This document shows, one piece after another, positions 1 to 64,000 of a stretch of 64,000 nt of DNA. Origin of the DNA: an uncultured Chloroflexia bacterium. Lineage in GTDB: Bacteria > Chloroflexota > Limnocylindria > Limnocylindrales > CSP1-4. The notes under the pieces were generated by a model, which saw only the letters and a program-made list of their open reading frames with translations, was not told the DNA's origin and ran no database searches. The position numbers were made by a program, and so were the translations under genes. Numbering within the stretch: position 1 is the stretch's first letter; the number at the start of each line of letters is the position of its first letter. The DNA lies in contig CAVPEU010000008.1 of NCBI GenBank assembly GCA_963703575.1, forward strand, positions 193,880 to 257,879, given 5' to 3'.

Positions 1-218
1 ATGGATCGATACAGAAAGGGCATATGCCGATATCGGGATGCCGCGATGTCCGCGCGCGGCCGTCCGCCGGGCCCGACCGCGGCGGCGGGATCAGGACGCC
101 GGCGGCAGCGCCGTATCGGTCCCGGGCGCGGACCCGCCGAACGTGGCGTCCACGGCGGCACGCACCTCGACGGGGACGCTCCGCGTGGGCATCTGGGCTC
201 CCTTCTCGTTCGCGGGAC

Positions 219-1937
219 TCAGGTCTTCGGGGTCAGCGGCCATGCGGCGCCCTCCGGGACGTCGGGTACCCGGCTCGTCGGCAGGTGGAGGAACGGGGTC
301 GTGACCGGCAGCACCTGCTGGGTGTGGCAGCGCGCGCAATAGACCGGCTGGTGGCAGTAGGCGCAGGCGGTGTTGCCCTGCGCGCGGATGACGGCCGCGT
401 GGTTCGTGGCCATGGTGTCGTGGTCGACGGTGACCGCACCGGTGGAGTGGCAGTTCACGCAGTAGTCACGGGCGTGGCATTCGCCACACGTCGTGCCGCC
501 CGGATCCAGGCTGGTGGCGACGCTCCGGTGGTTGAACACCCACAGCCTGTCCGAGGTGTGCGTGCTGGGCGGCTGTCCCAGCGGCAGGCTGGCGACCGCG
601 GGTCCGAGCTGCGGGAACGTGTGGCAGGTGTTGCACGTGGAGGGAATCGTCTTGCCGGTCACCGCGCCGTTCTCGACCAGGAAATGGCCGCCGTCGTGGC
701 AGCGGAAGCAGCCGGCGAAGTCCAGGTGCCCCAGGTTGTCCGGGTAGGTGCCGGCCGTGACCTTCATCTCCGGGGTCGCCGTGAGCCGGTACAGGACCTT
801 GATCTGCGCGATGGCCGTGTTGATCTGCGCGGCCTTGGTCTCGTACACGTTCGGGTAGCTCGTCTGGTAGAAGTTGCGGAGGCGGTCGATCGCGCTGTCC
901 GCGGCCGTGAAGTCCGGGTAGCTGTCCCACAGGATCCGCATCCCCTCGCGCTTGATGTACGGCAGGGTCGCGTCGATCGCGCCGGTGGACAGCTCATAGT
1001 CGAGACCCGTGCGCGGGTTCGGGATCCCGTGGCCCGCACGGTTGTGGCAGTCGTAGCAGCTCATCACGCGCATCGGCTCGGCGGCCTTGACGGCGTCGAT
1101 GTCCGGCTGCACGTCCTCGGCCACGGTGATCCTGTCCTGGGAGATGAACTCGTCGATCCCGCCGTCGGTCCGGGTCGCCGCGACGTAGTCGATCGAGGCC
1201 GCGTCCTTGCTCGTGGTGGAGTAGCTCACCTCGCGCAGCACGTGCCAGTGGACACTGCGGCTCACGTCGAAGGCGTCGCCGCCGCCGGGCCGGATCATGA
1301 GGCCCACGAACTGGCGGGTGTTGGTCTCGTCCTCGGAGAACAGGGTCTGGGTCTTGAGGCCCGTCAGGGCGCGCCGGAGCGGATCGTGGCATTTCGCGCA
1401 GGTATCGGAGGCGGCCGGCAGGTCGGCGTGGTCGGGGGGCGGGATCGGCGTCGGATACGTGCCCAGCACCATCTCGACCAGCTGGCGGGTGCCGTTGAGC
1501 TTGGACTTGATCCAGCCGGTGATTCCCGGCTCGACGTGGCACTCGGCGCAGGAGACGTCCTTGTGGGGGCCGGCGGCGTACGCGGCGAGCTCGGGCGCCA
1601 TGGAGTGGCAGCGGCCGCAGAAGTCGGCCGTCTCCGTCCAGTGGATCAGCGAGACGGCCGAGAACGCCGCCACGCCGCCCAGGCCGGCCAGGACGAGGAG
1701 CAGCGCGAACAGGCCGCCCCGCGAGCGGGGGAGCCGCGGCCGGCGCCCGCGCAGGTAGAACGGGGAACGATGGCCCGCGACGGGCGCCTCGGCCGGAGCC
1801 CCTTCGGCCGGAGCCCCTTCGACGGCGGTTGCGGCCGGCGCCGGGGCCGCCTCGCCGCCGGCGTCCGTCCCGCCGCCGGCGTCCATCGACGACGCGGGCC
1901 GGGGCGGCTCGGGGGCGGTCGCCGGGTCGTCCATCAA
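219..1937 (-). CDS. Membrane-anchored decahaem c-type cytochrome, NapC/NirT/NrfH-like N-terminal tetrahaem module plus six further haem sites
   Basis: Ten CxxCH motifs (CGRCH, CAECH, CAKCH, CYDCH, CFRCH, CNTCH, CGECH, CVNCH, CAYCH, CARCH). One N-terminal TM helix directly followed by CxxCH...CxxCH, as in NapC/NirT quinol dehydrogenases. Last gene of a minus-strand operon. Confidence 0.8.
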   Translation of the reverse strand: MMDDPATAPEPPRPASSMDAGGGTDAGGEAAPAPAATAVEGAPAEGAPAEAPVAGHRSPFYLRGRRPRLPRSRGGLFALLLVLAGLGGVAAFSAVSLIHWTETADFCGRCHSMAPELAAYAAGPHKDVSCAECHVEPGITGWIKSKLNGTRQLVEMVLGTYPTPIPPPDHADLPAASDTCAKCHDPLRRALTGLKTQTLFSEDETNTRQFVGLMIRPGGGDAFDVSRSVHWHVLREVSYSTTSKDAASIDYVAATRTDGGIDEFISQDRITVAEDVQPDIDAVKAAEPMRVMSCYDCHNRAGHGIPNPRTGLDYELSTGAIDATLPYIKREGMRILWDSYPDFTAADSAIDRLRNFYQTSYPNVYETKAAQINTAIAQIKVLYRLTATPEMKVTAGTYPDNLGHLDFAGCFRCHDGGHFLVENGAVTGKTIPSTCNTCHTFPQLGPAVASLPLGQPPSTHTSDRLWVFNHRSVATSLDPGGTTCGECHARDYCVNCHSTGAVTVDHDTMATNHAAVIRAQGNTACAYCHQPVYCARCHTQQVLPVTTPFLHLPTSRVPDVPEGAAWPLTPKT

Positions 1938-1941
1938 AGCC

Positions 1942-2538
1942 TCAGGGGATCAGGGCCGCGACCGCGCGGTCCATCTCGTCCCTGGGCAGCGCCCCGATCC
2001 GGATCTCGCGGATCCGGCCGTCGGCGCCGATGAAGAAGTGGGTCGGGATGCCCAGCGTCCGGTACGTGCCGGCGATCGCCGTGTTCTGGTCGACGACGAT
2101 GGGGAACGTCAGGCTGGCCCGCCCCGCGTACCCGGCGACGTCCGATGCGGGCTCGTTGATGAACACGGCCAGCACGACCAGGCCCTGGTCCCTGTACCTC
2201 TGGTAGGTGGCCTCCACGTCGGGCGCCTCGGCCCGGCAGTCCGGGCACCAGGACGCCCCGAACGTCAGCCACATGGGCTTGCCCGCGTAGTCCGCGAGCG
2301 AGACCGTCCTGCCGTCGTAGGTCGTGCCGCTGAAGCCCGGGGGCAGGGCGCCGACCGCCGGGGCGGTGCCTGCCACGTCGCCGGCAAGGTCCACCTTGGT
2401 GAAGCCGCTGGTGTCGGGGCCGCTGACCAGGAAGGCCACGACCCCGATCACGACGGCCGTGACGGCGATCACCACGATCGTCTGCAGCCGCCCAGCCCTG
2501 CGGCCGGAGGGCGGGGCGACGATGCCCGCAGCGCTCAT
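1942..2538 (-). CDS. resA: TlpA/ResA-family thiol-disulfide oxidoreductase (cytochrome c maturation)
   Basis: N-terminal TM anchor and thioredoxin fold with WCPDC active site. Sits directly between ccsA and the cytochrome gene. Confidence 0.8.
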   Translation of the reverse strand: MSAAGIVAPPSGRRAGRLQTIVVIAVTAVVIGVVAFLVSGPDTSGFTKVDLAGDVAGTAPAVGALPPGFSGTTYDGRTVSLADYAGKPMWLTFGASWCPDCRAEAPDVEATYQRYRDQGLVVLAVFINEPASDVAGYAGRASLTFPIVVDQNTAIAGTYRTLGIPTHFFIGADGRIREIRIGALPRDEMDRAVAALIP

Positions 2539-2566
2539 CCGGATCGCTCCCTTCGTCCCCGGGGGG

Positions 2567-3451
2567 TCAACCCAGGCCGGAGTAGCTGTGGAGCCCGCCG
2601 AAGAACAGGTTCCCGAAGTAGGTGAACAGCGTCGCCCCGAACCCGGCCACGAGCAGCCATGAGGCCCCCGACCCGCGCCAGCCGCGGACCACCCGCGCGT
2701 GGAGGTAGGCGCCGTAGATCAGCCACGTCACGAGCGAGGCGGTCTCCTTGGGGTCCCAGCTCCAGTAGCTGCCCCACGCGGTCTCGGCCCAGACCGCGCC
2801 GAGGATGATCGTGAGGGTCAGGAACGGGAACCCGACCACGACCGCGCGATAGCCGATCTCGTCGAGGATCTGCGGCTTGGGCAGGCCCCAGCGGCCACCG
2901 TCGGGCTGGGCCAGGTACAGCAGCGAGGCCGCGAAGGCGATCGAGAAGCTGCCGTAGGCGACGATCGCGACGGCAACGTGGACGGTGAGCAGCAGGTTGT
3001 TCTGCAGGGCGGGGACCAGGGGCTCGATGTCGGCCGGGATGGTCGCCGCGTAGAGCATCATCGCGAGCGCGACGGGCAGCGCCACCAGCGCCAGGAGCCG
3101 CTGGTGGTACGTGCGCTCGAACCACATGTAGGCGGTGAGGATCCCGAACCCGAACGCCATCGAGAACTCGTACATGTTGGCGAACGGGCCGTGGCCGGTG
3201 GCGACGGTGCGGAAGATCATGCTCGCGAGCAGCGCGAACACCGCCAGCCAGCCCAGGATCGTCGCGTAGCGCCCGATCGCGGCCGTGCGCGGGCCGGAGA
3301 TGAAGCCCATCGTGCCGCCGGTGGCCGGCATGCCGGCCGTCTGCAGGCGGGCGGCCCGGAGGCCGGACAGCGCATAGAACAGGTAGGCGATCGTCGCCAG
3401 GCCGGTGCTCAGCATGGCCGCGACGAAGGCGTATTCGGACATCTTTGCCAT
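2567..3451 (-). CDS. ccsA: Cytochrome c biogenesis protein CcsA/ResC (System II haem-handling subunit)
   Basis: Polytopic membrane protein with the tryptophan-rich WGSYWSWDPKE (WWD-like) motif. Confidence 0.85.
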   Translation of the reverse strand: MAKMSEYAFVAAMLSTGLATIAYLFYALSGLRAARLQTAGMPATGGTMGFISGPRTAAIGRYATILGWLAVFALLASMIFRTVATGHGPFANMYEFSMAFGFGILTAYMWFERTYHQRLLALVALPVALAMMLYAATIPADIEPLVPALQNNLLLTVHVAVAIVAYGSFSIAFAASLLYLAQPDGGRWGLPKPQILDEIGYRAVVVGFPFLTLTIILGAVWAETAWGSYWSWDPKETASLVTWLIYGAYLHARVVRGWRGSGASWLLVAGFGATLFTYFGNLFFGGLHSYSGLG

Positions 3452-3465
3452 GTCGTGGTTCTCCC

Positions 3466-5001
3466 TTAGGCCCGCGCGGGCGCCTGGAGCGCCGAGCGGA
3501 TGTCGTTCACGAGGCTCTCGAACTCGGTGCCGAGCGCCGCGTCGCGGCGCCCGAGGCTTGCCACCGCCAGCACCGCCCCACCGTTGGGCCGCGCGGCGAT
3601 CCGCGCCCAGACCCGGCGATGCGGCAGGAAGAAGGTGATGACGAAGCCGGTGAACAGGAGGAATGCGCCCAGCCAGACCAGCACCACGCCGGGATCGCGT
3701 GCGACGTTGAGGCCCGTGAACTTGCTCTCGCGGTCGAACGTGAACGTCAGGCCTGCGGCCGTGGCCGCCGTGCCCTGGTCCAGCACCTGGGTGGCGACCG
3801 GCGTGCTGCCGGTCGATCCGTACAGCTCCACTTGCACCTGGCCGGGCTTGATCTTGGCGTCGCCACTGCCCAGCGTCCCGACGACCCAGGCGACGTAGTC
3901 CGTGCCCGGGATGGCGATCGAGCCGACGGGCCGATCGTCACCGGTCGTGCGCCAGGCCAGCGGCACGCCGTCGGACAGGAGCGTGTTGCCCTTGGCGTCC
4001 TTGACCGTCATCACGGCCGCCGAGCCGAAGAAGGCCTGGTAGAAGCTCGTGTCGCCGTAGCGGAGCGGGTCGTTGACCCGGATCGTGTGGCGCGCGACCT
4101 CGCTGCCGTCCTTGTACAGGACGACCTGGCTCGCGTAGTCCTCGGGGGCGCCGGTGGCCGGGTAGTAGCTGTCCGTGAAGTCGATGAGCTGGAGGCTCAG
4201 CCCCTGCTCGGCCGCGACCGGAAGGGTGCTGCCCTCGGCGATCGTGAAGCTGCTGTCGCGGTAGCCGAAGGTGCTGCCGACGACCGCACCGGCGAGGATC
4301 ACGACCAGCGCGAGGTGGCCGGCCAGCGAAGCGAACGGCGCCCATCGGAAGCGGTCCGCGTACAGGTGGATCGTGCCGTCGTCCAGGCTCGCCGGCCGGT
4401 ACCGGCGACCGCGCAGGACGCCCTGGACGATCTCGAGCGTCTCGGCCGGCGTGTGCCGGACGACGATGGCCTCGTGCTGCGGCGCGTGCTCGAAGAAGGC
4501 CGGCCCGACGTCCACGCGGGGCTTCGTGGCCGTGCGCCACATGCCCGGCACGCGGTGGACGGAGCAGGCGACGAGGCTGATCGTCAGCGCCGCCACCAGC
4601 ACCCGGAAGATCACCGAGTTGAAGATCTGGAACAGCTGGAGCGCGTCGAACAGGCCGCTCACGTTGCTGTACCGCAGGTCGGGCGTCACCGCTCCGATCA
4701 CCGGCAGCGAGTGCAGCCAGCCCACGACCGGGACCGACATCGGCCCGATCTGCTTGAGCCAGCTCGACTTCGCGTCGGGATCGCTCATGACGCCCGGAGC
4801 CGCCTGGATGACCAGGGAGCCGACCAGCCCCAGCACCGCGAGGGCGAGGATGAGGACCATGGCGACCCGCATCGAGGTCAGGAGGTGCCACAGTCCTTCC
4901 AGCGCCCAGTCGACGCGGTCCATCAGGCCGTGGCCGGCCTCCACCGTCGCGGCCTGTGGGACCGTCGGCGGGAGCGGCCGGGTTCGAACTTCGTGGGCCA
5001 T
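3466..5001 (-). CDS. resB: Cytochrome c biogenesis protein ResB/Ccs1
   Basis: About 510 aa with N-terminal TM helices, a large soluble domain and a C-terminal TM segment. Immediately upstream of ccsA, the canonical System II pairing. Confidence 0.8.
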   Translation of the reverse strand: MAHEVRTRPLPPTVPQAATVEAGHGLMDRVDWALEGLWHLLTSMRVAMVLILALAVLGLVGSLVIQAAPGVMSDPDAKSSWLKQIGPMSVPVVGWLHSLPVIGAVTPDLRYSNVSGLFDALQLFQIFNSVIFRVLVAALTISLVACSVHRVPGMWRTATKPRVDVGPAFFEHAPQHEAIVVRHTPAETLEIVQGVLRGRRYRPASLDDGTIHLYADRFRWAPFASLAGHLALVVILAGAVVGSTFGYRDSSFTIAEGSTLPVAAEQGLSLQLIDFTDSYYPATGAPEDYASQVVLYKDGSEVARHTIRVNDPLRYGDTSFYQAFFGSAAVMTVKDAKGNTLLSDGVPLAWRTTGDDRPVGSIAIPGTDYVAWVVGTLGSGDAKIKPGQVQVELYGSTGSTPVATQVLDQGTAATAAGLTFTFDRESKFTGLNVARDPGVVLVWLGAFLLFTGFVITFFLPHRRVWARIAARPNGGAVLAVASLGRRDAALGTEFESLVNDIRSALQAPARA

Positions 5002-5013
5002 TCCGGCGACCTC

Positions 5014-5781
5014 CTACAGGCCGAACGGCGACCCGAGGGTCGCCAGCCGGCCGAGCGTGTTGGTGAGCATCAGCACGCCGACGGTCACGAGCAGCAGGCC
5101 CGTGACCATGGACACGGCATGGTTGTGGCGGCCGACCCAGGACAGCCGTCGGGAGACCCAGGAGGCGCCCAGGGCAACCGCCAGGAACGGGACCGCGAGA
5201 CCGGCCGCGTAGGCGACCAGGAGGACCGTCCCCTGGAGGACGCTCGCGGTCGCGGTGGCCAGCCCGAGGATCCCGCCCAGGATCGGGCCGATGCATGGGC
5301 TCCAGCCCGCCGCGAACAGCGTCCCGAACGCGAGCGAGCGCCCGTAGCCCGGTCTGCCGTTGCCGCCCGCGAGGGTGGCGACCGCGGAGCCCCCGTTGCC
5401 GCCGGCCATCACGAGCCCGCCGGCCATGGTGGGCATCAGGCGGGTGTCGCGCCACAGCGCCCGGACGTTTATCAGGCCCGCGACCTGGAGGCCGAGGAAC
5501 ACGAGGAGCGCGCCGCCGGCCATGTTCATCGTGCGCCGGTCGAGCACCAGGCCGATCGCGCCGACGGCGGCGTAGAAGGCGACGAACACCAGCGAGAAGC
5601 CGAGCACGAACGCGAGCCCGTGGAAGAAGGCGGTGCGGCGGCCGGCGGTGCCCTCGCCGGTCGCGCCGACCATGTAGCTGATGTACGCCGGCACGAGCGG
5701 GAGGCAGCACGGGGACGCGAACGACACCACGCCGCCGGTGAAGGCGATCGCGAGGCCGAGCGCGCTGCCCAGGTCCGTCAT
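5014..5781 (-). CDS. ccdA: Cytochrome c-type biogenesis protein CcdA (DsbD-like membrane thiol-disulfide transporter)
   Basis: Six-TM protein with paired Cys motifs (SPCCLPLVP, WSPCIGP). The real start is the internal MTDLGS methionine; the 5' extension of the reported ORF overlaps the upstream TPR gene in another frame. The start ATG overlaps that gene's stop (ATGA). Confidence 0.8.
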   Translation of the reverse strand: MTDLGSALGLAIAFTGGVVSFASPCCLPLVPAYISYMVGATGEGTAGRRTAFFHGLAFVLGFSLVFVAFYAAVGAIGLVLDRRTMNMAGGALLVFLGLQVAGLINVRALWRDTRLMPTMAGGLVMAGGNGGSAVATLAGGNGRPGYGRSLAFGTLFAAGWSPCIGPILGGILGLATATASVLQGTVLLVAYAAGLAVPFLAVALGASWVSRRLSWVGRHNHAVSMVTGLLLVTVGVLMLTNTLGRLATLGSPFGL

Positions 5782-6566
5782 GGCTGGGTGCTTGCCGCCG
5801 GGGAGGCCACGGGAGAGGGCGCCGGGCTGGCGGCGGGGGACGCGGCCGGCGAGGCTGCGCCCGACGGGGCACCCGACGCGTCCGGCAGCATCGAGGCGGC
5901 GGCCAGCGAGTCGAGGTGCGACTGTACGGTCTTCGCGAGCTGGGATGTCGGGTCGAGCGCGATGACCTTGTTCCACTCGCGCTGGACACCGGCCCAGTCG
6001 GGGGTCTGCTGGTTCAGGTACAGGAAGCCGAGATCGTAGTGCACCTCGACGTTCTTGGGCTCGATGGCGACGACCTGCTGCCAGGTCTTCTCGGCCGACG
6101 TCAGGTCGCCGAGATTGAAGCTCACGGCGCCCCGGGCGAGGAGCGCCTGGATGTTTTTCGGGTCGATCGCGAGCGCCTTGTCCAGCCACTGGCCGGCGAC
6201 GTTGTACTGGGTGCCGGCGTAGTACTCGTCCGCGAGGGCGAGCAGGGTGGCGGTGTCGTTCGGGTTGGCCGCGAGCTTCTCCATCAGGCCCGCGACCTTG
6301 GCCTCGTCGATCGTCGGGGCAGAGGGTGACGCCTGGGCGGCGACGGCGTTCGTCCCCGTCGCACCGCCGCCGCCGAGCGTGAAGGCGGCGAAGGCGATCC
6401 CGAGCACGACCGCGATGGCCGCCCCGCCCAGGACGATCTTCTTCCACGGACCGCCGTCCCGCGCCCGGGAGGCGGGTTCCGGGGCGACGGCTCCGGCGAG
6501 CGGCTTCGCCCGGTGCGCCCGCTCCTTCGCGTCGGACCGCATGTCCCGGTGCGCGCTGGGGGTCAC
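5778..6566 (-). CDS. Membrane-anchored TPR-repeat protein (CcmH/NrfG-like cytochrome maturation accessory)
   Basis: Single TM helix (KKIVLGGAAIAVVLGIAFAAF), TPR-like repeats and a Pro/Ala/Ser-rich C-terminal tail. First gene of the ccs operon. Confidence 0.6.
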   Translation of the reverse strand: MTPSAHRDMRSDAKERAHRAKPLAGAVAPEPASRARDGGPWKKIVLGGAAIAVVLGIAFAAFTLGGGGATGTNAVAAQASPSAPTIDEAKVAGLMEKLAANPNDTATLLALADEYYAGTQYNVAGQWLDKALAIDPKNIQALLARGAVSFNLGDLTSAEKTWQQVVAIEPKNVEVHYDLGFLYLNQQTPDWAGVQREWNKVIALDPTSQLAKTVQSHLDSLAAASMLPDASGAPSGAASPAASPAASPAPSPVASPAASTQP

Positions 6567-6594
6567 GGACGCGTAGAGCGCCTCCAGGTCGTCG

Positions 6595-7062
6595 TCATCG
6601 GGCTCGAGGGCTCGGCTCGGTCTCGGACTCGAGCTTGGTCTCGGGCTCGGCCCCCGTCTCGGGAGCGTCAGCCACGGCCGCGGCCGTGGCTGCGACGAGC
6701 TCGTTCGGGCGCGCAGGTGCCGCTGGAAGGATGTCCCGGCGGGCCGGAGGTGTCGCCGGCCCGCCGGGATCGACCCTCGGCGGCCTCGTCGGGCTCCTGA
6801 GGGCTGAGCCCCCGAGGCCGACTGGGTCGGTCAATTGGAGATACGCCGCATCGAGCGCCGCCGCCTGGGCGTGGGCCCAGCCGCGGATGCTCGAGGGCGC
6901 CGCCGCGAGGTACTCGCTCACGGCTTCGTGGGTGGTGTCGACGTCTTCGGGCGCGGCGCTGGGCGGCAGCCCGAGTCGCGCGAGCAGCTCGTTCTCCGCT
7001 GCGGCGCGGCCGCTGGGGGGCAGGGTGGGCGCGGTCATCCGCGGGATTCCCCGGGGACGCAC
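6595..7062 (-). CDS. Hypothetical low-complexity protein
   Basis: ORF only, Ala/Pro-rich, no recognisable domain. Positioned upstream of the ccs operon on the same strand. Confidence 0.25.
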   Translation of the reverse strand: MRPRGIPRMTAPTLPPSGRAAAENELLARLGLPPSAAPEDVDTTHEAVSEYLAAAPSSIRGWAHAQAAALDAAYLQLTDPVGLGGSALRSPTRPPRVDPGGPATPPARRDILPAAPARPNELVAATAAAVADAPETGAEPETKLESETEPSPRAR

Positions 7063-7292
7063 GCGACGAGGTCGCGCACCGGCTGGCGTTTCATCGTGGA
7101 GCCCTCATTCCGTGCCGCGGGGGACCGCGGCGTGACACCTGAGGGCATTGTCCGGAACGGGCACCCCTGCGCCCATCCGTCGGGACGCACATTTCGGCCG
7201 GGACCGGGCAGGGCTGTTGGGGGGAGAGAATTGAGACCCCCTGTATCGGTCGGTACAGGGGGTGGTCCGGCGGGCCCGCAAGGATCAGGGCG

Positions 7293-8366
7293 TCACGGGG
7301 CGAGGACCGCCGCGCCGTCGTGGCCGACGCCGTGGCAGGTGAGCGTGCAGGTGCCGGTCGTGGCGTCGTAGGCGATCGGCAACCCGTTGTACTGCACCAC
7401 GTCCGGCGCGAACTTCACCAGGCCGCGGGTGTCGCCGCTGGTCCCGTGGAGGTTGGAGTGGCACTCCGCGCACAGGGCGTTCCCCTCGCCGCCACCAGGA
7501 ACGTCGATGTCGGTGCCGCCGCTGCCGTAGGCGCCGATGCTCTGCAGGTGGAAGCCGTGCTTCGGGAAGTTGGTCCCGGTCGAAGTCCCCGTCGTGTCCT
7601 CGATGGCGGCCTGCTGCGCACCCGAGTGGCAGCTGTAGCAGAGGCCGAAGTCGGCGGCGCGGTAGGCCTCCCCGCTGAGTCGCAGTGGGCTCGCCCGGTA
7701 CACGCTGGACAGCAGGTACGGGTTCGACGCACGGTGCGAGGCGTGACATGAGGCGCAGACGTCGCTGGTCAGGCCGCTGACGATGTGCGGTGATGTCGGG
7801 TCCACGTTGGCGGACAGGCCGAGCAGCATCGGCCCTGCCAGGGCCTCGGGTGATGGTGATGCGCCCTGGGCGGCCGGAGCGACGCTCGACGATGGATCCG
7901 GGGATCCCGACGACGGCGCGGAGGACGGCTGGTCCACGATCGCGCCCGGGTCCGGCGAGGGCGACGGATCCACGACCGGCGAGGGCGACGGATCCACGAC
8001 CGGCGACGGCGACGGATCCACGACCGGCGACGGCGACGGATCCACGACCGGCGACGGCGACGGATCCACGACCGGCGACGGCGACGGATCCACGACCGGC
8101 GACGGGGAGTCCGAAGCCGTCGGTTCGGGGGCCGGCGAGGGGGAGTCCGTCGGGCTCGCCACCGGCGACGTCGCCGAGGGATCCGGTGTCGGATCGGTGG
8201 CCGACACAGCCGGCACCGCAGGCGCGAACGTCGCGAGAGCGGCAGCCGCCACCAGCCACACTCCGAAGAGCGGGCCTGCGCGGCGGGTGATCCCTGCGTT
8301 CACGTTCGTGGGACGTCCTCTGGTGTGTGGGTTCGGACGGATCTCCCGGCTGGAGGCGTCCCCCAC
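7293..8366 (-). CDS. Secreted tetrahaem c-type cytochrome with Pro/Ser-rich (VDPSPSP)n linker
   Basis: Signal-peptide-like N-terminus (RRAGPLFGVWLVAAAALATFAPAVPAVSA) and a long PS-rich linker with six perfect VDPSPSP repeats. C-terminal domain has CASCH, CYSCH, CAECH and CTLTCH (CxxxCH). Confidence 0.7.
   Translation of the reverse strand: MGDASSREIRPNPHTRGRPTNVNAGITRRAGPLFGVWLVAAAALATFAPAVPAVSATDPTPDPSATSPVASPTDSPSPAPEPTASDSPSPVVDPSPSPVVDPSPSPVVDPSPSPVVDPSPSPVVDPSPSPVVDPSPSPDPGAIVDQPSSAPSSGSPDPSSSVAPAAQGASPSPEALAGPMLLGLSANVDPTSPHIVSGLTSDVCASCHASHRASNPYLLSSVYRASPLRLSGEAYRAADFGLCYSCHSGAQQAAIEDTTGTSTGTNFPKHGFHLQSIGAYGSGGTDIDVPGGGEGNALCAECHSNLHGTSGDTRGLVKFAPDVVQYNGLPIAYDATTGTCTLTCHGVGHDGAAVLAP
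7955..8101. repeat. Tandem repeat, 21 bp x 7, in-frame within the cytochrome gene
   Basis: Direct reading: ggcga(c/g)ggcgacggatccacgacc repeated head-to-tail; encodes the VDPSPSP linker. Confidence 0.9.
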
Positions 8367-8434
8367 CCGGGGGCTCGCTCCTGGCGGTCCGGAGGTGAAC
8401 CGGGACCGCCAGGAAGCCTGTTCTCAGTGGCTGG

Positions 8435-9833
8435 CTAGTTGCCGGGGGTCGGCAGGGGGCCGAGGTACGTGCCGGACGTCACGGTGCCCGTCGGGTCGTG
8501 GCAGAGCTGGCAGGTCCCACGGTTGTTGACCTTGAGCAGGCGGCTGTCGCTGGACACGACGCCGCTCGGGTCCTTGTACGTACTTGAGTTCGAGCCCGTC
8601 ATCAGCGCGTTCGAGCCGTGCTGGACATGGCACTGCTCGCAGCCGACGCGGGTCGTCCCGTGCTTGATCATGAACGTCGTGTCCGCGGAGTTGGCCGCGA
8701 GCGACGACGCCGTGAGGCTCTGGGTCGGGGCGGTTCCGGTGACCGTGCTGACGCCGTCGTACCGGGTGTGGCACTGGACGCACCACGCGGTCATCAGGCC
8801 GCCCTTGTTGCTCAGGCTGGACTGGGCGACCGGCAGTGGCAGGGCCGCCCCGGAGATCGGGTCGGTCGTCTTGCCGGCCGTCGCCAGGTCAGCGTTGTAC
8901 TGCGCGATCTCGGTGGTGTTGACCGGATACCGGAACGAGTACTGGAGGCCGTTGGCGTTGGTGTAGGTCTGGGTCTTGCTGATCCAGCCCGTGTTCATCG
9001 GGTCAGCGGGCGGGAGCGCGGCGCTGGTGGTCCAGGCCAGCGTGACCCCGGTCGGATCCCACTTGTAGCGCCAGTAGTCGCCATCGTGTTGCCCACGACG
9101 CCGGACGCCAGCCCGTCGGTGCTGGGCCGGATCGTGTAGTTGCGGAGGCCGGTGTACGCGGTGTCCTGGACCTGCACGCCACCGCTGTTGGTGACCTTGT
9201 AGGTCCCCGCCGTCGCCGTCAGGCTCGGAGCGGTCTGGAGGATCCGGTACTGCCCGTTCCCGTGCGGGTTGTGGCAGTTCGCGCACTCGAGGTCGACCGT
9301 CGCGCCGACGCCGCTGTTGACGGCGCCGTTGCCCCAGACCGTGCCGGTCCCGGCATGGGTCGAGGTCACCGGCTGACCCGGTGGGTGCCGGGGAGCGGCT
9401 GGACGTGGCCGATATTCCGGACGTGACCGCCGATCGTGTACGAGAGCCGCGCCGGGTTGGCGGAGTCGATCAGCGCGTAGCTGAAGCCGCCGCCCCGGAG
9501 TGCGCCCAGGACGGCGCCGGTGGCGCTCGCCGGGTCGTACTGCACGCCATGGACGACGTCGGCCGTCGCCTTGGTGCCGTTGTGGCAGTCCAGGCACAGG
9601 TTCGGCAGATCGTTCTTGAGCAGGCCCTCGGCCGTCGCCGTATGCGCTCTGTGGCATCCCGCACACGTGTCGGCGGTCAGCCCTGGGGTCCCGGTTCCGT
9701 TGTTGATGGCCATCTGGTGTGGACCACCGTCAGCGAGCACCGGCAGCGCGGCAACGAACAGCCAGAGGGCGCCGCCTGCAAAGAGGAGGGCGAATTTCCT
9801 CACTGTCATTACCTCAAGACGTGGCATGGATAG
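8435..9833 (-). pseudogene. Hexahaem c-type cytochrome gene broken by two frame changes (pseudogene or sequencing frameshifts)
   Basis: Three overlapping minus-strand ORFs (9366..9893, 8995..9666, 8435..9286) each carry CxxCH sites (CAGCH, CLDCH / CANCHNPH / CVQCH, CEQCH, CQLCH). The first has a signal peptide (MTVRKFALLFAGGALWLFVAALPVLA). Frames switch near 9375 and near 9085. Confidence 0.5.
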
Positions 9834-9894
9834 GATCGCCTGCGCTGCAGGCGTCATCGTTGTCCGCGGCTCCACCTCCCTCACTCCGTGCATG

Positions 9895-10956
9895 TCAGTA
9901 GCTCCAGACCTGGAGCCGGTCGTTGCCCCAGTCGGCGACGTAGACTCGGCCTCGGCCGTCGACGGCGATGCCGTTCGGAAATGCCATGAATCCGTCGTCG
10001 CTGCCCTTCAGGCCGAAGGCGTTGAGATACGTTGGACCCCGGTCGCCGGCGGCCATCGGGGCGTAGGCCTGAATCCGCGAGGCGCTCGAGTCAGCCACCA
10101 GGATGTGCCCGTGATCGTCGATCGCGACCCCCACCGGCAGGCCGAGATTGCCGGCTGCCTCGCCGCGCTCCACGATCCCGACCTTGGTCCCCGAGGCGTC
10201 GTACACCAGCAGCCGGCCGTTGGCCGTGTCGGTGACGTACACGTTCCCGCTGCCGTCCACGACGATCCCGTTGGGGTGGTCGAGGGAGTCACCGGCGCCG
10301 ATGTCGCGGAGCAGCTTGCCGTCGGGCGAGAACTCGTGGATCCGCTGGCTGCCGCCCCCGACGTCCGCGATGTAGACGTCGCCCTGCTGGTCGAACCCGA
10401 TCCCCAGCGGCTGCCAGCCGGCAAGGGCCGCACCCTGGTCGAAGACCCGCACGAAGGTGCCGTCGGCGGCGTAGATGAACACGCCGGAGTCGTAGCGGTC
10501 CGTCGTCCACACCTCGCCGGTGACCGGGTTCACCGCCAGGTACAGCTGGTGGGCCTGGGCGAGCTTCGTCGCAGGCGGCTTGAGCACGCCAAGCGTCGCA
10601 CCCTGCCGGTCCAGCATCAGCGTGTCCAGGGACGAGCCGTTCTGGGTCACGTAGATCCGCGACCCGTCGGAGCTGACGGCCACGCCCTGTGGCTTCGAGA
10701 GGTCGTACAGCGCGTACTGGTAGGTGGGCATGGCCACCGGGCCGATCGGCACCGGCAGCTCGGTGATCGGCTTGCGGAACAGCAGGTACCAGATCGACAG
10801 GGACAGGAAGACCAGCAGCAGCAGGAACAGGAACAGCAGCAACCACTTTCGGCGCCGGGCGTCCTCGCGCTCCTCGGCCGGCGGGGCCGGCTGCCCGGGG
10901 GCGTCCGGCTGGTCCGCGCCCGGACTCGGCTCGCCCGGCAGAGCGCCCAGCGTCAT
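9895..10956 (-). CDS. Membrane-anchored NHL-repeat (six-bladed beta-propeller) protein
   Basis: TM helix (WLLLFLFLLLLVFLSLSIWYLLF) followed by repeated motifs of NHL repeats (GVAVSSDGSRIYV, GDVYIAD, NGIVVDGSGNVYVTD, GVAIDDHGHILVAD, NGIAVDGRGRVYVAD). Start taken at the internal MTLGALPG. Confidence 0.7.
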   Translation of the reverse strand: MTLGALPGEPSPGADQPDAPGQPAPPAEEREDARRRKWLLLFLFLLLLVFLSLSIWYLLFRKPITELPVPIGPVAMPTYQYALYDLSKPQGVAVSSDGSRIYVTQNGSSLDTLMLDRQGATLGVLKPPATKLAQAHQLYLAVNPVTGEVWTTDRYDSGVFIYAADGTFVRVFDQGAALAGWQPLGIGFDQQGDVYIADVGGGSQRIHEFSPDGKLLRDIGAGDSLDHPNGIVVDGSGNVYVTDTANGRLLVYDASGTKVGIVERGEAAGNLGLPVGVAIDDHGHILVADSSASRIQAYAPMAAGDRGPTYLNAFGLKGSDDGFMAFPNGIAVDGRGRVYVADWGNDRLQVWSY

Positions 10957-10972
10957 GTCAGGGGAGTCCACC

Positions 10973-11956
10973 TCAGTTGCTCCCTTCCGCGCTCGGGGAC
11001 GGGACCACCGAGGGCACGGACGAGGCCGCCGCGTCGATGGCGCTGAGGCCGATCTGCGCCGACGCGTTGGCCGGATCGATGGCGAGCACCTGGCGGAAGT
11101 AGCTCGTGGCCGAAGTGTTGTCACCCTGCTGGGCCGCGATGAACCCGAGGCCGAGGAGGGCCTCGGACTTCATGGCGCCGGCGGTCAGCGGCCTGAGTGC
11201 GGCTGCCGCCTCATTCAGCCGCCCCTCGCAGAAGGCGGCCATGCCGGTCGCCCACGTGACGCCGTCCGGTTCGTGGAGGGCCGTATATGCCTCGGCGAGC
11301 TTCTGATACGGATCAGGCCAGCCTGTGGGCACGTAGGCGATGGCCAGGCGGAGCGCCGCGACGGCCTTGGTCGGGTCGCCCACCTTGATCTGCGCCGCGC
11401 CGAGCGAGTACAGCGCGTCGGCGTCGCCGGCGTCGATGGCGAGGGCCTTCTCAAGGCTCGTGACGGCGCCTGCTGCCTTGTCCTGTTGCAGCAGAACGGT
11501 CCCGAGCCAGTAGTACGCCTGCTCCAGCTGCGGGTCCGTGTCCGCGAACTCCCCCTTGCTGGCGGCGTCGATGAACTTCTGGAGGTCCGGGACCGCCAGG
11601 TCGGCCTGTCCGGACTGGACGTAGGCGATCGCTCGCCCGAGCAGCGCGGCCCGATCCCCTGCGTCGATCTTGAGCACCTCGGTGAACTGCGCGATCCCAT
11701 CCTCGAAGCGCTTCGCCGTGACGTAGGCCGCCGCGAGATGGTCGCGAGCCGCGATGTCGTTGGGGTTGGCCTGGACGGCCGCCTCCGCGGCGGTGACCGT
11801 GCGATCAGCGAAGGACGCGCCCGGATCGACGTGGCGGTCGTTCCAGTAGACGAGCACCATGGCCGGGATCCCGACGACGAGCGCGAGCCCGCAGATCAGG
11901 ATCAGCCGGTTCAGTGTTCGGTTCGAGATGGTCGTGGGACGAGCGACTCTCATCAT
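10973..11956 (-). CDS. Membrane-anchored TPR-repeat protein
   Basis: N-terminal TM helix (LILICGLALVVGIPAMVLVYW) followed by several TPR-like helical repeats. Start taken at MMRVARP. Confidence 0.6.
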   Translation of the reverse strand: MMRVARPTTISNRTLNRLILICGLALVVGIPAMVLVYWNDRHVDPGASFADRTVTAAEAAVQANPNDIAARDHLAAAYVTAKRFEDGIAQFTEVLKIDAGDRAALLGRAIAYVQSGQADLAVPDLQKFIDAASKGEFADTDPQLEQAYYWLGTVLLQQDKAAGAVTSLEKALAIDAGDADALYSLGAAQIKVGDPTKAVAALRLAIAYVPTGWPDPYQKLAEAYTALHEPDGVTWATGMAAFCEGRLNEAAAALRPLTAGAMKSEALLGLGFIAAQQGDNTSATSYFRQVLAIDPANASAQIGLSAIDAAASSVPSVVPSPSAEGSN

Positions 11957-12179
11957 GTGCGCTTCCTTGAGGCGGACGCCAGCGGGCGCGAACGCAGGCC
12001 ATCGGCGGACGCTGACGAACCTGAGCCCGGCTCCATGAGCAATCCTCGCCCGCGCAGGCGCGCGTTCCCATCCGTCAGGGGATAGAACTGCGATACAGGG
12101 CGGGGCGAGGACGCACCGGCGAGGCTGTATCGAGTGGCCCACGAAGGTCCCGTGGGACCGGGCCGGATGTCCTGTCGCG

Positions 12180-12704
12180 CTAGCTGCCCAGGCTCTGGCG
12201 AGGCGTCCGGAAGTCGCCGGGGACGTCCAGCTCGATCACGTGGCCCACTTCGCGCAGCGGGAAGCGGTCGAGGGGCCGGGGCGGCGGTCCGGCGAGGACG
12301 GTCCCGTCGAGCGCGAACGAGCCCTCGTGGCAGTAGCACCCGAAGCGGTGGTCGGCGGCCTCCCAACGGTAGGCGCACAGGGCGTGCGTGCAGCGCGGGT
12401 CGAAGGCGGTGACCTCGCCGCTGGCCTTCCTGACCAGCCAGGCCGAAGCATCCACGGAGCTGCCGCCCGACGCGAGCGTGAACTCGACCCTGGTCGGCGC
12501 GCCGACGACGAGCGTCGAGGGATCGAAGTCGACGGTGACGGTGACCGGCGGGGCGCTGCAGGCCTCGAGCAGCACGCCCAGGCCCCCGCCGCCGGCAAGC
12601 GCGCCGGCGCCCATCAGCAGCAGGACGCGGCGTCGCGGCAGCGGCGTCTCGCGGGGGTCAAAGGCCGGTTCGGGACAGTCGGGTCGGTGGTGGGCGTTTG
12701 CCAT
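12180..12704 (-). CDS. Rieske [2Fe-2S] iron-sulfur protein with Tat-type signal
   Basis: Twin-arginine-like N-terminus (PRRRVLLLMGAGALAGG). Rieske cluster boxes CTHALC and CYCHEGSF. No cytochrome b gene adjacent. Confidence 0.75.
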   Translation of the reverse strand: MANAHHRPDCPEPAFDPRETPLPRRRVLLLMGAGALAGGGGLGVLLEACSAPPVTVTVDFDPSTLVVGAPTRVEFTLASGGSSVDASAWLVRKASGEVTAFDPRCTHALCAYRWEAADHRFGCYCHEGSFALDGTVLAGPPPRPLDRFPLREVGHVIELDVPGDFRTPRQSLGS

Positions 12705-12770
12705 CGGGAAGAGCCTGGCAAAGGCGGGGGCTGTGGCCGCGGGGCCTGTGGGCTCCGGTTCGGTCTCCCC

Positions 12771-13205
12771 TCAGCCGGGCAGCACCGCCGGCTGCCGATC
12801 GGGATCGGAGGCGGAACGGTGATCCGCCTCGAGGCCACGATCCGCCTCGGGGCCGGAGCCCCGCGCGCCGCCTGCCACGACAGCCCTGATCTCGGCCAGG
12901 AAATCGTCGGGGCGACTGGACAGGCTCTCGCGTCGGAGCGCCCAGGCCCGGGTGGTGTTGATGTCCACGTCCAGGACCACCGCGCAGCTGGAGCGCCGCA
13001 CGATGTCGGCGGCGTCCACCCGGCCGCCCTCCTCGACGACGATCACCGCCGGCTCGTCGGCCAGCGCCTGGTCCACGGCCGCCTGTTCCGCGATGTCAAC
13101 CGCCTGTACGACGATGCCGCGCTCGGCGGCGAGCATCCGCTCCAGCCCTTCGCCCATCAGGGGATGGCTGTACAGGACGAGAACTCGCACCGGTTCGGGC
13201 GCCAC
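12771..13205 (-). CDS. Hypothetical protein, possibly a degenerate receiver-like domain
   Basis: ORF only. N-terminal VRVLVLYSHPLMGEGLERML resembles a receiver fold without the conserved acidic pocket. Confidence 0.3.
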   Translation of the reverse strand: MAPEPVRVLVLYSHPLMGEGLERMLAAERGIVVQAVDIAEQAAVDQALADEPAVIVVEEGGRVDAADIVRRSSCAVVLDVDINTTRAWALRRESLSSRPDDFLAEIRAVVAGGARGSGPEADRGLEADHRSASDPDRQPAVLPG

Positions 13206-13532
13206 CAGGGCTCCTCGTGGAATCGCGGGTCGCGGGTGCGGCCTGTACCGGCGATGCTAGGCGTGCCCTGCGCCGGCTCCAATCCCTCGCCCGGCACAGC
13301 CGGTTCCGGCGCCGCCTGTATCCGACGGGCTAGCGTTCTGCGCCCGACCCTGTGCCGACCGCGCCCGCGATGACCTGCCCTCGTGAGGACGCCCCGCGCA
13401 TCACCACCTCGGCTGATGCGGCGAGCCTGATCGCAGATGGGGGTGGTCCGCCCCCGCCGGGCGCGCCCGAACGGCGGCAAGGGCGGGGGCGGTGAGGACG
13501 GGGCGGGGTGACCAGGGCGAGCCTCGACCGCC

Positions 13533-14222
13533 TCAGTCGCGGGGGCGCTCCTGGGTCGCGAAGCCCTGGCGGACGGCATAGGCGGCGGCCTGCACCCGGT
13601 TCGTCAGGTGCAGCTTCTCGAGGGCGTTGTGGACGTGGTTCTTGACGGTGCCCTCGGTGATGGTGAGCTGGTTCGCGATCTCCTTGTTGGACATGCCGTC
13701 GGCGACGAGCTGGAGGATCTCCGACTCGCGCCTCGTGAGCACGCTGTCCTGCGCCGGCGCCGGGTGACCGTGCGTCGGGATGCCGCCGGTCCGGAGCGCG
13801 TCGAGCAGCTTGCTGGCGACGGCCGGGGCGATCGGCGCCTCCCCGCGCATCACGCCACGAAGGTCGTCGAACAGCTGCTCGGGCCGGACGTTCTTGAGCA
13901 GGTAGCCGTTTGCGCCGGCCTTGATCGACTCGAACAGGTCGTCATCGTCCTCGGACACCGTGAGCATGACGATCGGCGTCGTGATCCCGGCCTGCCGGAT
14001 CGCGTTGACACCGTCCACGCCCGAGGAGCCGGGCATGTTCACGTCCATCACGACGATGTCGGGGCGCAGGATCCGTACCTTGTCCAGCGCGTCCCGCCCG
14101 TTCTCGCCCTCGCCGATGACCGTCATGTCGAACTGCGCGCTGATCAGGGTCGCGAGGGCCCGCCTGAACAGCGGCTGGTCATCGACCAGCAGAACCCTCA
14201 GCCTGGGTGGAACGTGTGCCAC
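13533..14222 (-). CDS. NarL/FixJ-family response regulator (receiver + LuxR-type HTH)
   Basis: Receiver domain (RVLLVDDQPLFRRAL...DIVVMDVNMPG) and C-terminal LuxR HTH (LTRRESEILQLVADGMSNKEIANQLTITEGTVKNHV). Start approximate (GTG near 14222), overlapping the kinase gene end. Confidence 0.8.
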   Translation of the reverse strand: MAHVPPRLRVLLVDDQPLFRRALATLISAQFDMTVIGEGENGRDALDKVRILRPDIVVMDVNMPGSSGVDGVNAIRQAGITTPIVMLTVSEDDDDLFESIKAGANGYLLKNVRPEQLFDDLRGVMRGEAPIAPAVASKLLDALRTGGIPTHGHPAPAQDSVLTRRESEILQLVADGMSNKEIANQLTITEGTVKNHVHNALEKLHLTNRVQAAAYAVRQGFATQERPRD

Positions 14223-15999
14223 GCGTGTCCTCTGCCTGGAGGTGGACGACGACACGTGTCCCCTCGTTCGGGGCAGTATGCACGTCGAGCGTTCCACCGA
14301 TCTGTTCGACCCGTTCTCGCATGGAGGCGAGGCCGAAGCCGCCCTCCATCGAGCTCGCGACGGTCGCAGGGTCGAAGCCCACGCCATCGTCCTCGATCGT
14401 CAGCGTCGTCACCGGCCCGCCGCACTCGATCCGGACCGCGACCCGCTGCGCGCCGGAATGCTTGCGCGTGTTCGTCAGGGCCTCCTGCACGACGCGGAGC
14501 AGCTGGACCTCGCTCCGTGGCGTGAGGGATTGCCGGGTGTCGCCGTCGCACGCGAAGCTGGCCGCGATTCCCGTCTGGCGGCTGTACTTGCGCAGGTAGT
14601 CGCGCAGCGACCCCTCCAGGCCGGCGTCCTCGCGAACCGTCTCGCGGAGGCCGAGGATGGCCTCGCGAACGTCCCCGTACGCCTCGTCGGCGATCCCGGC
14701 GATGTCCGAGAGCTCTTCGGCCATCAGGTGGCTGGCCTCGTCCTTGGCGCGTCCCTCGAGGGCCCGGAGACGGAGGTGGATGACCCCCAGGACCTGGGCC
14801 AGGCTGTCGTGCAGCTCCCGGGCGATCCGGTCCCGCTCCGCGTGGATCGTCCACTGCTCCTCGGCCTCGTGGAGCCTGGCGGTCCGGACGGCGATGGTGG
14901 CCATGTCCGCGAGGGCCCCGAGCAGGGAGCGCTCCGTCTCGCTGAACGGGCGCCCGGTGCGCACGACGCACAGCTCGCCGAGGGTTCCGTCCGGGCCCCG
15001 GAGGGGGCGGGCGGCCCACGCGCGCTCGTGCTCGCGCTCGGCGATGAGCAGCGGGCAGAGCGGGTTGCGCGGGTGCTGGGCGCGGTCGGACTGGTGGGCC
15101 ACGAGACACACGCTGCCGTCGTCGGCCACCGCGAGCCGGTCGCGAATCCCTGCGCTGGCGGCCTCCGCCGCGTCCGACAGGCAGACCACGGCCCGCTCCG
15201 CCCCGAGCAGCTCCCGGGCGTGGCGGGTGATCGTGTCGAGCACGTCCCCCAGGTCGGTGCGGCTGGTCAGCTGGAGCGCGACCTCGTACAGGGCCGCGTT
15301 CTCCCGCTCACGCCGGTGGAGGTCCGTGAGGGTGAGGCCCAGCTGGGCGGCCCCCGCGATCTCGCCGGAGATATCGGTGAGGGCGGCCACGGAGATGTCC
15401 GGCTCGACGGGCGGGTAGAAGGCCACGCGCAGGTGCCCGATCCGGCCGCCACCGCGGATCAACGGGAGGTCCAGGATGCCGGTGTCCACGGCGGGCCGGG
15501 TCGTGTATCGCGGGACGTCGAGGCCGGGGTCGGCCGGCTCGTCCAGGATCGCGGCGAGCCAGGCGAGGCCCGGAGCGAGCGGTGCAGGCCGTCGGACCGT
15601 CAGGGGCTCGCCGCCGGTGGTCCGGATGGTGACGATGCCGGCCAGGGCGCCCGTCTGGGTCACGACGCGGTCCAGCGCCTGTTCCAGGAGGTCCGGCAGC
15701 ACGTGAGTGCCCCGGACGGCGGAGCTCACCTCGTGGGTGACGGTGAGATCCCTGTTCTGGGCAACGAGCTGCTTCTCGCTCCGGTCGAGGTAAACCGAGA
15801 CGATCGTCGCGAACACCACGATGGCGCCGCCCATGATCATGGCCGACAGGAGGTGCGCGGCGTCGCCGGTGACCTGGGGATCGAGGAACAGGAACCGGAC
15901 AAGCTCGAACACCCAGACGAAGACGACGGGCAGGATCATCGTCGCCCACTTCAGGCGATTCAGGTCGCGCGCACCCCTGGGCTCAGACATCCTCCGCAC
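14179..15999 (-). CDS. Sensor histidine kinase with TM helices, GAF domain, HisKA_3 and HATPase_c domains
   Basis: Two N-terminal TM helices and a GAF-like central region. H-box ERDRIARELHDSLAQ is typical of NarL-partner kinases; C-terminal ATPase motifs (DDGVGFD, GGFGLASMRER). Confidence 0.8.
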   Translation of the reverse strand: MRRMSEPRGARDLNRLKWATMILPVVFVWVFELVRFLFLDPQVTGDAAHLLSAMIMGGAIVVFATIVSVYLDRSEKQLVAQNRDLTVTHEVSSAVRGTHVLPDLLEQALDRVVTQTGALAGIVTIRTTGGEPLTVRRPAPLAPGLAWLAAILDEPADPGLDVPRYTTRPAVDTGILDLPLIRGGGRIGHLRVAFYPPVEPDISVAALTDISGEIAGAAQLGLTLTDLHRRERENAALYEVALQLTSRTDLGDVLDTITRHARELLGAERAVVCLSDAAEAASAGIRDRLAVADDGSVCLVAHQSDRAQHPRNPLCPLLIAEREHERAWAARPLRGPDGTLGELCVVRTGRPFSETERSLLGALADMATIAVRTARLHEAEEQWTIHAERDRIARELHDSLAQVLGVIHLRLRALEGRAKDEASHLMAEELSDIAGIADEAYGDVREAILGLRETVREDAGLEGSLRDYLRKYSRQTGIAASFACDGDTRQSLTPRSEVQLLRVVQEALTNTRKHSGAQRVAVRIECGGPVTTLTIEDDGVGFDPATVASSMEGGFGLASMRERVEQIGGTLDVHTAPNEGTRVVVHLQAEDTRGTRSTQAEGSAGR

Positions 16000-16153
16000 T
16001 GTGCCGTTCGATACATGCCCGGGCTAAGAGCCGTCCGGCCCGTGGGTGTTGGGGCCGTCCGGCCCGGAGCCGCGTGACAGGTCACGGGTGGGTGCACCGT
16101 CAGATCCGGTCCCGCACCACGTGCCGGCTATCCGCCCCGGCTTCGGCGCCTCG

Positions 16154-17197
16154 TCAGGGGCGCGGCCAGCCCTCGGCGTCGCCCTTCGGGCGCAGCTGCA
16201 CGAACTCGAACCCGAAGCGGCCCTTCACGCACAGGTGGCCGCCGCCAGCCGACGAATCGAGTGGCGAGGTCACCTTGACGATCGAGTTGTCCTGGACGTG
16301 GAGGGAGAGCGTGCAGCCCACGCCGCAGTACGGGCAGATCGTGTCCGTCGTCGTCTGGGCGGCTGGATCCCAGGTGCCGGCGACGCGCATCTCGTGCTCG
16401 GAGCGGAACATCAGTGCGCCGGTCGGGCAGACGCCGATGCAGTTGCCGCAGTAGACGCACGCCGACTCCGGGAGCGGGACGTCGAACTCGCTCGAGATCC
16501 GGGCGTCGAAGCCACGCCCGGCGACCGAGATCGCGAACGTGTTCTGGGCGTCCTCGCCGCATGCCTCGACGCACTTGTAGCAGAGGATGCAGCGCGAGTA
16601 GTCGCGGACGTACAGGTCGTTGTCCACCTTGACCGGCTGGGACACGGTCCGGGCCTCGGCCATCGCGCCCGTGGGCGCATGGTGGTGCCCGGGCTCGCGC
16701 GCGTCGCGCTCGCCCGCCGCCGCAGGTGCCGTCGCGGGACCGAACCGCGAGGCATCCGCCCCGTATCGGGCGGCGTACCGCGCCAGGTCTCCGTCCGGTT
16801 GGGTGGGCCCCGCCAGCGACAGGTCCACGGACGAGCCCAGCAGCTCGAGGACCATCCGGCGCGAATGGCGCACGCGCTCGCTGTCGGTCTGGATCTCCAT
16901 CCCGGGCTCCACGCGCCGCGAGCAGGCGGGGACCAGCACCCGTGACCCGGTGACCTCGACGACGCACACGCGGCACACGTTGACCGGGGTGAGGTTCTCG
17001 AGGTAGCACAGCGTGGGGGTGTCGATGCCGACGGACCGCGCGGCCTCGAGGATCGTGGAGCCGGCCGGGACGGTGACGGCCGCACCGTCGATGGTCAGCT
17101 CCACGTCCGGGACCTCGGGGGCGGGCGGCGGCTCGGGCACGCGTGTGGAGCGGGCCGGGGGCTGGACGAAGATGCGGCCGATGTCGAGCTCGGTCAT
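16154..17197 (-). CDS. Formate dehydrogenase alpha, N-terminal iron-sulfur module only (NuoG-like 2Fe-2S and two 4Fe-4S sites, plus the Mo-domain 4Fe-4S motif), ending prematurely
   Basis: 2Fe-2S motif CYLENLTPVNVCRVCVVEV...C; ferredoxin-type motifs CILCYKCVEAC and CVYCGNCIGVCP; then ICPYCGVGC...CVKGRFGFEFV, the FeS-0 motif of molybdopterin oxidoreductases. The ORF stops about 15 residues later. Start ATG overlaps the fdhB stop (ATGA). Confidence 0.75.
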   Translation of the reverse strand: MTELDIGRIFVQPPARSTRVPEPPPAPEVPDVELTIDGAAVTVPAGSTILEAARSVGIDTPTLCYLENLTPVNVCRVCVVEVTGSRVLVPACSRRVEPGMEIQTDSERVRHSRRMVLELLGSSVDLSLAGPTQPDGDLARYAARYGADASRFGPATAPAAAGERDAREPGHHHAPTGAMAEARTVSQPVKVDNDLYVRDYSRCILCYKCVEACGEDAQNTFAISVAGRGFDARISSEFDVPLPESACVYCGNCIGVCPTGALMFRSEHEMRVAGTWDPAAQTTTDTICPYCGVGCTLSLHVQDNSIVKVTSPLDSSAGGGHLCVKGRFGFEFVQLRPKGDAEGWPRP

Positions 17198-19227
17198 GCG
17201 CTCGATCCCGCGCCGCCCGCCGACGCCGTGCCGCCCGCCGACGGCGTGCCGCCCGCCGACGGCGTGCCGCCCGCGGAACCCGCGCCACCCTCGGACGCCG
17301 TGCCGTCGAAGTGGACGAGGCCCGTGCGGATCGCGCTCTCGATCGCCGACGACGCGGTCTGGCCGAGGCCGCAGATCGATGCGTCGCGCATCGCACGCGA
17401 GAGGTCGGCGAACCGGGTCATCTCCGCCGACAGGGAGCCCAGCGGCCGCCCGGCGACCAGCCGGGCAAGCAGTTCCTCCTGGCGGACGGTTCCCACCCGG
17501 CAGGGCACGCACTGGCCGCACGACTCGTCGCGGAAGAAGGCGGCGATCCGGCGGAGCACACCCGGCAGATCCGCCGTCTGGTCGAACACCAGCACCACTC
17601 CCGAGCCGAGCGTGGCGCCGGCGGCCCTCGTTCCCTCGAACGTGAGCGGCGTGTCCAGCCGGTCCGGGCCCACGAACGCTCCGGCGGCGCCGCCGAGCAG
17701 CACGGCCTGGATCGCCCGGCCGCCCGGGACGCCCCCGGCCAGTTCGATGACCTCGCCCAGCGTTGCCCCGAACGGCAGCTCGTACACACCGGGCCGGGTC
17801 ACGTCACCCGAGACGCAGAACAGCTTGGGCCCGGTGGAGCCCTCGGTGCCGATCCGCGCATACGCTTCGCCGCCCAGCCGCAGGATGAGCGGCACGTTAA
17901 CCAGGGTCTCCACGTTGTTGATCGCCGTGGGCTGGCCGAACAGGCCGAACTCCACCGGGAACGGCGGCTTGTTGCGCGGCTCCGGGCGACCGCCTTCGAT
18001 GGATTCGAACAGGGCGGTCTCCTCGCCGGCGATGTAGGCGCCGGCCCCGATGCGGAGCTCGATGTCGAACGACCAGCCGCTGCCGGCGACGTCGTCTCCC
18101 AGCAGGCCGGCCGCCCGCGCCTGGGCCAGCGCGCTCGCGAGGCGCTCCCGCGCCAGCGGGTACTCGCCGCGCAGGTACAGGTACCCGCGCGAGGCGCCGA
18201 CGGCGAACCCCTCGATCGTCATCGCCTCGAGGAGCGCGAACGGGTCCTCCTCCAGGATCGCGCGGTCCTTGAACGTGCCCGGCTCGGACTCGTCCGCGTT
18301 GCACACGACGTAGCGGGGCGTCGCCGGCTGAGCGGCCACCGCGGCCCACTTGCGGCCGGTGGGGAAGGCGGCGCCACCCCGGCCGACCAGCCGCGAGGCC
18401 GTGACCTCGGCGATGACGGCATCCGCGCCGATCGCGATGGCGCGCGCGAGGGCCTGGTAGCCGCCGGCGGCGCGGTAGGCGGCCAGGGAGGTCGGGTCCA
18501 CCCGGCCGACCCGGGCGAGGAGCCGCAGGTCCCCGGCACCGGCCTGGGGGGCGAGGCCCCGCACCCACTCGAGGGGCGCGGCGGCCGCGTCGCGCAGCTC
18601 GGCGCGGACCCGCTCCGGCCCGCCGTGCGCCACCTCCACGCACCAGCCGAGGGTGTCGGTCACGGCGTCCGCGCCGTCCAGCTCGCCGGCGACGAGAGCG
18701 CCCGCCTCCGGCCCGGCCACCGTCACCAGCATCGCGGGCGCACGCTCGCACTGGCCCAGGCACGGGCTCCGCTGCCACGTCCCGTCGCCGTCGTGGAGCG
18801 GCGTGCCGGGCGTCCCGACCGTCCGCTCCAGGTCCTCGCAGATCCGCTCCCCGCCGGCCAGCCGGCAGGCGATGTCGTCGCACACGTGGGCGACGACAGG
18901 CGGTCGCGGCGTCGTCGGCAGCAGCGTGTAGAAGGAGGCGACGCCATAGGCATCCGCGGGCGGCACCGACAGTCGGCGGGAGACGTGGTTGAGCGCCCCG
19001 CGACTCACCCAGCCGACCCGCGCGGCCGCCGCCTCCAGGGCCGGCAGCAGCAGGGTGCGTTGCGCCCGCGCCCCGTGTCCGCCCCGCGCGGCGCGCCCGT
19101 CCAGGGCGATGGCCCGGTCGCCGCCGTCCCAGCCGCCGCGCGCGGGCCCGATCTCCGGGTCGAGGACGGCGTCGATCGCCGCCCGCTCCTCGGGTGTCGC
19201 CGCGGGACCGACGACGTGGAGATCCAT
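17194..19227 (-). CDS. Formate dehydrogenase beta subunit, fused NuoE-like (2Fe-2S) and NuoF-like (FMN/NAD/4Fe-4S) domains
   Basis: NuoE-like thioredoxin-fold Cys motifs (CDDIAC...CLGQC). NuoF motifs (GRGGAAFPTG, CNADESEPGTFKDR, ESCGQCVPCR). C-terminal Gly/Ser/Ala-rich tail is encoded by a 21 bp x 3 tandem repeat. Confidence 0.8.
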   Translation of the reverse strand: MDLHVVGPAATPEERAAIDAVLDPEIGPARGGWDGGDRAIALDGRAARGGHGARAQRTLLLPALEAAAARVGWVSRGALNHVSRRLSVPPADAYGVASFYTLLPTTPRPPVVAHVCDDIACRLAGGERICEDLERTVGTPGTPLHDGDGTWQRSPCLGQCERAPAMLVTVAGPEAGALVAGELDGADAVTDTLGWCVEVAHGGPERVRAELRDAAAAPLEWVRGLAPQAGAGDLRLLARVGRVDPTSLAAYRAAGGYQALARAIAIGADAVIAEVTASRLVGRGGAAFPTGRKWAAVAAQPATPRYVVCNADESEPGTFKDRAILEEDPFALLEAMTIEGFAVGASRGYLYLRGEYPLARERLASALAQARAAGLLGDDVAGSGWSFDIELRIGAGAYIAGEETALFESIEGGRPEPRNKPPFPVEFGLFGQPTAINNVETLVNVPLILRLGGEAYARIGTEGSTGPKLFCVSGDVTRPGVYELPFGATLGEVIELAGGVPGGRAIQAVLLGGAAGAFVGPDRLDTPLTFEGTRAAGATLGSGVVLVFDQTADLPGVLRRIAAFFRDESCGQCVPCRVGTVRQEELLARLVAGRPLGSLSAEMTRFADLSRAMRDASICGLGQTASSAIESAIRTGLVHFDGTASEGGAGSAGGTPSAGGTPSAGGTASAGGAGSSA

Positions 19228-19337
19228 GGCTGCCGAGTGTAGACCGGCCGCGCGTCGCTCGTCCGGCGGCCCAACGGCACGCGGCCGGTGGTCCCGCGGC
19301 GCCGGCCCGCGCGGCGCGCCGGCCCGCGCGGGCGGGC

Positions 19338-20441
19338 TCAGAGCCTGATCGGCGGCCCGTACCAGACAGACGCGGCCAGGATCGCGTACAGCCCGAGCAG
19401 CATCAGGCCCTCGAGCCAGGTGGACTCGCCGTCGAACACGACGAGCGCACCCAGGATGGCGGCCAGGGCGAGGCCCACCAGGAGCGTCGGGGCCAGCACG
19501 AGCGTCATCGGCACGGGCGAGATGAGCAGGCTGGCCAGCATCAGCACCGGCGTCAGCGCGATCGCGACCTGGAGGCTCGAGTTCTGGATCAGGCTGATCG
19601 CGAGGTCGGTCCGGTTCCGGAGCGCCGCCTGGATGCCGACCACGTTCTCCACGGCGTTGCCGGCGATCGCGACGATCACGAGGCCGACGAACGCCTCCGA
19701 CAGTCCGAGTGTCGCCATCGCCGGCCGCAGCGCCTCCACGAACCAGTCAGAGACCAGCGCCGCCCCGATGCCGGCGCCCGCCAGCAGGCCCAGGGCAAGC
19801 CCCATCGGCCACTGGTGCTCGGGGACCAGCTCCAGGCTCGAGGCGCCCTTGCCGCCGCCCAGCGAGAAGGGGATCGAGGCGGCGAACACGACCAGCAGGA
19901 CGATGGAGACGAACACGGAGATCTCGACGGCGTGACCCTGGTCGGGGCCGCCCGGCGATGTGGAGATCGTCGGGATCGCGATCGAGGCAACCGCCAGCAC
20001 CAGCACGATCGCGATGTTGCGCACCGGCGCGGCCTGGAACGTCTGGGCGCCGTGCCGGAGACCGCCGGCCACGAACGCGAGCCCCAGCACCAGCAGGCTG
20101 TTGCCGAGGATCGAGCCGATGAGCGCGGTCTGGACGAGGACCACGAGGCCCTCGCGCAGCGCGAACAGCGAGATGAACAGCTCCGGGAGGTTGCCCAGCG
20201 CGGACTGGAGGACGCCCGTGGTCCCGGGCCCGAACCGGCTGCCGAGCTGGTCCGTCCCCTCGCCGACGAGCGCCGCCAGGCCGGCCAGCGTGACCGCCGC
20301 GACCAGGAACACCGCGACCTCGGACGCGCCTGCGAGCCGGAGGACGAACGTGAGCCCGACACCGGCCACGGCGACCGCCAGCAGGACGAGCACCTTGCGG
20401 CCGAGGAGGGTGGCGAGCGGCGGCGCCGCGGTGGATGTCAT
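19338..20441 (-). CDS. Ca2+/H+ antiporter (CaCA/ChaA family)
   Basis: About 11 TM helices with two alpha-repeat signatures (GNLPELF and GNAVENVVG). Confidence 0.8.
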   Translation of the reverse strand: MTSTAAPPLATLLGRKVLVLLAVAVAGVGLTFVLRLAGASEVAVFLVAAVTLAGLAALVGEGTDQLGSRFGPGTTGVLQSALGNLPELFISLFALREGLVVLVQTALIGSILGNSLLVLGLAFVAGGLRHGAQTFQAAPVRNIAIVLVLAVASIAIPTISTSPGGPDQGHAVEISVFVSIVLLVVFAASIPFSLGGGKGASSLELVPEHQWPMGLALGLLAGAGIGAALVSDWFVEALRPAMATLGLSEAFVGLVIVAIAGNAVENVVGIQAALRNRTDLAISLIQNSSLQVAIALTPVLMLASLLISPVPMTLVLAPTLLVGLALAAILGALVVFDGESTWLEGLMLLGLYAILAASVWYGPPIRL

Positions 20442-20565
20442 GCCTGCGACTCTCCGGGCTGTCCGTCCCCCGCGTCAACTCCATCCGTGCGCCCGCCCGG
20501 CGAGCAGGCGGGTGGCGGACCGATGGTGCCCCGGTGGCGGGGCGGCTTGTGCTACCATGTGCTAC

Positions 20566-20865
20566 ATGAGCGAGACCGGCGATCGTCCCTCACGCGTGGG
20601 CGTGCGCGAGCTCCGCCAGAACCTGTCCGTCTACCTGGACCGGGTGAAGGCCGGCGAGACGCTGGAGGTGACGGAGCACGGGCAGCCCGTCGCGCGCCTC
20701 ACGCCGAACCCGCCGCAGCGGCTGTCGCTCGTGGACCGGCTGATCGCGGAGGGGCGGATAACGCCGGCGAAGGGCGATCACCGGACGTTGCCGATGCCGC
20801 CGAAGATCCCAGGCCGTCCACTGAGTGAGATCCTGCGGGAGATGCGGGACGAGGAAGACCGGTGA
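20566..20865 (+). CDS. Type II antitoxin (Phd/YefM-like, VapB partner)
   Basis: 99-aa product (MSETGDRPSRVGVRELRQNLSVYLDRVKAGETLEVTEHGQPVARL...). Stop overlaps the start of the downstream PIN-domain gene. Confidence 0.6.
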   Translation: MSETGDRPSRVGVRELRQNLSVYLDRVKAGETLEVTEHGQPVARLTPNPPQRLSLVDRLIAEGRITPAKGDHRTLPMPPKIPGRPLSEILREMRDEEDR

Positions 20866-21254
20866 GCGAGCTCACCTACGCCGACGCATCCGCGCTCGTC
20901 AAGCTCGTCGTCGAGGAGCCGGAATCCCGGGCGATGCACCGATGGTTCGTTGAGGCCGGGCGGATCACGACGAGCCGGATCGGCATCATCGAGACCGTGC
21001 GCGCATCGTCGCGGCGCGATCACGACCCGGACCACCGGGACCGCGTCCTCAACGACGTCGAGGTGTTCGAGCTCGACGCCGCGATCGCCGGCGTCGCCGC
21101 ATCGCTGGAACCGTTCCTGCTCCGGACGCTGGACGCCATCCACCTGGCGACGGCGCTGGCGCTCGTGCCGGACCTCGATGCCTTCGTGACCTATGACGAT
21201 CGCCTCGCGGAGGCGGCGCGCGCGATCGGGCTTCCGGTGGTCCGACCGGCCTGA
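20862..21254 (+). CDS. vapC: PIN-domain ribonuclease toxin VapC
   Basis: 130 aa; PIN acidic residues in canonical spacing (DASALVKL...EVFELD...DAIHLATA...). Confidence 0.75.
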   Translation: MSELTYADASALVKLVVEEPESRAMHRWFVEAGRITTSRIGIIETVRASSRRDHDPDHRDRVLNDVEVFELDAAIAGVAASLEPFLLRTLDAIHLATALALVPDLDAFVTYDDRLAEAARAIGLPVVRPA

Positions 21255-21271
21255 CACAGGGCCCCGCCGGA

Positions 21272-21496
21272 TCAGTCCGGCGGCAGGTCCAGCCACCTCT
21301 CCCGGAGTTCCCCCGTCGCCAGCTCCGTCCGCGACGCGATCCCGAACCGCTCGAAAAGGCGAGCGAGATGCGTCTCCACGGTCCTGGCGCCGATCCCCAG
21401 CGCCGCGCCGATCTCGTCATTGCTGCGCCCCTCGGTCACGAGGCCGACCACCTCGAGCTCGCCGGGTTGGCGATCCGGCGCCGGCGCCCCGGCTGA
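21272..21496 (-). pseudogene. Start-less 3' remnant of a LuxR-family regulator gene (HTH domain only)
   Basis: Seventy-four sense codons plus stop, beginning immediately after the fdhA-C TGA stop and in its frame: SAGAPAPDRQPGELEVVGLVTEGRSNDEIGAALGIGARTVETHLARLFERFGIASRTELATGELRERWLDLPPD. Classic LuxR HTH, no ATG, no receiver domain. Confidence 0.4.
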
Positions 21497-23419
21497 TCAG
21501 CCGGTCGCGGCCGGGGCGCCGAGCTTCTCGACCCGGATCGCCGTCGCCTTGAACTCGGCCGTGCCGGACTTCGGGTCCGCCGCGTCGATCGTGAGGTTGT
21601 TGACCGCGACGTCGTCCTGGAAGTGGAGCGTCATGAACGCGAGGCCGGGCCGGAGCCCCTCGTCCACCCGGACCGGCGCCTCCACCTCGCCCCGGCGCGA
21701 GACCACGCGCACGCGCTCGCCCTCGGCCAGGCCCAGGCGCGCCACGTCCTCCGGTGACAGATCCAGCGTCTCGCCGCGGCGCCGCGGATAGCGGTAGCCG
21801 CCGGACTGGACGCCCGTGTTGTAGGAGTCCAGGTGCCGGCCGGTGGTCAGGCGGATCGGGAAGTCCGCGTCCAGCCGGTCCACCGGCGGGTCGTGCTCCA
21901 CCGGCACGAACGGCGCACGGTCGCCCGGGACCGGGTCCTCCCACAATCGGGAGTGGAGGAACAGCTCGCCCGGGTGCGTCTCGTCGTAGCACGGCCACTG
22001 GAGGCCGCCCTCCGCCTCCAGCCGCGCGTAGCTCATGCCCCGATGCACCGGGGAGAGGCTGCGGAGCTCGTTCCACACCGCCTCCGCGGACGGCTCACCC
22101 CAATCGTGGCCGAGGCCGCGCGCGATGTCGAAGATGATCGCCAGGTCGTCGCGTGCCTCGCCCGGCGGTGCCAGGGCGCGCCGCACCCGCTGGACGCGCC
22201 GCTCGGAGTTCGTGACCGTGCCCTCGCTCTCGGCCCACGCGGCGGCCGCCGGCAGTACGACGTCCGCCACCTCGGCAGTCGCGGTGAGGAAGATGTCCTG
22301 GACGACGAGGAAGTCGAGCCCGCGCAGCAGCAGCTCGGTCCGGTGGCGGTCCGCCTCGGACTGCATCGGGTTCTCGCCGATGACGTACAGGGCGGTCAGC
22401 TCGCCGCGCTCCATCGCGTCGAACATGCCGGTCAGGTGCCAGCCCTTCTTCGGCGGGACCTTGACCCCCCAGGCCGCGTCGAAGGGGGCCCGGAGCTCGT
22501 CCTGCTCCACGTGCTGGAAGCCCGGCAGCCGGTCCGGCAGGGCTCCCATGTCGCCGCCGCCCTGGACGTTGTTCTGGCCCCGCAGCGGGTTGATGCCGCT
22601 GCCGTACTTCCCGACGTGGCCGGTGAGCAGGGCGAGCGAGATCAGGGCGAGCACGTTGTCCACCGCGTTGTGGTGCTCGGTGATGCCCAGGGTCCAGCAG
22701 ATCATCGCGCGGTCCGCCGTCGCGTAGGCGTGGGCGGCCTCGCGGATGGCCTCCGCGGGGACACCGGTCTCCCGCTCCGCGTATTCGAGGGTGTATGGCT
22801 CGACGCCCGCTCGATACGCGTCGAAGCCGGACGTGGCGCGGGCGATGAACTCCTCATTCGCGAGACCGGCCGCGATGATCTCGCGGCCCATCGCGTTGGC
22901 GAGCGCGATGTCGGAGCCCACGTCGAGGCCCAGCCACAGGTCGGCCCACTGGGCGCTCGACGTCCGCCGCGGGTCCACCGCGATCAGCCGGGCGCCACGG
23001 TGCACCCCCCGGAGGAGGTGGTGGAAGAAGATCGGGTGCGTCTCCCGGGCGTTGCTGCCCCACAGGAGGACGAGATCCGTCTCCTCAGCCTCTCGATATG
23101 AGCTGGTACCGCCGCCAGCGCCGAACACGGTCGCCAGACCGGCGACAGAGGGGGCGTGTCAGGTGCGGTTGCAGCTGTCGATGTTGTTGCTGCCCAGGAC
23201 GACACGGGAGAGCTTCTGGGCCGCGAAGTTGACCTCGTTGGTCGACTTGCTGCAGCTGAAGATCCCGTACGTCCGGGAGCCGTGCGCCTCGCCAGCGGCC
23301 CGGAGCCCCGCGACCGTCCTCGCCAGCGCCTCGTCCCAGGTCGCGGGACGCAGGACGCCGGTGCTTCGGTCGCCGTCGCGGACGAGCGGCGTGGTCAGGC
23401 GGACATACTCCTTCGGCAC
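21497..23419 (-). CDS. fdhA: Formate dehydrogenase alpha, catalytic molybdopterin module; selenoprotein with in-frame UGA (Sec) at 23159..23161
   Basis: GTG start with AAGAGG Shine-Dalgarno and an in-frame stop two codons upstream. The two ORFs 23159..23419 and 21497..23128 are contiguous in one frame across a TGA: ...NIDSCNRT-TGA-HAPSVAGLATVFGAGGGTSS..., matching the fdhF ...CARV-U-HGPSVAGL Sec motif. The remainder is molybdopterin oxidoreductase plus C-terminal molybdopterin-binding domain. Confidence 0.85.
23105..23158 (-). promoter_or_regulatory. Bacterial SECIS element immediately 3' of the Sec-UGA of fdhA
   Basis: mRNA after UGA: CACG CCCCUCU GUCGCC GGUCU GGCGAC CGUG UUCGG. This gives a 4-bp lower stem, a 6-bp upper stem and a GGUCU apical loop, near-identical in architecture to the E. 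coli fdhF SECIS (loop GGUCU). Confidence 0.6.
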
Positions 23420-23763
23420 TGGTCACCTCTTGGTGGAGGGTCCGACTTGGGGAGTGTACTGCGCCGGAAATGTGCGCCACGTTCGGCGCAACGGATGCGG
23501 TCCCGTCCGTTGTTCGGTCGCGCGCTGCCGTGTCTGCAGGACCCGCCATCCGGCTCCAGGCTCCCATCGGAGCTGCCCGGCGGGCGGTTCCGGGTCCGTG
23601 AGTCACGAGATCGCGCCGACCGCGGTCAGCTCGGCTGCCTCGCCCCGATTCGCGGGTCTCCCAGGCACGCGCCGGCCACCTGCCGGCACGCGCCGCCCGC
23701 CTGCCGGAGCGCGACCGCGCACGCCCTGCACACGCCGCCCGCCTACCGGAGCGCGCCGCCCGC

Positions 23764-24819
23764 CTACCGGAGCGCGACGGCCGCCTCGCCCGCCTCCACG
23801 TTGCCGACCCGCCACGCCGCGACGCCCGCCGCCGCCAGGTCCGCCTCCACCTCCGCGAGCCGGTCCGCCGTCACGGCGGCGAGGAGCCCCCCGGATGTCT
23901 GCGGATCGTGGGCGAGCGCCACGAGCTCGGGCGGGACCCCGATCGCGACGTCCAGTGCGGGTGCCGTGAACCGCCGGTTGTGCCCCGCGCCCCCGGTCTC
24001 CACGCCGGCCCGCGCGAGATCGAGCGCGCCGTCGAGGGCGGGCAACGCGCCGGCCTCGAACACCAGCCGGACCCCCGACGCGCGGGCCATCTCGAGCCCG
24101 TGACCCAGGAGCCCGAACCCGGTCACGTCAGTCGCGCCGCGGATGCCGTGACGCACGAGGACCTCGGAAGCGGCGCGGTTGAGCGCCCTCATCTGGTTCA
24201 CGGCCGCGGCCAGGTCCGCGTCGCTCGTCCGGCCCTGCCGCCGTCCGCTGACCAGCAGACCCGTTCCCAGGGGCTTGGTGAGCAGGAGCGCGTCCCCGGG
24301 CCGCGCGCCGCCCTTGCGCAGCAGCCGGTCCGGGTGCGCCGCGCCGATCACGGCCAGCCCGTACTTCGGCTCAGGGTCCCGGATCGTGTGACCACCGGCC
24401 AGGATGCCGCCAGCCTCGCGCACCTTCGCCGCCGCCGCCTCGAGCACCGCGGTCAGCGCGTCGTTCGGGAAGTCCTCTGGGAACGCCGCGATCGAGAGCG
24501 CGAACAGCACCCGCCCGCCCATCGCGAACACGTCCGACAGCGCGTTCGCCGCAGCGATCTCCCCGTAGGCCGCCGGGTCGTCCACGAGCGGCGGGAAGAA
24601 GTCGAGCGTGCCGAGGATCGCGAGGTCGTCCGAGATGCGGTACGCGGCGGCGTCGTCGGGCGGATCGAGGCCGGCCAGGAGCGCGGGATCCGGGGCCGAA
24701 CCCGCGCCCAGCCCGGCCAGCGCCTCGGCCAGCAGGTCCGCGCCCAGCTTCGCCGCGCAGCCGCCGCAGTCGGTGAGGTCGGTCAGGCGGATCGGGGCGA
24801 GGTCGGGACGCGCCGTCAT
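23764..24819 (-). CDS. selD: Selenophosphate synthetase (selenide, water dikinase) SelD, Cys form
   Basis: N-terminal LTDLTDCGGCAAKLG motif; AIR-synthase-like fold motifs (GGHT, DVTGFGLLGH). Directly upstream of the fdhA selenoprotein gene on the same strand. Confidence 0.85.
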   Translation of the reverse strand: MTARPDLAPIRLTDLTDCGGCAAKLGADLLAEALAGLGAGSAPDPALLAGLDPPDDAAAYRISDDLAILGTLDFFPPLVDDPAAYGEIAAANALSDVFAMGGRVLFALSIAAFPEDFPNDALTAVLEAAAAKVREAGGILAGGHTIRDPEPKYGLAVIGAAHPDRLLRKGGARPGDALLLTKPLGTGLLVSGRRQGRTSDADLAAAVNQMRALNRAASEVLVRHGIRGATDVTGFGLLGHGLEMARASGVRLVFEAGALPALDGALDLARAGVETGGAGHNRRFTAPALDVAIGVPPELVALAHDPQTSGGLLAAVTADRLAEVEADLAAAGVAAWRVGNVEAGEAAVALR

Positions 24820-24887
24820 GCGCGGATCATAGGCGGGTCGGCCCGGGCGATCATCGGCGGGTCGGCCCGGGCGCTACCATCGCGGGC

Positions 24888-24984
24888 GGGAGCGGAGGGG
24901 TCCCGGTGGGCTCCCCGGTCTTCAAAACCGGTGGCGCGGCGCCCGGCGTCGCGCGGTGGGTTCGACTCCCATGCGCTCCCGCCA
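24888..24984 (+). tRNA. selC: tRNA-Sec (selC), anticodon UCA at 24922..24924
   Basis: 97 nt. Acceptor GGGAGCG pairs with CGCUCCC, then discriminator G and encoded CCA. Anticodon arm CCGGU-CUUCAAA-ACCGG (loop identical to E. coli tRNA-Sec), a long GC-rich variable arm, and T arm GGUUCGACUCC. Located between selD and selA. Confidence 0.75.
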
Positions 24985-24997
24985 TCCTCTTGAGGCG

Positions 24998-26158
24998 TCA
25001 GGCGGACGGCGTTCCGAAGCGGCCGGGATCGAGCTCGGCCGCGATCTCCGGTCCACGTCCCAGCACCAGGTCCGCGATCAGCCGCGCCGACGCCGGGCCG
25101 GTGGAGATGCCCCACGGCCCGTGCCCCGCGCACACGAACAGGTTGCGCCGGCCGGGGACGGCCCCGATCAACGGCCGCCCGTCCGCGCTCTGGGGCCGGG
25201 CGCAGGCGCGGACCCCGCGGATCGGCGCCTCGGCGATACCCGGCACGAAGCGGCTCGCGCGCACCAGGATCCGTTCCATCCAGGCCGCCGGGTCCGGCTC
25301 ACGCGGCAGGAACGTGGACCCGACGGCCGCCGCGCCCGGCAGGGGAACGAGGCTGGACTCGACCTCGTCGGGCTCGCCGGCATCGGTGTCGCCGCCCGGC
25401 GTGGGCTCGCCGCCGGCGTCGAGCACGGCCTCGATCCCTGCCTCCTCCAGGGCGTGGCGCGGTGGCGCCGCCAGCTCGGCCTCCACCACGACCCCCCAGC
25501 GCGGGGCGATCGGCGCCCACAGCCCCGAGGGATCGAGCAGCGCCGGGGTCCAGGGGCCGGCGGCAACCACGACGGCGCCGGCCGGGATCACCTGGCCGTT
25601 CACGCGCACGCCGACCACCGCGTCGCCCTCGACCTCGAGCGTCGCCCCATGCCCCAGGCGGATCACCGCGCCCCGCGACTCGGCCAGCGTGGCGTACGCG
25701 TAGGTGGAGGCGCCGGGCATCACCGGATAGCCGATGTCGACGCGGCAGGCCCACAGGTCCTCGCCGACCGCCGGTTCCAGCCGCCGCAGCGCCTCGCCAC
25801 CGACCACGTCGAGTGCCAGCTCCGGGAAGGGACCCTCGATCAGCGTCCTCTGGCGTCGCGCCGCCGCCTCCGAGGTCGAGATGTAGAGCATCCCGACCGG
25901 ATGCTCCGCGAACGGGAAGGCGTTCGAGATCGTCGCCAGCTCGCGGTACAGGCCGACGGTCTCGCGATAGAGGGCGGCCAGCACGGGGTCGAACGGATGC
26001 TGCACGACGCCCGAGTTGGCGCCCGACGCCCCCGACGCCAGGCCCTCTCGCTCGACCAGCACGACACGCGCCCCCGCCGCGCCCAGGAAGGCGGCCGTCG
26101 CGGTGCCCACGATCCCGCCGCCGACCACCACCACGTCCGGTGCCGCGCCCGTCCGCAT
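24998..26158 (-). CDS. FAD-dependent oxidoreductase (DAO family; glycine/D-amino-acid oxidase-like)
   Basis: N-terminal Rossmann motif (DVVVVGGGIVGTATAAFLGAAGARVVLVERE) and C-terminal CAGHGPWGIS. Start taken at MRTGAAPD; divergent from selA. Confidence 0.65.
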   Translation of the reverse strand: MRTGAAPDVVVVGGGIVGTATAAFLGAAGARVVLVEREGLASGASGANSGVVQHPFDPVLAALYRETVGLYRELATISNAFPFAEHPVGMLYISTSEAAARRQRTLIEGPFPELALDVVGGEALRRLEPAVGEDLWACRVDIGYPVMPGASTYAYATLAESRGAVIRLGHGATLEVEGDAVVGVRVNGQVIPAGAVVVAAGPWTPALLDPSGLWAPIAPRWGVVVEAELAAPPRHALEEAGIEAVLDAGGEPTPGGDTDAGEPDEVESSLVPLPGAAAVGSTFLPREPDPAAWMERILVRASRFVPGIAEAPIRGVRACARPQSADGRPLIGAVPGRRNLFVCAGHGPWGISTGPASARLIADLVLGRGPEIAAELDPGRFGTPSA

Positions 26159-26220
26159 CGCGCCTCCTCCAACCAACGCCCGGGCCATCGTAGTCTCGCC
26201 GGGCCTGCGATGATCGCGCG

Positions 26221-27657
26221 GTGAGCGTCGCCCATCGGCCCAGCCATAGCCCGGGCCACCCGCCCGGCCACCCGCCCGGCCACCCGCCCAGCCATCCGCC
26301 CAGCGTCGAACGGCTGCTTGGGCTCGTCCGCGAGCAGGTCGAGCCATCCGAGCCCGCGGCCCTGACCGCGCTTGCCCGGGCGGTGCTCGACGAGGAGCGC
26401 CGGCGGCTGGCCGCCGGCGCGCCGCCGACCCCGGAGCCCGAGCTGGCCGACGCGCTCCTGGCGCGCCTCGCCGATCTCGACGATCCACGGTCCACGATTC
26501 CGCCCCGCGTGATCAACGCGACGGGCGTGATCCTGCACACGAACCTCGGCCGCGCGCCCTGGCCGCGGGCGGCCCGCACCGCCGCGACGCTGGCCGCCGG
26601 CTCCTACGGCTACCTGGAGCTGGACGAGGCGACCGGCCGCCGGGGCGCCAGGTTCCGGGTCGCCGAGGAGCACCTGGTCGCCTTGACCGGCGCCGGGGAC
26701 GCGATGGTCGTCACCAACAACGCGGCCGCGCTGCTGCTCGCCGTGGGGCTCGCCGGGCGACGGGGGTCGGTCGTCGTGTCGCGCGGCGAGCTGGTCGAGA
26801 TCGGCGGCGGGGTGCGGATCCCGGAGGTCGTGGCGCGGGCCGGCGCGCGGCTGGTCGAGGTCGGCACGACGAACCGGACGCGCGCCGCGGACTTCGAGCC
26901 GCCGCTCGCCGACGGCCGGGCACGGGCGGTGCTGCGGGTACATCCGTCCAACTTCTCCATGCAGGGCTTCACCGAGACGGCGGACCTCGCGGAGGTCGCC
27001 GCGATCGCCCACCGCCACGGCGCGCTCGTGATCGACGACCTGGGCTCCGGGGCGCTGCTGGACACGGCGACATTCGGCCTCGTCCACGAGCCGATGCCGG
27101 CGGAGCGTCTCGCCGCCGGCGCGGACGCCGTCCTGTTCAGCGGCGACAAGCTCGTCGGCGGGCCGCAGGCGGGGCTGATCGTCGGTCGCGCCGACCTGGT
27201 GGCGAAGCTCCGGCGGGACCCGCTGGCCCGGGCGATCCGCCCGGACAAGGCGATCCTCGCCGGGGTTGCCGCCACGCTCGCGATCTACCGAGCCGGGCGG
27301 GCGGCGAGCGACATCCCCGTGTGGCGGCTGATCGCCCGGGAGCCGGAGGAGCTCCGGGAGCGTGCCGAGTGGATCCGGGGGCTGGCGGCCGCGGCCGGAC
27401 GGGCGGACGTCACGGTGGTGGAGCTCGAGTCGCCGGTCGGGGGCGGCTCACTGCCCGGCCAGACGCTGAGGTCCTTCGGCGTCTCCGTGCCGGCCGCCTC
27501 GCCCACGCGCGCGCTCGCCATCCTGCGCCGGGGCCCGGACCGGATCCTGGCCCGGATCGTGGATGATGCGATCGCGTTCGACCTGAGAACTGTCGAACCG
27601 TTCGAGGACGGTACGATCGCCCGGCGGATCGCGGACGTGCCGCCGCCCCGGCGATGA
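26221..27657 (+). CDS. selA: L-seryl-tRNA(Sec) selenium transferase SelA
   Basis: VINATGVILHTNLGRAP motif and the PLP-lysine region FSGDKLVGGPQAG; about 470 aa. Confidence 0.85.
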   Translation: MSVAHRPSHSPGHPPGHPPGHPPSHPPSVERLLGLVREQVEPSEPAALTALARAVLDEERRRLAAGAPPTPEPELADALLARLADLDDPRSTIPPRVINATGVILHTNLGRAPWPRAARTAATLAAGSYGYLELDEATGRRGARFRVAEEHLVALTGAGDAMVVTNNAAALLLAVGLAGRRGSVVVSRGELVEIGGGVRIPEVVARAGARLVEVGTTNRTRAADFEPPLADGRARAVLRVHPSNFSMQGFTETADLAEVAAIAHRHGALVIDDLGSGALLDTATFGLVHEPMPAERLAAGADAVLFSGDKLVGGPQAGLIVGRADLVAKLRRDPLARAIRPDKAILAGVAATLAIYRAGRAASDIPVWRLIAREPEELRERAEWIRGLAAAAGRADVTVVELESPVGGGSLPGQTLRSFGVSVPAASPTRALAILRRGPDRILARIVDDAIAFDLRTVEPFEDGTIARRIADVPPPRR

Positions 27658-29609
27658 GCGGCCCGATGAGTGGTCCCCTGAGCAGCCCGATGGGCGACCC
27701 GATGAGCGGTCCCGTGGGGTCGTCGCCGGCCAGCGTCGTCGTGGGCACGGCCGGGCACATCGACCACGGCAAGACAGCGCTCCTGCGCGCCCTCACCGGC
27801 ATCGACGCGGACCGGCTGCCGGAGGAGCGGCGCCGCGGCATCACGGTCGACGTGGGGTACGCCCACCTCGCGCTCCCGGACGGGTCGGTCGTGGATTTCG
27901 TGGACGTGCCGGGCCACGACCGGCTGGTGGGGAACATGCTCGTGGGCGCCGGCGAGATCGACGCCGCGATGCTCGTCGTGGCGGCGGACGACGGGCCGAA
28001 CGCCCAGACCCTGGAGCACCTGGAGCTGCTGGATGCACTGGGGATCCGCGACGGGCTGGCCGTGGTGACGAAGGCCGACCTGGCGCCGGACGACGGGCGC
28101 CGCGCGGAGCTGGTGGCGGAGGTTCGCGCGCTGCTGGACCGGACCGCCCTCGCCGGCGCGCCGGTGCTGGTGGCGTCGGCGGTGACGGGCGAAGGGGTCG
28201 AAGCCGTGCGGGCGACGATCGGGGAGGTGGCGCGGGACGTGGCGGCACGGTTGCCTGCCGGCGGTCCGCCGCGGCTCGCGATCGACCGCGTGTTCGCGGT
28301 CCGGGGCCGCGGGACGGTGGTCACCGGCAGCCTGCGGGGCGGACAGGTGACGGCCGGCATGACGCTCCGGCTGGTGCCCGACGATCACGGGGTCCGCGTG
28401 CGCGAGGTGCAGGTCCGCGGGGCGACCGTGAGCGACGCCCACGGCGGACGGACGGCGCTGCTGCTGGGCGGGATCGAAGCGGATGTCCTGCGGCGGGGCC
28501 AGGTCCTGACGGCGGACCCCGTGGTCGCCGCGACGTCCCGGGTGCTGGTCGCGGTCCGGCCGGTGGCCGCGCTGGAACCCGGCCGCCCGTCGCCGCCCGC
28601 GCCCGCCGATCGCGAGCGGCTGCGGCTCCATGCCGGTACCGCGCAGGCCGAGGCGCTCGTGGTGCGCGGGCCGCGCGAGGCGATCGAGCTGGCCGATGGG
28701 TCGTCTGTCGCGCTGCTCCGCCTGGACCAGGCGATCGCCGTGGCGCCCGGCGACGCGTTCGCCCTGCGCCGTCCGTCGCCGGGCTCCACGGCCGGCGGCG
28801 GCGTCATCCTCGATCCGGACCCGCCCCGCGGCGTCTCCCGGCGACGCCTGAGCCCGTCCCGGGCGATGGCCCTCGCGGCATCGCCGGTGGGTGGCGCGCC
28901 AGCGAGGCTGGACCTCCACGGCGCGTTGCGCGGACCCGCTGGCTGGGCGCTGGCCGCGGACGTCGCCGACGCGCTGGAGTCCCGCGCCCGCGACCTCGTC
29001 ACCGCCCACCACGACGCCGAGCCCGCGTCGCCGGGCATGCCGGCGCCCGCGTTGCGGCAGGACCTCGCGCTCGCGGCCCGTCGCCTGGTGACGCTCGGTC
29101 GGGCGGCCGCCGACGAGGTGGCGCGAGGCGTCGTGGACGCGCTCGTGGCCCGCGGCGCGCTCGCCCGGGACGGCGATCGGCTGCGGGATGCGGCGCGCGC
29201 GCCGGGGTTGCCCCGGGACACGCTCGCCGCGATGGACCGCCTGGAGCAGGCGCTCGCGGTCGCGGCGCCGCCGGGTCTCGCGAACGCCGCACGAGCGGCG
29301 GGGTGCCCGCCCGAGGGGATCCGCGCCCTGGAGGCTGCCGGCCGGATCGTCCGGCTGGAGGACGACCTCGCCTGGGCGGCGACGACGTATCGGGACCTCG
29401 TGACGCGTGCTCTCGCGATGGCCGCCACCGGGCCCCTCTCGCCGGCCGCGTTCCGCGATGCGACCGGCAGCAGCCGCCGCTACGTGCTCGTGATCCTCGA
29501 GGACCTGGACCGGCGAGGGCTGTTGCGGCGCACGGACGCGGGCCACGTCCTCGGCCCCACGACGCTGGCCCGGACGCGCGAGCGGGCGGCCACGGCGGCC
29601 TCCGAGTGA
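27654..29609 (+). CDS. selB: Selenocysteine-specific elongation factor SelB
   Basis: GTPase motifs (GHIDHGKT, DVPGH, TKAD) followed by a long winged-helix C-terminal extension. Start overlaps the selA stop (ATGA). Confidence 0.85.
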   Translation: MSGPMSGPLSSPMGDPMSGPVGSSPASVVVGTAGHIDHGKTALLRALTGIDADRLPEERRRGITVDVGYAHLALPDGSVVDFVDVPGHDRLVGNMLVGAGEIDAAMLVVAADDGPNAQTLEHLELLDALGIRDGLAVVTKADLAPDDGRRAELVAEVRALLDRTALAGAPVLVASAVTGEGVEAVRATIGEVARDVAARLPAGGPPRLAIDRVFAVRGRGTVVTGSLRGGQVTAGMTLRLVPDDHGVRVREVQVRGATVSDAHGGRTALLLGGIEADVLRRGQVLTADPVVAATSRVLVAVRPVAALEPGRPSPPAPADRERLRLHAGTAQAEALVVRGPREAIELADGSSVALLRLDQAIAVAPGDAFALRRPSPGSTAGGGVILDPDPPRGVSRRRLSPSRAMALAASPVGGAPARLDLHGALRGPAGWALAADVADALESRARDLVTAHHDAEPASPGMPAPALRQDLALAARRLVTLGRAAADEVARGVVDALVARGALARDGDRLRDAARAPGLPRDTLAAMDRLEQALAVAAPPGLANAARAAGCPPEGIRALEAAGRIVRLEDDLAWAATTYRDLVTRALAMAATGPLSPAAFRDATGSSRRYVLVILEDLDRRGLLRRTDAGHVLGPTTLARTRERAATAASE

Positions 29610-30283
29610 ACCGCCCGCCCGACGTCACGGCAATCGTGCTGGCGGGTGGTGCCTCGTCCCGCTTCGGCGGCGACAAGCTGGCCATCGACCTCGGCGGCCG
29701 GCCGCTGCTGCACCACGCGCTCGAGGCCGTCGCCCTGGTCGCCGACCGCATCGTCGTCGTCATCGCTCCCGGGGCCCCCGAGCCGGCGGCTCCGCCATCG
29801 CTGGTATCGCGCATCGCGATCGCCCATGACGCGGCGGCCTACGGGGGCCCGCTCGCGGGCCTGGCCGCGGGCCTGGCAGCCGTGGGTCTGGCGGCCGTGG
29901 GCCCCGCCGTCCGCGATGACCATCCGCGCATCGTGCTCGTCGTCGGGGGCGACATGCCCGGTCTCGTGCCGGCGGTGCTCCGGCTCCTCCTTGACCGCCT
30001 GGGCGCGGAGGATGGGCTCGCCGCGATGACCCTCGACGCATCGCCGCCGTCGCCGCTGCCGCTGGCGATCCGGCCAGGTGCCGCGCGGGACGGGCTCGCG
30101 GCCTGCCTGGCGAGCGGCCGGCGCAGTCTCCGCTCGCTCCTCGAGGCCGTTCCCTCGGCGATGGTTCCCGCCGCCGACTGGCGGGCCATCGATCCCTCGG
30201 CCGCCACCCTGCGGGACATCGACACGCGGGGCGATCTCGATACCCGGGGCGATCTCGACACCGGCGATCTCGACCGTCGTTGA
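29606..30283 (+). CDS. mobA: Molybdenum cofactor guanylyltransferase MobA
   Basis: AIVLAGGASSRFGGDKL motif. GTG start overlaps the selB stop (GTGA). Bis-MGD cofactor is required by formate dehydrogenase. Confidence 0.75.
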   Translation: MNRPPDVTAIVLAGGASSRFGGDKLAIDLGGRPLLHHALEAVALVADRIVVVIAPGAPEPAAPPSLVSRIAIAHDAAAYGGPLAGLAAGLAAVGLAAVGPAVRDDHPRIVLVVGGDMPGLVPAVLRLLLDRLGAEDGLAAMTLDASPPSPLPLAIRPGAARDGLAACLASGRRSLRSLLEAVPSAMVPAADWRAIDPSAATLRDIDTRGDLDTRGDLDTGDLDRR

Positions 30284-30543
30284 CGGGGCGTCACGCCGGC
30301 AGGTATGCCGGGGAAGCCGTGCAGCGGATGACCGTGCTCGAAGGCGCGGGACTGGAGGTGGCCGACCGCGGTGCGGCCGGCATCCGCATGGCGATGTCGT
30401 TGGCCGCCCGCCATCGACTGTCGGTGTACGACGCCACCTACCTGTGGCTGGCCATCGATACCGACGGGGAGCTCGCGACGATGGACAAGGCGCTGGTTCG
30501 GGCCGCCGGTGCTGAGGGCGTGCCGCTCGCGCTCGAGCCGTAG
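30280..30543 (+). pseudogene. Possible C-terminal fragment of a PIN-domain (VapC-like) protein
   Basis: LSVYDATYLWLAIDTDGELATMDKAL resembles the last helix/strand region of VapC toxins. No N-terminal half and no partner antitoxin. Confidence 0.3.
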
Positions 30544-30655
30544 GGCGGCAGCCGCCAGGACGCCCGGTTCCTGGGAGGCAGCCGGGAGCTTCGCCGGCCG
30601 GGGACGCCTCCGGAGCCCCTTCGCCTGGCCGGCGATCTCCGGGGCCGGCTGACCG

Positions 30656-32341
30656 CTACCCGCCGAGCGCGGGCGCCTCGTACACGGCGTCGCCCCCGAC
30701 GAAGGTCGCCAGCACGCGCGTCTCGCCGATCGGGCCGGCGCCGATGTCGAACAGGTCGCGGTCCAGGATCGCGAGGTCGGCGAGGCGGCCGACCGCCAGC
30801 GTCCCCGTCTCGTCGAGGTGGTTGGCGTACGCGGAACCGGCCGTGAACGCGGTCAGCGCGTCCACCAGCTCCAGGCGCTCCTCCGGCAGGAACGGTGGCT
30901 GCTCGCCGCGCGCCTCGTCGCTGATCCGGGTGACCGCCACCTCCACCTGGAGGAGCGGGTCCGGCGTGGAGACGCCCCAGTCGGAGCCCATGACGAGCGT
31001 CGCCCCGTGGCGGCGGAGCGAGCGCCAGGGGTACTGGCGGCGGGCGACCTCGGGTCCCAGGACGGGCAGCGTGAGCTCGTCCATCTGCGGCTCGTGGACG
31101 GCCCAGTAGGCCTGGACGTTGGCGAGGGTGCCGAGGCGCCGGAACCGCGGCAGGTCGTCGGGGTGGACGACCTGGAGGTGGGCAAGGTGGGGCCGCGTGT
31201 CGGACCAGCCGTTGGCACGCCGCGCGGCCTCGACCGCGTCCAGCGCCTCCCGGACCGCCCGGTCGCCGAGGGCGTGGAAGTGCGGCTGGAACCCGAGGGC
31301 ATCGATGCGGACGACGGCCTGCTCGAGGGTCTCGGGGTCGATGAAGCTGAGGCCGGCGTTGCCGGTGACCAGGCCGTGGGCGTCGAAGTAGGGCTGCAGC
31401 ATGGCGGCCGTGTGGTTCTCGACGATCCCGTCCACCATGAGCTTGACGCTGGTGGCGGCGTAGCGGCCCACGTGCCCGGCCGCCCGGCGCTCCACCAGCT
31501 CCTCGATCTGCTCGAGACCGCGCGTCCGGTCCCACCACAGGGCGCCCACGACCCGCGCCGTGAGCTCGCCCGAGCCGGCGAGGGCGAGATAGGCGGCCTG
31601 GTCCGCATCCGTGATCCAGGCGTCCTGCCACGCCGTGATGCCCAGCGAGTGCAGGTAGCGCTGGCTCGCGAGCAGGGCCTCGCGCATCTCGGCGGCCGTC
31701 GCCGGCGGGACGTGCCGCTCGACGAGGTCCATCGCGCCCTCGTGCAGCGTCCCCAGGGGCGTGCCGTCCGGGTCGCGGGCGATCCGCCCGTCCTCGGGGT
31801 CCGGGGTGTCCTTCGAGATGCCGGCGAGCTCGAGCGCCCGGCTGTTGACCCACGCGTCGTGGACGTCGCGGTTGGGGAGGAACACCGGCCGGTCCGGGAC
31901 GATGCGGTCAAGGTCCTCGCGCCTCGGCAGGCCACCCGGGAAGTCCGCCAGCGACCAGCCGCCGCCGAGGATCCACTCGACCTCGGGGTGCGCGCGGGCA
32001 TAGGCCGCCACGATGCCCAGGTAGGCGTCCAGCCCGCGGGCGCCGTGGAGCTCGCACCGGATCCGGGCCAGCCCCGCGTGGGTGGGGTGCACGTGGGCGT
32101 CCTGGAAGCCGGGCGTGACGGTGCGGCCCGCGAGCTCGATCACGCGCGTCCGCGGCCCGATCCGCCGCCTGACGTCCCGGTCGCCGCCGACCGCGACGAT
32201 CCTCTCGCCCGCGACCGCCAGGGCCTCGGCCCAGGTCTTCGCGGGGTCGGCCGTGAAGATTCGTCCCCCGGTCAGGACGAGGTCGGCGTGCTCGGCGTGC
32301 TCGGCGTGCTCGGCGTGCTCGGCGTGCTCGGCGTCGGTCAT
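30656..32341 (-). CDS. Amidohydrolase-family metal-dependent hydrolase (YtcJ-like)
   Basis: Metal-ligand motifs (TPGFQDAHVHP, HFHALGDRAVREA). N-terminus carries (AEH)x4, encoded by a 9-bp x 5 tandem repeat at about 32281..32330. Confidence 0.7.
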   Translation of the reverse strand: MTDAEHAEHAEHAEHAEHADLVLTGGRIFTADPAKTWAEALAVAGERIVAVGGDRDVRRRIGPRTRVIELAGRTVTPGFQDAHVHPTHAGLARIRCELHGARGLDAYLGIVAAYARAHPEVEWILGGGWSLADFPGGLPRREDLDRIVPDRPVFLPNRDVHDAWVNSRALELAGISKDTPDPEDGRIARDPDGTPLGTLHEGAMDLVERHVPPATAAEMREALLASQRYLHSLGITAWQDAWITDADQAAYLALAGSGELTARVVGALWWDRTRGLEQIEELVERRAAGHVGRYAATSVKLMVDGIVENHTAAMLQPYFDAHGLVTGNAGLSFIDPETLEQAVVRIDALGFQPHFHALGDRAVREALDAVEAARRANGWSDTRPHLAHLQVVHPDDLPRFRRLGTLANVQAYWAVHEPQMDELTLPVLGPEVARRQYPWRSLRRHGATLVMGSDWGVSTPDPLLQVEVAVTRISDEARGEQPPFLPEERLELVDALTAFTAGSAYANHLDETGTLAVGRLADLAILDRDLFDIGAGPIGETRVLATFVGGDAVYEAPALGG

Positions 32342-32386
32342 GGCGGGAGGATGCCACCGCGGTCACCGGGCCGCTACCCTGCGCGC

Positions 32387-32935
32387 ATGACGACCGTGCA
32401 CCTGCTCCACGCCGGCTACGCGGGCGACCACGTGGGCTCGTCCGTCGTCCTCGTCCGTGACGCGGACGCCCTGATCGTGGTGGACCCCGGGATGGTCGCG
32501 CGACGCTCGCTGATCCTGGACCCGATTCGCGACCTCGGCCTGGCGCCGGAGGCCGTGACCCACGTGTTCCTCAGCCACCACCACCCGGACCACACCGTCA
32601 ACATCGCCCTGTTCCCGAACGCCGAGGTCGTGGACTTCCGGGCCCGGTACAGGGACGACCTGTGGCTGGATCACGATGGCGACGGCTACCACCTCTCGCC
32701 CGGGGCGGAGCTGTGGCTCACGCCCGGGCACACCGAGGAGGACGCGACGCTCGTCGTCGAGGCCGACGACGCCGTCTACGCGATGACCCACCTGTGGTGG
32801 CGCGAGGACCGCACCCCCGAGAAGGATCCGCTCGCGTGGGACCAGTCCGCGATCGAGCGGAACCGCGCCCGGGTGCTGGGGGCCGTGGACATCGTGATCC
32901 CGGGGCACGGCGGCGCGTTCCGCGTGACCCGCTGA
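32387..32935 (+). CDS. MBL-fold metallo-hydrolase
   Basis: HHHPDH motif plus downstream His/Asp ligands; 182 aa. Confidence 0.7.
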   Translation: MTTVHLLHAGYAGDHVGSSVVLVRDADALIVVDPGMVARRSLILDPIRDLGLAPEAVTHVFLSHHHPDHTVNIALFPNAEVVDFRARYRDDLWLDHDGDGYHLSPGAELWLTPGHTEEDATLVVEADDAVYAMTHLWWREDRTPEKDPLAWDQSAIERNRARVLGAVDIVIPGHGGAFRVTR

Positions 32936-33025
32936 GTCAGCCGGTCGAGCACATCCGCACCCCAGCGGGCCATCGGGCCGGCGATCCGGTCGCAGGTCCC
33001 GGCGTCCCGGTCGCGCGAGCGGTCG

Positions 33026-34618
33026 TCAGGCAACGTCCGCCCCGGCCGCCTCGCTCGCGTCGGGCCGTTCCCGGAGCCCGACCCAGTTGGTCGCCGCACC
33101 GGCCGCGAACAGGGCGGCGCACACCATCGCGGCCAGGTGCAGGGCCGAGGTCGATGCCTCGCGGGCGGCGTCCACGATCTCGGCCGGCGTCCCGGGCCTG
33201 GGCGGGTTCAGCGGCTGGACCATCGCCCGGATATCGGCGCCGTTCGGGTCCAGCCCCGGGACGGCCCCCGCCAGCGCCGCGTAGAAGGAGCCGCTGACGA
33301 CCACGAAGATCAGGGCCGACAGGATCGGCTGCCCGATCCGGCTGACGGCGTTGTTGATCGCGGATGCGACGCCCGCGTTGCGGACCGGCACCGACGACAT
33401 GAGCGTGGACGTCAGGGGCGCCACCACCAGCGACAGCCCCACGCCGAGCAGCAGCACGAACGGCAGCACGTCGACCAGGACGGCCGCCGGTGGCATGAAC
33501 GTGGCGGAGTCGGCGGGTGCCAGCCGCCACGGCTCGGACGAGGCGGGGATCCGGGCCAGCCACACGAGCCCGGCCGCCATCAGCAGCGGCCCCACCACCA
33601 GGAACGACCTCGCTCCATGCCGGCCGGCCAGCGCCCCGACGCGGGCGGACAGGACGGTGAGCAGGATCCCCGTCGGCAGGCTGACCAGGGCCGCCGCGGT
33701 GGCCGAGTACCCCAGCACGCCCTGGAGGAACAGGGCCTGGAACGTGGAGGTGGTGTACAGGGCGCCGTAGATCAGCAGCGTGGACAGGTTGATCGTCGAG
33801 AAGCGCCGGCGCCGGAACAGCTCCAGCGGCACCAGCGGGTTCCGGCGCCGGGCCATGAGCAGCGGGAAGGCGACCAGCGCGATCACACCGGCGCCGAGTG
33901 CAGCCCACGCCAGCGGATCCTCCCAGCGCCGGTCCTGGCCCCGGATGGTGCCGAACGCGAGCCCGCCGACGGCGACCACGGCCACACCGGCGCCCAGCCA
34001 GTCGAAGCGGCCGCTCGCGCCCTCGGCTCGCGTCTCCGGCATGTAGCGCACGGTCGCGTACAGCGCGACCACGACCAGTGGGACGTTGATCAGGAACGCC
34101 GCCCGCCAGCTGACCGCGTCGACCAGCAGCCCGCCGATGACGGGCCCGATGAGCGTCGTCGCCGACGTGGCCGCGGCCCAGATGCCGAAGGCGCGGGCGC
34201 GGGCAGGTCCGTCGAACAGGGCGGTCAGGATCGCCAGCGAGCCGGGGACGAGGAGCGCGCCGGCGGCCCCCTGGAGGATCCGGGCCACGACCAGCAGCTC
34301 GAGCGTGGGGGCAATGCCGCACAGTACGGACGTCGCCCCGAAGCCGACCAGCCCGATCGTGAACACCCGCCGCCGGCCGTGGTAGTCGGCGAGCGCGCCC
34401 GCGAGCACGAGCAGGGCGGCCAGCGTGGCCAGGTAGCCGCTGACGGCGTAGGTCTGTCCCTCGAGCGTGGACACGAGGGTGGCCGGCAGCGTCGTGCCGA
34501 TCTTCGGCAGCGCGAGGTTCACGACCGTGCCGTCGAGGAACACCATCGACGATCCGAGGATGGCCGCCAGCATGGTCCAGCGCGTGGATGAGGTCACGGG
34601 ATCTCGGGGGGCAGACAT
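33026..34618 (-). CDS. MFS transporter, 14-TM DHA2 (EmrB/QacA-like) type
   Basis: About 14 predicted TM helices with MFS loop motifs; 530 aa. Confidence 0.8.
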   Translation of the reverse strand: MSAPRDPVTSSTRWTMLAAILGSSMVFLDGTVVNLALPKIGTTLPATLVSTLEGQTYAVSGYLATLAALLVLAGALADYHGRRRVFTIGLVGFGATSVLCGIAPTLELLVVARILQGAAGALLVPGSLAILTALFDGPARARAFGIWAAATSATTLIGPVIGGLLVDAVSWRAAFLINVPLVVVALYATVRYMPETRAEGASGRFDWLGAGVAVVAVGGLAFGTIRGQDRRWEDPLAWAALGAGVIALVAFPLLMARRRNPLVPLELFRRRRFSTINLSTLLIYGALYTTSTFQALFLQGVLGYSATAAALVSLPTGILLTVLSARVGALAGRHGARSFLVVGPLLMAAGLVWLARIPASSEPWRLAPADSATFMPPAAVLVDVLPFVLLLGVGLSLVVAPLTSTLMSSVPVRNAGVASAINNAVSRIGQPILSALIFVVVSGSFYAALAGAVPGLDPNGADIRAMVQPLNPPRPGTPAEIVDAAREASTSALHLAAMVCAALFAAGAATNWVGLRERPDASEAAGADVA

Positions 34619-34722
34619 GTGCGGGCGAGTGTCTCAGGCCGGCGCGCGACCGTCCAGCGGTGGCGAGGCCGTGTCCGGTCACGGGTCGTCCAATTCCGGA
34701 GACGTGCTCTAGACTGCGGCCG

Positions 34723-35445
34723 ATGTCCGGACCCGTGGCGCTGGTTGGCGCCGGTGAGTTCCTCGCCCCGATGGTCGAGCTGGATCGCAGCCTGCTCGAG
34801 GCGACCGGGCGCACCCGCCCGCGGGTGGTGATCCTGCCGACGGCGTCCGCGCCAGACGGCGAGGCGACATTCCGCACCTGGGCGGAGATGGGCGTCCAGC
34901 ACTTCGCGGCGCTGGGTGCCGAGGTGGAGCCCGTCATGGTGCGGACCGCCGCGGAGGGTCGGGACGGGGCGGCCCTCCAGGCGATCGGCGAGGCGGACGT
35001 CATCTACCTTTCGGGCGGGCATCCGCGCCACCTGCTGCGGGTCCTGCAGGAGTCACCGCTGGGTGCCGCGATCCGGGCGGCCAACGCCCGCGGCGCCGTC
35101 GTGGCGGGATGCTCGGCGGGCGCGATGGCGATCGTCGGGCGGTCGATGGACTTCCGGTTCGTCCCGAAGCTGCGACTGCCCCTGCCGTTCCTGGTGCGCT
35201 GGCCGGCGGCCCTGGCGCTGGTGGACGGCGTTGCCGTCCTGCCGCACTACGATGCCTGGCCGGAGCCATTCTCCGCATTGGTCGCGCTCCAGGCGCCACG
35301 CGGCGGCGTGGTCCTGGGCATCGACGAGGATACGGCGGCGGTGGGTCGCAACGGCACGTGGCAGGTGCACGGCCGGGGCCGCGTCACGGTCTGGAGGGGA
35401 CGCCACCGCGAACGGTTCCGTCGCGGGGATGCGTTCCGGCTGTGA
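34723..35445 (+). CDS. Peptidase S51-family protein (cyanophycinase / dipeptidase E-like class I amidotransferase fold)
   Basis: VALVGAGEF...VVILPTASA...VIYLSGGHPRHLL...AGCSAGAM. Start taken at the internal MSGPVAL. Confidence 0.6.
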   Translation: MSGPVALVGAGEFLAPMVELDRSLLEATGRTRPRVVILPTASAPDGEATFRTWAEMGVQHFAALGAEVEPVMVRTAAEGRDGAALQAIGEADVIYLSGGHPRHLLRVLQESPLGAAIRAANARGAVVAGCSAGAMAIVGRSMDFRFVPKLRLPLPFLVRWPAALALVDGVAVLPHYDAWPEPFSALVALQAPRGGVVLGIDEDTAAVGRNGTWQVHGRGRVTVWRGRHRERFRRGDAFRL

Positions 35446-35766
35446 GCTGAGGGCCTGACCCCGGATTGCTGGCGCGGGTTCGCGGCACGCGCGGGGGCGC
35501 GGCACGCGGGTGCGCGGCACGCGCGGAGGCAGGACACGCACGGGTGACGCACCAGTGGATGGGGTGGCCTGGATTGCCGCACGGTGATCCACGTGTGGAT
35601 CAGGACGACGAGTTCGCCGCACGGTTCAGCGACCCAACCCGGGGTACGGCCCCCGGGCCACGCTCGGGGATCACCCGGTTGATCCACAGGTGAATGAGGA
35701 CCCCGGGAGGATGGGGCCGGTGGAATGAGGGCCCCGGGGGATGGGGCCCTGGACCTGGGCCCGGGC

Positions 35767-36105
35767 TCAGTCCGGCTTGATCTGGCGGAAGCAGTCAGAG
35801 CAGTAGACCGGCTTGTCCATCCGGGGCTTGAACGGCACCTGCGCCTGGTTGCCGCACGACGAGCAGATCGCCACGAAGTACTCGCGCGGTCCGCGATCAT
35901 CGCTGCGCTCGTAGCCGCGGGGGCCACCGAGCGCGTGCGCGTCCGAGCCGCCGTCGCGGGTGGCGCGGCGATAGGCCCGGCATGAGGCACACCGCTTGGG
36001 GTCGGAGGTGAACCCCTTCTGGGTGTAGTACTCCTGGTCCGCGGCGGAGTGGATGAACTCGACCCCGCAGTCCACGCAAGTGAGGGTTCGATCGACGTAG
36101 GTCAC
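35767..36105 (-). CDS. Small double zinc-ribbon protein
   Basis: GTG start with GGAGGAG Shine-Dalgarno. Two CxxC...CxxC pairs (CVDCG...CASCR; CSSCG...CSDCF). Confidence 0.5.
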   Translation of the reverse strand: MTYVDRTLTCVDCGVEFIHSAADQEYYTQKGFTSDPKRCASCRAYRRATRDGGSDAHALGGPRGYERSDDRGPREYFVAICSSCGNQAQVPFKPRMDKPVYCSDCFRQIKPD

Positions 36106-36356
36106 TTGAAGTGCTCCTCCCGGGCGCGCGCTCGGACAGTTCATGGTGCGAGCACCGAACGGGACCTCACCTGCGGAGGCGGCCACGGCGGGGAGTCAGC
36201 CGGGGCCGCGTGACCCAGGTGCCGGTTCTCGGAGTCCCTAGCTCGGGGCGCACCGGTTGGACGAGGGCCCCAGCCTACACCGGTGCGCCGATCCGGGCGT
36301 TACACGCGCCTTGCATCCGGAGCCGGTCCGCACGATCGTCGGCGGACCGCTGCGAC

Positions 36357-36377
36357 TGTGACAGGCGACCTGTCACA
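36357..36377. promoter_or_regulatory. Perfect palindrome TGTGACAGG-CGA-CCTGTCACA upstream of the SbcD-like gene (candidate operator)
   Basis: Direct reading: 9-bp arms with a 3-bp spacer, about 200 bp upstream of the 36579 start, in a 470-bp intergenic region. Confidence 0.35.
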
Positions 36378-36578
36378 ATGCCCCCCGAGACTTGGCATGA
36401 CGAGCCGGGAGCGATGGGGGCGCCCGACTCGCCACCGGGTTCCGGGGGCGACCGGCCAGGCCCTGAGATCGCGCGAGACTCGCCAGGTCCCGTGGCGAGG
36501 GGGGCGGGGAGCGGCCGCTCGCGGGACCCGGTCCGCATGCCGGTCCAACTGCGTCGACGAGGGAGGCAGGCCCACCGC

Positions 36579-37754
36579 ATGCTCCGTTTGATCCATACCG
36601 CGGACGTTCACCTCGGTGCCCGCCACACGGACCTCGGCGACGCGGCGGCGTCCCAGCGGGGGCGCCAGTTCGCTGCCTTCCGCGCGAGCGTCGACCTCGC
36701 CCTTGCCGAGAAGGTGGACCTGTTCCTGGTGGCGGGCGACCTGTTCGACAGCAACGTCCAGCCTCGCAGGTCCGTGGAGGGCGTCGCGGCCGAGCTGGCC
36801 CGCCTTGCCCAGGCCAGGATCCGGTCGGTGCTGATCCCGGGCACGCATGACGTCTACGACCGCTCGTCCGTGTACCGCGCCTACGACCTGCCGGCGCTCG
36901 CGGGCACCCGGCCCGCCGAGGAGATGGTCACGGTGCTCACCCCGGAGCGGCCGTGGGTCCACTTCGCGGCCCTGGACGCCGTCGTGCACGGCCCGGTGTT
37001 CGCGACCAAGCGCGCGCCGCACAGCCCGCTGCTCGACCTCGCCGCCGTGGAGACGCCGAAAGCCAAGTGGAAGATCGGCCTGCTCCATGCCGCGATCGCG
37101 ATCCCCGGCCGCACCGATCACGACGAGGTCGTGGTGACCGTGGACGAGATCGCCGCCAGTGGCCTGGACTATCTCGCGCTCGGGCACTGGCACTCCGCGC
37201 AGTCGTCGAAGGCCGGGGGTGTGACCTATGCCTACGCCGGCGCCCCGGAGCCTGTCGCGGTGGACCAGGACCGTGCCGGCAAGGTCCTGCTGGTCACGCT
37301 CGACGAGCAGGACGGCAGGCGCACGGTCGAGGTGGAGGAGCGGGTCGTCGGGCGGACGACGTTCCAGCGCCTGGACCTGGACGCGGCCTCGGTGGTGTCC
37401 CAGCCCGCCCTCGTCGAGCGGCTCCGGGCGATGGCGAGCCCCGACCTCGTGCTCGACGTGCGGTTGATCGGGGTCCGGCCGGACGAGCTCGATCTCGAGC
37501 CGCTCGAGGTGGAGGAGGCGTTGCGCGGCGCGTTCCTGCGGCTGCGCGTCCGGGACGCCAGCCAGTCCGCCCTGACGGAGGGCGCGCTGCCGCCCGCCGA
37601 GACGATCGCGGGCGCGTTCCTCCGCAACGTGGAGGGGCGGATCGCGGACCTCGAGGCGTCCGGCGACGAGCCCGCGGAGCGCGAGGCGGCCGAGCTGCGG
37701 GACGTGCTCCGCCTGGGCAGGCTGCTGCTGGCCGGGCACGAGGTGACGCTGTGA
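36579..37754 (+). CDS. SbcD/Mre11-like DNA-repair exonuclease (calcineurin-like metallophosphoesterase; YhaO/SbcF-like)
   Basis: Phosphoesterase motifs (IHTADVHLG, LVAGDLFD, GTHD, GHWH). GAGGGAGG Shine-Dalgarno 13 nt upstream of the ATG. Confidence 0.75.
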   Translation: MLRLIHTADVHLGARHTDLGDAAASQRGRQFAAFRASVDLALAEKVDLFLVAGDLFDSNVQPRRSVEGVAAELARLAQARIRSVLIPGTHDVYDRSSVYRAYDLPALAGTRPAEEMVTVLTPERPWVHFAALDAVVHGPVFATKRAPHSPLLDLAAVETPKAKWKIGLLHAAIAIPGRTDHDEVVVTVDEIAASGLDYLALGHWHSAQSSKAGGVTYAYAGAPEPVAVDQDRAGKVLLVTLDEQDGRRTVEVEERVVGRTTFQRLDLDAASVVSQPALVERLRAMASPDLVLDVRLIGVRPDELDLEPLEVEEALRGAFLRLRVRDASQSALTEGALPPAETIAGAFLRNVEGRIADLEASGDEPAEREAAELRDVLRLGRLLLAGHEVTL

Positions 37755-39937
37755 GGATCACGCAGATCACGATCCGCGACCTGCGCCAGTATCGAGATGC
37801 CCAGCTGGACCTCGCCCCGGGCCTCACGATCGTCCGCGGCCCCAACGAGGCCGGCAAGTCCACGCTCCAGCGTGCCATCGAGCTCGCCCTCACCCGGAAG
37901 GTGACGAGCGCCGCGACGGAGCTGGACGGCCTGGTGCCGTGGAACGCCGGGCCCGACGCCCGGACGTCGATCGACATGGCCTTCACCTGGGACGACGAGG
38001 ACGGCGGGACGCACCTCGGCCGGCTCGAGAAGTCCTTCCGCGGCGCGAAGGGTCTCGTCCGGCTGGAGCTGGATGGCGAGGCCATCACGGATCCCGCGCG
38101 GGCGGACGAGGCCCTGGCGGCCCTCTCGGGTGTCCCGACCGAGGCCTTCTTCCGCTCGACGGCATCGGTCCGGCACCACGAGCTCGCGGGGCTCCAGCGC
38201 GACGAGGCCGCGCTGCGGGACCGCCTCCAGGCGTCGATCAGCGGTGCCGATCGCGGCACCAGCCGCGCGAAGAAGCAGCTGGACCGGGCGCTGCACGATC
38301 TCCAGGCCAGGGGCCCCAAGAACCCGGGCCGGCTCAAGGTCGCCGAAGACGCCGTCACCGACCTGACCGCCCGGCTCCAGGCAGGCGAGGAGAACCTCCA
38401 GCGGCTCGAGCGGGATCGGGACGCGCTCGCCGTGGCGAAGGAACGACGCGCCGAGGCCGAGACCGCCCTCCACGAGCGGCGGGCGATGCTGGACAAGGCG
38501 CGCCAGGCGGAGCGGCTCACCGCCGAGCGCGACGCCGCACGCGAGCGCTACGAGCGGTATCGCACGGCGGTCACCGTCCGCGACGAGATTGCGGCCCTGG
38601 ATTCGTCGCATCCATCGCCGACGCCGCTGCCCGTCCTGCGCTCGACCGTGGAGCGGCTCCGGACGGTGAGCACGACCATCGCCACGCTCAGGTCGGCGCT
38701 CGAAGGCGAGGTCCAGGTCAGCTTCGAGGTGCCGCCCGAGGTCAGGTGGCGGCCGCTCTCGCGGTGGTCGATCGGTCTCGTGCTCCTGGGCATCGTCATC
38801 GCCGCCGTGGCCTTCGGCCTCGACGCGGGCGGCGTCCTGGCCGTTGGCACCCTCCCGATCGCCGCGGGCGGGATCGTCGCCGCCGTCGGCCTGGTGCTCG
38901 CGATCATCGGCTTCTGGCTCCGGCGGAGCGACCGGGTCGACAGGAGCCTCCGGGATGTCGAGGTGGCCCGGCGCCTCCGCGGTCGCTCGGAGATGCAGCA
39001 GGAGCTCCGTGACAACGAGGCCGAGCAGGCAGACCTGCTCCAGCGCCTGGGGTTGGACGACGTCGAGGCGGCCGAGGAGCGGTTGCGCCTCGAGGCCGCG
39101 CACGTCGACGAGATCGAGCACCGCAGGGCGCGGCTGGATGGGCTGATCGGCGAGGAGCCGCACGACGTGCTGCCGGCGCGCCGGGATGCGGCCGCGCTGG
39201 AGATCGAGCAGAAGACCGCGGCGCTCGAGGCGCTGGGACCCATCGCGAAGGAGCCGCGCGCGCGGGAGCGGCTCGAGGTGGAGGTCGCGGACACCGAGGG
39301 GACGGTGAACAGGATGCGCGACGACGAGGCGAACGCCCGGGCGCGCGTGGAGCAGAACCCCGTGGACGCGGAGGCGGTCGCCGCCCTCGCGGAGCGGCTC
39401 ACCTCGGGCAGGGAGGATCTCGCCGCCCTCCGCCGGCGCGAGCGCGTCTACGGCCTCACGCTGCGGGAGATCAACGCCGCCGAGCAGGCGACGATGCAGC
39501 GCGCGACGCGGTACCTGGAGCGACGCATGGTCGGCGACGTGGCGCGGGTGACTGGCGGACGCTACCGCCGCGTGCGCGTGGACGACACGAACCTCGGGAT
39601 CGAGGTGTTCTCCCCCGATCGCCACGACTGGGTCGCCGTGAGCGACCTGTCGCAGGGCACGCTGGACGTGGTGTACCTCGCGGCGCGCCTGGGGCTCGTG
39701 CGGCTGGTCACCGGTGACCGGCGGCCGCCGCTCGTGTTCGACGACCCGTTCGTGACCCTGGACGCCGAGCGTGCGCCGCGCGCGCTGGAGCTGCTGCGGG
39801 AGATCGCCTCGGACTTCCAGGTGATCTACCTCACCACGTCGGACCGGTACGACGACATCGCGGATCGCGTCCTCGTGCTGCCCGGACCGGAGACCGTGGA
39901 CGACCACCAGCACGAGGCGGGAGCGGCTCCTGCCTGA
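37751..39937 (+). CDS. SbcC/YhaN-like AAA ATPase with long coiled coil and two central TM helices
   Basis: Walker A (GPNEAGKST) at the N-terminus; C-terminal LVFDDPFVTLD (Walker B/D-loop). Long Arg/Glu/Ala-rich coiled coil interrupted by two hydrophobic helices (WSIGLVLLGIVIAAVAFGL...AAGGIVAAVGLVLAIIGFWL). GTG start overlaps the sbcD stop. Confidence 0.7.
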   Translation: MRITQITIRDLRQYRDAQLDLAPGLTIVRGPNEAGKSTLQRAIELALTRKVTSAATELDGLVPWNAGPDARTSIDMAFTWDDEDGGTHLGRLEKSFRGAKGLVRLELDGEAITDPARADEALAALSGVPTEAFFRSTASVRHHELAGLQRDEAALRDRLQASISGADRGTSRAKKQLDRALHDLQARGPKNPGRLKVAEDAVTDLTARLQAGEENLQRLERDRDALAVAKERRAEAETALHERRAMLDKARQAERLTAERDAARERYERYRTAVTVRDEIAALDSSHPSPTPLPVLRSTVERLRTVSTTIATLRSALEGEVQVSFEVPPEVRWRPLSRWSIGLVLLGIVIAAVAFGLDAGGVLAVGTLPIAAGGIVAAVGLVLAIIGFWLRRSDRVDRSLRDVEVARRLRGRSEMQQELRDNEAEQADLLQRLGLDDVEAAEERLRLEAAHVDEIEHRRARLDGLIGEEPHDVLPARRDAAALEIEQKTAALEALGPIAKEPRARERLEVEVADTEGTVNRMRDDEANARARVEQNPVDAEAVAALAERLTSGREDLAALRRRERVYGLTLREINAAEQATMQRATRYLERRMVGDVARVTGGRYRRVRVDDTNLGIEVFSPDRHDWVAVSDLSQGTLDVVYLAARLGLVRLVTGDRRPPLVFDDPFVTLDAERAPRALELLREIASDFQVIYLTTSDRYDDIADRVLVLPGPETVDDHQHEAGAAPA

Positions 39938-40019
39938 GCTCCTCGGCCCGGGCACGGCGGTCATCGTCCTCGGCCTCGGGTCGGCCCTCGCCTGGGGTGC
40001 CGGCGACTTCGGCGGGGGG

Positions 40020-40799
40020 ATGCTGAGCCGTCGGGCGCCGTTGTTCGGGGTCGTCGCCGGGACGCAGCTGGTCGGCATGATCGCGGCCGTCGCGCTGGCG
40101 ATCCTCCGCGGCGAGCCCCTGCCGCAGGGCGCCGACGTCACCTGGGCGATCGGCGGCGGTCTCACCGGCATGATCGGCATCACCTCGCTGTACCGCGGGC
40201 TCGCGGTGGGCCGCATGGGCGTGGTCGCGCCGACGACGGGCGTGCTGGCCGCCGTGGTGCCCGTGGCCGTCGGGTTCGCGCTCGAGGGCGTGCCGCGTCC
40301 CGCGACCCTGGCCGGGATCGCGATCGCGCTGGTGGCAGTCGTGCTGGTGACCCGGGCGCCGGGTCACGCGGACGGCCGGCCGTCGGGCATCCGCTGGGCG
40401 TTGCTGGCCGGCCTCGCGATCGGGGGCTTCAACGTGTGCATCGGCCAGCTGTCCGACGCCGGGGCGTTCGCTCCGCTGGTGATCATCCGGCTGGTGCAGG
40501 CCGTGGTCATCGTGGTCCTTGTGGCGGCGTGGCGGCAGCCGTGGCGGCTCGAACGCGGCGTGGCCGGCCGCCTGGTCGTCGTCGGGCTCCTGGACATGAC
40601 CGGCAACGCCGCCTTCATCCTCGCTGCCCAGGCGGGCCAGCTCGCGATCGCCGCCGTCCTGTCCTCCCTCTACCCGGTGACGACGGTCCTGCTCGCGATC
40701 GTCGTCCTCGGGGAGCGGCTCACCCGGAGCCATGTCGCCGGCGTGGTGCTCACCGGGGCGGCCATCGTGCTGATCACGGCCGGCACCGCTACGCTGTGA
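40020..40799 (+). CDS. DMT-superfamily (EamA-like) transporter; true start probably about 70 nt further upstream
   Basis: Ten-TM EamA-like pattern. The in-frame upstream sequence encodes a further TM helix (LLGPGTAVIVLGLGSALAWGAGDFGGG) but has no ATG or GTG. Confidence 0.6.
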   Translation: MLSRRAPLFGVVAGTQLVGMIAAVALAILRGEPLPQGADVTWAIGGGLTGMIGITSLYRGLAVGRMGVVAPTTGVLAAVVPVAVGFALEGVPRPATLAGIAIALVAVVLVTRAPGHADGRPSGIRWALLAGLAIGGFNVCIGQLSDAGAFAPLVIIRLVQAVVIVVLVAAWRQPWRLERGVAGRLVVVGLLDMTGNAAFILAAQAGQLAIAAVLSSLYPVTTVLLAIVVLGERLTRSHVAGVVLTGAAIVLITAGTATL

Positions 40800-40801
40800 G
40801 C

Positions 40802-41116
40802 ATGACCGACATGGCCCCGGCCCACTCGCTCGAGCCCGTCTGGTTCATCGAGGCGACCTACGCCCCGGACGCTGCCGAGACGCGCGTCCCGTTCCGCGCC
40901 CGGCACCTCGCCCGGATGGCGGAGCTCGTGGCCGAGGGCGTCGTGGTCTTCGCGGGCGCCTTCACGGACGTGTCCGCGTCTGTGATCGTGCTCCGTGCCG
41001 CCTCGGAGGCGGAGGCGCTCGACATCTGCCGCCAGGACGTCTACATGCACAACGGCGTGTGGGTGGAGCTGCGCGCCAGGCCGTTCGCGCGCCTGCGGCT
41101 CGACGCCGCGGGCTGA
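40802..41116 (+). CDS. YciI-family protein (dimeric alpha/beta barrel)
   Basis: 104 aa; WFIEATYAPDAAETRVPFRARHLARMAELVAEGVVVFAGAF is typical of YciI-like proteins. Confidence 0.65.
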   Translation: MTDMAPAHSLEPVWFIEATYAPDAAETRVPFRARHLARMAELVAEGVVVFAGAFTDVSASVIVLRAASEAEALDICRQDVYMHNGVWVELRARPFARLRLDAAG

Positions 41117-41119
41117 CCC

Positions 41120-41770
41120 TCAGCCCGCGGCCGGCTCGTCCCCGCCCCGGCTGCCGGGGGCGGCTCGGCTCCCGCCCGCCGACCTGCCCGCTCGGCTCCC
41201 GCCCGCCGACCCGCCCGCTCGGCTCCCGCCCGCCGACCCGCCCGCACGTCGCCGCACGACTCGCACGGCGTCCAGGTCCTCGGGGCTCCCGAGGCGCACG
41301 ACGGCCGCGAAGCCCTCGGCGTCCAGCCCGGCACGCAGCGAGCCCCGGAGAGCGGCCAGCTGCCGATGGACCACGTCCTCCGGCACCGTGCGGCCGGGGC
41401 GCGCGGCGTTGCGTGCCACGACGACCGGTGGCGGCAGGTCGAGGACCACGGCGACCACCGGGATGCCCGCCCGGGCCGCCCGGCCGAGCAGGGCCCGGCG
41501 TGCCGGTGCCGTCACGTTCGTCGCGTCCACGACGGTGAGCCGGCCGTCACGGAGCCGGCGGGCCAGCGCCCGGTGCAGGGCCGCGAACGCCGGCCCCGTC
41601 GCGCGCTGATCGTCCGCGTCCCCCGAGATCGCCTCCCGCAGGGCGTCCGACGACAGCACCTCGTCCGGCGCGAAGTGCCGGGCCGCGAAGGTGGTCTTGC
41701 CGGCGCCGGCCGCGCCCACCAGCACGACGAGCGCCGGGTCCGGGATCTCGAGGACGACGGGACGGGACAA
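41120..41770 (-). CDS. P-loop kinase / AAA_33-family ATP-binding protein with C-terminal Gly/Ser/Ala repeat tail
   Basis: Walker A (LVGAAGAGKTTFA). C-terminal (RAGGSAGGS)x3, encoded by a 27-bp x 3 tandem repeat at about 41160..41240. Confidence 0.6.
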   Translation of the reverse strand: MSRPVVLEIPDPALVVLVGAAGAGKTTFAARHFAPDEVLSSDALREAISGDADDQRATGPAFAALHRALARRLRDGRLTVVDATNVTAPARRALLGRAARAGIPVVAVVLDLPPPVVVARNAARPGRTVPEDVVHRQLAALRGSLRAGLDAEGFAAVVRLGSPEDLDAVRVVRRRAGGSAGGSRAGGSAGGSRAGRSAGGSRAAPGSRGGDEPAAG

Positions 41771-42101
41771 CGCAGGTGCCCGGAACCGGTGGCCGCGTTC
41801 AGCCCGGGACGGGCGGTTGCGAGGCCGGGCTCACCGAGGAGGGCGGGCCCGGCAGTCGATCCGGAGCCCCGGCAGCCTCCCGATCGCGGCGGCGGGCACG
41901 GACCGGCCATCCTTCGCGCCGGGGGGCCCACGGGGTAGTCGGCTGGGACATCGCCGCCAAGCATGCGGTGCGACCGCAGGCCCCGCAACCTGCGCCCTGT
42001 CGCCCTGCCGCCGCGCGGTCGCCGGGTCACCGCGCGGTCGCGTGTCGGGCGCGTCGGGCGCGTCGGGCGCGTCGTCCCGTGGCGTCCTGTACCGTCGCCG
42101 G

Positions 42102-43436
42102 GTGAGCAGCCAGGTTCGCCAGCCGCCGCAGGACTGGCGCGTCATCGTGGCCGTGTTCTGGGTCACCCAGCTCGTGGAGGGGCTCGGCGTGAGCCAGGTG
42201 TTCGCGCTGATGCCGGCGTACCTCCGGCAGCTCGGCGTGCCGGAGGCGGACCGGTTGGGGTTCATCGGCCTGTACAGCTCGCTCGTGTTCGTGCTCGGCC
42301 TGCCGCTGGTGCCCCTGTGGGGCGTGTGGGCGGACAAGATCAGCCGCAAGGCCGTCATCGTCCGGAGCGCGCTCGTCGAGGCGGTCGTGTTCGGCCTTGC
42401 CGCGTTGGCGCGGGAGCCGTGGCAGATGGCTGTGGCGGTGCTCCTGATCGGGTTCCAGCTGGGGAACACCGGCGTGATGCTGGCCGGCATCCGCGACGTG
42501 ACGCCGCGCCGGCGGCTCGGGACGACGATCGCGCTGTTCGGTGCCGCCAGCCCGATCGGCAGCGCTCTCGGGCCGGCCCTTGCCGGCCTGCTCATCGACG
42601 GCGTCGGCTGGTCCATCTCCAACGTGTACGCGCTGTCGGCCGTGTTCTCGATCGGGACCGCCCTGCTCCTGGGGCTCGGCACGCGCGAGGTCAGACCCGA
42701 GGTCGTGCCGGTCGGGCCGGTGCTGAAGCTGGCGTTCGGGGCGGTCCGCGGCGTGCTCGCCGATCCGGCGGTGCGGCGGCTGTTCGCGGTGTACGGCGTG
42801 GTCTTCCTGGCCGGCCAGATGTCCCGGCCGTATACGCCCGTCCTGGTGGAGACGCTGGTCGGGACGGGGCCCGGCCTTGCCTCCGGGATCGCGCTGGTCG
42901 CGGGCGTCGCGGCCCTGATCGGCGCGATCGTGTCGCCCGGCGCCGGCTGGCTGGGTGACCGGATCGGCTTTCGGCCGGTGCTGGTGCTGTCGCTCGTCCT
43001 GGGCGGGGTCTCCAGCCTGCTGATGCCCGGGATGCCCGGCCTCGGCGCGCTCGCGGCGGTCGCCGTCCTCCTGGGGGCGGCCGTCGCCGCCATCGGGGCG
43101 ATGGTGTTCTCGCTGCTCGCGACCGAGGTGCCCCCGGAACGACGTTCCGCGACGCTCAACCTGGTCTACCTGCCCCTGTACATCGCCGGGATTGCCGGAC
43201 CGGCGATGGGCGGCGCGCTGGCGACGACCACCGGGGTGGGCGGACCGTTCGTCGCGGGTGGCGTCGTGTTCCTCGTTGGGGCGGCGGCGGTGGCCCTTCG
43301 CCGTCCGGCCGCGACGGCCGCAGCCACGGCGTCCGCGTCCATGCCCGGGTCTTCGCCGTCGTCGTCGGCCGCGGCGTCCGCGGCGTCGTCCGCGTCCGAG
43401 CCCGCGTCCACCTCGGGGCCCGACGGCGTGCGCTAG
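42102..43436 (+). CDS. MFS transporter (12 TM)
   Basis: Twelve predicted TM helices; Ser/Ala-rich C-terminal tail. GTG start approximate. Confidence 0.75.
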   Translation: MSSQVRQPPQDWRVIVAVFWVTQLVEGLGVSQVFALMPAYLRQLGVPEADRLGFIGLYSSLVFVLGLPLVPLWGVWADKISRKAVIVRSALVEAVVFGLAALAREPWQMAVAVLLIGFQLGNTGVMLAGIRDVTPRRRLGTTIALFGAASPIGSALGPALAGLLIDGVGWSISNVYALSAVFSIGTALLLGLGTREVRPEVVPVGPVLKLAFGAVRGVLADPAVRRLFAVYGVVFLAGQMSRPYTPVLVETLVGTGPGLASGIALVAGVAALIGAIVSPGAGWLGDRIGFRPVLVLSLVLGGVSSLLMPGMPGLGALAAVAVLLGAAVAAIGAMVFSLLATEVPPERRSATLNLVYLPLYIAGIAGPAMGGALATTTGVGGPFVAGGVVFLVGAAAVALRRPAATAAATASASMPGSSPSSSAAASAASSASEPASTSGPDGVR

Positions 43437-43881
43437 GAGCACCGGCGGCCGATCCTCGCGGCGCCATCACGTGGAGGTTCTGTCACCTGCCTCGGTGGCA
43501 GGTGGTATCGCGCTGCGGCACCGGACTTCCTGTCACCTGCCGGCCACGCGAGTGGTAGGCGTCTCCGAGCTCCGTGAGCGTCGCCGGGCCCGTTCGGGGT
43601 GCCCGTGGCACGCACGGTCGAGCCGTTCGTGGGGCCGCCACCGGCTGCACGGGGTGGCAGAACCCTGCCTTGCACTCGGCAGCGTGGTATGTGGCAGGGA
43701 TTTCGCCGCGCCGATGGCCGGCCGACGAGCCGGCGACCCGAGTCGGTCCCGCGCCGCCGGTGCGGTCGGACACACCAGAAACGCCGAGCCCAACCCGGAC
43801 CCCGCCCGACCCGAGCCGAGTCCGGACCGGCTGCCGAGTCCGGACCGGCTGCCGAGTCCGGACCGGCGTAGGGCCCGACGC

Positions 43882-45000
43882 TCAGGACGCCGGCAGTGAC
43901 CGCTCCGCCGCGCCCGTGTACCGCACGTCCGGGCGGATCAGCCGGTTCGCGGCACCCTGCTCGATGGCGTGCGCCGTCCAGCCCGCGTGCCGTGCGAGGG
44001 CGAACGTCGCCGGGAACAGGTCCGGAGTCAGGCCCACGCCCATCAGCACCGGTGCCGCGTAGTACTCCACGTTCGTCTTGAGCGGCCGGTCCGGGTACTT
44101 CTCCGCGAGCACGCGCAGCGCGACGTCCTCCACGGCGATCGCAAGCTCCAGCCACTCCGGGCGGCGCTCCATGCCCTCCGCCACCTGGCGCAGCGCCGCC
44201 GCGCGGGGGTCGTAGGCGCGGTACACGCGGTGCCCGAAGCCCATCAGCCGGTCGCCGCGCGCGAGCGCCTCGCGCACCCACTCCTCGGCTCGTTCCGGCG
44301 TGCCGACCTCGTGGATCTGCTCCACGACCTCGGACGGGGCGCCGCCATGGAGCGGGCCCTTCATCGCGCCGATGGCGCCGCACACCGCGGACGCGAGGTC
44401 CGACCGGGTGGAGGTGATCACGCGGGCCGTGAACGTGGAGGCGTTGAAGCCGTGCTCCGCGCCGACGATGAAGTACGCGTCCAGGGCCCGGGCCGTCTCG
44501 TGGTCGGGGCGTTCGCCGTTGATCTGGTAGAGATACCCCGCGACGAGATCGAGGTCCGGGTCGGGCGGGACCGGCTCCAGGCCGCGACGGAGCCGCGCGA
44601 ACGCGGCCAGCGCGGAGGGCGAGAACGCGGTCAGCGCGCGGGCCTGCTCGGGCGTGGGCGGCCAGGACGGGTCCGTCGTCGCTCCCCACACGGACACCGC
44701 GGTGCGCAGCGCGTCCATCGGCCGCGCGGTCCTGGGCAACGAACGCAGCGCGGACATCACCGGGTCCGGGACCGGGAGGCACGGCAGCGTGGCGTCGGGC
44801 CGCCACTCCCCGGTCCACAGCAGCTCGGCCACGGCGGCATACGACCCCGCACGCACGAGCTCCCCGATCGGGTAGCCGCGGTACAGCAGGCGGCCGGCCG
44901 CGCCGTCGATGAACGACAGGGTGGTCTCGCCGGCGATCACGCCTTCGAGGCCGGGGGAGTATGGACGGGTGTCGGCGGGGGCCGAAGCGGGCTCGATCAT
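43882..45000 (-). CDS. Citrate synthase / 2-methylcitrate synthase (small type II-like form)
   Basis: Catalytic His/Asp region motifs (GFGHRVY, GPLHGGAP). Start taken at the internal MIEPAS; 372 aa. Confidence 0.85.
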   Translation of the reverse strand: MIEPASAPADTRPYSPGLEGVIAGETTLSFIDGAAGRLLYRGYPIGELVRAGSYAAVAELLWTGEWRPDATLPCLPVPDPVMSALRSLPRTARPMDALRTAVSVWGATTDPSWPPTPEQARALTAFSPSALAAFARLRRGLEPVPPDPDLDLVAGYLYQINGERPDHETARALDAYFIVGAEHGFNASTFTARVITSTRSDLASAVCGAIGAMKGPLHGGAPSEVVEQIHEVGTPERAEEWVREALARGDRLMGFGHRVYRAYDPRAAALRQVAEGMERRPEWLELAIAVEDVALRVLAEKYPDRPLKTNVEYYAAPVLMGVGLTPDLFPATFALARHAGWTAHAIEQGAANRLIRPDVRYTGAAERSLPAS

Positions 45001-45026
45001 GGGTCGATGGTAGCCCCGGAGCCCGG

Positions 45027-45284
45027 TCAGCGGCTGCCTTCCACCGCCCGCAGGACCACGCGTACGAGAATCGCACCCGCGGTCGCCAGGACGAGCGCGC
45101 CGATGAAGCCCTGGACCTGGCCGAGGCCCATCTGCTCGCTCAGCCAGCCGCCGACGAGCCCGCCGACGATGCCCACGAGGATGGTCGGCAGGCAGCCCTG
45201 CGCGCTGCGCACGCCCACGAACCAGCCGGAGATGGAGCCGGCGAGGAAGCCGATGACCAGCCAGCCGATGACGCTCATGCTCAT
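45027..45284 (-). CDS. GlsB/YeaQ/YmgE-family small membrane protein
   Basis: 85 aa, three TM helices with the Gly-rich pattern typical of the family (GWLVIGFLAGSISGWFVG...). Confidence 0.65.
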   Translation of the reverse strand: MSMSVIGWLVIGFLAGSISGWFVGVRSAQGCLPTILVGIVGGLVGGWLSEQMGLGQVQGFIGALVLATAGAILVRVVLRAVEGSR

Positions 45285-45331
45285 GACCCGAGTGTCGCAC
45301 GCGACGGCAACCGCCGGCAGGGCCCGTCGCG

Positions 45332-46240
45332 CTACGCGTCGAGGAACGCCTCCACGGCTGTGATGAACGCCGCCGGGTGACTGTGGTGGGCCGCGTGCCG
45401 GGCGCCCTCGATGACGACGAGGCGGCCATCGGGCAGCCTGGCGTCGAGCGCCGCCGCGCCCTCGCGGAACGATGCCGGTGACTCCGACCCGACCAGCTGC
45501 AGCACGGGAACCCGGACCCCCGAGAGCGCGGGCAGGGAGATCGCCGGCGCCGCGTCCGCCGCCAGCAGCTCCCGGAGGATCGTGGGCGCGGCGGCCACGC
45601 GGAGCGGCCACACGGGGTCGGTGCGGAACCGGGCGAGGTCCTCGGCGGTCATCCCGGTGGCCTCGGTCATGAACGTGGCGAGCAGCGCCTCGAGCTCGCC
45701 CCGGTCCAGGTTCGCCTGGAGTCGATCGAGGAGGTCGTCGCGCGCGGGAGCACCGGTGCCGCCGTGGACCGGCCCGGCGGGGGCGGACGGCGCGCCCTCG
45801 TACGCCGCCACCCGCCGGACGTTCGGCGTCAGCAGGCTCGTGCCCAGCGCGATCCGGCCGCCCAGCGAGTGCCCGACGACGTCCACCGGGGCGCCGGTCT
45901 CCGCCGCGATCGCGTCCACGACGGCCGCCAGGTCCTCCAGCTCGCGCTCGATCGCGTACGCGGGCCCGTCGCCCGAGTCGCCCCGCCCGCGCCGGTCGAT
46001 CGCATGGAGCGTGTGACGCCGCGCCAGCTCCGGCGCCACCACGCGCCACGTCCGGTGGTCGCCGGTGGTCCCGTGGACCAGCACCAGTGCGGGCCCCGTG
46101 CCCACGGAGAACACGGCGATCCGCGCCTCGTCGCGGGACGCGACGAGGCGCGACGGAACCTCCGGGAAGCGGGCGACCACCGCGCCGTCCCCGGCTACCC
46201 GCGCGGGAGCCCGGCGGCTGCGGCCTCGTCCAGCAGCCAT
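45332..46240 (-). CDS. Alpha/beta-fold hydrolase
   Basis: HGTTGDHRTW oxyanion region and nucleophile elbow GHSLGG. Confidence 0.7.
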   Translation of the reverse strand: MAAGRGRSRRAPARVAGDGAVVARFPEVPSRLVASRDEARIAVFSVGTGPALVLVHGTTGDHRTWRVVAPELARRHTLHAIDRRGRGDSGDGPAYAIERELEDLAAVVDAIAAETGAPVDVVGHSLGGRIALGTSLLTPNVRRVAAYEGAPSAPAGPVHGGTGAPARDDLLDRLQANLDRGELEALLATFMTEATGMTAEDLARFRTDPVWPLRVAAAPTILRELLAADAAPAISLPALSGVRVPVLQLVGSESPASFREGAAALDARLPDGRLVVIEGARHAAHHSHPAAFITAVEAFLDA

Positions 46241-47037
46241 GTCGCGTTGCCGGTGCGCGCCGCCCGCAGCGGCAGCTCCCGGGCGTCCTCACCCGTCCAC
46301 GCCAGCGCGAGGACGTCCGCCTTCGACGCCCCCGTCGACACGACCAGCAGCCGCCGCGCGGCCGCCAGCACCCGCGGGTGCATGGTCACGCGCGGGACGT
46401 GCGGCTCCACGTGGGTCGGGGCGGGGACGCCGGCGCACAGACCCGGGTCGCCCCACACGGCCGAGCCCGGGAACACCGACATGATGTGCCCGTCCGGGCC
46501 GACGCCCAGCACCACCACGTCCAGCACCGGGACACCGGACGCGTCCGGGGCCGGACCCTCCGCGCGCAGCGCCTCCGCGTACCATTCGGCGGCCACGGCC
46601 GGACCGCCGCCGTGCGCGATCGCCGCGGCCGCCGGCACCGGGTGCAGATTCCCGGTGGGCATCCGCACCCCGGCGCCGGCGGCACGGACGTCGGAGCTCG
46701 TGGCCCCGGAGCCGGTTTCATCGCCGCCCGAGTCGAGCAGGATCTGGTTCAACGGCAGCACGTTGGACAGCGGGTGGTCCGCGGGCACGAACCGGTCGTC
46801 GCCCCACCAGACGTGGACCCGCTCCCAGGCGACGGTGTCGCGGAGCGGTGAGACCCGCAGGGCCCGGTAGATCCCCGGGGCAGCTGATCCGCCGGTCGTC
46901 GCCCAGTGCGCGACCCCGCGCTCCGCGATGGCGGCCGCCAGCAGGCGGGCGATCTCCCCGGCGGCGGCGGCGGCCACGGCCTCGGGTGTGTCGAGGACGC
47001 GCAGCTCCGGGAGGGTGGCGCGGGCGAGGGTGGGCAT
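46195..47037 (-). CDS. pgl: 6-phosphogluconolactonase
   Basis: HWATTGGSAAPGIY, WGDDRFVP and LGVGPDGHIMSVFP motifs. Last gene of the zwf-opcA-pgl group. Confidence 0.8.
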   Translation of the reverse strand: MPTLARATLPELRVLDTPEAVAAAAAGEIARLLAAAIAERGVAHWATTGGSAAPGIYRALRVSPLRDTVAWERVHVWWGDDRFVPADHPLSNVLPLNQILLDSGGDETGSGATSSDVRAAGAGVRMPTGNLHPVPAAAAIAHGGGPAVAAEWYAEALRAEGPAPDASGVPVLDVVVLGVGPDGHIMSVFPGSAVWGDPGLCAGVPAPTHVEPHVPRVTMHPRVLAAARRLLVVSTGASKADVLALAWTGEDARELPLRAARTGNATWLLDEAAAAGLPRG

Positions 47038-47127
47038 CTGGGCACCTCACGTGCGAAGGGGGGAGGACAGGCTCAGCCGGGCGGGGCCGGCGCGGACGGG
47101 TGGGCCGGCCCGGACGAGCGGACGGGC

Positions 47128-48426
47128 TCAGCCGGGCGGGTGTTCGTGGCGGGCGGGACCGATGAGCAGGGCGGCCATCCGGGTCGTGTCCACGGCGAGC
47201 TGGTCGTGCCCGCCGACCTCGAGCGCCTCGCCGAGCAGGTCCACGTCGTTACGGCGGGGCGCCCTGAACGTCCGGTCCATCGCCTGGACGCCGTCCAGCC
47301 AGGCGTGGACGTGGACGTTCTCGGCCTCGGCGGTGACGTCCGCGCGGAGCTCCGAGCCGCGCCGTGCGGCGAGGATCTCGACGCGCAACGTGGTCCCGGC
47401 CGGCATCCGGGACCCGAGGGGGCGGATGACGACGGCCACCTCGCCGGAGCCGCCCCGCAGCTTCGCCTGCAGACCGCGGTGCAGCGGGGGGTGCTCCCCG
47501 GGCCGGGGCCGCACCGGAGCGGTCGCGCGGCTCCTCGGCTCCACGGGCGCCAGCGGCGTGGCCACGGACATCCCCAGCCGCGAGGCCAGCCACGCGACGT
47601 GGTACAGCGGCTTGATGACGTTCGTCGTGCCGGGTGCGCCCATCTCGTCGTGGGTGGCGTAGGTGACCGCGATCCGCCGGATGTGCCACAGGAACGGCAG
47701 GAACTCCGGCATGTCGAACACGGCCGCGATCGCCTCCCGCCAGCGCGACTGGCGGACGAGGGCGAAGTCGCGGATCGACAGGCGGTCGAAGCGGTCGCAC
47801 AACGCGGCCAGCTGGCGCAGCCGCTCCAGCCCGTCGCCGGACCACGATGCGCCGTCCACCACCAGGCGGTCCGTCCCGTCCAGCAGCTCGTCCGTCGGCC
47901 CGGACCCGAGCTGGGGCTCGCCCGGCCACCACACCGTCACCGGCAGGTCGTGGATGAGCAGCGGCGCGACCAGCGCGGACAGGTGGCGCCCGGTCTCCCC
48001 GCCGGCGGTCAGGAAGATCATCTCGGTGCAGGTCTCCGGCGCGTCGGCACGCGGGAGCACGCAGTGCGCCTCGATCCGCGCGTCCAGCCAGGGCGGCCCG
48101 TCCGGGTCCGCGGACAGGACGATCAGCGTCCGGCTGGGGTGCCGGCCCGTGAGCCGGCTGATCGTCTCCGCGGTGCGCTCGCCGACCTCGGGCTGGCGCG
48201 CGACGACGACCAGGTTCATCACGCTGGTGCGCGCGGCGATGTGGCGGCCGCCCGGCTTGCCGTCCCCATCGAGCATCAGGTTCGGCTGGGCCCAGATCCG
48301 GGACAGCTCCTTCTCGATGTCCTCGATGCTGTGGGCGCGCGACTGCCAGCGAAGAACGGGCTCGCCCGGCTTCGGCGGCTCCGCCACCGCGACCGGACCC
48401 CCGTTCGCGTTCAGATCCTTCGCCAC
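47128..48426 (-). CDS. opcA: Glucose-6-phosphate dehydrogenase assembly protein OpcA
   Basis: LSRIW...NLMLDGDG...RTSVMNLVV motifs. GTG start overlaps the zwf stop. Confidence 0.75.
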   Translation of the reverse strand: MAKDLNANGGPVAVAEPPKPGEPVLRWQSRAHSIEDIEKELSRIWAQPNLMLDGDGKPGGRHIAARTSVMNLVVVARQPEVGERTAETISRLTGRHPSRTLIVLSADPDGPPWLDARIEAHCVLPRADAPETCTEMIFLTAGGETGRHLSALVAPLLIHDLPVTVWWPGEPQLGSGPTDELLDGTDRLVVDGASWSGDGLERLRQLAALCDRFDRLSIRDFALVRQSRWREAIAAVFDMPEFLPFLWHIRRIAVTYATHDEMGAPGTTNVIKPLYHVAWLASRLGMSVATPLAPVEPRSRATAPVRPRPGEHPPLHRGLQAKLRGGSGEVAVVIRPLGSRMPAGTTLRVEILAARRGSELRADVTAEAENVHVHAWLDGVQAMDRTFRAPRRNDVDLLGEALEVGGHDQLAVDTTRMAALLIGPARHEHPPG

Positions 48427-50150
48427 CGGCGACCCTCGCGGGCGAGCAGGTCGTCCGCCGCCTCCGGGCCCCAGGTGCCCGCCTCGTAGCTCGGAAAGCC
48501 CGGTGACGGCATCTCCGCCCAGGTGTCGATGATGGGGTCCACGATCGACCACGCCTGCTCGACCTCGTCGGCGCGCGTGAACAGCGACGCGTCGCCCAGC
48601 AGCGCGTCGAGGATCAGCGTCTCGTAGGCGTCCGGGCTGTCGGTCTGGAACGCGGAGCCGTAGGTGAAGTCCATGGTCACGTTCCGGACGTCGATGCCGA
48701 GCCCCGGGACCTTGGCCCCGAAGCGGAGCATGATCCCCTCGTCCGGCTGGATCCGGATCGCCAGCAGGTTGGCCTCGGGCTCCGCCCCGCTGTCCTTGAA
48801 CAGCTGGTGCGGGACCTCCTTGAACTGGATCGCGATCTCGGTCGCCCGCTTGGGCAGCCGCTTGCCCATCCGCAGGTAGAACGGGACGCCGGACCACCGC
48901 CAGTCGTCCACCGTGAGTCGAGCCGCGATGAACGTCTCGGTCTCGGACTGCGCGTCGACCGCCGGCTCCTGGCGGTAGCCGACGACCGGCTTGGCGGCCA
49001 CCCAGCCGGGCCCGTACTGGCCCCGGACCACGTCCCGGCGGACCTGCTCCGGGCTCAGCTCGGTGATGGCGCGGATGACCTTGACCTTCTCGTCCCGCAG
49101 CGCGTCGGCCTCGAACGTCGCCGGTGGCTCCATCGCGACCAGGCTGAGCAGCTGGAGCAGGTGGTTCTGGAGGAAGTCGCGCGAGGCGCCGGTCTCCTCG
49201 TAGAACGCGCCGCGGTCCTCGATCCCGATCGACTCGGCCACGGTGATCTGCACGTGGTCGATGTGGCGGCGGTTCCAGATGGGCTCGAAGATGCCGTTGC
49301 CGAACCGGAACACGAGGAGGTTCCGGACGGTCTCCTTGCCCAGGTAATGGTCGATGCGGTAGACCTGCCGCTCCCGGAAGACCTTGCCGACCTCCCGGTT
49401 GAGCCGGATCGCGGAGTCCAGGTCGTGGCCGAACGGCTTCTCGATGACGACCCGCCGCCAGCCGCCGTCGTGGCGCTCGTGGTCCAGCCCGACCCGCCCG
49501 AGCTGCGCCACGATCTCCGCGAACTGCGACGGATGGGTGGCGAGGTAGTAGATCCGGTTGCCGCGCGTGCCGCGCTCCTGGTCCAGCCCGTCGAGGCGCT
49601 CCACGAGGGCGGCGTAGGTGGCCGGGTCGCCGAAGTCGCCGCGGTGGTAGACGATCCGCCCGGCGAGGTCGTCCCACTCCTCGCGATCCACCGGCAGGAC
49701 CCGCGAGTACTTGTCCAGGGACGCCTTCAGCTCCTCGCGGAAGGCATCGTCCGTGTATGGGCGCCGGCCGATGGCGACGATCATGAACTCGTGGGGCAGG
49801 AGGCGGGTCCGCCACAGCTGGTAGAGCGCGGGGATCACCTTCCGATGGGCCAGGTCGCCGGTGGCGCCGAACAGCACGAAGGCGGCCGGGTCCGGGACGC
49901 GCTCCAGGCGGAGGCCCTCCCGGAGCGGGTTGTCGCTGGGCTTCGCCGGGGCCGAGCGCCGGCGGGATTCCGCGGCCAGCCGGAGGTCGCGCATCGTGCG
50001 CGGCGCGTCCTTCCTCGCGGGCGCGTCGGCGGGCGCGGCAGGGGCCGTCCCGAGCGCGGCCGACACCAGAGGCGCAGCAGCCGCGGGAGGCGAGGCGGAC
50101 GCCGGGGGCGCCTTGGCCGCCGCGCTCGCGGCGCCGGAACGCGGAGCCAT
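48411..50150 (-). CDS. zwf: Glucose-6-phosphate 1-dehydrogenase with Ala/Pro-rich N-terminal extension
   Basis: FGATGDLAHRKV, EKPFGHDLDSA, RIDHYLGKE and VQNHLLQLLSLVAMEPP motifs. Start taken at MAPRSG because the gnd stop (TAG) is followed 2 nt later by this ATG; alternative start MRDLRL at 49994. Confidence 0.85.
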   Translation of the reverse strand: MAPRSGAASAAAKAPPASASPPAAAAPLVSAALGTAPAAPADAPARKDAPRTMRDLRLAAESRRRSAPAKPSDNPLREGLRLERVPDPAAFVLFGATGDLAHRKVIPALYQLWRTRLLPHEFMIVAIGRRPYTDDAFREELKASLDKYSRVLPVDREEWDDLAGRIVYHRGDFGDPATYAALVERLDGLDQERGTRGNRIYYLATHPSQFAEIVAQLGRVGLDHERHDGGWRRVVIEKPFGHDLDSAIRLNREVGKVFRERQVYRIDHYLGKETVRNLLVFRFGNGIFEPIWNRRHIDHVQITVAESIGIEDRGAFYEETGASRDFLQNHLLQLLSLVAMEPPATFEADALRDEKVKVIRAITELSPEQVRRDVVRGQYGPGWVAAKPVVGYRQEPAVDAQSETETFIAARLTVDDWRWSGVPFYLRMGKRLPKRATEIAIQFKEVPHQLFKDSGAEPEANLLAIRIQPDEGIMLRFGAKVPGLGIDVRNVTMDFTYGSAFQTDSPDAYETLILDALLGDASLFTRADEVEQAWSIVDPIIDTWAEMPSPGFPSYEAGTWGPEAADDLLAREGRRWRRI

Positions 50151-50152
50151 GC

Positions 50153-51052
50153 CTATTCCGTCTTCACGGCGTGGCCGCCGAACTCGTTGCGCAGCGCGGC
50201 CAGCACCTTGGCGCCGTAGGACTCGTCCTGCCGGGAGCGGAGCCGGTTGAGCAGTGACAGCGTGATCACGGGCGCCGGGACATCCCGGTCGATCGCCTCC
50301 TGGACCGTCCAGCGACCCTCGCCGGAGTCCGCGACCCAGCCCTTGAGGTGCTCGAGGTCGTTGCCCTGTGATTCGAACGCCCGGACGGCCAGCTCCAGCA
50401 GCCAGGAGCGAACGACCGACCCGTGGTTCCACATCTCGCCGATGCCGCGGAGATCCAGGTCGTAGTCGCTGGCGTGCATGATCTCGAAGCCTTCGGCGTA
50501 GGCCTGCATCAGCCCGTACTCGATGCCGTTGTGGACCATCTTCACGTAGTGACCGGCGCCCGGTCCGCCCACGTGGAGATATCCCCCCTCCGGCGCGAGC
50601 GACAGGAAGACCGGCTCCAGCGGCTTCACGACCCCGGGTTCGCCACCGACCATCAGGCAGTACCCGACCTGGAGGCCCCAGATCCCGCCCGACGTGCCGG
50701 CGTCCACGTAGTTGATGCCCTTCGCCTGGAGCGCGGCATGCCGCCGGACGTCGTCGTGGAAGTTCGTGTTGCCGCCGTCGATGATCGTGTCGCCGGGCTC
50801 CAGGTGCTCCAGCAGCTCGTCGATCTGTGCCTCGGTCGCGTCGCCGGCCGGGACCATGACCCACACCGCGCGCGGCTTGGCGAGTTTCGCGACCAGCTCC
50901 TCGATCGAGAAGGCCGCCTCGGCGCCCTCGCCGGCGATCTCCTTCGTCTTCTCGGGGGTCCGGTTGTACGCGACGATCTCGTGACCGTCGCGGAGCAGGC
51001 GGCGAACCATGTTCGCGCCCATCCGGCCGAGTCCGATGAATCCGATGCGCAT
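50153..51052 (-). CDS. gnd: 6-phosphogluconate dehydrogenase (decarboxylating), short-chain (about 300 aa) form
   Basis: MRIGFIGLGRMGANM Rossmann start, preceded by a GGAGGGG Shine-Dalgarno. Confidence 0.8.
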   Translation of the reverse strand: MRIGFIGLGRMGANMVRRLLRDGHEIVAYNRTPEKTKEIAGEGAEAAFSIEELVAKLAKPRAVWVMVPAGDATEAQIDELLEHLEPGDTIIDGGNTNFHDDVRRHAALQAKGINYVDAGTSGGIWGLQVGYCLMVGGEPGVVKPLEPVFLSLAPEGGYLHVGGPGAGHYVKMVHNGIEYGLMQAYAEGFEIMHASDYDLDLRGIGEMWNHGSVVRSWLLELAVRAFESQGNDLEHLKGWVADSGEGRWTVQEAIDRDVPAPVITLSLLNRLRSRQDESYGAKVLAALRNEFGGHAVKTE

Positions 51053-51156
51053 GGAGCCCCTCCGTTGGGCTGGCGGGTCCAGGTCTGGTGGCTGCACCCT
51101 GGTGGCGGCAAGAGGATAGGCCCGGACGCCCGTCGGGTGCCGTCGACGCCGTCCGG

Positions 51157-51627
51157 TCAGCGGCCGCCCATGGACTCGGCCTCGATCGCGAGGACCTTGC
51201 CGAGGCGGCGGACGTGGCGCGGTTCGCCCGAGAACGTGGCGGCGAGGAACGCCAGCGAGCACTCGACCGCAGGCTCCACGCCGATGACCCGGGCGCCCAT
51301 CACGAGCACGTTCATGTCGTCATGCTCCACGCCCTGGTGGGCCGAGTACGTGTCGTGGCAGATCGCCGCGCGGATGCCCCGCACCTTGTTGGCCGCGATG
51401 GAGGCGCCCACGCCGGACCCGCAGACGAGGATGCCGCGGTCGGCGCGGCCGTCGCGGACGGCCTGAGCCAGCGCCAGGGCGAAGTCCGGGTAGTCGTCCT
51501 GCGGGTCGGAGCCGTCGCCGCCCAGGTCGACGAGGTCGTGCTCGCCGCCCAGCCCGGCGGCCAGCTTCGCGATCAGCTCCCCCTTGAAGGCAGCCCCGGC
51601 GTGGTCGGCGGCGAAGGCGACTCGCAT
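51157..51627 (-). CDS. rpiB: Ribose-5-phosphate isomerase B
   Basis: [18 protein letters not shown]...CHD...HDDMNVL...GARVIG. Confidence 0.85.
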
Positions 51628-51647
51628 CGTGTGCTCCTCGAGCGCGC

Positions 51648-53726
51648 TCAGTGCGCGCCGTGGGCGGGCAGGGTCGCGCCCACCCGGCCGTGGAGGCCGT
51701 CATGGACCACGCGGCGGGCAATGTCCGTGACGTTGTCGACGGTGAAGCCGAACGCCTCGAAGATCGTGCCGGCCGGGGCGCTGGCCCCGAACCGGTCCAG
51801 GCCCAGGATCGCGCCCTCGTCGCCCGCCCAGCGCTCCCAGCCCAGGGACACGCCGGCCTCGACCGTGACCCGCCTGCGCACGGACGGCGGCAGCACGGCG
51901 TCGCGGTAGGCCTGGTCCTGGGCCTCGAAGCGCTCCCAGCAGGGCAGGCTCACGACGCGGGTCGGGATCCCGTCCGCCTCCAGGCGCTCCGCCGCCGCCG
52001 CGCACAGCTGCAGCTCCGAGCCCGTCCCGATGAGGATCAGCGCCGGCGCCCCACCCGCGGCCTCGCGCAGCACGTAGCCGCCGCGCCGCACGCCCTCGCG
52101 AGCGCCTTCCTTCGTGCCGGGGAGCGTGGGCAGCTTCTGGCGCGTGAACGCGAGCGCCACCGGGCCCGACCCGGCACCCTCGATCGTCGGGCGCTCCACG
52201 GCCAGCGCCCACGCCGCCGCGGCCTCGTTCGCGTCGCCGGGCCGGACGAACCAGAGGTTGGGGATCGCCCGCAGGGCCGCGTAATGCTCGACGGGCTGGT
52301 GGGTCGGGCCGTCCTCGCCCAGGCCCACGGAGTCGTGCGTCCAGACGTACGTCACGTGGAGATCGGACAGCGCGGCGAGCCGGACGGAGCCGCGCATGTA
52401 GTCGCTGAACGTCAGGAAGGTGGCTCCGTACGGCAGGAATCCGCCGTGGCAGGCGATCCCGTTGACGATCCCGCCCATGCCGTGCTCGCGGACGCCGAAC
52501 CGCAGGTTGCGACCGGGGTGATCGGCGCCGAAGTGGTCGTGCCCGTTGACCTTGACGTCCGTCAGGTTGGACTCGGACAGGTCCGCCGAGCCGCCGAACA
52601 GCTCGGGGAGTGCCGCGGCCAGGGCCTGGATCGCGTCCTGGCTCGCGTTCCGGGTGGCGACCTCGGTGCCGGTCTCCCAGGCGGGGAGCCCCGCGTCCCA
52701 GCCGGCCGGGAGCGTGCCCGCGACGCGGCGCTGAAGCTCGGCGGCCTCGGCCGGGAAGGCGGCGGCATAGCGGTCCAGGCGGGCGTCCCACTCCGCGACG
52801 AGGTCCCTGCCGGCGCCCACGGCCCGCCGGAACAGCTCAGCCGCCTCCTCGGGCACGAAGAAGATCCTGTCCGGGTCCCAGCCGTAGGCCTCCTTGGTCA
52901 GCCGGACCTCGTCCGGGCCGAGCGGCGCCCCGTGGGCCTTCTGCGTGTCCTGCTTGTTCGGGCTGCCGAAGCCGATGTGGGTCCGGACCGCGATGATCGA
53001 CGGGCGATCATCCGCCTGCGCGTTCTCGATGGCGGCGGAGATGGCGGCGAGGTCGTTGCCGTCCTCGACCCGCTGCGTGTGCCAGCCGTAGGCGTCGAAG
53101 CGCGAGAGGACGTCCTCGCTGAACGCCCAGGCGGTGGGCCCGTCCAGCTGGATCCGGTTGTCGTCGTACAGCGCGATGAGCTTGCCCAGCTCCAGGTGCC
53201 CGGCCAGCGAGCACGCCTCGGACGCGACGCCCTCCTGGAGGTCGCCGTCGGAGCAGATGACGTACGTCCGATGGTCGATGACGTCGTGGCCCGGGCGGTT
53301 GAACTCCGCGGCGAGGCGGCGCTCGGCAATGGCCATGCCGACGGCATTGGCCAGGCCCTGGCCCAGCGGACCCGTGGTCGCCTCGACGCCCGGCGTGAGG
53401 CCGCGCTCCGGGTGGCCCGGGGTGATCGAGCCCCACTGGCGGAACGACTTGAGGTCGTCCAGCGAGACGGCGTACCCGGTGAGGTGGAGCAGCGAGTAGA
53501 GGAGCATCGACGCGTGGCCTGCGGACAGCACGAAGCGGTCGCGATCCGGCCACGCCGGCTGGGTCGGGGAATGGCGCAGGTGGCGGGTCCACAGCGCGTA
53601 CGCCATCGGGGCCATGCCCATCGGCGCCCCGGGGTGCCCGGAGTTCGCCTGCTGGACGCCGTCGATCGCGAGGGTGCGGATGGTGTCGACGGCAAGCTGA
53701 TCGAGGCGGTCCGTGGCGAGGGTCAT
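51648..53726 (-). CDS. tkt: Transketolase
   Basis: TPP-binding GHPG region, GDGDLQEG, and the pyrimidine-binding and C-terminal domains. Start taken at [13 protein letters not shown]; the longer ORF upstream runs through an intergenic tandem repeat and is not real. Confidence 0.85.
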
Positions 53727-53842
53727 GGGTGTCTCCGAGTGCGCGGGACGGGGGTTGTGCCGCCCGGTCATCGTACCCCGCGTGGCTCGATCCCCCGACC
53801 TCCGGCGCCCCGCGCCTCGCAGCCGCGGGCGCCCGGCGCCGC

Positions 53843-54110
53843 GCACCCGCCGACGCCTCGCCCCGCCTCGCACCCGCCGACGCCTCGCCCCGCCTCGCAC
53901 CCGACGACGCCTCGCCCCGCCTCGCACCCGCCGGCCCCTCGCCCCGCCTCGCACCCGCCGGCCCCTCGCCCCGCCTCGCACCCGCCGGCCCCTCGCCCCG
54001 CCTCGCACCCGCCGGCCCCTCGCCCCGCCTCGCACCCGCCGGCCCCTCGCCCCGCCTCGCACCCGCCGGCCCCTCGCCCCGCCTCGCACCCGCCGGCGCC
54101 TCCCGACGCG
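53843..54110. repeat. Tandem repeat, 27 bp x about 10 (cgcacccgccg[g/a]c[c/g]cctcgccccgcct), intergenic
   Basis: Direct reading; lies between the tkt start (minus strand) and the PfkB kinase gene (plus strand). Confidence 0.9.
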
Positions 54111-54418
54111 CCGGCCAGGCTGCCGGCGCGTCGGCTCACCCGCTGAGCGTCCCGATGAAGAACCCATCGTCGCGCCCACCTGACGAGCAGGACCATGAAG
54201 TTCGGCCCGCAACTCCATGGATCCGCTCCGTTGACGAGCGGACATCGCCGCATCTCCATCCATGCGCTCGTCAGGCGAGCGCAGCGACGCCCGGTCAGGC
54301 GAGCGCAGCGACGCCCGGTCAGGCGATCGCAGCGACGCCCCGGTCAGGCGATCGCAGCGACGCCCGGTCGGCGGGCTATCCTCGGTCCGTGGCCAAGTCT
54401 GCGCAACCGCCGCACGTC

Positions 54419-55321
54419 GTGGTCCTGGGCGACCTCGTCCTCGACGTCGTCCTGGCGCCCGCACGCCCGCTCGAGCGGGACACGGACGTGCCGGGCCGGG
54501 CGCTCCTCCGCCAGGGCGGATCGGCCGCGTCGACCGCTCGCTGGCTCGGGCGCCTCGGCGCGCGGACGACGTTCATCTGCGCCGTCGGGCGCGACGCGCC
54601 GGGCCGCGCGCTCGTCGCGGCCGTCGAGGGCGACGGCGTCAAGGTCCGCGCCCACCGTATCGCTGGCGCGCGGACGGGGCGGATCGGCGTGCTCGTGGAG
54701 CCGGGCGGGGAGCGCTCCTTCGTCGCCGACCGTGCCGCCGCCGACCGCCTGCGCCCGGAGGACCTGGACCCGGCATGGTTCGCCGGCGCAGACGCCCTCC
54801 ACCTGCCGGCCTACTCGCTGCTCGGCAAGCCCCTCGGCGATGCCGGCCTTGCGGCCGCCCGGCTTGCGCACGCGGCCGGCGCGCTCGTGACCGTGGACCT
54901 CGCCTCGGTCGGGCCACTGCTCGTGGGCGGCCGGCGCGCCGCACGCGCCCTCGTTCGCGGAGCCGCGCCGGACCTCGTCTTCGCCACCGCCGCGGAGGCC
55001 GAGGCCGTCGTGGGTCCGCGCCCCGACGCCCTCCTCGATCTCGCCCCGATCGCCGTCGTCAAGCGCGGCCGCAAAGGCGCCACGATCCTCGCGCGCGTCG
55101 GATCGGAGGTGCTCCGCCTCGAGGTCGCGACGACTCCGGTTGCCGCCATCGACACGACCGGGGCGGGTGACGCGTTCGATGCCGGCTTCCTGTTCGCCTG
55201 GCTTGCCGCGCGCGGCCGTGGCCTGTCCCACCCGGCGGCCCTCCGCCGCGGAGCCGACGCGGCCAACCGCACGGCACTGCGCCACCTGTCCAACCCGCCC
55301 GGCGAGCTCAGCCTGGGATGA
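54419..55321 (+). CDS. PfkB-family carbohydrate/nucleoside kinase (ribokinase-like; possibly pseudouridine kinase)
   Basis: N-terminal [12 protein letters not shown] and C-terminal DTTGAGDAF anion-hole motif. GTG start approximate. Confidence 0.7.
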
Positions 55322-55604
55322 GGTGAGGTCCCGGGGCGCGACCCTGCGCCTCCGCGCCCCGACGAACGGTCCCGCCCCGACGAACGGTCCCGCCCTGACC
55401 CTTGAGTCACGTGTGGTTCAGATCGGCCAACCCGGTGCGTGGCCCGGGCACCGAACCCCCTCCTGGACGGCCGAGCCGTGCAGCCGCATCCCGGATCTGA
55501 ACCACTGGTGCATCAGCACGACACCCGCGAGCGTGGCCTGATCCGCCCATGCATCAAGCGGCCCGCAGACCCGCCCGCGAACCGCGCGAAACCACCGTGC
55601 GCGG

Positions 55605-57668
55605 TCAGCGCGGGATGTGCCGGTCGAACCAGTCGAGGACGCGGGTCATCCGGTCGATCCGGCGGTCCGGCCGGCCGGTCGCCTGGTACACGTGGAACTC
55701 CTCGGGGTAGAGCACGTACTCCACCTCGCGGCCCAGCCACCGCAGCGCCACGAAGTACTGCTCGTTGTCCGCGGGCGGGCAGCGCCGGTCGGCCTCTGCC
55801 TGGAGCATCAGCAGCGGCGTGTGGACGTTCGCCACGTTGCGCAGGGGCGACTGGCGCCACAGTTGCTCGACGCCCTCCGGCGTCGTCGGGTCGCCCATCC
55901 GCGCCGCGCGGCAGTATTCCGGGCCCTCGTCGCTGTGCGCCCAGGCGGAGACCTGGTTGGTCACGCCGTTCTCGGACACGGCGGCCCGGAAGCGGTCCGT
56001 CGTCCCGACGAGCCAGTTGACCATGAAGCCGCCGTAGGACAGGCCGAGCACGCCGAGCCGTTCCGCGTCCGCCAGCCCGAGGCCGATGACGTGGTCCAGC
56101 GCCGAATGCACGTCCTGCGCATCCACGCCGCCCCAGTCGCCCAGCTGCGGCCGGATCCACTCGCCGCCGTACGTCGTGGACCCGCGGATGTTGGGGAGCA
56201 CTACGCGATAGCCACGGGCGCACAGCAGCACGACCTCGAGCGACGGGGCCGGCGACCACGCTCCGAGGGGTCCGCCGTGGACATCCACGATCGTGGGCAG
56301 GGGTCCGTCTCCGGCACCCTCGGGCGATGCGATCCAGGTCTCGATCGGGCCGCCGGCGCCGGGCGCCTCGACGACGCGCATCTCCGGCCAGGCAAGGCCA
56401 TCGGCCCACGAGGAGCCCATCGTGGTCAGCGGGCGCAGCTCCCCGTCTTCCCCGACCAGGCACAGCTCCGGCGGCCGCGCCCCCACCGTCGCGGTGACGG
56501 TCACGCGCCCACCACCCAGCGCGAGGGTGTTGGCCATGACGTCGCCGCGCGCCAGCCGGACCGGGTCACCGACGGGCCGGCCGGTCTGCGGGTCCAGCTC
56601 GAAGCGCCAGGGGTGCGTGCGTCCGCGGTCGGACACGAGCGCGACGACGGCGCCGGTCGCGTCCCAGGCCGGACCCGGCCGCGACTCCGCCTGCCAGCCC
56701 GCCTGGTCGGTGTCGGCCCAGTTGCCGACCGGCCGGTCGAGGTCCGGCGCCAGCGGAAGGGCGGGTGCCGATCCATCGGCCGGGCCGACGAACAGGGTCG
56801 GGGACAGGTCGTCGAAGTGGTCCGCGTCGTCCACGCCGATGCCGGCGATCCAGCGGCCGTCCGGGGAGTAGGCGGGCGAGCGGACGGGACCGGCCAGGGC
56901 GAGGATCTCGCGCGGCGCCGGAGCTGCGGCACGCCGGCGACCGTCGAACGGCACCTCCCAGATCGATGACCGCGGGTGCCGGTCCGCCTCCGCCCGGGGG
57001 TCGGCCACGAAGGCGATCGCCTGCCCATCGGGCCGCCACGCGATCCGTGACACGCCGCCATCGAGCCAGGTCAACCGCCGGGTGCCCCAGTCTCCGGCCG
57101 CGGCGACGACGTGCAGCTGGCTGCGACGATCGAGATAGCCCGCCTCGTCGTACCGCCAGTCCAGCTCCTTCACGTGCCGGGCGAGCGGCTGCTCGCCCTT
57201 GGCGACCGACCCGACGATGAACCGCTGCGGATCCACCTCCGCCGTGAACGCGATCCACCGGCCATCCGGCGACCACGCGAGCTCGCCCACCGACAGGCCG
57301 GTCGGGCGCCGGTCCGCCTCGCCACCGTCGAGGTCGATGACCAGCAGGGAGGCCTCGTCCGAGCCGGGCTCGCGCCGCGTGAACGCGACTCGCCGGCCAT
57401 CCGGGGAGATCGCCGGGCGCATGTCGCGGGCGGTGCCCCGGGTCAGCTGCCTGGGTCCCGGATGGCGGCTGCCGGTTCCCCCGATCCGCACCAGGTACAG
57501 GTTCGAGGCGTACGCGTTCCCCGCCACGAACCGCCGGCTGACGACCGCGAACGAGCCGTCGGGCGCGAGGTCGTGCTCCTCGAGGACCACCTGGCGGCGG
57601 ACGATGTCGGGGTCTGGACGGCGGAGCGGGCGGCGTGGCTGGTCTCGCATGTCGGGCAGCGTACTCAT
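55605..57668 (-). CDS. S9-family serine peptidase (acylaminoacyl-peptidase / prolyl oligopeptidase type) with N-terminal beta-propeller
   Basis: TolB/WD40-like repeats (ISPDGRRVAF, WSPDGRWIAF, YSPDGRWIA), then nucleophile elbow GLSYGGFM and downstream Asp/His. Confidence 0.75.
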   Translation of the reverse strand: MSTLPDMRDQPRRPLRRPDPDIVRRQVVLEEHDLAPDGSFAVVSRRFVAGNAYASNLYLVRIGGTGSRHPGPRQLTRGTARDMRPAISPDGRRVAFTRREPGSDEASLLVIDLDGGEADRRPTGLSVGELAWSPDGRWIAFTAEVDPQRFIVGSVAKGEQPLARHVKELDWRYDEAGYLDRRSQLHVVAAAGDWGTRRLTWLDGGVSRIAWRPDGQAIAFVADPRAEADRHPRSSIWEVPFDGRRRAAAPAPREILALAGPVRSPAYSPDGRWIAGIGVDDADHFDDLSPTLFVGPADGSAPALPLAPDLDRPVGNWADTDQAGWQAESRPGPAWDATGAVVALVSDRGRTHPWRFELDPQTGRPVGDPVRLARGDVMANTLALGGGRVTVTATVGARPPELCLVGEDGELRPLTTMGSSWADGLAWPEMRVVEAPGAGGPIETWIASPEGAGDGPLPTIVDVHGGPLGAWSPAPSLEVVLLCARGYRVVLPNIRGSTTYGGEWIRPQLGDWGGVDAQDVHSALDHVIGLGLADAERLGVLGLSYGGFMVNWLVGTTDRFRAAVSENGVTNQVSAWAHSDEGPEYCRAARMGDPTTPEGVEQLWRQSPLRNVANVHTPLLMLQAEADRRCPPADNEQYFVALRWLGREVEYVLYPEEFHVYQATGRPDRRIDRMTRVLDWFDRHIPR

Positions 57669-57729
57669 GCATCCGCCCGCGCGTGGGCCGTGGCGCGCGC
57701 GGCGCACCTGGCGGCGTACCCTCCGGAGC

Positions 57730-58662
57730 ATGACCCTCCTCGACCGCCTCGCCATCGATGCCGAGGTCGCCGACGCGCTCCGCGGTGGCCGCCCGGTCGT
57801 CGCCCTCGAATCGACCCTCATCAGCCACGGCCTGCCGTACCCCCGGAATCTCGAGGTCGCCGTGGCCTCCGAGCTCGCCGTCCGAGAGTCGGGCGCCGTC
57901 CCGGCGACGATCGCCCTCAACGATGGCCGGCTGCTGGTCGGCCTCTCGCCCGCGGCCCTCGAGGCGCTCGCGACGGCCCCCCACGGCACGGTCCGCAAGG
58001 TCGCCAGGCCAAGCCTGGGGGCGGCGATCGCCGGCGGCGGCCGGGGTGCCACGACGGTCTCGGCGACGATGATCGCCGCCCACGCGGCCGGCATCCGGGT
58101 CTTTGCGACCGGCGGCATCGGTGGCGTCCACCGCGGCGCCGTGGGCGGAGATCGCCCCTCGCTCGATATCTCCGCCGACCTCGAAGAGCTGGCTCGGACG
58201 TCGGTCAACGTGGTGTGCGCGGGCCCGAAGGCGATCCTCGACGTGCCGCTCACGCTCGAGTACCTGGAGACGCACGGCGTGCCGGTCGTGGCCGTGGGGA
58301 CGGACGAGATGCCGGGCTTCTACTCGCGCGGCAGCGGGATCCCGGCGCCGCTGAGCGTCCCGGACATCGCGGGGGCGGCCGCGCTCGTGCGCGCGCACAC
58401 CGATCTCGCCCTGGGCTCCGGGGTGCTGCTGTGCGTCCCCGTGCCCGAGGCGGACGCGCTGCCGGACGACGTCACTCGCGACGCGGTCGAGCAGGCCATC
58501 CGCGAGGCGCAGCACACCGGGGTCGCGGGCCCGGCGCTGACGCCCTGGCTGCTGGCCCGGATCGCGGACCTGACGGACGGCGCCTCGGTCGCGGCGAACA
58601 CCGCGCTGATCGTCAACAACGCGCGGGTCGCCGGCCGGCTCGCGGTGGCGCTCCGGGGCTGA
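57730..58662 (+). CDS. psuG: Pseudouridine-5'-phosphate glycosidase
   Basis: VALESTLISHGLPYP...FATGGIGGVHRG...VVCAGPKAILD motifs (IndA-like fold). Confidence 0.8.
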   Translation: MTLLDRLAIDAEVADALRGGRPVVALESTLISHGLPYPRNLEVAVASELAVRESGAVPATIALNDGRLLVGLSPAALEALATAPHGTVRKVARPSLGAAIAGGGRGATTVSATMIAAHAAGIRVFATGGIGGVHRGAVGGDRPSLDISADLEELARTSVNVVCAGPKAILDVPLTLEYLETHGVPVVAVGTDEMPGFYSRGSGIPAPLSVPDIAGAAALVRAHTDLALGSGVLLCVPVPEADALPDDVTRDAVEQAIREAQHTGVAGPALTPWLLARIADLTDGASVAANTALIVNNARVAGRLAVALRG

Positions 58663-58876
58663 CCGGCGGGACCACCTCGTCCCCCCGCCGTCGCTCCGGA
58701 TGCCACCGCGATGGTCATCGCCTTGTTTGCGACCGGGGCGCTCAGTACACTCGGGGCGACCGCCGTCTTCCGGGCGAGCGAGCGACGCGCCAGGGATCTC
58801 GGAGTGCTCGACCGGACCACCGGCTCGTAACCGCCGGGCACCGTCATTGGGCGGGCGCCGACACGAGGGAGCAGCC

Positions 58877-59389
58877 ATGCGGATCTACGACGGCAGCCCG
58901 CGGCAGGACTTCGAGGAGGTCTTCCGCTCGATCGGGGCCTTCCTCGACGCGCGTGGCACCCGGGACATCCTCCTGCTCGAGGTGCCGGACGGTTTCATCG
59001 TCCAGGGGCTGGTCGCGGCGGGTGCCGGCGGCGGAGCCTGGTCGGAGTCGGTCGGGTCGATCGACAAGGAGACCCTGACCTTCCTCGACGAGGACATCGC
59101 GAAGTTCATGGAGGAAGCTGCGGCCCGGCGGGGATCCGCAGCCGCGCTGGACGCCGCGCGCGGCGGTCCGTACGAGCAGGGGCTGCGGGTCATCGGTCGC
59201 TGGATCGACGAGCAGAAGCCCAAGGACGTGTTCCTGTTCGAGCAGGACGGCGCGTACGTGATCCGGCTCCTCGAGGGTGGCCAGGGCGGCTCGCACCACC
59301 AGATCGCGGAGTTCACGCGCGACGAGATCGCGGAGCTCGTCGCCAGGGGACCCACGCTGCGCGCCGGTCCCGTGTCGGCCGGGTCGTGA
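58877..59389 (+). CDS. Hypothetical protein
   Basis: ATG preceded by GAGGGAG; 170 aa with no recognisable motif. Confidence 0.4.
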   Translation: MRIYDGSPRQDFEEVFRSIGAFLDARGTRDILLLEVPDGFIVQGLVAAGAGGGAWSESVGSIDKETLTFLDEDIAKFMEEAAARRGSAAALDAARGGPYEQGLRVIGRWIDEQKPKDVFLFEQDGAYVIRLLEGGQGGSHHQIAEFTRDEIAELVARGPTLRAGPVSAGS

Positions 59390-59520
59390 CACCGGCCGGG
59401 TCCGGTGACACCGGCCGGGTCGCCACGGCAGCCGGGTCGCCACGGCAGCCGGGTCGTGACAGCCCGCCCCGTACCCGGCACAATCTCGCAAGTACGTCGT
59501 AACGAAGGAGGTCCCACCCG

Positions 59521-59676
59521 ATGAAGGCTCTGCGGACCGTTGCCATTGCGCTCGGGGTGACCCTGGGCGCGCTGATCGTCATCCCGCTGGTGGTGCTGGC
59601 CGGGTTGTTCGTCTGGCTGAAGCTGACCGAGGAGGACGACGAGGAGGCGCTCGATCTCGAGCAGGAAGGCGCCTGA
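59521..59676 (+). CDS. Small (51 aa) single-TM protein with acidic tail
   Basis: MKALRTVAIALGVTLGALIVIPLVVLAGLFVWLKLTEEDDEEALDLEQEGA, preceded by a strong Shine-Dalgarno (GAAGGAGG) 8 nt upstream. Not in the ORF track because shorter than 60 aa. Confidence 0.4.
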   Translation: MKALRTVAIALGVTLGALIVIPLVVLAGLFVWLKLTEEDDEEALDLEQEGA

Positions 59677-59759
59677 TCGACACGCCTCCGCCGGCGGATC
59701 GCCCGTCCGCCGGTCCCGGAAGCCCGTGTCCGACGCCCGCCGGCCCGGCGGGCGTCTCC

Positions 59760-60794
59760 GTGTCCGCGCCCGCTCGCCGTCACCCGCCGGCCGGCCCTGC
59801 ATCGATGGCGCCGGGCGGTGCCTCGATATCCCCCGGCGGTGCGTCGGGCGGCGCCCAGGTTCGCCCGGCCGTCACGCCCCGGGCGCGCCGGCTCGCGGAG
59901 CTGGGCGTCCTCGTGGCGGTCGCCGTGTGGTCGGCCAACTTCGTCGTGGTCAAGGCGTCCATCGGGGTCCTCGGGCCGCTGACCTTCACCGGTGCGCGGT
60001 ATGTCGTCGCCTCGCTGACGCTGCTGGCGATCCTCCACCACCGCCAGGGGACGATCCGGCCGCCCGCCGGCCAGACCCGCGTCCTGCTGGGGCTGGGCGT
60101 GCTGGGCTTCGGCATCTACCAGGTCCTGTGGACGATCGGGCTCACGCGGATCAGCGCCGGCGATTCCGCGCTGATCATCGCCGCGTCGCCGGTCCTCACG
60201 GCGCTGCTCGCCGGAGCCGTCGGCATGGATCGCCTCACGCCGCCGAAGCTCGCCGGGGGGCTCATCGCCTTCGCGGGCGTGGCAGCAGTGATCACGGCCG
60301 GCCACGAGCTGTCGCTGGGGTCGTCCCTGCTGGGGGACGGGCTGACGCTCGCGGCGGCCCTGCTGTGGGCCGTGTACACGGTCGGCGGGACACGTGTCCT
60401 GCGCTGGGTGGACCCGCTCGCCGCCACGACGTGGACCGTCGTGGCGGGCACCATCGTCCTGGTCCCGCTGGGGATCGGGGAGGCCGTCCTCCAGCCGCCA
60501 TCCGGCATCACGCCCCTGACCCTCGTCGCGATCCTGTATTCGGGTGCGCTGGCGGCCGGCATCTCGAACGTGCTGGTGTTCAATGCCATCCGCTTCGTGG
60601 GTCCCACGCGGGCCTCGTCGATCCAGTTCCTGACCCCGGCGGGCGCGGTGGCGCTCGGGGCGCTGTTCCTGCAGGAGCCGGTCGGTATCGCGCAGATCGC
60701 CGGCGGCGCGGTGATCGTCCTGGGCGTGTGGCTCACCCGGCGGCCGACCGTCGTGCCGGCGGCCGTGCGATCGCGACTGCCCACGACCCGATGA
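59760..60794 (+). CDS. DMT-superfamily transporter with two EamA domains
   Basis: Ten TM helices in a 5+5 arrangement. The true start is probably downstream of the annotated ATG. Confidence 0.7.
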   Translation: MSAPARRHPPAGPASMAPGGASISPGGASGGAQVRPAVTPRARRLAELGVLVAVAVWSANFVVVKASIGVLGPLTFTGARYVVASLTLLAILHHRQGTIRPPAGQTRVLLGLGVLGFGIYQVLWTIGLTRISAGDSALIIAASPVLTALLAGAVGMDRLTPPKLAGGLIAFAGVAAVITAGHELSLGSSLLGDGLTLAAALLWAVYTVGGTRVLRWVDPLAATTWTVVAGTIVLVPLGIGEAVLQPPSGITPLTLVAILYSGALAAGISNVLVFNAIRFVGPTRASSIQFLTPAGAVALGALFLQEPVGIAQIAGGAVIVLGVWLTRRPTVVPAAVRSRLPTTR

Positions 60795-61630
60795 CGCGGC
60801 CCCTGCCCCTGCCCCTGCCTGATCCCCCGCGCGCGGGCGGGGAGCGTCCGCTGCCGGTGCCGCCGCTCCTTGCCGGGCAGCCGCCGATCGCGATCCTCGT
60901 CGACTACGACGGGACGATCGCGCGAACGGACGTCTCGGACACGCTGCTGGCCGAGTTCGCGACCGAGGAATGGGAGGCGCTCGTGGCGGACTCCTACACC
61001 AGCCGGGTGGGTTCGCGGCGACTCATGGCCTGGGAGGTGGGACGCATCTCCGCCGATGAGGCCGCCCTGCTCGCCGTCGCGGCCGCGCAGCCCCACGACC
61101 CCTCGTTTCGCCCGTTCGCCGAGCGGGCGAAGGCGGCCGGGATCCCGGTCGAGGTGGTGTCGGACGGGTTCGGCTTCTTCATCGAGCCCGCGCTCCGCGC
61201 GCTCGGGGTGGGGGACATCTCGGTGGTCACCGCATCGACCACGTTCGGTCCGGAGGGTGCGCGGATCGCGTTCCCCAACGGCGCCCCGGACTGCTTCGTG
61301 TGCGGCACCTGCAAGCGCAACCGGGTGCTGGCCCACCAGGCGGCGGGTCGGGCGGTCGTGTTCATCGGGGATGGCGAGTCGGACCGCTACGCCGCCGGCT
61401 ACGCGGACGTGGTGTTCGCGAAGCATTCGCTGGTGCGGATCTGCCTGGAGAACGGCTGGGCGTTCGAGCGGTTCGCCGCGTTCGCCGAGATCCACGCCTG
61501 GCTGGAGGAGCAGCTGGCCACGTTCGCGGCTGATCCCTCGTCGCTGCCGGGGCCGCGCAGGCGGCCGCTGTTCTGCGGCGCCGAGGTGTGGGGCCCCGGC
61601 CGCTTCGATCCGGTGCCGCCCGGGGGCTGA
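60791..61630 (+). CDS. HAD-IB-family phosphatase (MtnX / phosphoserine-phosphatase-like) with C-terminal Cys cluster
   Basis: DxDxT motif (ILVDYDGTIARTDVSD) and GDGESD. ATG overlaps the upstream stop (ATGA). CFVCGTCKRN Cys motif present. Confidence 0.65.
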   Translation: MTRPLPLPLPDPPRAGGERPLPVPPLLAGQPPIAILVDYDGTIARTDVSDTLLAEFATEEWEALVADSYTSRVGSRRLMAWEVGRISADEAALLAVAAAQPHDPSFRPFAERAKAAGIPVEVVSDGFGFFIEPALRALGVGDISVVTASTTFGPEGARIAFPNGAPDCFVCGTCKRNRVLAHQAAGRAVVFIGDGESDRYAAGYADVVFAKHSLVRICLENGWAFERFAAFAEIHAWLEEQLATFAADPSSLPGPRRRPLFCGAEVWGPGRFDPVPPGG

Positions 61631-61652
61631 GGCCCGGTTGCGCTGGCCCTGC

Positions 61653-61772
61653 CTCGGCCGGGCGCGTGCCTGTGAGACCCGCGAAACGACGTCAAACCTG
61701 GCTCGCATCTCGGGGCGTGCCCACCCCCAGCCAGGCGCGTGCCTGTGAGACCCGCGAAACGACGTCAAACTC
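61653..61772. repeat. Two direct copies of a 37-bp motif (gcgcgtgcctgtgagacccgcgaaacgacgtcaaac); a third, inverted partial copy lies at 62798..62815
   Basis: Direct reading. The copies bracket the XRE regulator gene. Confidence 0.8.
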
Positions 61773-61832
61773 GCCGCTGCGCCCCGCACCCCGTGACCCA
61801 GCGCCCGCCAAGCCCTCTCGCGTGTCCGTGAG

Positions 61833-62684
61833 TCACGCAGGCGGGCCGAAGCGAGCGGGCGCACGCCATGGCCGAGGCTTGGGCTCGGCTTCGTTGACCC
61901 GGAGACACGCTCGTCTCAACGCCCCAGGCGCACCCCCGCGTGGTGGGCCGTCCAGCAGCCTCGCCCGTCCACGCTCCACGATCATCCACACGATCGCCGC
62001 ACCGGGCCACGGGACGAGCGATCCGGTGAGCGCCGCGACCGCGTCCCGACAGCGCGCCGGATACGCTGACTGCAGCGTCCCTTCGAACCGCTGCGCCAGC
62101 TCCCGGAGGGATCGAGTGGAGCGAAGCACGAGGAGCCTCGAGGTCATCGGCGCCTCCTCCGCCGGCGCGAAGCGCCACAGGTCGGCCGACGGCAGCGACG
62201 CCTCCTTCTCGCGGTGCCAGCGGATCTGCTGCTCCAGGCGTCGAAGCTCCGAGTTGAACTCCGACGCGACGATCACGGGCTCCTGCCTGCCGGACAGGAC
62301 GAGGTCGATCACGCCGCGGGCCGGGCGGTAGACGGGTACCTCCGGCGAGCCGATCCACCGCCGGTCGAGCTCGGACAGCAGCGCCTCGACCATCACCGCC
62401 TGGATCCTGTCGCGGATCAGGGGGCCCGTGGTCGGGTAGAGGCGGATCGACAGGTCGGCGCCGAGCACGGTCGCGATGGCCGAGAGCGACGCCAGGCTCG
62501 CCGCGCGCTGACCGGATTCGATGCGACCCAGGTGCGACCGATCGATGCCGGCCGCCTCGGCGACCGCCGTGCGCGTCAGGGCCTCGTCCTCACGCAGGTC
62601 GCGGATCGACCTGGCCACCGTCTCGCGGACCTTGCGGTCCTGCGCCCGGATCTGCCGCTGCAATCGCGTCTCGCCCACGGCCAC
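61833..62684 (-). CDS. XRE-family HTH transcriptional regulator with C-terminal uncharacterised domain
   Basis: HTH LTRTAVAEAAGIDRSHLGRIESGQRAASLASLSAIATVLG near the N-terminus. Confidence 0.65.
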   Translation of the reverse strand: MAVGETRLQRQIRAQDRKVRETVARSIRDLREDEALTRTAVAEAAGIDRSHLGRIESGQRAASLASLSAIATVLGADLSIRLYPTTGPLIRDRIQAVMVEALLSELDRRWIGSPEVPVYRPARGVIDLVLSGRQEPVIVASEFNSELRRLEQQIRWHREKEASLPSADLWRFAPAEEAPMTSRLLVLRSTRSLRELAQRFEGTLQSAYPARCRDAVAALTGSLVPWPGAAIVWMIVERGRARLLDGPPRGGAPGALRRACLRVNEAEPKPRPWRAPARFGPPA

Positions 62685-62894
62685 GCTCCCTGTTCGTCGA
62701 CGGGGTTCGCCCGGGCGGGGCGAGCGTGCCTGCCAGTCAACCAGAAGGGCCTCAACGGTGGCTTATCGGCGCCGCGACCGGTCCCCGACCAACATTCGGG
62801 TCTCACAGGCACGGCCGGCGGTCGGGCGACGGCAGCACGGCCGCTACGGCCCACCGGCGCTGCCTCACGGACACGCTCGACGACCTCCTCGCGT

Positions 62895-64000
<1,106 letters not shown>

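What the first reader, a model, noticed from the sequence alone, without database searches (positions are those of the whole stretch)
36357..39937. Membrane-anchored SbcC/YhaN-like ATPase paired with an Mre11/SbcD-like nuclease, preceded by a perfect 9-3-9 palindrome
The ATPase has Walker A at the N-terminus and a D-loop at the C-terminus. Its long coiled coil is interrupted by two hydrophobic helices; this is unusual for SbcC but typical of the Bacillus YhaN/SbcE class. Its gene overlaps the nuclease gene (GTGA). About 200 bp upstream lies TGTGACAGG-CGA-CCTGTCACA, a candidate repressor operator. It is not an Actinobacteria LexA or Cheo box. The pair could be a membrane-tethered double-strand-break repair machine, or, given the accessory-looking neighbourhood, a nuclease-ATPase defence module.
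Basis: partly seen in the sequence, partly recalled or inferred. Interest (0 to 1): 0.5.

Follow-up and report, generated by a model that had tools for sequence, protein, structure and literature searches.

The report
Membrane-anchored repair nuclease operon, damage-type promoter
A soil Chloroflexota bacterium carries a core-genome operon for a membrane-tethered Mre11/Rad50-like nuclease machine, and the palindrome upstream belongs to a conserved promoter signal shared with other DNA-repair genes and built like the mycobacterial DNA-damage (PafBC) promoter.

Summary
An Mre11/SbcD-like nuclease (36579-37754) overlaps by GTGA an SMC/Rad50-like ATPase (37751-39937). The ATPase has a conserved two-helix hydrophobic hairpin where Rad50/SbcC carry the zinc hook. 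A unique palindrome lies 201 nt upstream.

Three corrections:
- The organism is a Candidatus Limnocylindrales bacterium (Chloroflexota), not an actinobacterium.
- The neighbourhood is syntenic core chromosome, not accessory or a defence island.
- The conserved element is GTGACA-N7-TGTCAC, followed after exactly 10 nt by a -10-like hexamer nAnnnT.

This composite precedes the operon in 72 related loci. In Limnocylindrales/Chloroflexota contigs it also precedes leaderless genes for an AdnB/AddA-like helicase-nuclease (5/5 loci), an uncharacterised coiled-coil PD-(D/E)xK-fold protein (6/6), DnaB and others. Its layout matches the mycobacterial PafBC promoter tGTCgg(N10)tA(N3)T. The M. tuberculosis pair Rv1277/Rv1278 (also a 4-nt overlap; homology recalled, not tested) is mitomycin-induced and carries a PafBC motif.

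Best reading: an SbcF/SbcE (YhaO/YhaN)-class break-processing complex under a DNA-damage regulon. The regulator is probably a PafBC/DriD-like activator, but it was not identified. The transcript should start with a covarying 5' hairpin that matches no Rfam family.

The parts
36357..36377 (+). 21-bp palindrome. The conserved core is the inverted repeat GTGACA(36358-36363)-N7-TGTCAC(36371-36376). The predicted position is about -41 to -23 from the inferred transcription start.
   Evidence: Unique in the window. Present upstream of the nuclease gene in 72 related loci, and found nowhere else in 1.04 Mb of window plus loci except one 1-mismatch hit.
36371..36376 (+). Right arm TGTCAC. This is the '-26 element'-like part; the GTC triplet is invariant.
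   Evidence: ACCTGTCACAATG is invariant in the nuclease promoters. Spacing and GTC match the PafBC consensus tGTCgg(N10)tA(N3)T (PMC8635444).
36387..36392 (+). -10-like hexamer GAGACT (nAnnnT), exactly 10 nt after TGTCAC.
   Evidence: A at position 2 in 71/72 and T at position 6 in 72/72 nuclease promoters. In other genes with the same motif the ATG lies 6-9 nt after this hexamer, i.e. they are leaderless, which validates it as a -10 element.
36400..36432 (+). Conserved 5' leader hairpin. A 10-bp stem (36400-36409 pairs with 36423-36432) encloses the loop AGCGAUGGGGGCG. It begins 1-2 nt after the inferred transcription start (~36399).
   Evidence: On alignment A2 of 68 loci, 96.3% of cells pair and 6 of 10 pairs show compensatory changes. 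0/500 shuffles reach this, and slid controls pair at 35-56%. The ATG in the loop is in no constant frame with the nuclease. No Rfam family matches.
36559..36566 (+). Shine-Dalgarno-like GAGGGAGG of the nuclease gene.
   Evidence: Read directly from the sequence.
36579..37754 (+). Mre11/SbcD-like (SbcF/YhaO-type) nuclease, 391 aa. Phosphoesterase motifs are D9xH11, G53D54, G88-T89-H90-D91, H170 and G202H203xH205.
   Evidence: Pfam Metallophos 2e-12 (48.4 bits against a cut-off of 21.5). TIGR00619 sbcD scores 67.2, below its 77.65 cut-off. Nearest PDB sequences are E. coli SbcD 4.6e-8 and Pyrococcus Mre11. The motifs are >=97% conserved in 74 orthologues.
37751..39937 (+). SMC/Rad50-like ABC ATPase of the YhaN/SbcE type, 728 aa. 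It has a GTG start and overlaps the nuclease stop by 4 nt.
   Evidence: Pfam AAA_23, AAA_27 (29.7 bits against 22), AAA_15 and SMC_N. Profile search of the PDB gives Rad50 at 1.7e-10. Foldseek's top hit is Rad50, then MukB, Smc5/6 and JetC. The 4-nt overlap is kept in 65/73 loci.
37838..37864 (+). Walker A (P-loop) GPNEAGKST, aa 30-38.
   Evidence: Invariant in alignment A1.
38765..38914 (+). Hydrophobic helical hairpin (aa 339-357 and 370-388) at the apex of the coiled coil: the predicted membrane anchor.
   Evidence: KD19 values 2.45 and 2.55 with Arg flanks. Present in 27/27 close homologues and in 54/58 full-length representatives of 50%-identity clusters. Helices 334-359 and 368-433 in the AF2 model.
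39647..39763 (+). ABC signature LSQGT (aa 633-637), Walker B LVFDD (661-665; Asp replaces the usual catalytic Glu) and D-loop TLD (669-671).
   Evidence: Alignment A1. The alignment to M. jannaschii Rad50 also places Thr696 where the H-loop His sits.

Best explanation
The locus is a core-genome operon of a Candidatus Limnocylindrales (Chloroflexota) bacterium. It encodes an SbcF/SbcE (YhaO/YhaN)-class complex.

Proteins. The first gene encodes an Mre11/SbcD-type nuclease. The second, translationally coupled, encodes a Rad50/SbcC-like ABC ATPase. In this ATPase the coiled-coil apex carries a two-helix membrane hairpin instead of a zinc hook.

Inferred mechanism of the complex. ATPase heads plus a nuclease dimer clamp and process DNA ends or hairpins as SbcCD/Mre11-Rad50 do. 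The apex hairpin anchors the arms in the cytoplasmic membrane and probably pairs them there. The Asp-for-Glu Walker B and the missing H-loop His suggest slow, switch-like ATP turnover.

Transcription. The operon is read from a promoter without a -35 element. The promoter consists of the inverted repeat GTGACA-N7-TGTCAC (about -41 to -23) and, exactly 10 nt later, a -10 hexamer nAnnnT. The same composite drives a set of DNA-repair and replication genes in this lineage. The palindrome is therefore the recognition site of a DNA-damage-type regulon.

Regulator (inferred, not identified). The most likely regulator is a dimeric PafBC/DriD-like (HTH-WYL) activator that replaces -35 recognition when DNA damage produces single-stranded DNA.

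Leader. Unlike the other regulon members, which are leaderless, this mRNA starts with a conserved 5' stem-loop and a 130-200 nt leader. That implies an extra post-transcriptional layer (stability or translation control); its nature is unknown.
For: Protein identity
- Family, PDB-sequence and fold matches.
- Catalytic motifs conserved in 74 nuclease orthologues.
- No Cys and a conserved hydrophobic hairpin in 27/27 close and 54/58 distant full-length homologues.
- AAA_27 above its cut-off, and JGI 'YhaN' names on some homologues.
- The B. subtilis SbcE/YhaN paper describes a hydrophobic, insoluble central domain, no CxxC, an adjacent SbcD-like yhaO, and double-strand-break-repair and competence phenotypes (PMC2811018).

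Core-gene status
- Nuclease and ATPase are adjacent in 78/78 loci.
- The flanks are syntenic.
- Neighbours are housekeeping and central-metabolism genes.

Promoter and regulon
- The motif is conserved in 72 operon promoters, with hexamer A in 71/72 and T in 72/72.
- A metagenome scan that excluded operon promoters gave 9 hits in contigs with GC >= 0.66. Six of these lie 4-12 nt before a start codon, against 6/120 in lower-GC contigs.
- Genes behind those hits: DnaB, a UvrD-helicase+PD-(D/E)xK protein, a DEAD/Lhr-like helicase, an Ada-like protein, a Zn-ribbon peptide, and a 426-aa protein found three times.
- Independent look-ups by protein found the motif in 3/3 further loci of the 426-aa protein and 4/4 further helicase loci. 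Two of the helicase loci are in assemblies labelled Candidatus Limnocylindrales.

Parallel with PafBC
- Consensus tGTCgg(N10)tA(N3)T, a -26 element at -23 to -28, and no -35.
- PafBC induces AdnAB and, partly, dnaB in M. tuberculosis.
- Rv1277/Rv1278 overlap by 4 nt, are mitomycin-induced (log2FC about 2.5), and are flagged 'PafBC_candidate' with the motif TGTCGGTGTGCAGACCTACACT.
- No sigma-70 consensus promoter was found in the region.

Leader hairpin
- Covariation supports the stem.
Against: - No regulator was identified. No WYL/HTH gene was seen in the window or in the fetched loci.
- recA and lexA promoters of this lineage could not be examined, so a novel LexA-type or other repressor is not excluded.
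- The site is palindromic, unlike PafBC sites. Its GAC...GTC spacing is 2 bp wider than in the DriD site.
- Damage induction is inferred only from regulon content and from the mycobacterial analogy.
- Homology of the pair to Rv1277/Rv1278 and to B. subtilis YhaO/YhaN rests on shared family assignment and gene organisation, not on a direct alignment made here.
- Membrane insertion is predicted from hydropathy only.
- The AF2 model of the ATPase is mediocre (pLDDT 71, heads poorly modelled).
- Motif III of the nuclease is GTHD rather than GNHD, so activity is not guaranteed.
Confidence: 0.6

Rival explanations
1. The inverted repeat is the operator of a repressor. Candidates are a divergent LexA (which would give a new SOS box for Limnocylindria) or a DdrO/XRE-type repressor. 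It would block a -10-only promoter until DNA damage inactivates it.
For: - The site is a symmetric 6-7-6 repeat, typical of dimeric repressors.
- Its centre-to-centre distance of 13 bp is close to that of LexA boxes.
- It overlaps the position where RNA polymerase must bind.
- The regulon contains repair genes.
- Promoters with only a -10 element are common in high-GC monoderm-type lineages (background knowledge).
Against: - The repeat lies at exactly the same distance (N10) from the -10 hexamer in all but one of the ~87 promoters examined, spanning seven or more different genes; L207 is shifted by about one base. Operators of repressors usually vary in position, whereas activator or promoter elements do not.
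- The layout and GTC triplet match the PafBC -26/-10 promoter.
- The gene content (AdnB-like, Lhr-like, DnaB, and the Rv1277/78-like pair) mirrors the PafBC rather than the LexA regulon of mycobacteria.
- The sequence is unlike any LexA box recalled, e.g. GAAC-N4-GTTC or CTGT-N8-ACAG (from memory).
Confidence: 0.27
2. The pair is an anti-phage or anti-plasmid defence module: a nuclease plus an SMC-like ATPase, as in Lamassu, Gabija, Wadjet or MADS.
For: PADLOC matches of the ATPase to mad3 (7e-19), LmuB (3e-16) and GajA/PtuA/AriA heads. Foldseek also lists JetC and Lamassu LmuB among SMC-like hits.
Against: - The matches are partial or limited to the generic ABC head. The nuclease has no defence-family match.
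- No partner genes of those systems are present.
- The operon occurs in 78/78 related loci at the same syntenic position among housekeeping genes, with 60-85% protein identity. This is the opposite of the patchy distribution of defence islands.
- It shares its promoter signal with dnaB and repair helicases.
Confidence: 0.04
3. It is an ordinary soluble SbcCD, and the palindrome is a chance feature or merely an RNA/DNA hairpin with no regulatory role.
For: SbcD and Rad50 are the nearest solved relatives. JGI annotates many homologues as 'SbcCD ATPase subunit'.
Against: - There is no Cys and therefore no zinc hook. Two strongly hydrophobic segments are conserved throughout the family.
- Scores are far below the SbcC/Rad50 equivalog cut-offs.
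- The palindrome core is conserved in 72 loci while the flanking DNA diverges, and it recurs at other promoters.
Confidence: 0.02

Closest known systems
Bacillus subtilis SbcF-SbcE (YhaO-YhaN)
   Same: - An Mre11/SbcD-like nuclease gene lies immediately upstream of an SMC/SbcC-like ATPase gene.
- The ATPase lacks CxxC and has a hydrophobic central domain between the two coiled-coil arms.
- It has a Pfam AAA_27 (YhaN-type) N-terminus.
- A role in double-strand-break repair is shown for B. subtilis (PMC2811018).
   Different: - 728 aa here against about 960 aa, so the arms are shorter.
- No yhaM-like exonuclease gene lies downstream; the next gene is an EamA transporter.
- The phylum is different.
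- The B. subtilis paper does not describe the central domain as a membrane anchor.
- No direct alignment with YhaN could be made here.
Mycobacterium tuberculosis Rv1277-Rv1278
   Same: - The two genes overlap by 4 nt.
- They are mitomycin-C induced and preceded by a PafBC motif, TGTCGG-N10-TACACT. This is the same -26/-10 layout as TGTCAC-N10-GAGACT here.
- From memory, they are annotated as a YhaO/YhaN-like pair.
   Different: - Rv1278 is 875 aa.
- The mycobacterial site is a single half-site, not a palindrome.
- The mycobacterial transcript appears nearly leaderless, since the motif lies inside the annotated ORF start. Here there is a ~180-nt leader with a hairpin.
- Sequence homology was not tested here.
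SbcCD / Mre11-Rad50
   Same: A phosphoesterase nuclease plus an ABC ATPase with an antiparallel coiled coil. These are the nearest solved structures by sequence and by fold.
   Different: - No zinc hook; a membrane hairpin sits at the apex.
- Walker B is DD, not DE, and there is no H-loop His.
- Nuclease motif III is GTHD, not GNHD.
- Scores are below the curated SbcC/SbcD/Rad50 cut-offs.
PafBC-dependent (RecA-NDp) promoters of Actinobacteria
   Same: A bipartite promoter without a -35 element: a GTC-containing element at -28 to -23, 10 nt upstream of tAnnnT. It controls repair genes including adnAB, dnaB (partly) and Rv1277/78.
   Different: - The element reads TGTCAC, not TGTCGG.
- It is the right arm of an inverted repeat, with a second arm at -41 to -36.
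- The host is Chloroflexota.
- No PafBC homologue was identified.
DriD operator of Caulobacter crescentus (ATACGAC-N7-GTCGTAT)
   Same: A 21-bp 7-7-7 palindrome with GAC/GTC in the arms. It is bound by a homodimeric WYL activator of an SOS-independent damage regulon that includes recA, recJ and dnaG (PMC10853764).
   Different: The half-site sequence differs. The GAC...GTC distance is 9 rather than 7 bp. The spacer here is GC-rich rather than AT-rich.

Membership tests
Mre11/SbcD nucleases (calcineurin-like phosphoesterases) | Phosphoesterase motifs I-V (DxH, GD, GNH[DE], H, GHxH) | tested here: met
   D9xH11, G53D54, H170 and G202H203xH205 are present and >=97% conserved in 74 orthologues. 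Motif III reads GTHD, with Thr for Asn, and this substitution is itself conserved.
Mre11/SbcD nucleases (calcineurin-like phosphoesterases) | Score above curated family cut-offs | tested here: inconclusive
   Pfam Metallophos scores 48.4 against 21.5 (met). TIGR00619 sbcD scores 67.2 against 77.65, and the SbcD/Mre11 equivalogs fall far below their cut-offs (not met).
Rad50/SbcC | Split ABC head: N-terminal Walker A; C-terminal signature, Walker B and D-loop | tested here: met
   GPNEAGKST (30-38), LSQGT (633-637), LVFDD (661-665), TLD (669-671). Walker B has Asp instead of Glu, and Thr sits at the H-loop position.
Rad50/SbcC | CxxC zinc hook at the coiled-coil apex | tested here: not met
   The protein has no cysteine. 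There is no CxxC in any of 58 full-length family representatives.
Rad50/SbcC | Score above curated equivalog cut-offs | tested here: not met
   The best Rad50 model scores 38.9 bits against a cut-off of 700.
SbcE/YhaN class (COG4717, Pfam AAA_27) | YhaN-type N-terminal AAA_27 domain | tested here: met
   PF13514 scores 29.7 bits against 22. It is precomputed for nearly all homologues. JGI names some homologues 'uncharacterized protein YhaN'.
SbcE/YhaN class (COG4717, Pfam AAA_27) | Hydrophobic central domain between the coiled-coil arms, with no CxxC | tested here: met
   The feature is as described for SbcE in PMC2811018.
SbcE/YhaN class (COG4717, Pfam AAA_27) | Adjacent upstream SbcD-like (yhaO/sbcF) gene | tested here: met
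   Adjacent in 78/78 loci; 4-nt overlap in 65/73.
SbcE/YhaN class (COG4717, Pfam AAA_27) | Direct sequence similarity to B. subtilis YhaN or M. tuberculosis Rv1278 over the arms and central domain | not tested
   Neither reference sequence was available through the tools. AFDB fold libraries were offline.
PafBC-type (RecA-NDp) promoter | GTC-containing -26 element 10 nt upstream of a tAnnnT -10 element, with no -35 | tested here: met
   TGTCAC-N10-nAnnnT is present in 72 operon promoters and 15 promoters of other genes. Leaderless starts confirm the -10. No sigma-70 consensus promoter was found.
PafBC-type (RecA-NDp) promoter | Non-palindromic site read by one HTH of a PafB/PafC heterodimer | tested here: not met
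   The site is an inverted repeat with a conserved second arm, GTGACA.
PafBC-type (RecA-NDp) promoter | HTH-WYL-WCX regulator encoded in the genome; induction by DNA damage | not testable with these tools
   No whole genome of the lineage was accessible. No WYL gene was seen in the window or in loci L201-L207.
LexA (SOS/Cheo) box | Known LexA consensus (GAAC-N4-GTTC, TCGAAC-N4-GTTCGA, CTGT-N8-ACAG) and presence at lexA/recA | tested here: inconclusive
   The sequence does not match the recalled consensi (direct reading). The recA and lexA promoters of this lineage were not available.
Defence systems with SMC-like ATPases (Lamassu, Gabija, Wadjet, MADS) | Full-length match to a system protein, its partner genes, and patchy island-like distribution | tested here: not met
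   Only partial or head matches were found. No partner genes are present, and core synteny holds across 80 loci.

The most novel reading that the evidence does not exclude
Sigma adaptation is the PafBC mechanism in which a WYL-type activator takes the place of -35 recognition. It is so far known only from Actinobacteria. This reading holds that it also operates in the uncultured soil class Limnocylindria (Chloroflexota).

There it would use a palindromic -41/-26 element that links the palindromic DriD-type and half-site PafBC-type sites. Its conserved core targets would include a membrane-tethered Mre11/Rad50-like complex homologous to Rv1277/Rv1278, and a previously unnoticed coiled-coil PD-(D/E)xK nuclease family. 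The nuclease operon alone would carry an additional, new 5' leader RNA element.
Probability: 0.4. Interest if true: 0.65.

Novelty: new variant of a known kind. Interest (0 to 1): 0.5.

Why it matters
- Regulation. It gives a defined, testable DNA-damage promoter signal for an abundant but uncultured soil lineage. If the PafBC analogy holds, it suggests that the LexA-independent, PafBC/DriD-style logic is older and more widespread than Actinobacteria and Alphaproteobacteria.
- The complex. The SbcE/YhaN-Rv1278 class appears to be a membrane-anchored relative of Rad50 in which a transmembrane hairpin replaces the zinc hook. This bears on how the arms of these machines are joined, and on why a break-processing nuclease would work at the membrane.
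- New candidates. The regulon also flags an uncharacterised, very widespread nuclease-fold protein as a candidate repair factor.

Tried and rejected
- Upstream ATG as the nuclease start or a leader peptide. I tested whether the ATG inside ATGGGGGCGCC starts the nuclease or a leader peptide. It is in frame 0, 1 or 2 with the nuclease in different loci, and the peptides are not conserved, so I rejected this.
- Known RNA families. An Rfam search of the leader and palindrome gave only a meaningless miRNA hit at E=9.6.
- Whole-leader fold. It is not more stable than shuffles (z=-0.71). Only the 5' hairpin is supported.
- First genome-contig search. The single protein as query found nothing. The alignment query worked.
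- Other readings of the palindrome. CRP-type TGTGA-N6-TCACA has the wrong spacing (N11). A sigma-70 -35/-10 reading gives spacers of 10 or 23 nt. An ECF promoter would need a longer spacer. All were rejected by direct reading, and no sigma-70 consensus promoter was found.
- Defence-system reading. Rejected on PADLOC partial hits and core synteny.
- Metagenome scan. Most of the ~130 hits were chance matches in low-GC contigs. Only the high-GC subset was informative.
- recA/lexA. I looked for these genes in all held DNA using E. coli queries and found none.
- Same-MAG link. The link rests on taxon labels.
- AFDB fold libraries. They were unavailable. The ATPase model was too poor in the heads for a precise fold assignment.
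- Literature. Searches for the motif with WYL, and for SbcE with transmembrane, returned nothing relevant.

Full report
**What is in the sequence**

The window is about 73% G+C. The palindrome TGTGACAGGCGACCTGTCACA lies at 36357-36377. It is the only match in the window even with three mismatches allowed, and no shuffle gave a match.

The nuclease gene starts at ATG 36579, behind GAGGGAGG, and ends at 37754 (391 aa). The ATPase gene starts at GTG 37751 and ends at 39937 (728 aa). GTGA at 37751-37754 is the overlap.

**Where it comes from**

The 120 closest ATPase homologues share 70-99% identity and nearly all are about 728 aa. Those that carry a taxon name are mostly Candidatus Limnocylindrales, and one is a Gaiella MAG. 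The 80 best loci from one-genome-per-species contigs are almost all Chloroflexota/Candidatus Limnocylindrales MAGs. The window is therefore not actinobacterial.

**The proteins**

*Nuclease.* It matches Pfam Metallophos above the cut-off. It matches TIGR00619 (sbcD) just below the cut-off. Its nearest solved relatives by sequence are E. coli SbcD and archaeal Mre11. In 74 orthologues the phosphoesterase motifs are conserved: D9xH11, G53D54, H170 and G202H203xH205. Motif III is GTHD instead of GNHD, and that substitution is itself conserved.

*ATPase.* It matches AAA_23, AAA_15, SMC_N and the YhaN-type AAA_27 domain. A profile of 27 homologues finds Rad50 in the PDB at 1.7e-10. Foldseek on the AlphaFold model puts Rad50 first, followed by MukB, Smc5/6 and JetC. 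The model is only moderate (pLDDT 71): the coiled coils are confident and the heads are poor.

The head motifs are in place: Walker A at 30-38, LSQGT at 633-637, Walker B LVFDD at 661-665 and D-loop TLD. Two deviations stand out. Walker B has Asp where ABC ATPases have the catalytic Glu. Thr696 aligns with the H-loop His of Rad50.

*The hydrophobic hairpin.*
- Residues 339-357 and 370-388 have 19-residue hydropathy means of 2.45 and 2.55, against a maximum of 1.23 elsewhere in the protein.
- The segments are bracketed by arginines, and the protein has no cysteine.
- The feature is present in all 27 close homologues.
- A profile search of 1.84 billion cluster representatives found 591 clusters at E<=1e-30. 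Of 58 full-length representatives, 54 have the same mid-protein hydrophobic stretch (~330-395), none has CxxC, and almost all have DDPF.
- Some of these distant members come from Actinomycetota, and some are named 'uncharacterized protein YhaN'.

The B. subtilis SbcE (YhaN) paper describes the same architecture. SbcE is an SbcC-like protein without CxxC. It has a unique central domain whose first half is hydrophobic and which is insoluble when expressed. It is encoded next to the SbcD-like yhaO (sbcF), and it has double-strand-break-repair and competence phenotypes.

Membership in Rad50/SbcC proper fails on the zinc hook and on curated cut-offs. Membership in the YhaN/SbcE class is met on the features I could test. 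A direct alignment to YhaN or Rv1278 was not possible.

**Context**

The nuclease and ATPase genes are adjacent in 78 of 78 loci that include upstream DNA. The 4-nt overlap is kept in 65 of 73.

The neighbouring genes are conserved in order in most of the 80 loci. They are:
- upstream: MFS transporter, S51 peptidase, a divergent CxxC-x17-CxxC zinc-finger protein;
- downstream: EamA transporter, YCII, AAA_33 kinase, MFS transporter.

Further downstream lie citrate synthase and a pentose-phosphate operon. Upstream lies a selenocysteine/formate-dehydrogenase cluster.

This is stable core chromosome, not an accessory or defence region. PADLOC hits of the ATPase (mad3, LmuB, GajA/PtuA heads) are partial and generic, and the nuclease has none. 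I consider the defence reading very unlikely.

**The palindrome is part of a conserved promoter**

Upstream of the nuclease gene, 67 of 71 loci matched the full palindrome pattern with five or fewer mismatches. A scan for the GTGACA-N7-TGTCAC core found 72 loci, and nothing else in 1.04 Mb of held DNA except one 1-mismatch hit. Aligning on the motif gives the following picture:
- The left arm GTGACA is conserved.
- The right side ACCTGTCACAATG is invariant.
- Exactly 10 nt after TGTCAC comes a hexamer with A at position 2 in 71/72 and T at position 6 in 72/72.

This is the pattern of a -10 element. In the window it is GAGACT at 36387-36392. No sigma-70 consensus promoter exists anywhere in 35700-40200.

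**A regulon**

I scanned metagenome contigs for GTGACA-N6-D-TGTCAC-N11-A-N3-T. The D excludes the operon's own promoters. Most of the ~130 hits were chance matches in low-GC contigs.

The subset in high-GC contigs was different. Of 9 hits in contigs with G+C >= 0.66, six lie 4-12 nt before a start codon. In lower-GC contigs the figure is 6 of 120. The genes behind the high-GC hits are:
- DnaB (L180);
- a UvrD-helicase fused to a PD-(D/E)xK nuclease, i.e. AdnB/AddA-like (L182);
- a DEAD/Lhr-like helicase (L168);
- a 45-aa Zn-ribbon peptide next to tag (L162);
- an Ada-like regulator, about 200 nt downstream of the motif (L100);
- one 426-aa protein with no family match, found three times (L141, L136, L135).

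As an independent test I fetched further loci by protein identity rather than by motif.
- Three of three loci of the 426-aa protein carry the motif just upstream.
- Four of four helicase-nuclease loci do too. Two are in NCBI assemblies labelled Candidatus Limnocylindrales.

In these genes the ATG lies 6-9 nt after the hexamer. That is where transcription should start, so the mRNAs are leaderless. This confirms the hexamer as a -10 element and the distance rule. The palindrome is therefore the signature of a multi-gene DNA repair and replication regulon in this lineage.

**What kind of signal**

The mycobacterial PafBC consensus is tGTCgg(N10)tA(N3)T. Its -26 element lies at -23 to -28, and there is no -35. 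PafBC, a WYL-domain activator triggered by single-stranded DNA, takes the place of -35 recognition; this is called 'sigma adaptation'.

Here the layout is TGTCAC(N10)nAnnnT. The GTC triplet, the spacing and the inferred position (-28 to -23) are the same.

Gene content also agrees. PafBC induces AdnAB and, partly, dnaB in M. tuberculosis. In the supplementary tables of the same study, Rv1277 and Rv1278 overlap by 4 nt, are induced about 5.7-fold by mitomycin C, and are flagged as PafBC candidates with the motif TGTCGGTGTGCAGACCTACACT. From memory, Rv1277/Rv1278 are the YhaO/YhaN-like pair of M. tuberculosis. I did not test that here.

The difference is that the Limnocylindrales site is an inverted repeat. 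In that respect it resembles the 21-bp DriD site ATACGAC(N7)GTCGTAT, which is bound by a homodimeric WYL activator. However, the GAC...GTC distance is 2 bp greater here.

The repeat keeps a fixed phase to the -10 element in all but one of the ~87 promoters examined (L207 is shifted by about one base), which belong to at least seven different genes. That argues for an activator or promoter element rather than a repressor operator. No regulator was identified, and recA/lexA promoters could not be examined. I put about 0.6 on an activator and about 0.27 on a repressor, including the possibility of a new LexA box.

**The leader**

The inferred start (~36399) is immediately followed by a hairpin at 36400-36432. 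On 68 loci:
- 96.3% of cells pair;
- 6 of 10 pairs show compensatory changes;
- none of 500 shuffles reaches this;
- slid controls pair at only 35-56%.

The 13-14 nt loop is almost invariant (AG-Y-N-AUGGGGGCG). The ATG within it is not a start codon of anything conserved. No Rfam family matches. The loop sequence occurs only once elsewhere in all held DNA.

Other regulon members are leaderless. This operon alone therefore has a 130-200 nt leader with a structured 5' end. That fits protection from 5'-end-dependent decay or some translational control. I regard its function as unexplained.

**How it most likely works**

*Shown:*
- the protein families and motifs;
- the conserved hydrophobic hairpin;
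- the operon structure and the core synteny;
- the conserved bipartite promoter, shared with repair genes;
- the covarying 5' hairpin.

*Inferred:*
- The complex acts like SbcCD/Mre11-Rad50 on DNA ends or hairpins.
- Its arms are anchored in the membrane, and probably joined there, through the hairpin in place of the zinc hook.
- ATP turnover is slow.
- Expression rises after DNA damage through a PafBC/DriD-like factor.

**Novelty and score**

The gene pair is a new, shorter member of the poorly studied SbcE/YhaN-Rv1278 class.

I could not find the promoter motif, the regulon or the leader hairpin described anywhere. Literature searches for the motif returned nothing relevant, and the hairpin matches no Rfam family. 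These features are variants of a known regulatory principle rather than a new kind of system.

Interest is moderate: 0.5.

Noticed in passing
window 36400-36432 (+): A conserved 5' leader hairpin with covariation and a near-invariant loop (AGYNAUGGGGGCG). It sits right at the predicted transcription start of the nuclease operon. No Rfam family matches and its function is unknown.
   Followed up: partly
[not shown]
   Followed up: partly
window 21497-23419 (-), 23764-24819 (-), 24886-24984 (+), 26221-29609 (+): Two same-frame molybdopterin-oxidoreductase ORFs are really one formate-dehydrogenase-like gene with an in-frame stop in the context ...SCNRT*HAPSVAG..., which is a selenocysteine site. 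It is flanked by a selD-like gene, tRNA-SeC (anticodon TCA), selA and selB, forming a complete selenocysteine cluster.
   Followed up: partly
window 35767-36075 (-): A 102-aa CxxC-x17-CxxC / treble-clef zinc-finger protein is transcribed divergently from the nuclease operon. It is conserved at this position in 69 loci with 79% median identity. Whether it has a functional link to the operon is unknown.
   Followed up: partly
window 36843-36854 (nuclease aa 89) and 39731-39745, ~39836 (ATPase aa 661-665, 696): Three deviations from canonical active sites are conserved across the family: GTHD instead of GNHD in nuclease motif III, Walker B DD instead of DE, and Thr at the H-loop His position of the ATPase.
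   Followed up: partly
L162:534-671 (+): A 45-aa CxxC...CxxC zinc-ribbon peptide, leaderless, behind the same regulon promoter. It lies next to a DNA-3-methyladenine glycosylase I (tag) gene.
   Followed up: no
window 20862-21254 (+) and 21272-21451 (-): A PIN-domain protein and a 59-aa GerE/LuxR-type HTH fragment lie between the cation exchanger and the formate-dehydrogenase genes. A PIN gene with a small upstream ORF also recurs near the helicase loci L204-L207.
   Followed up: no
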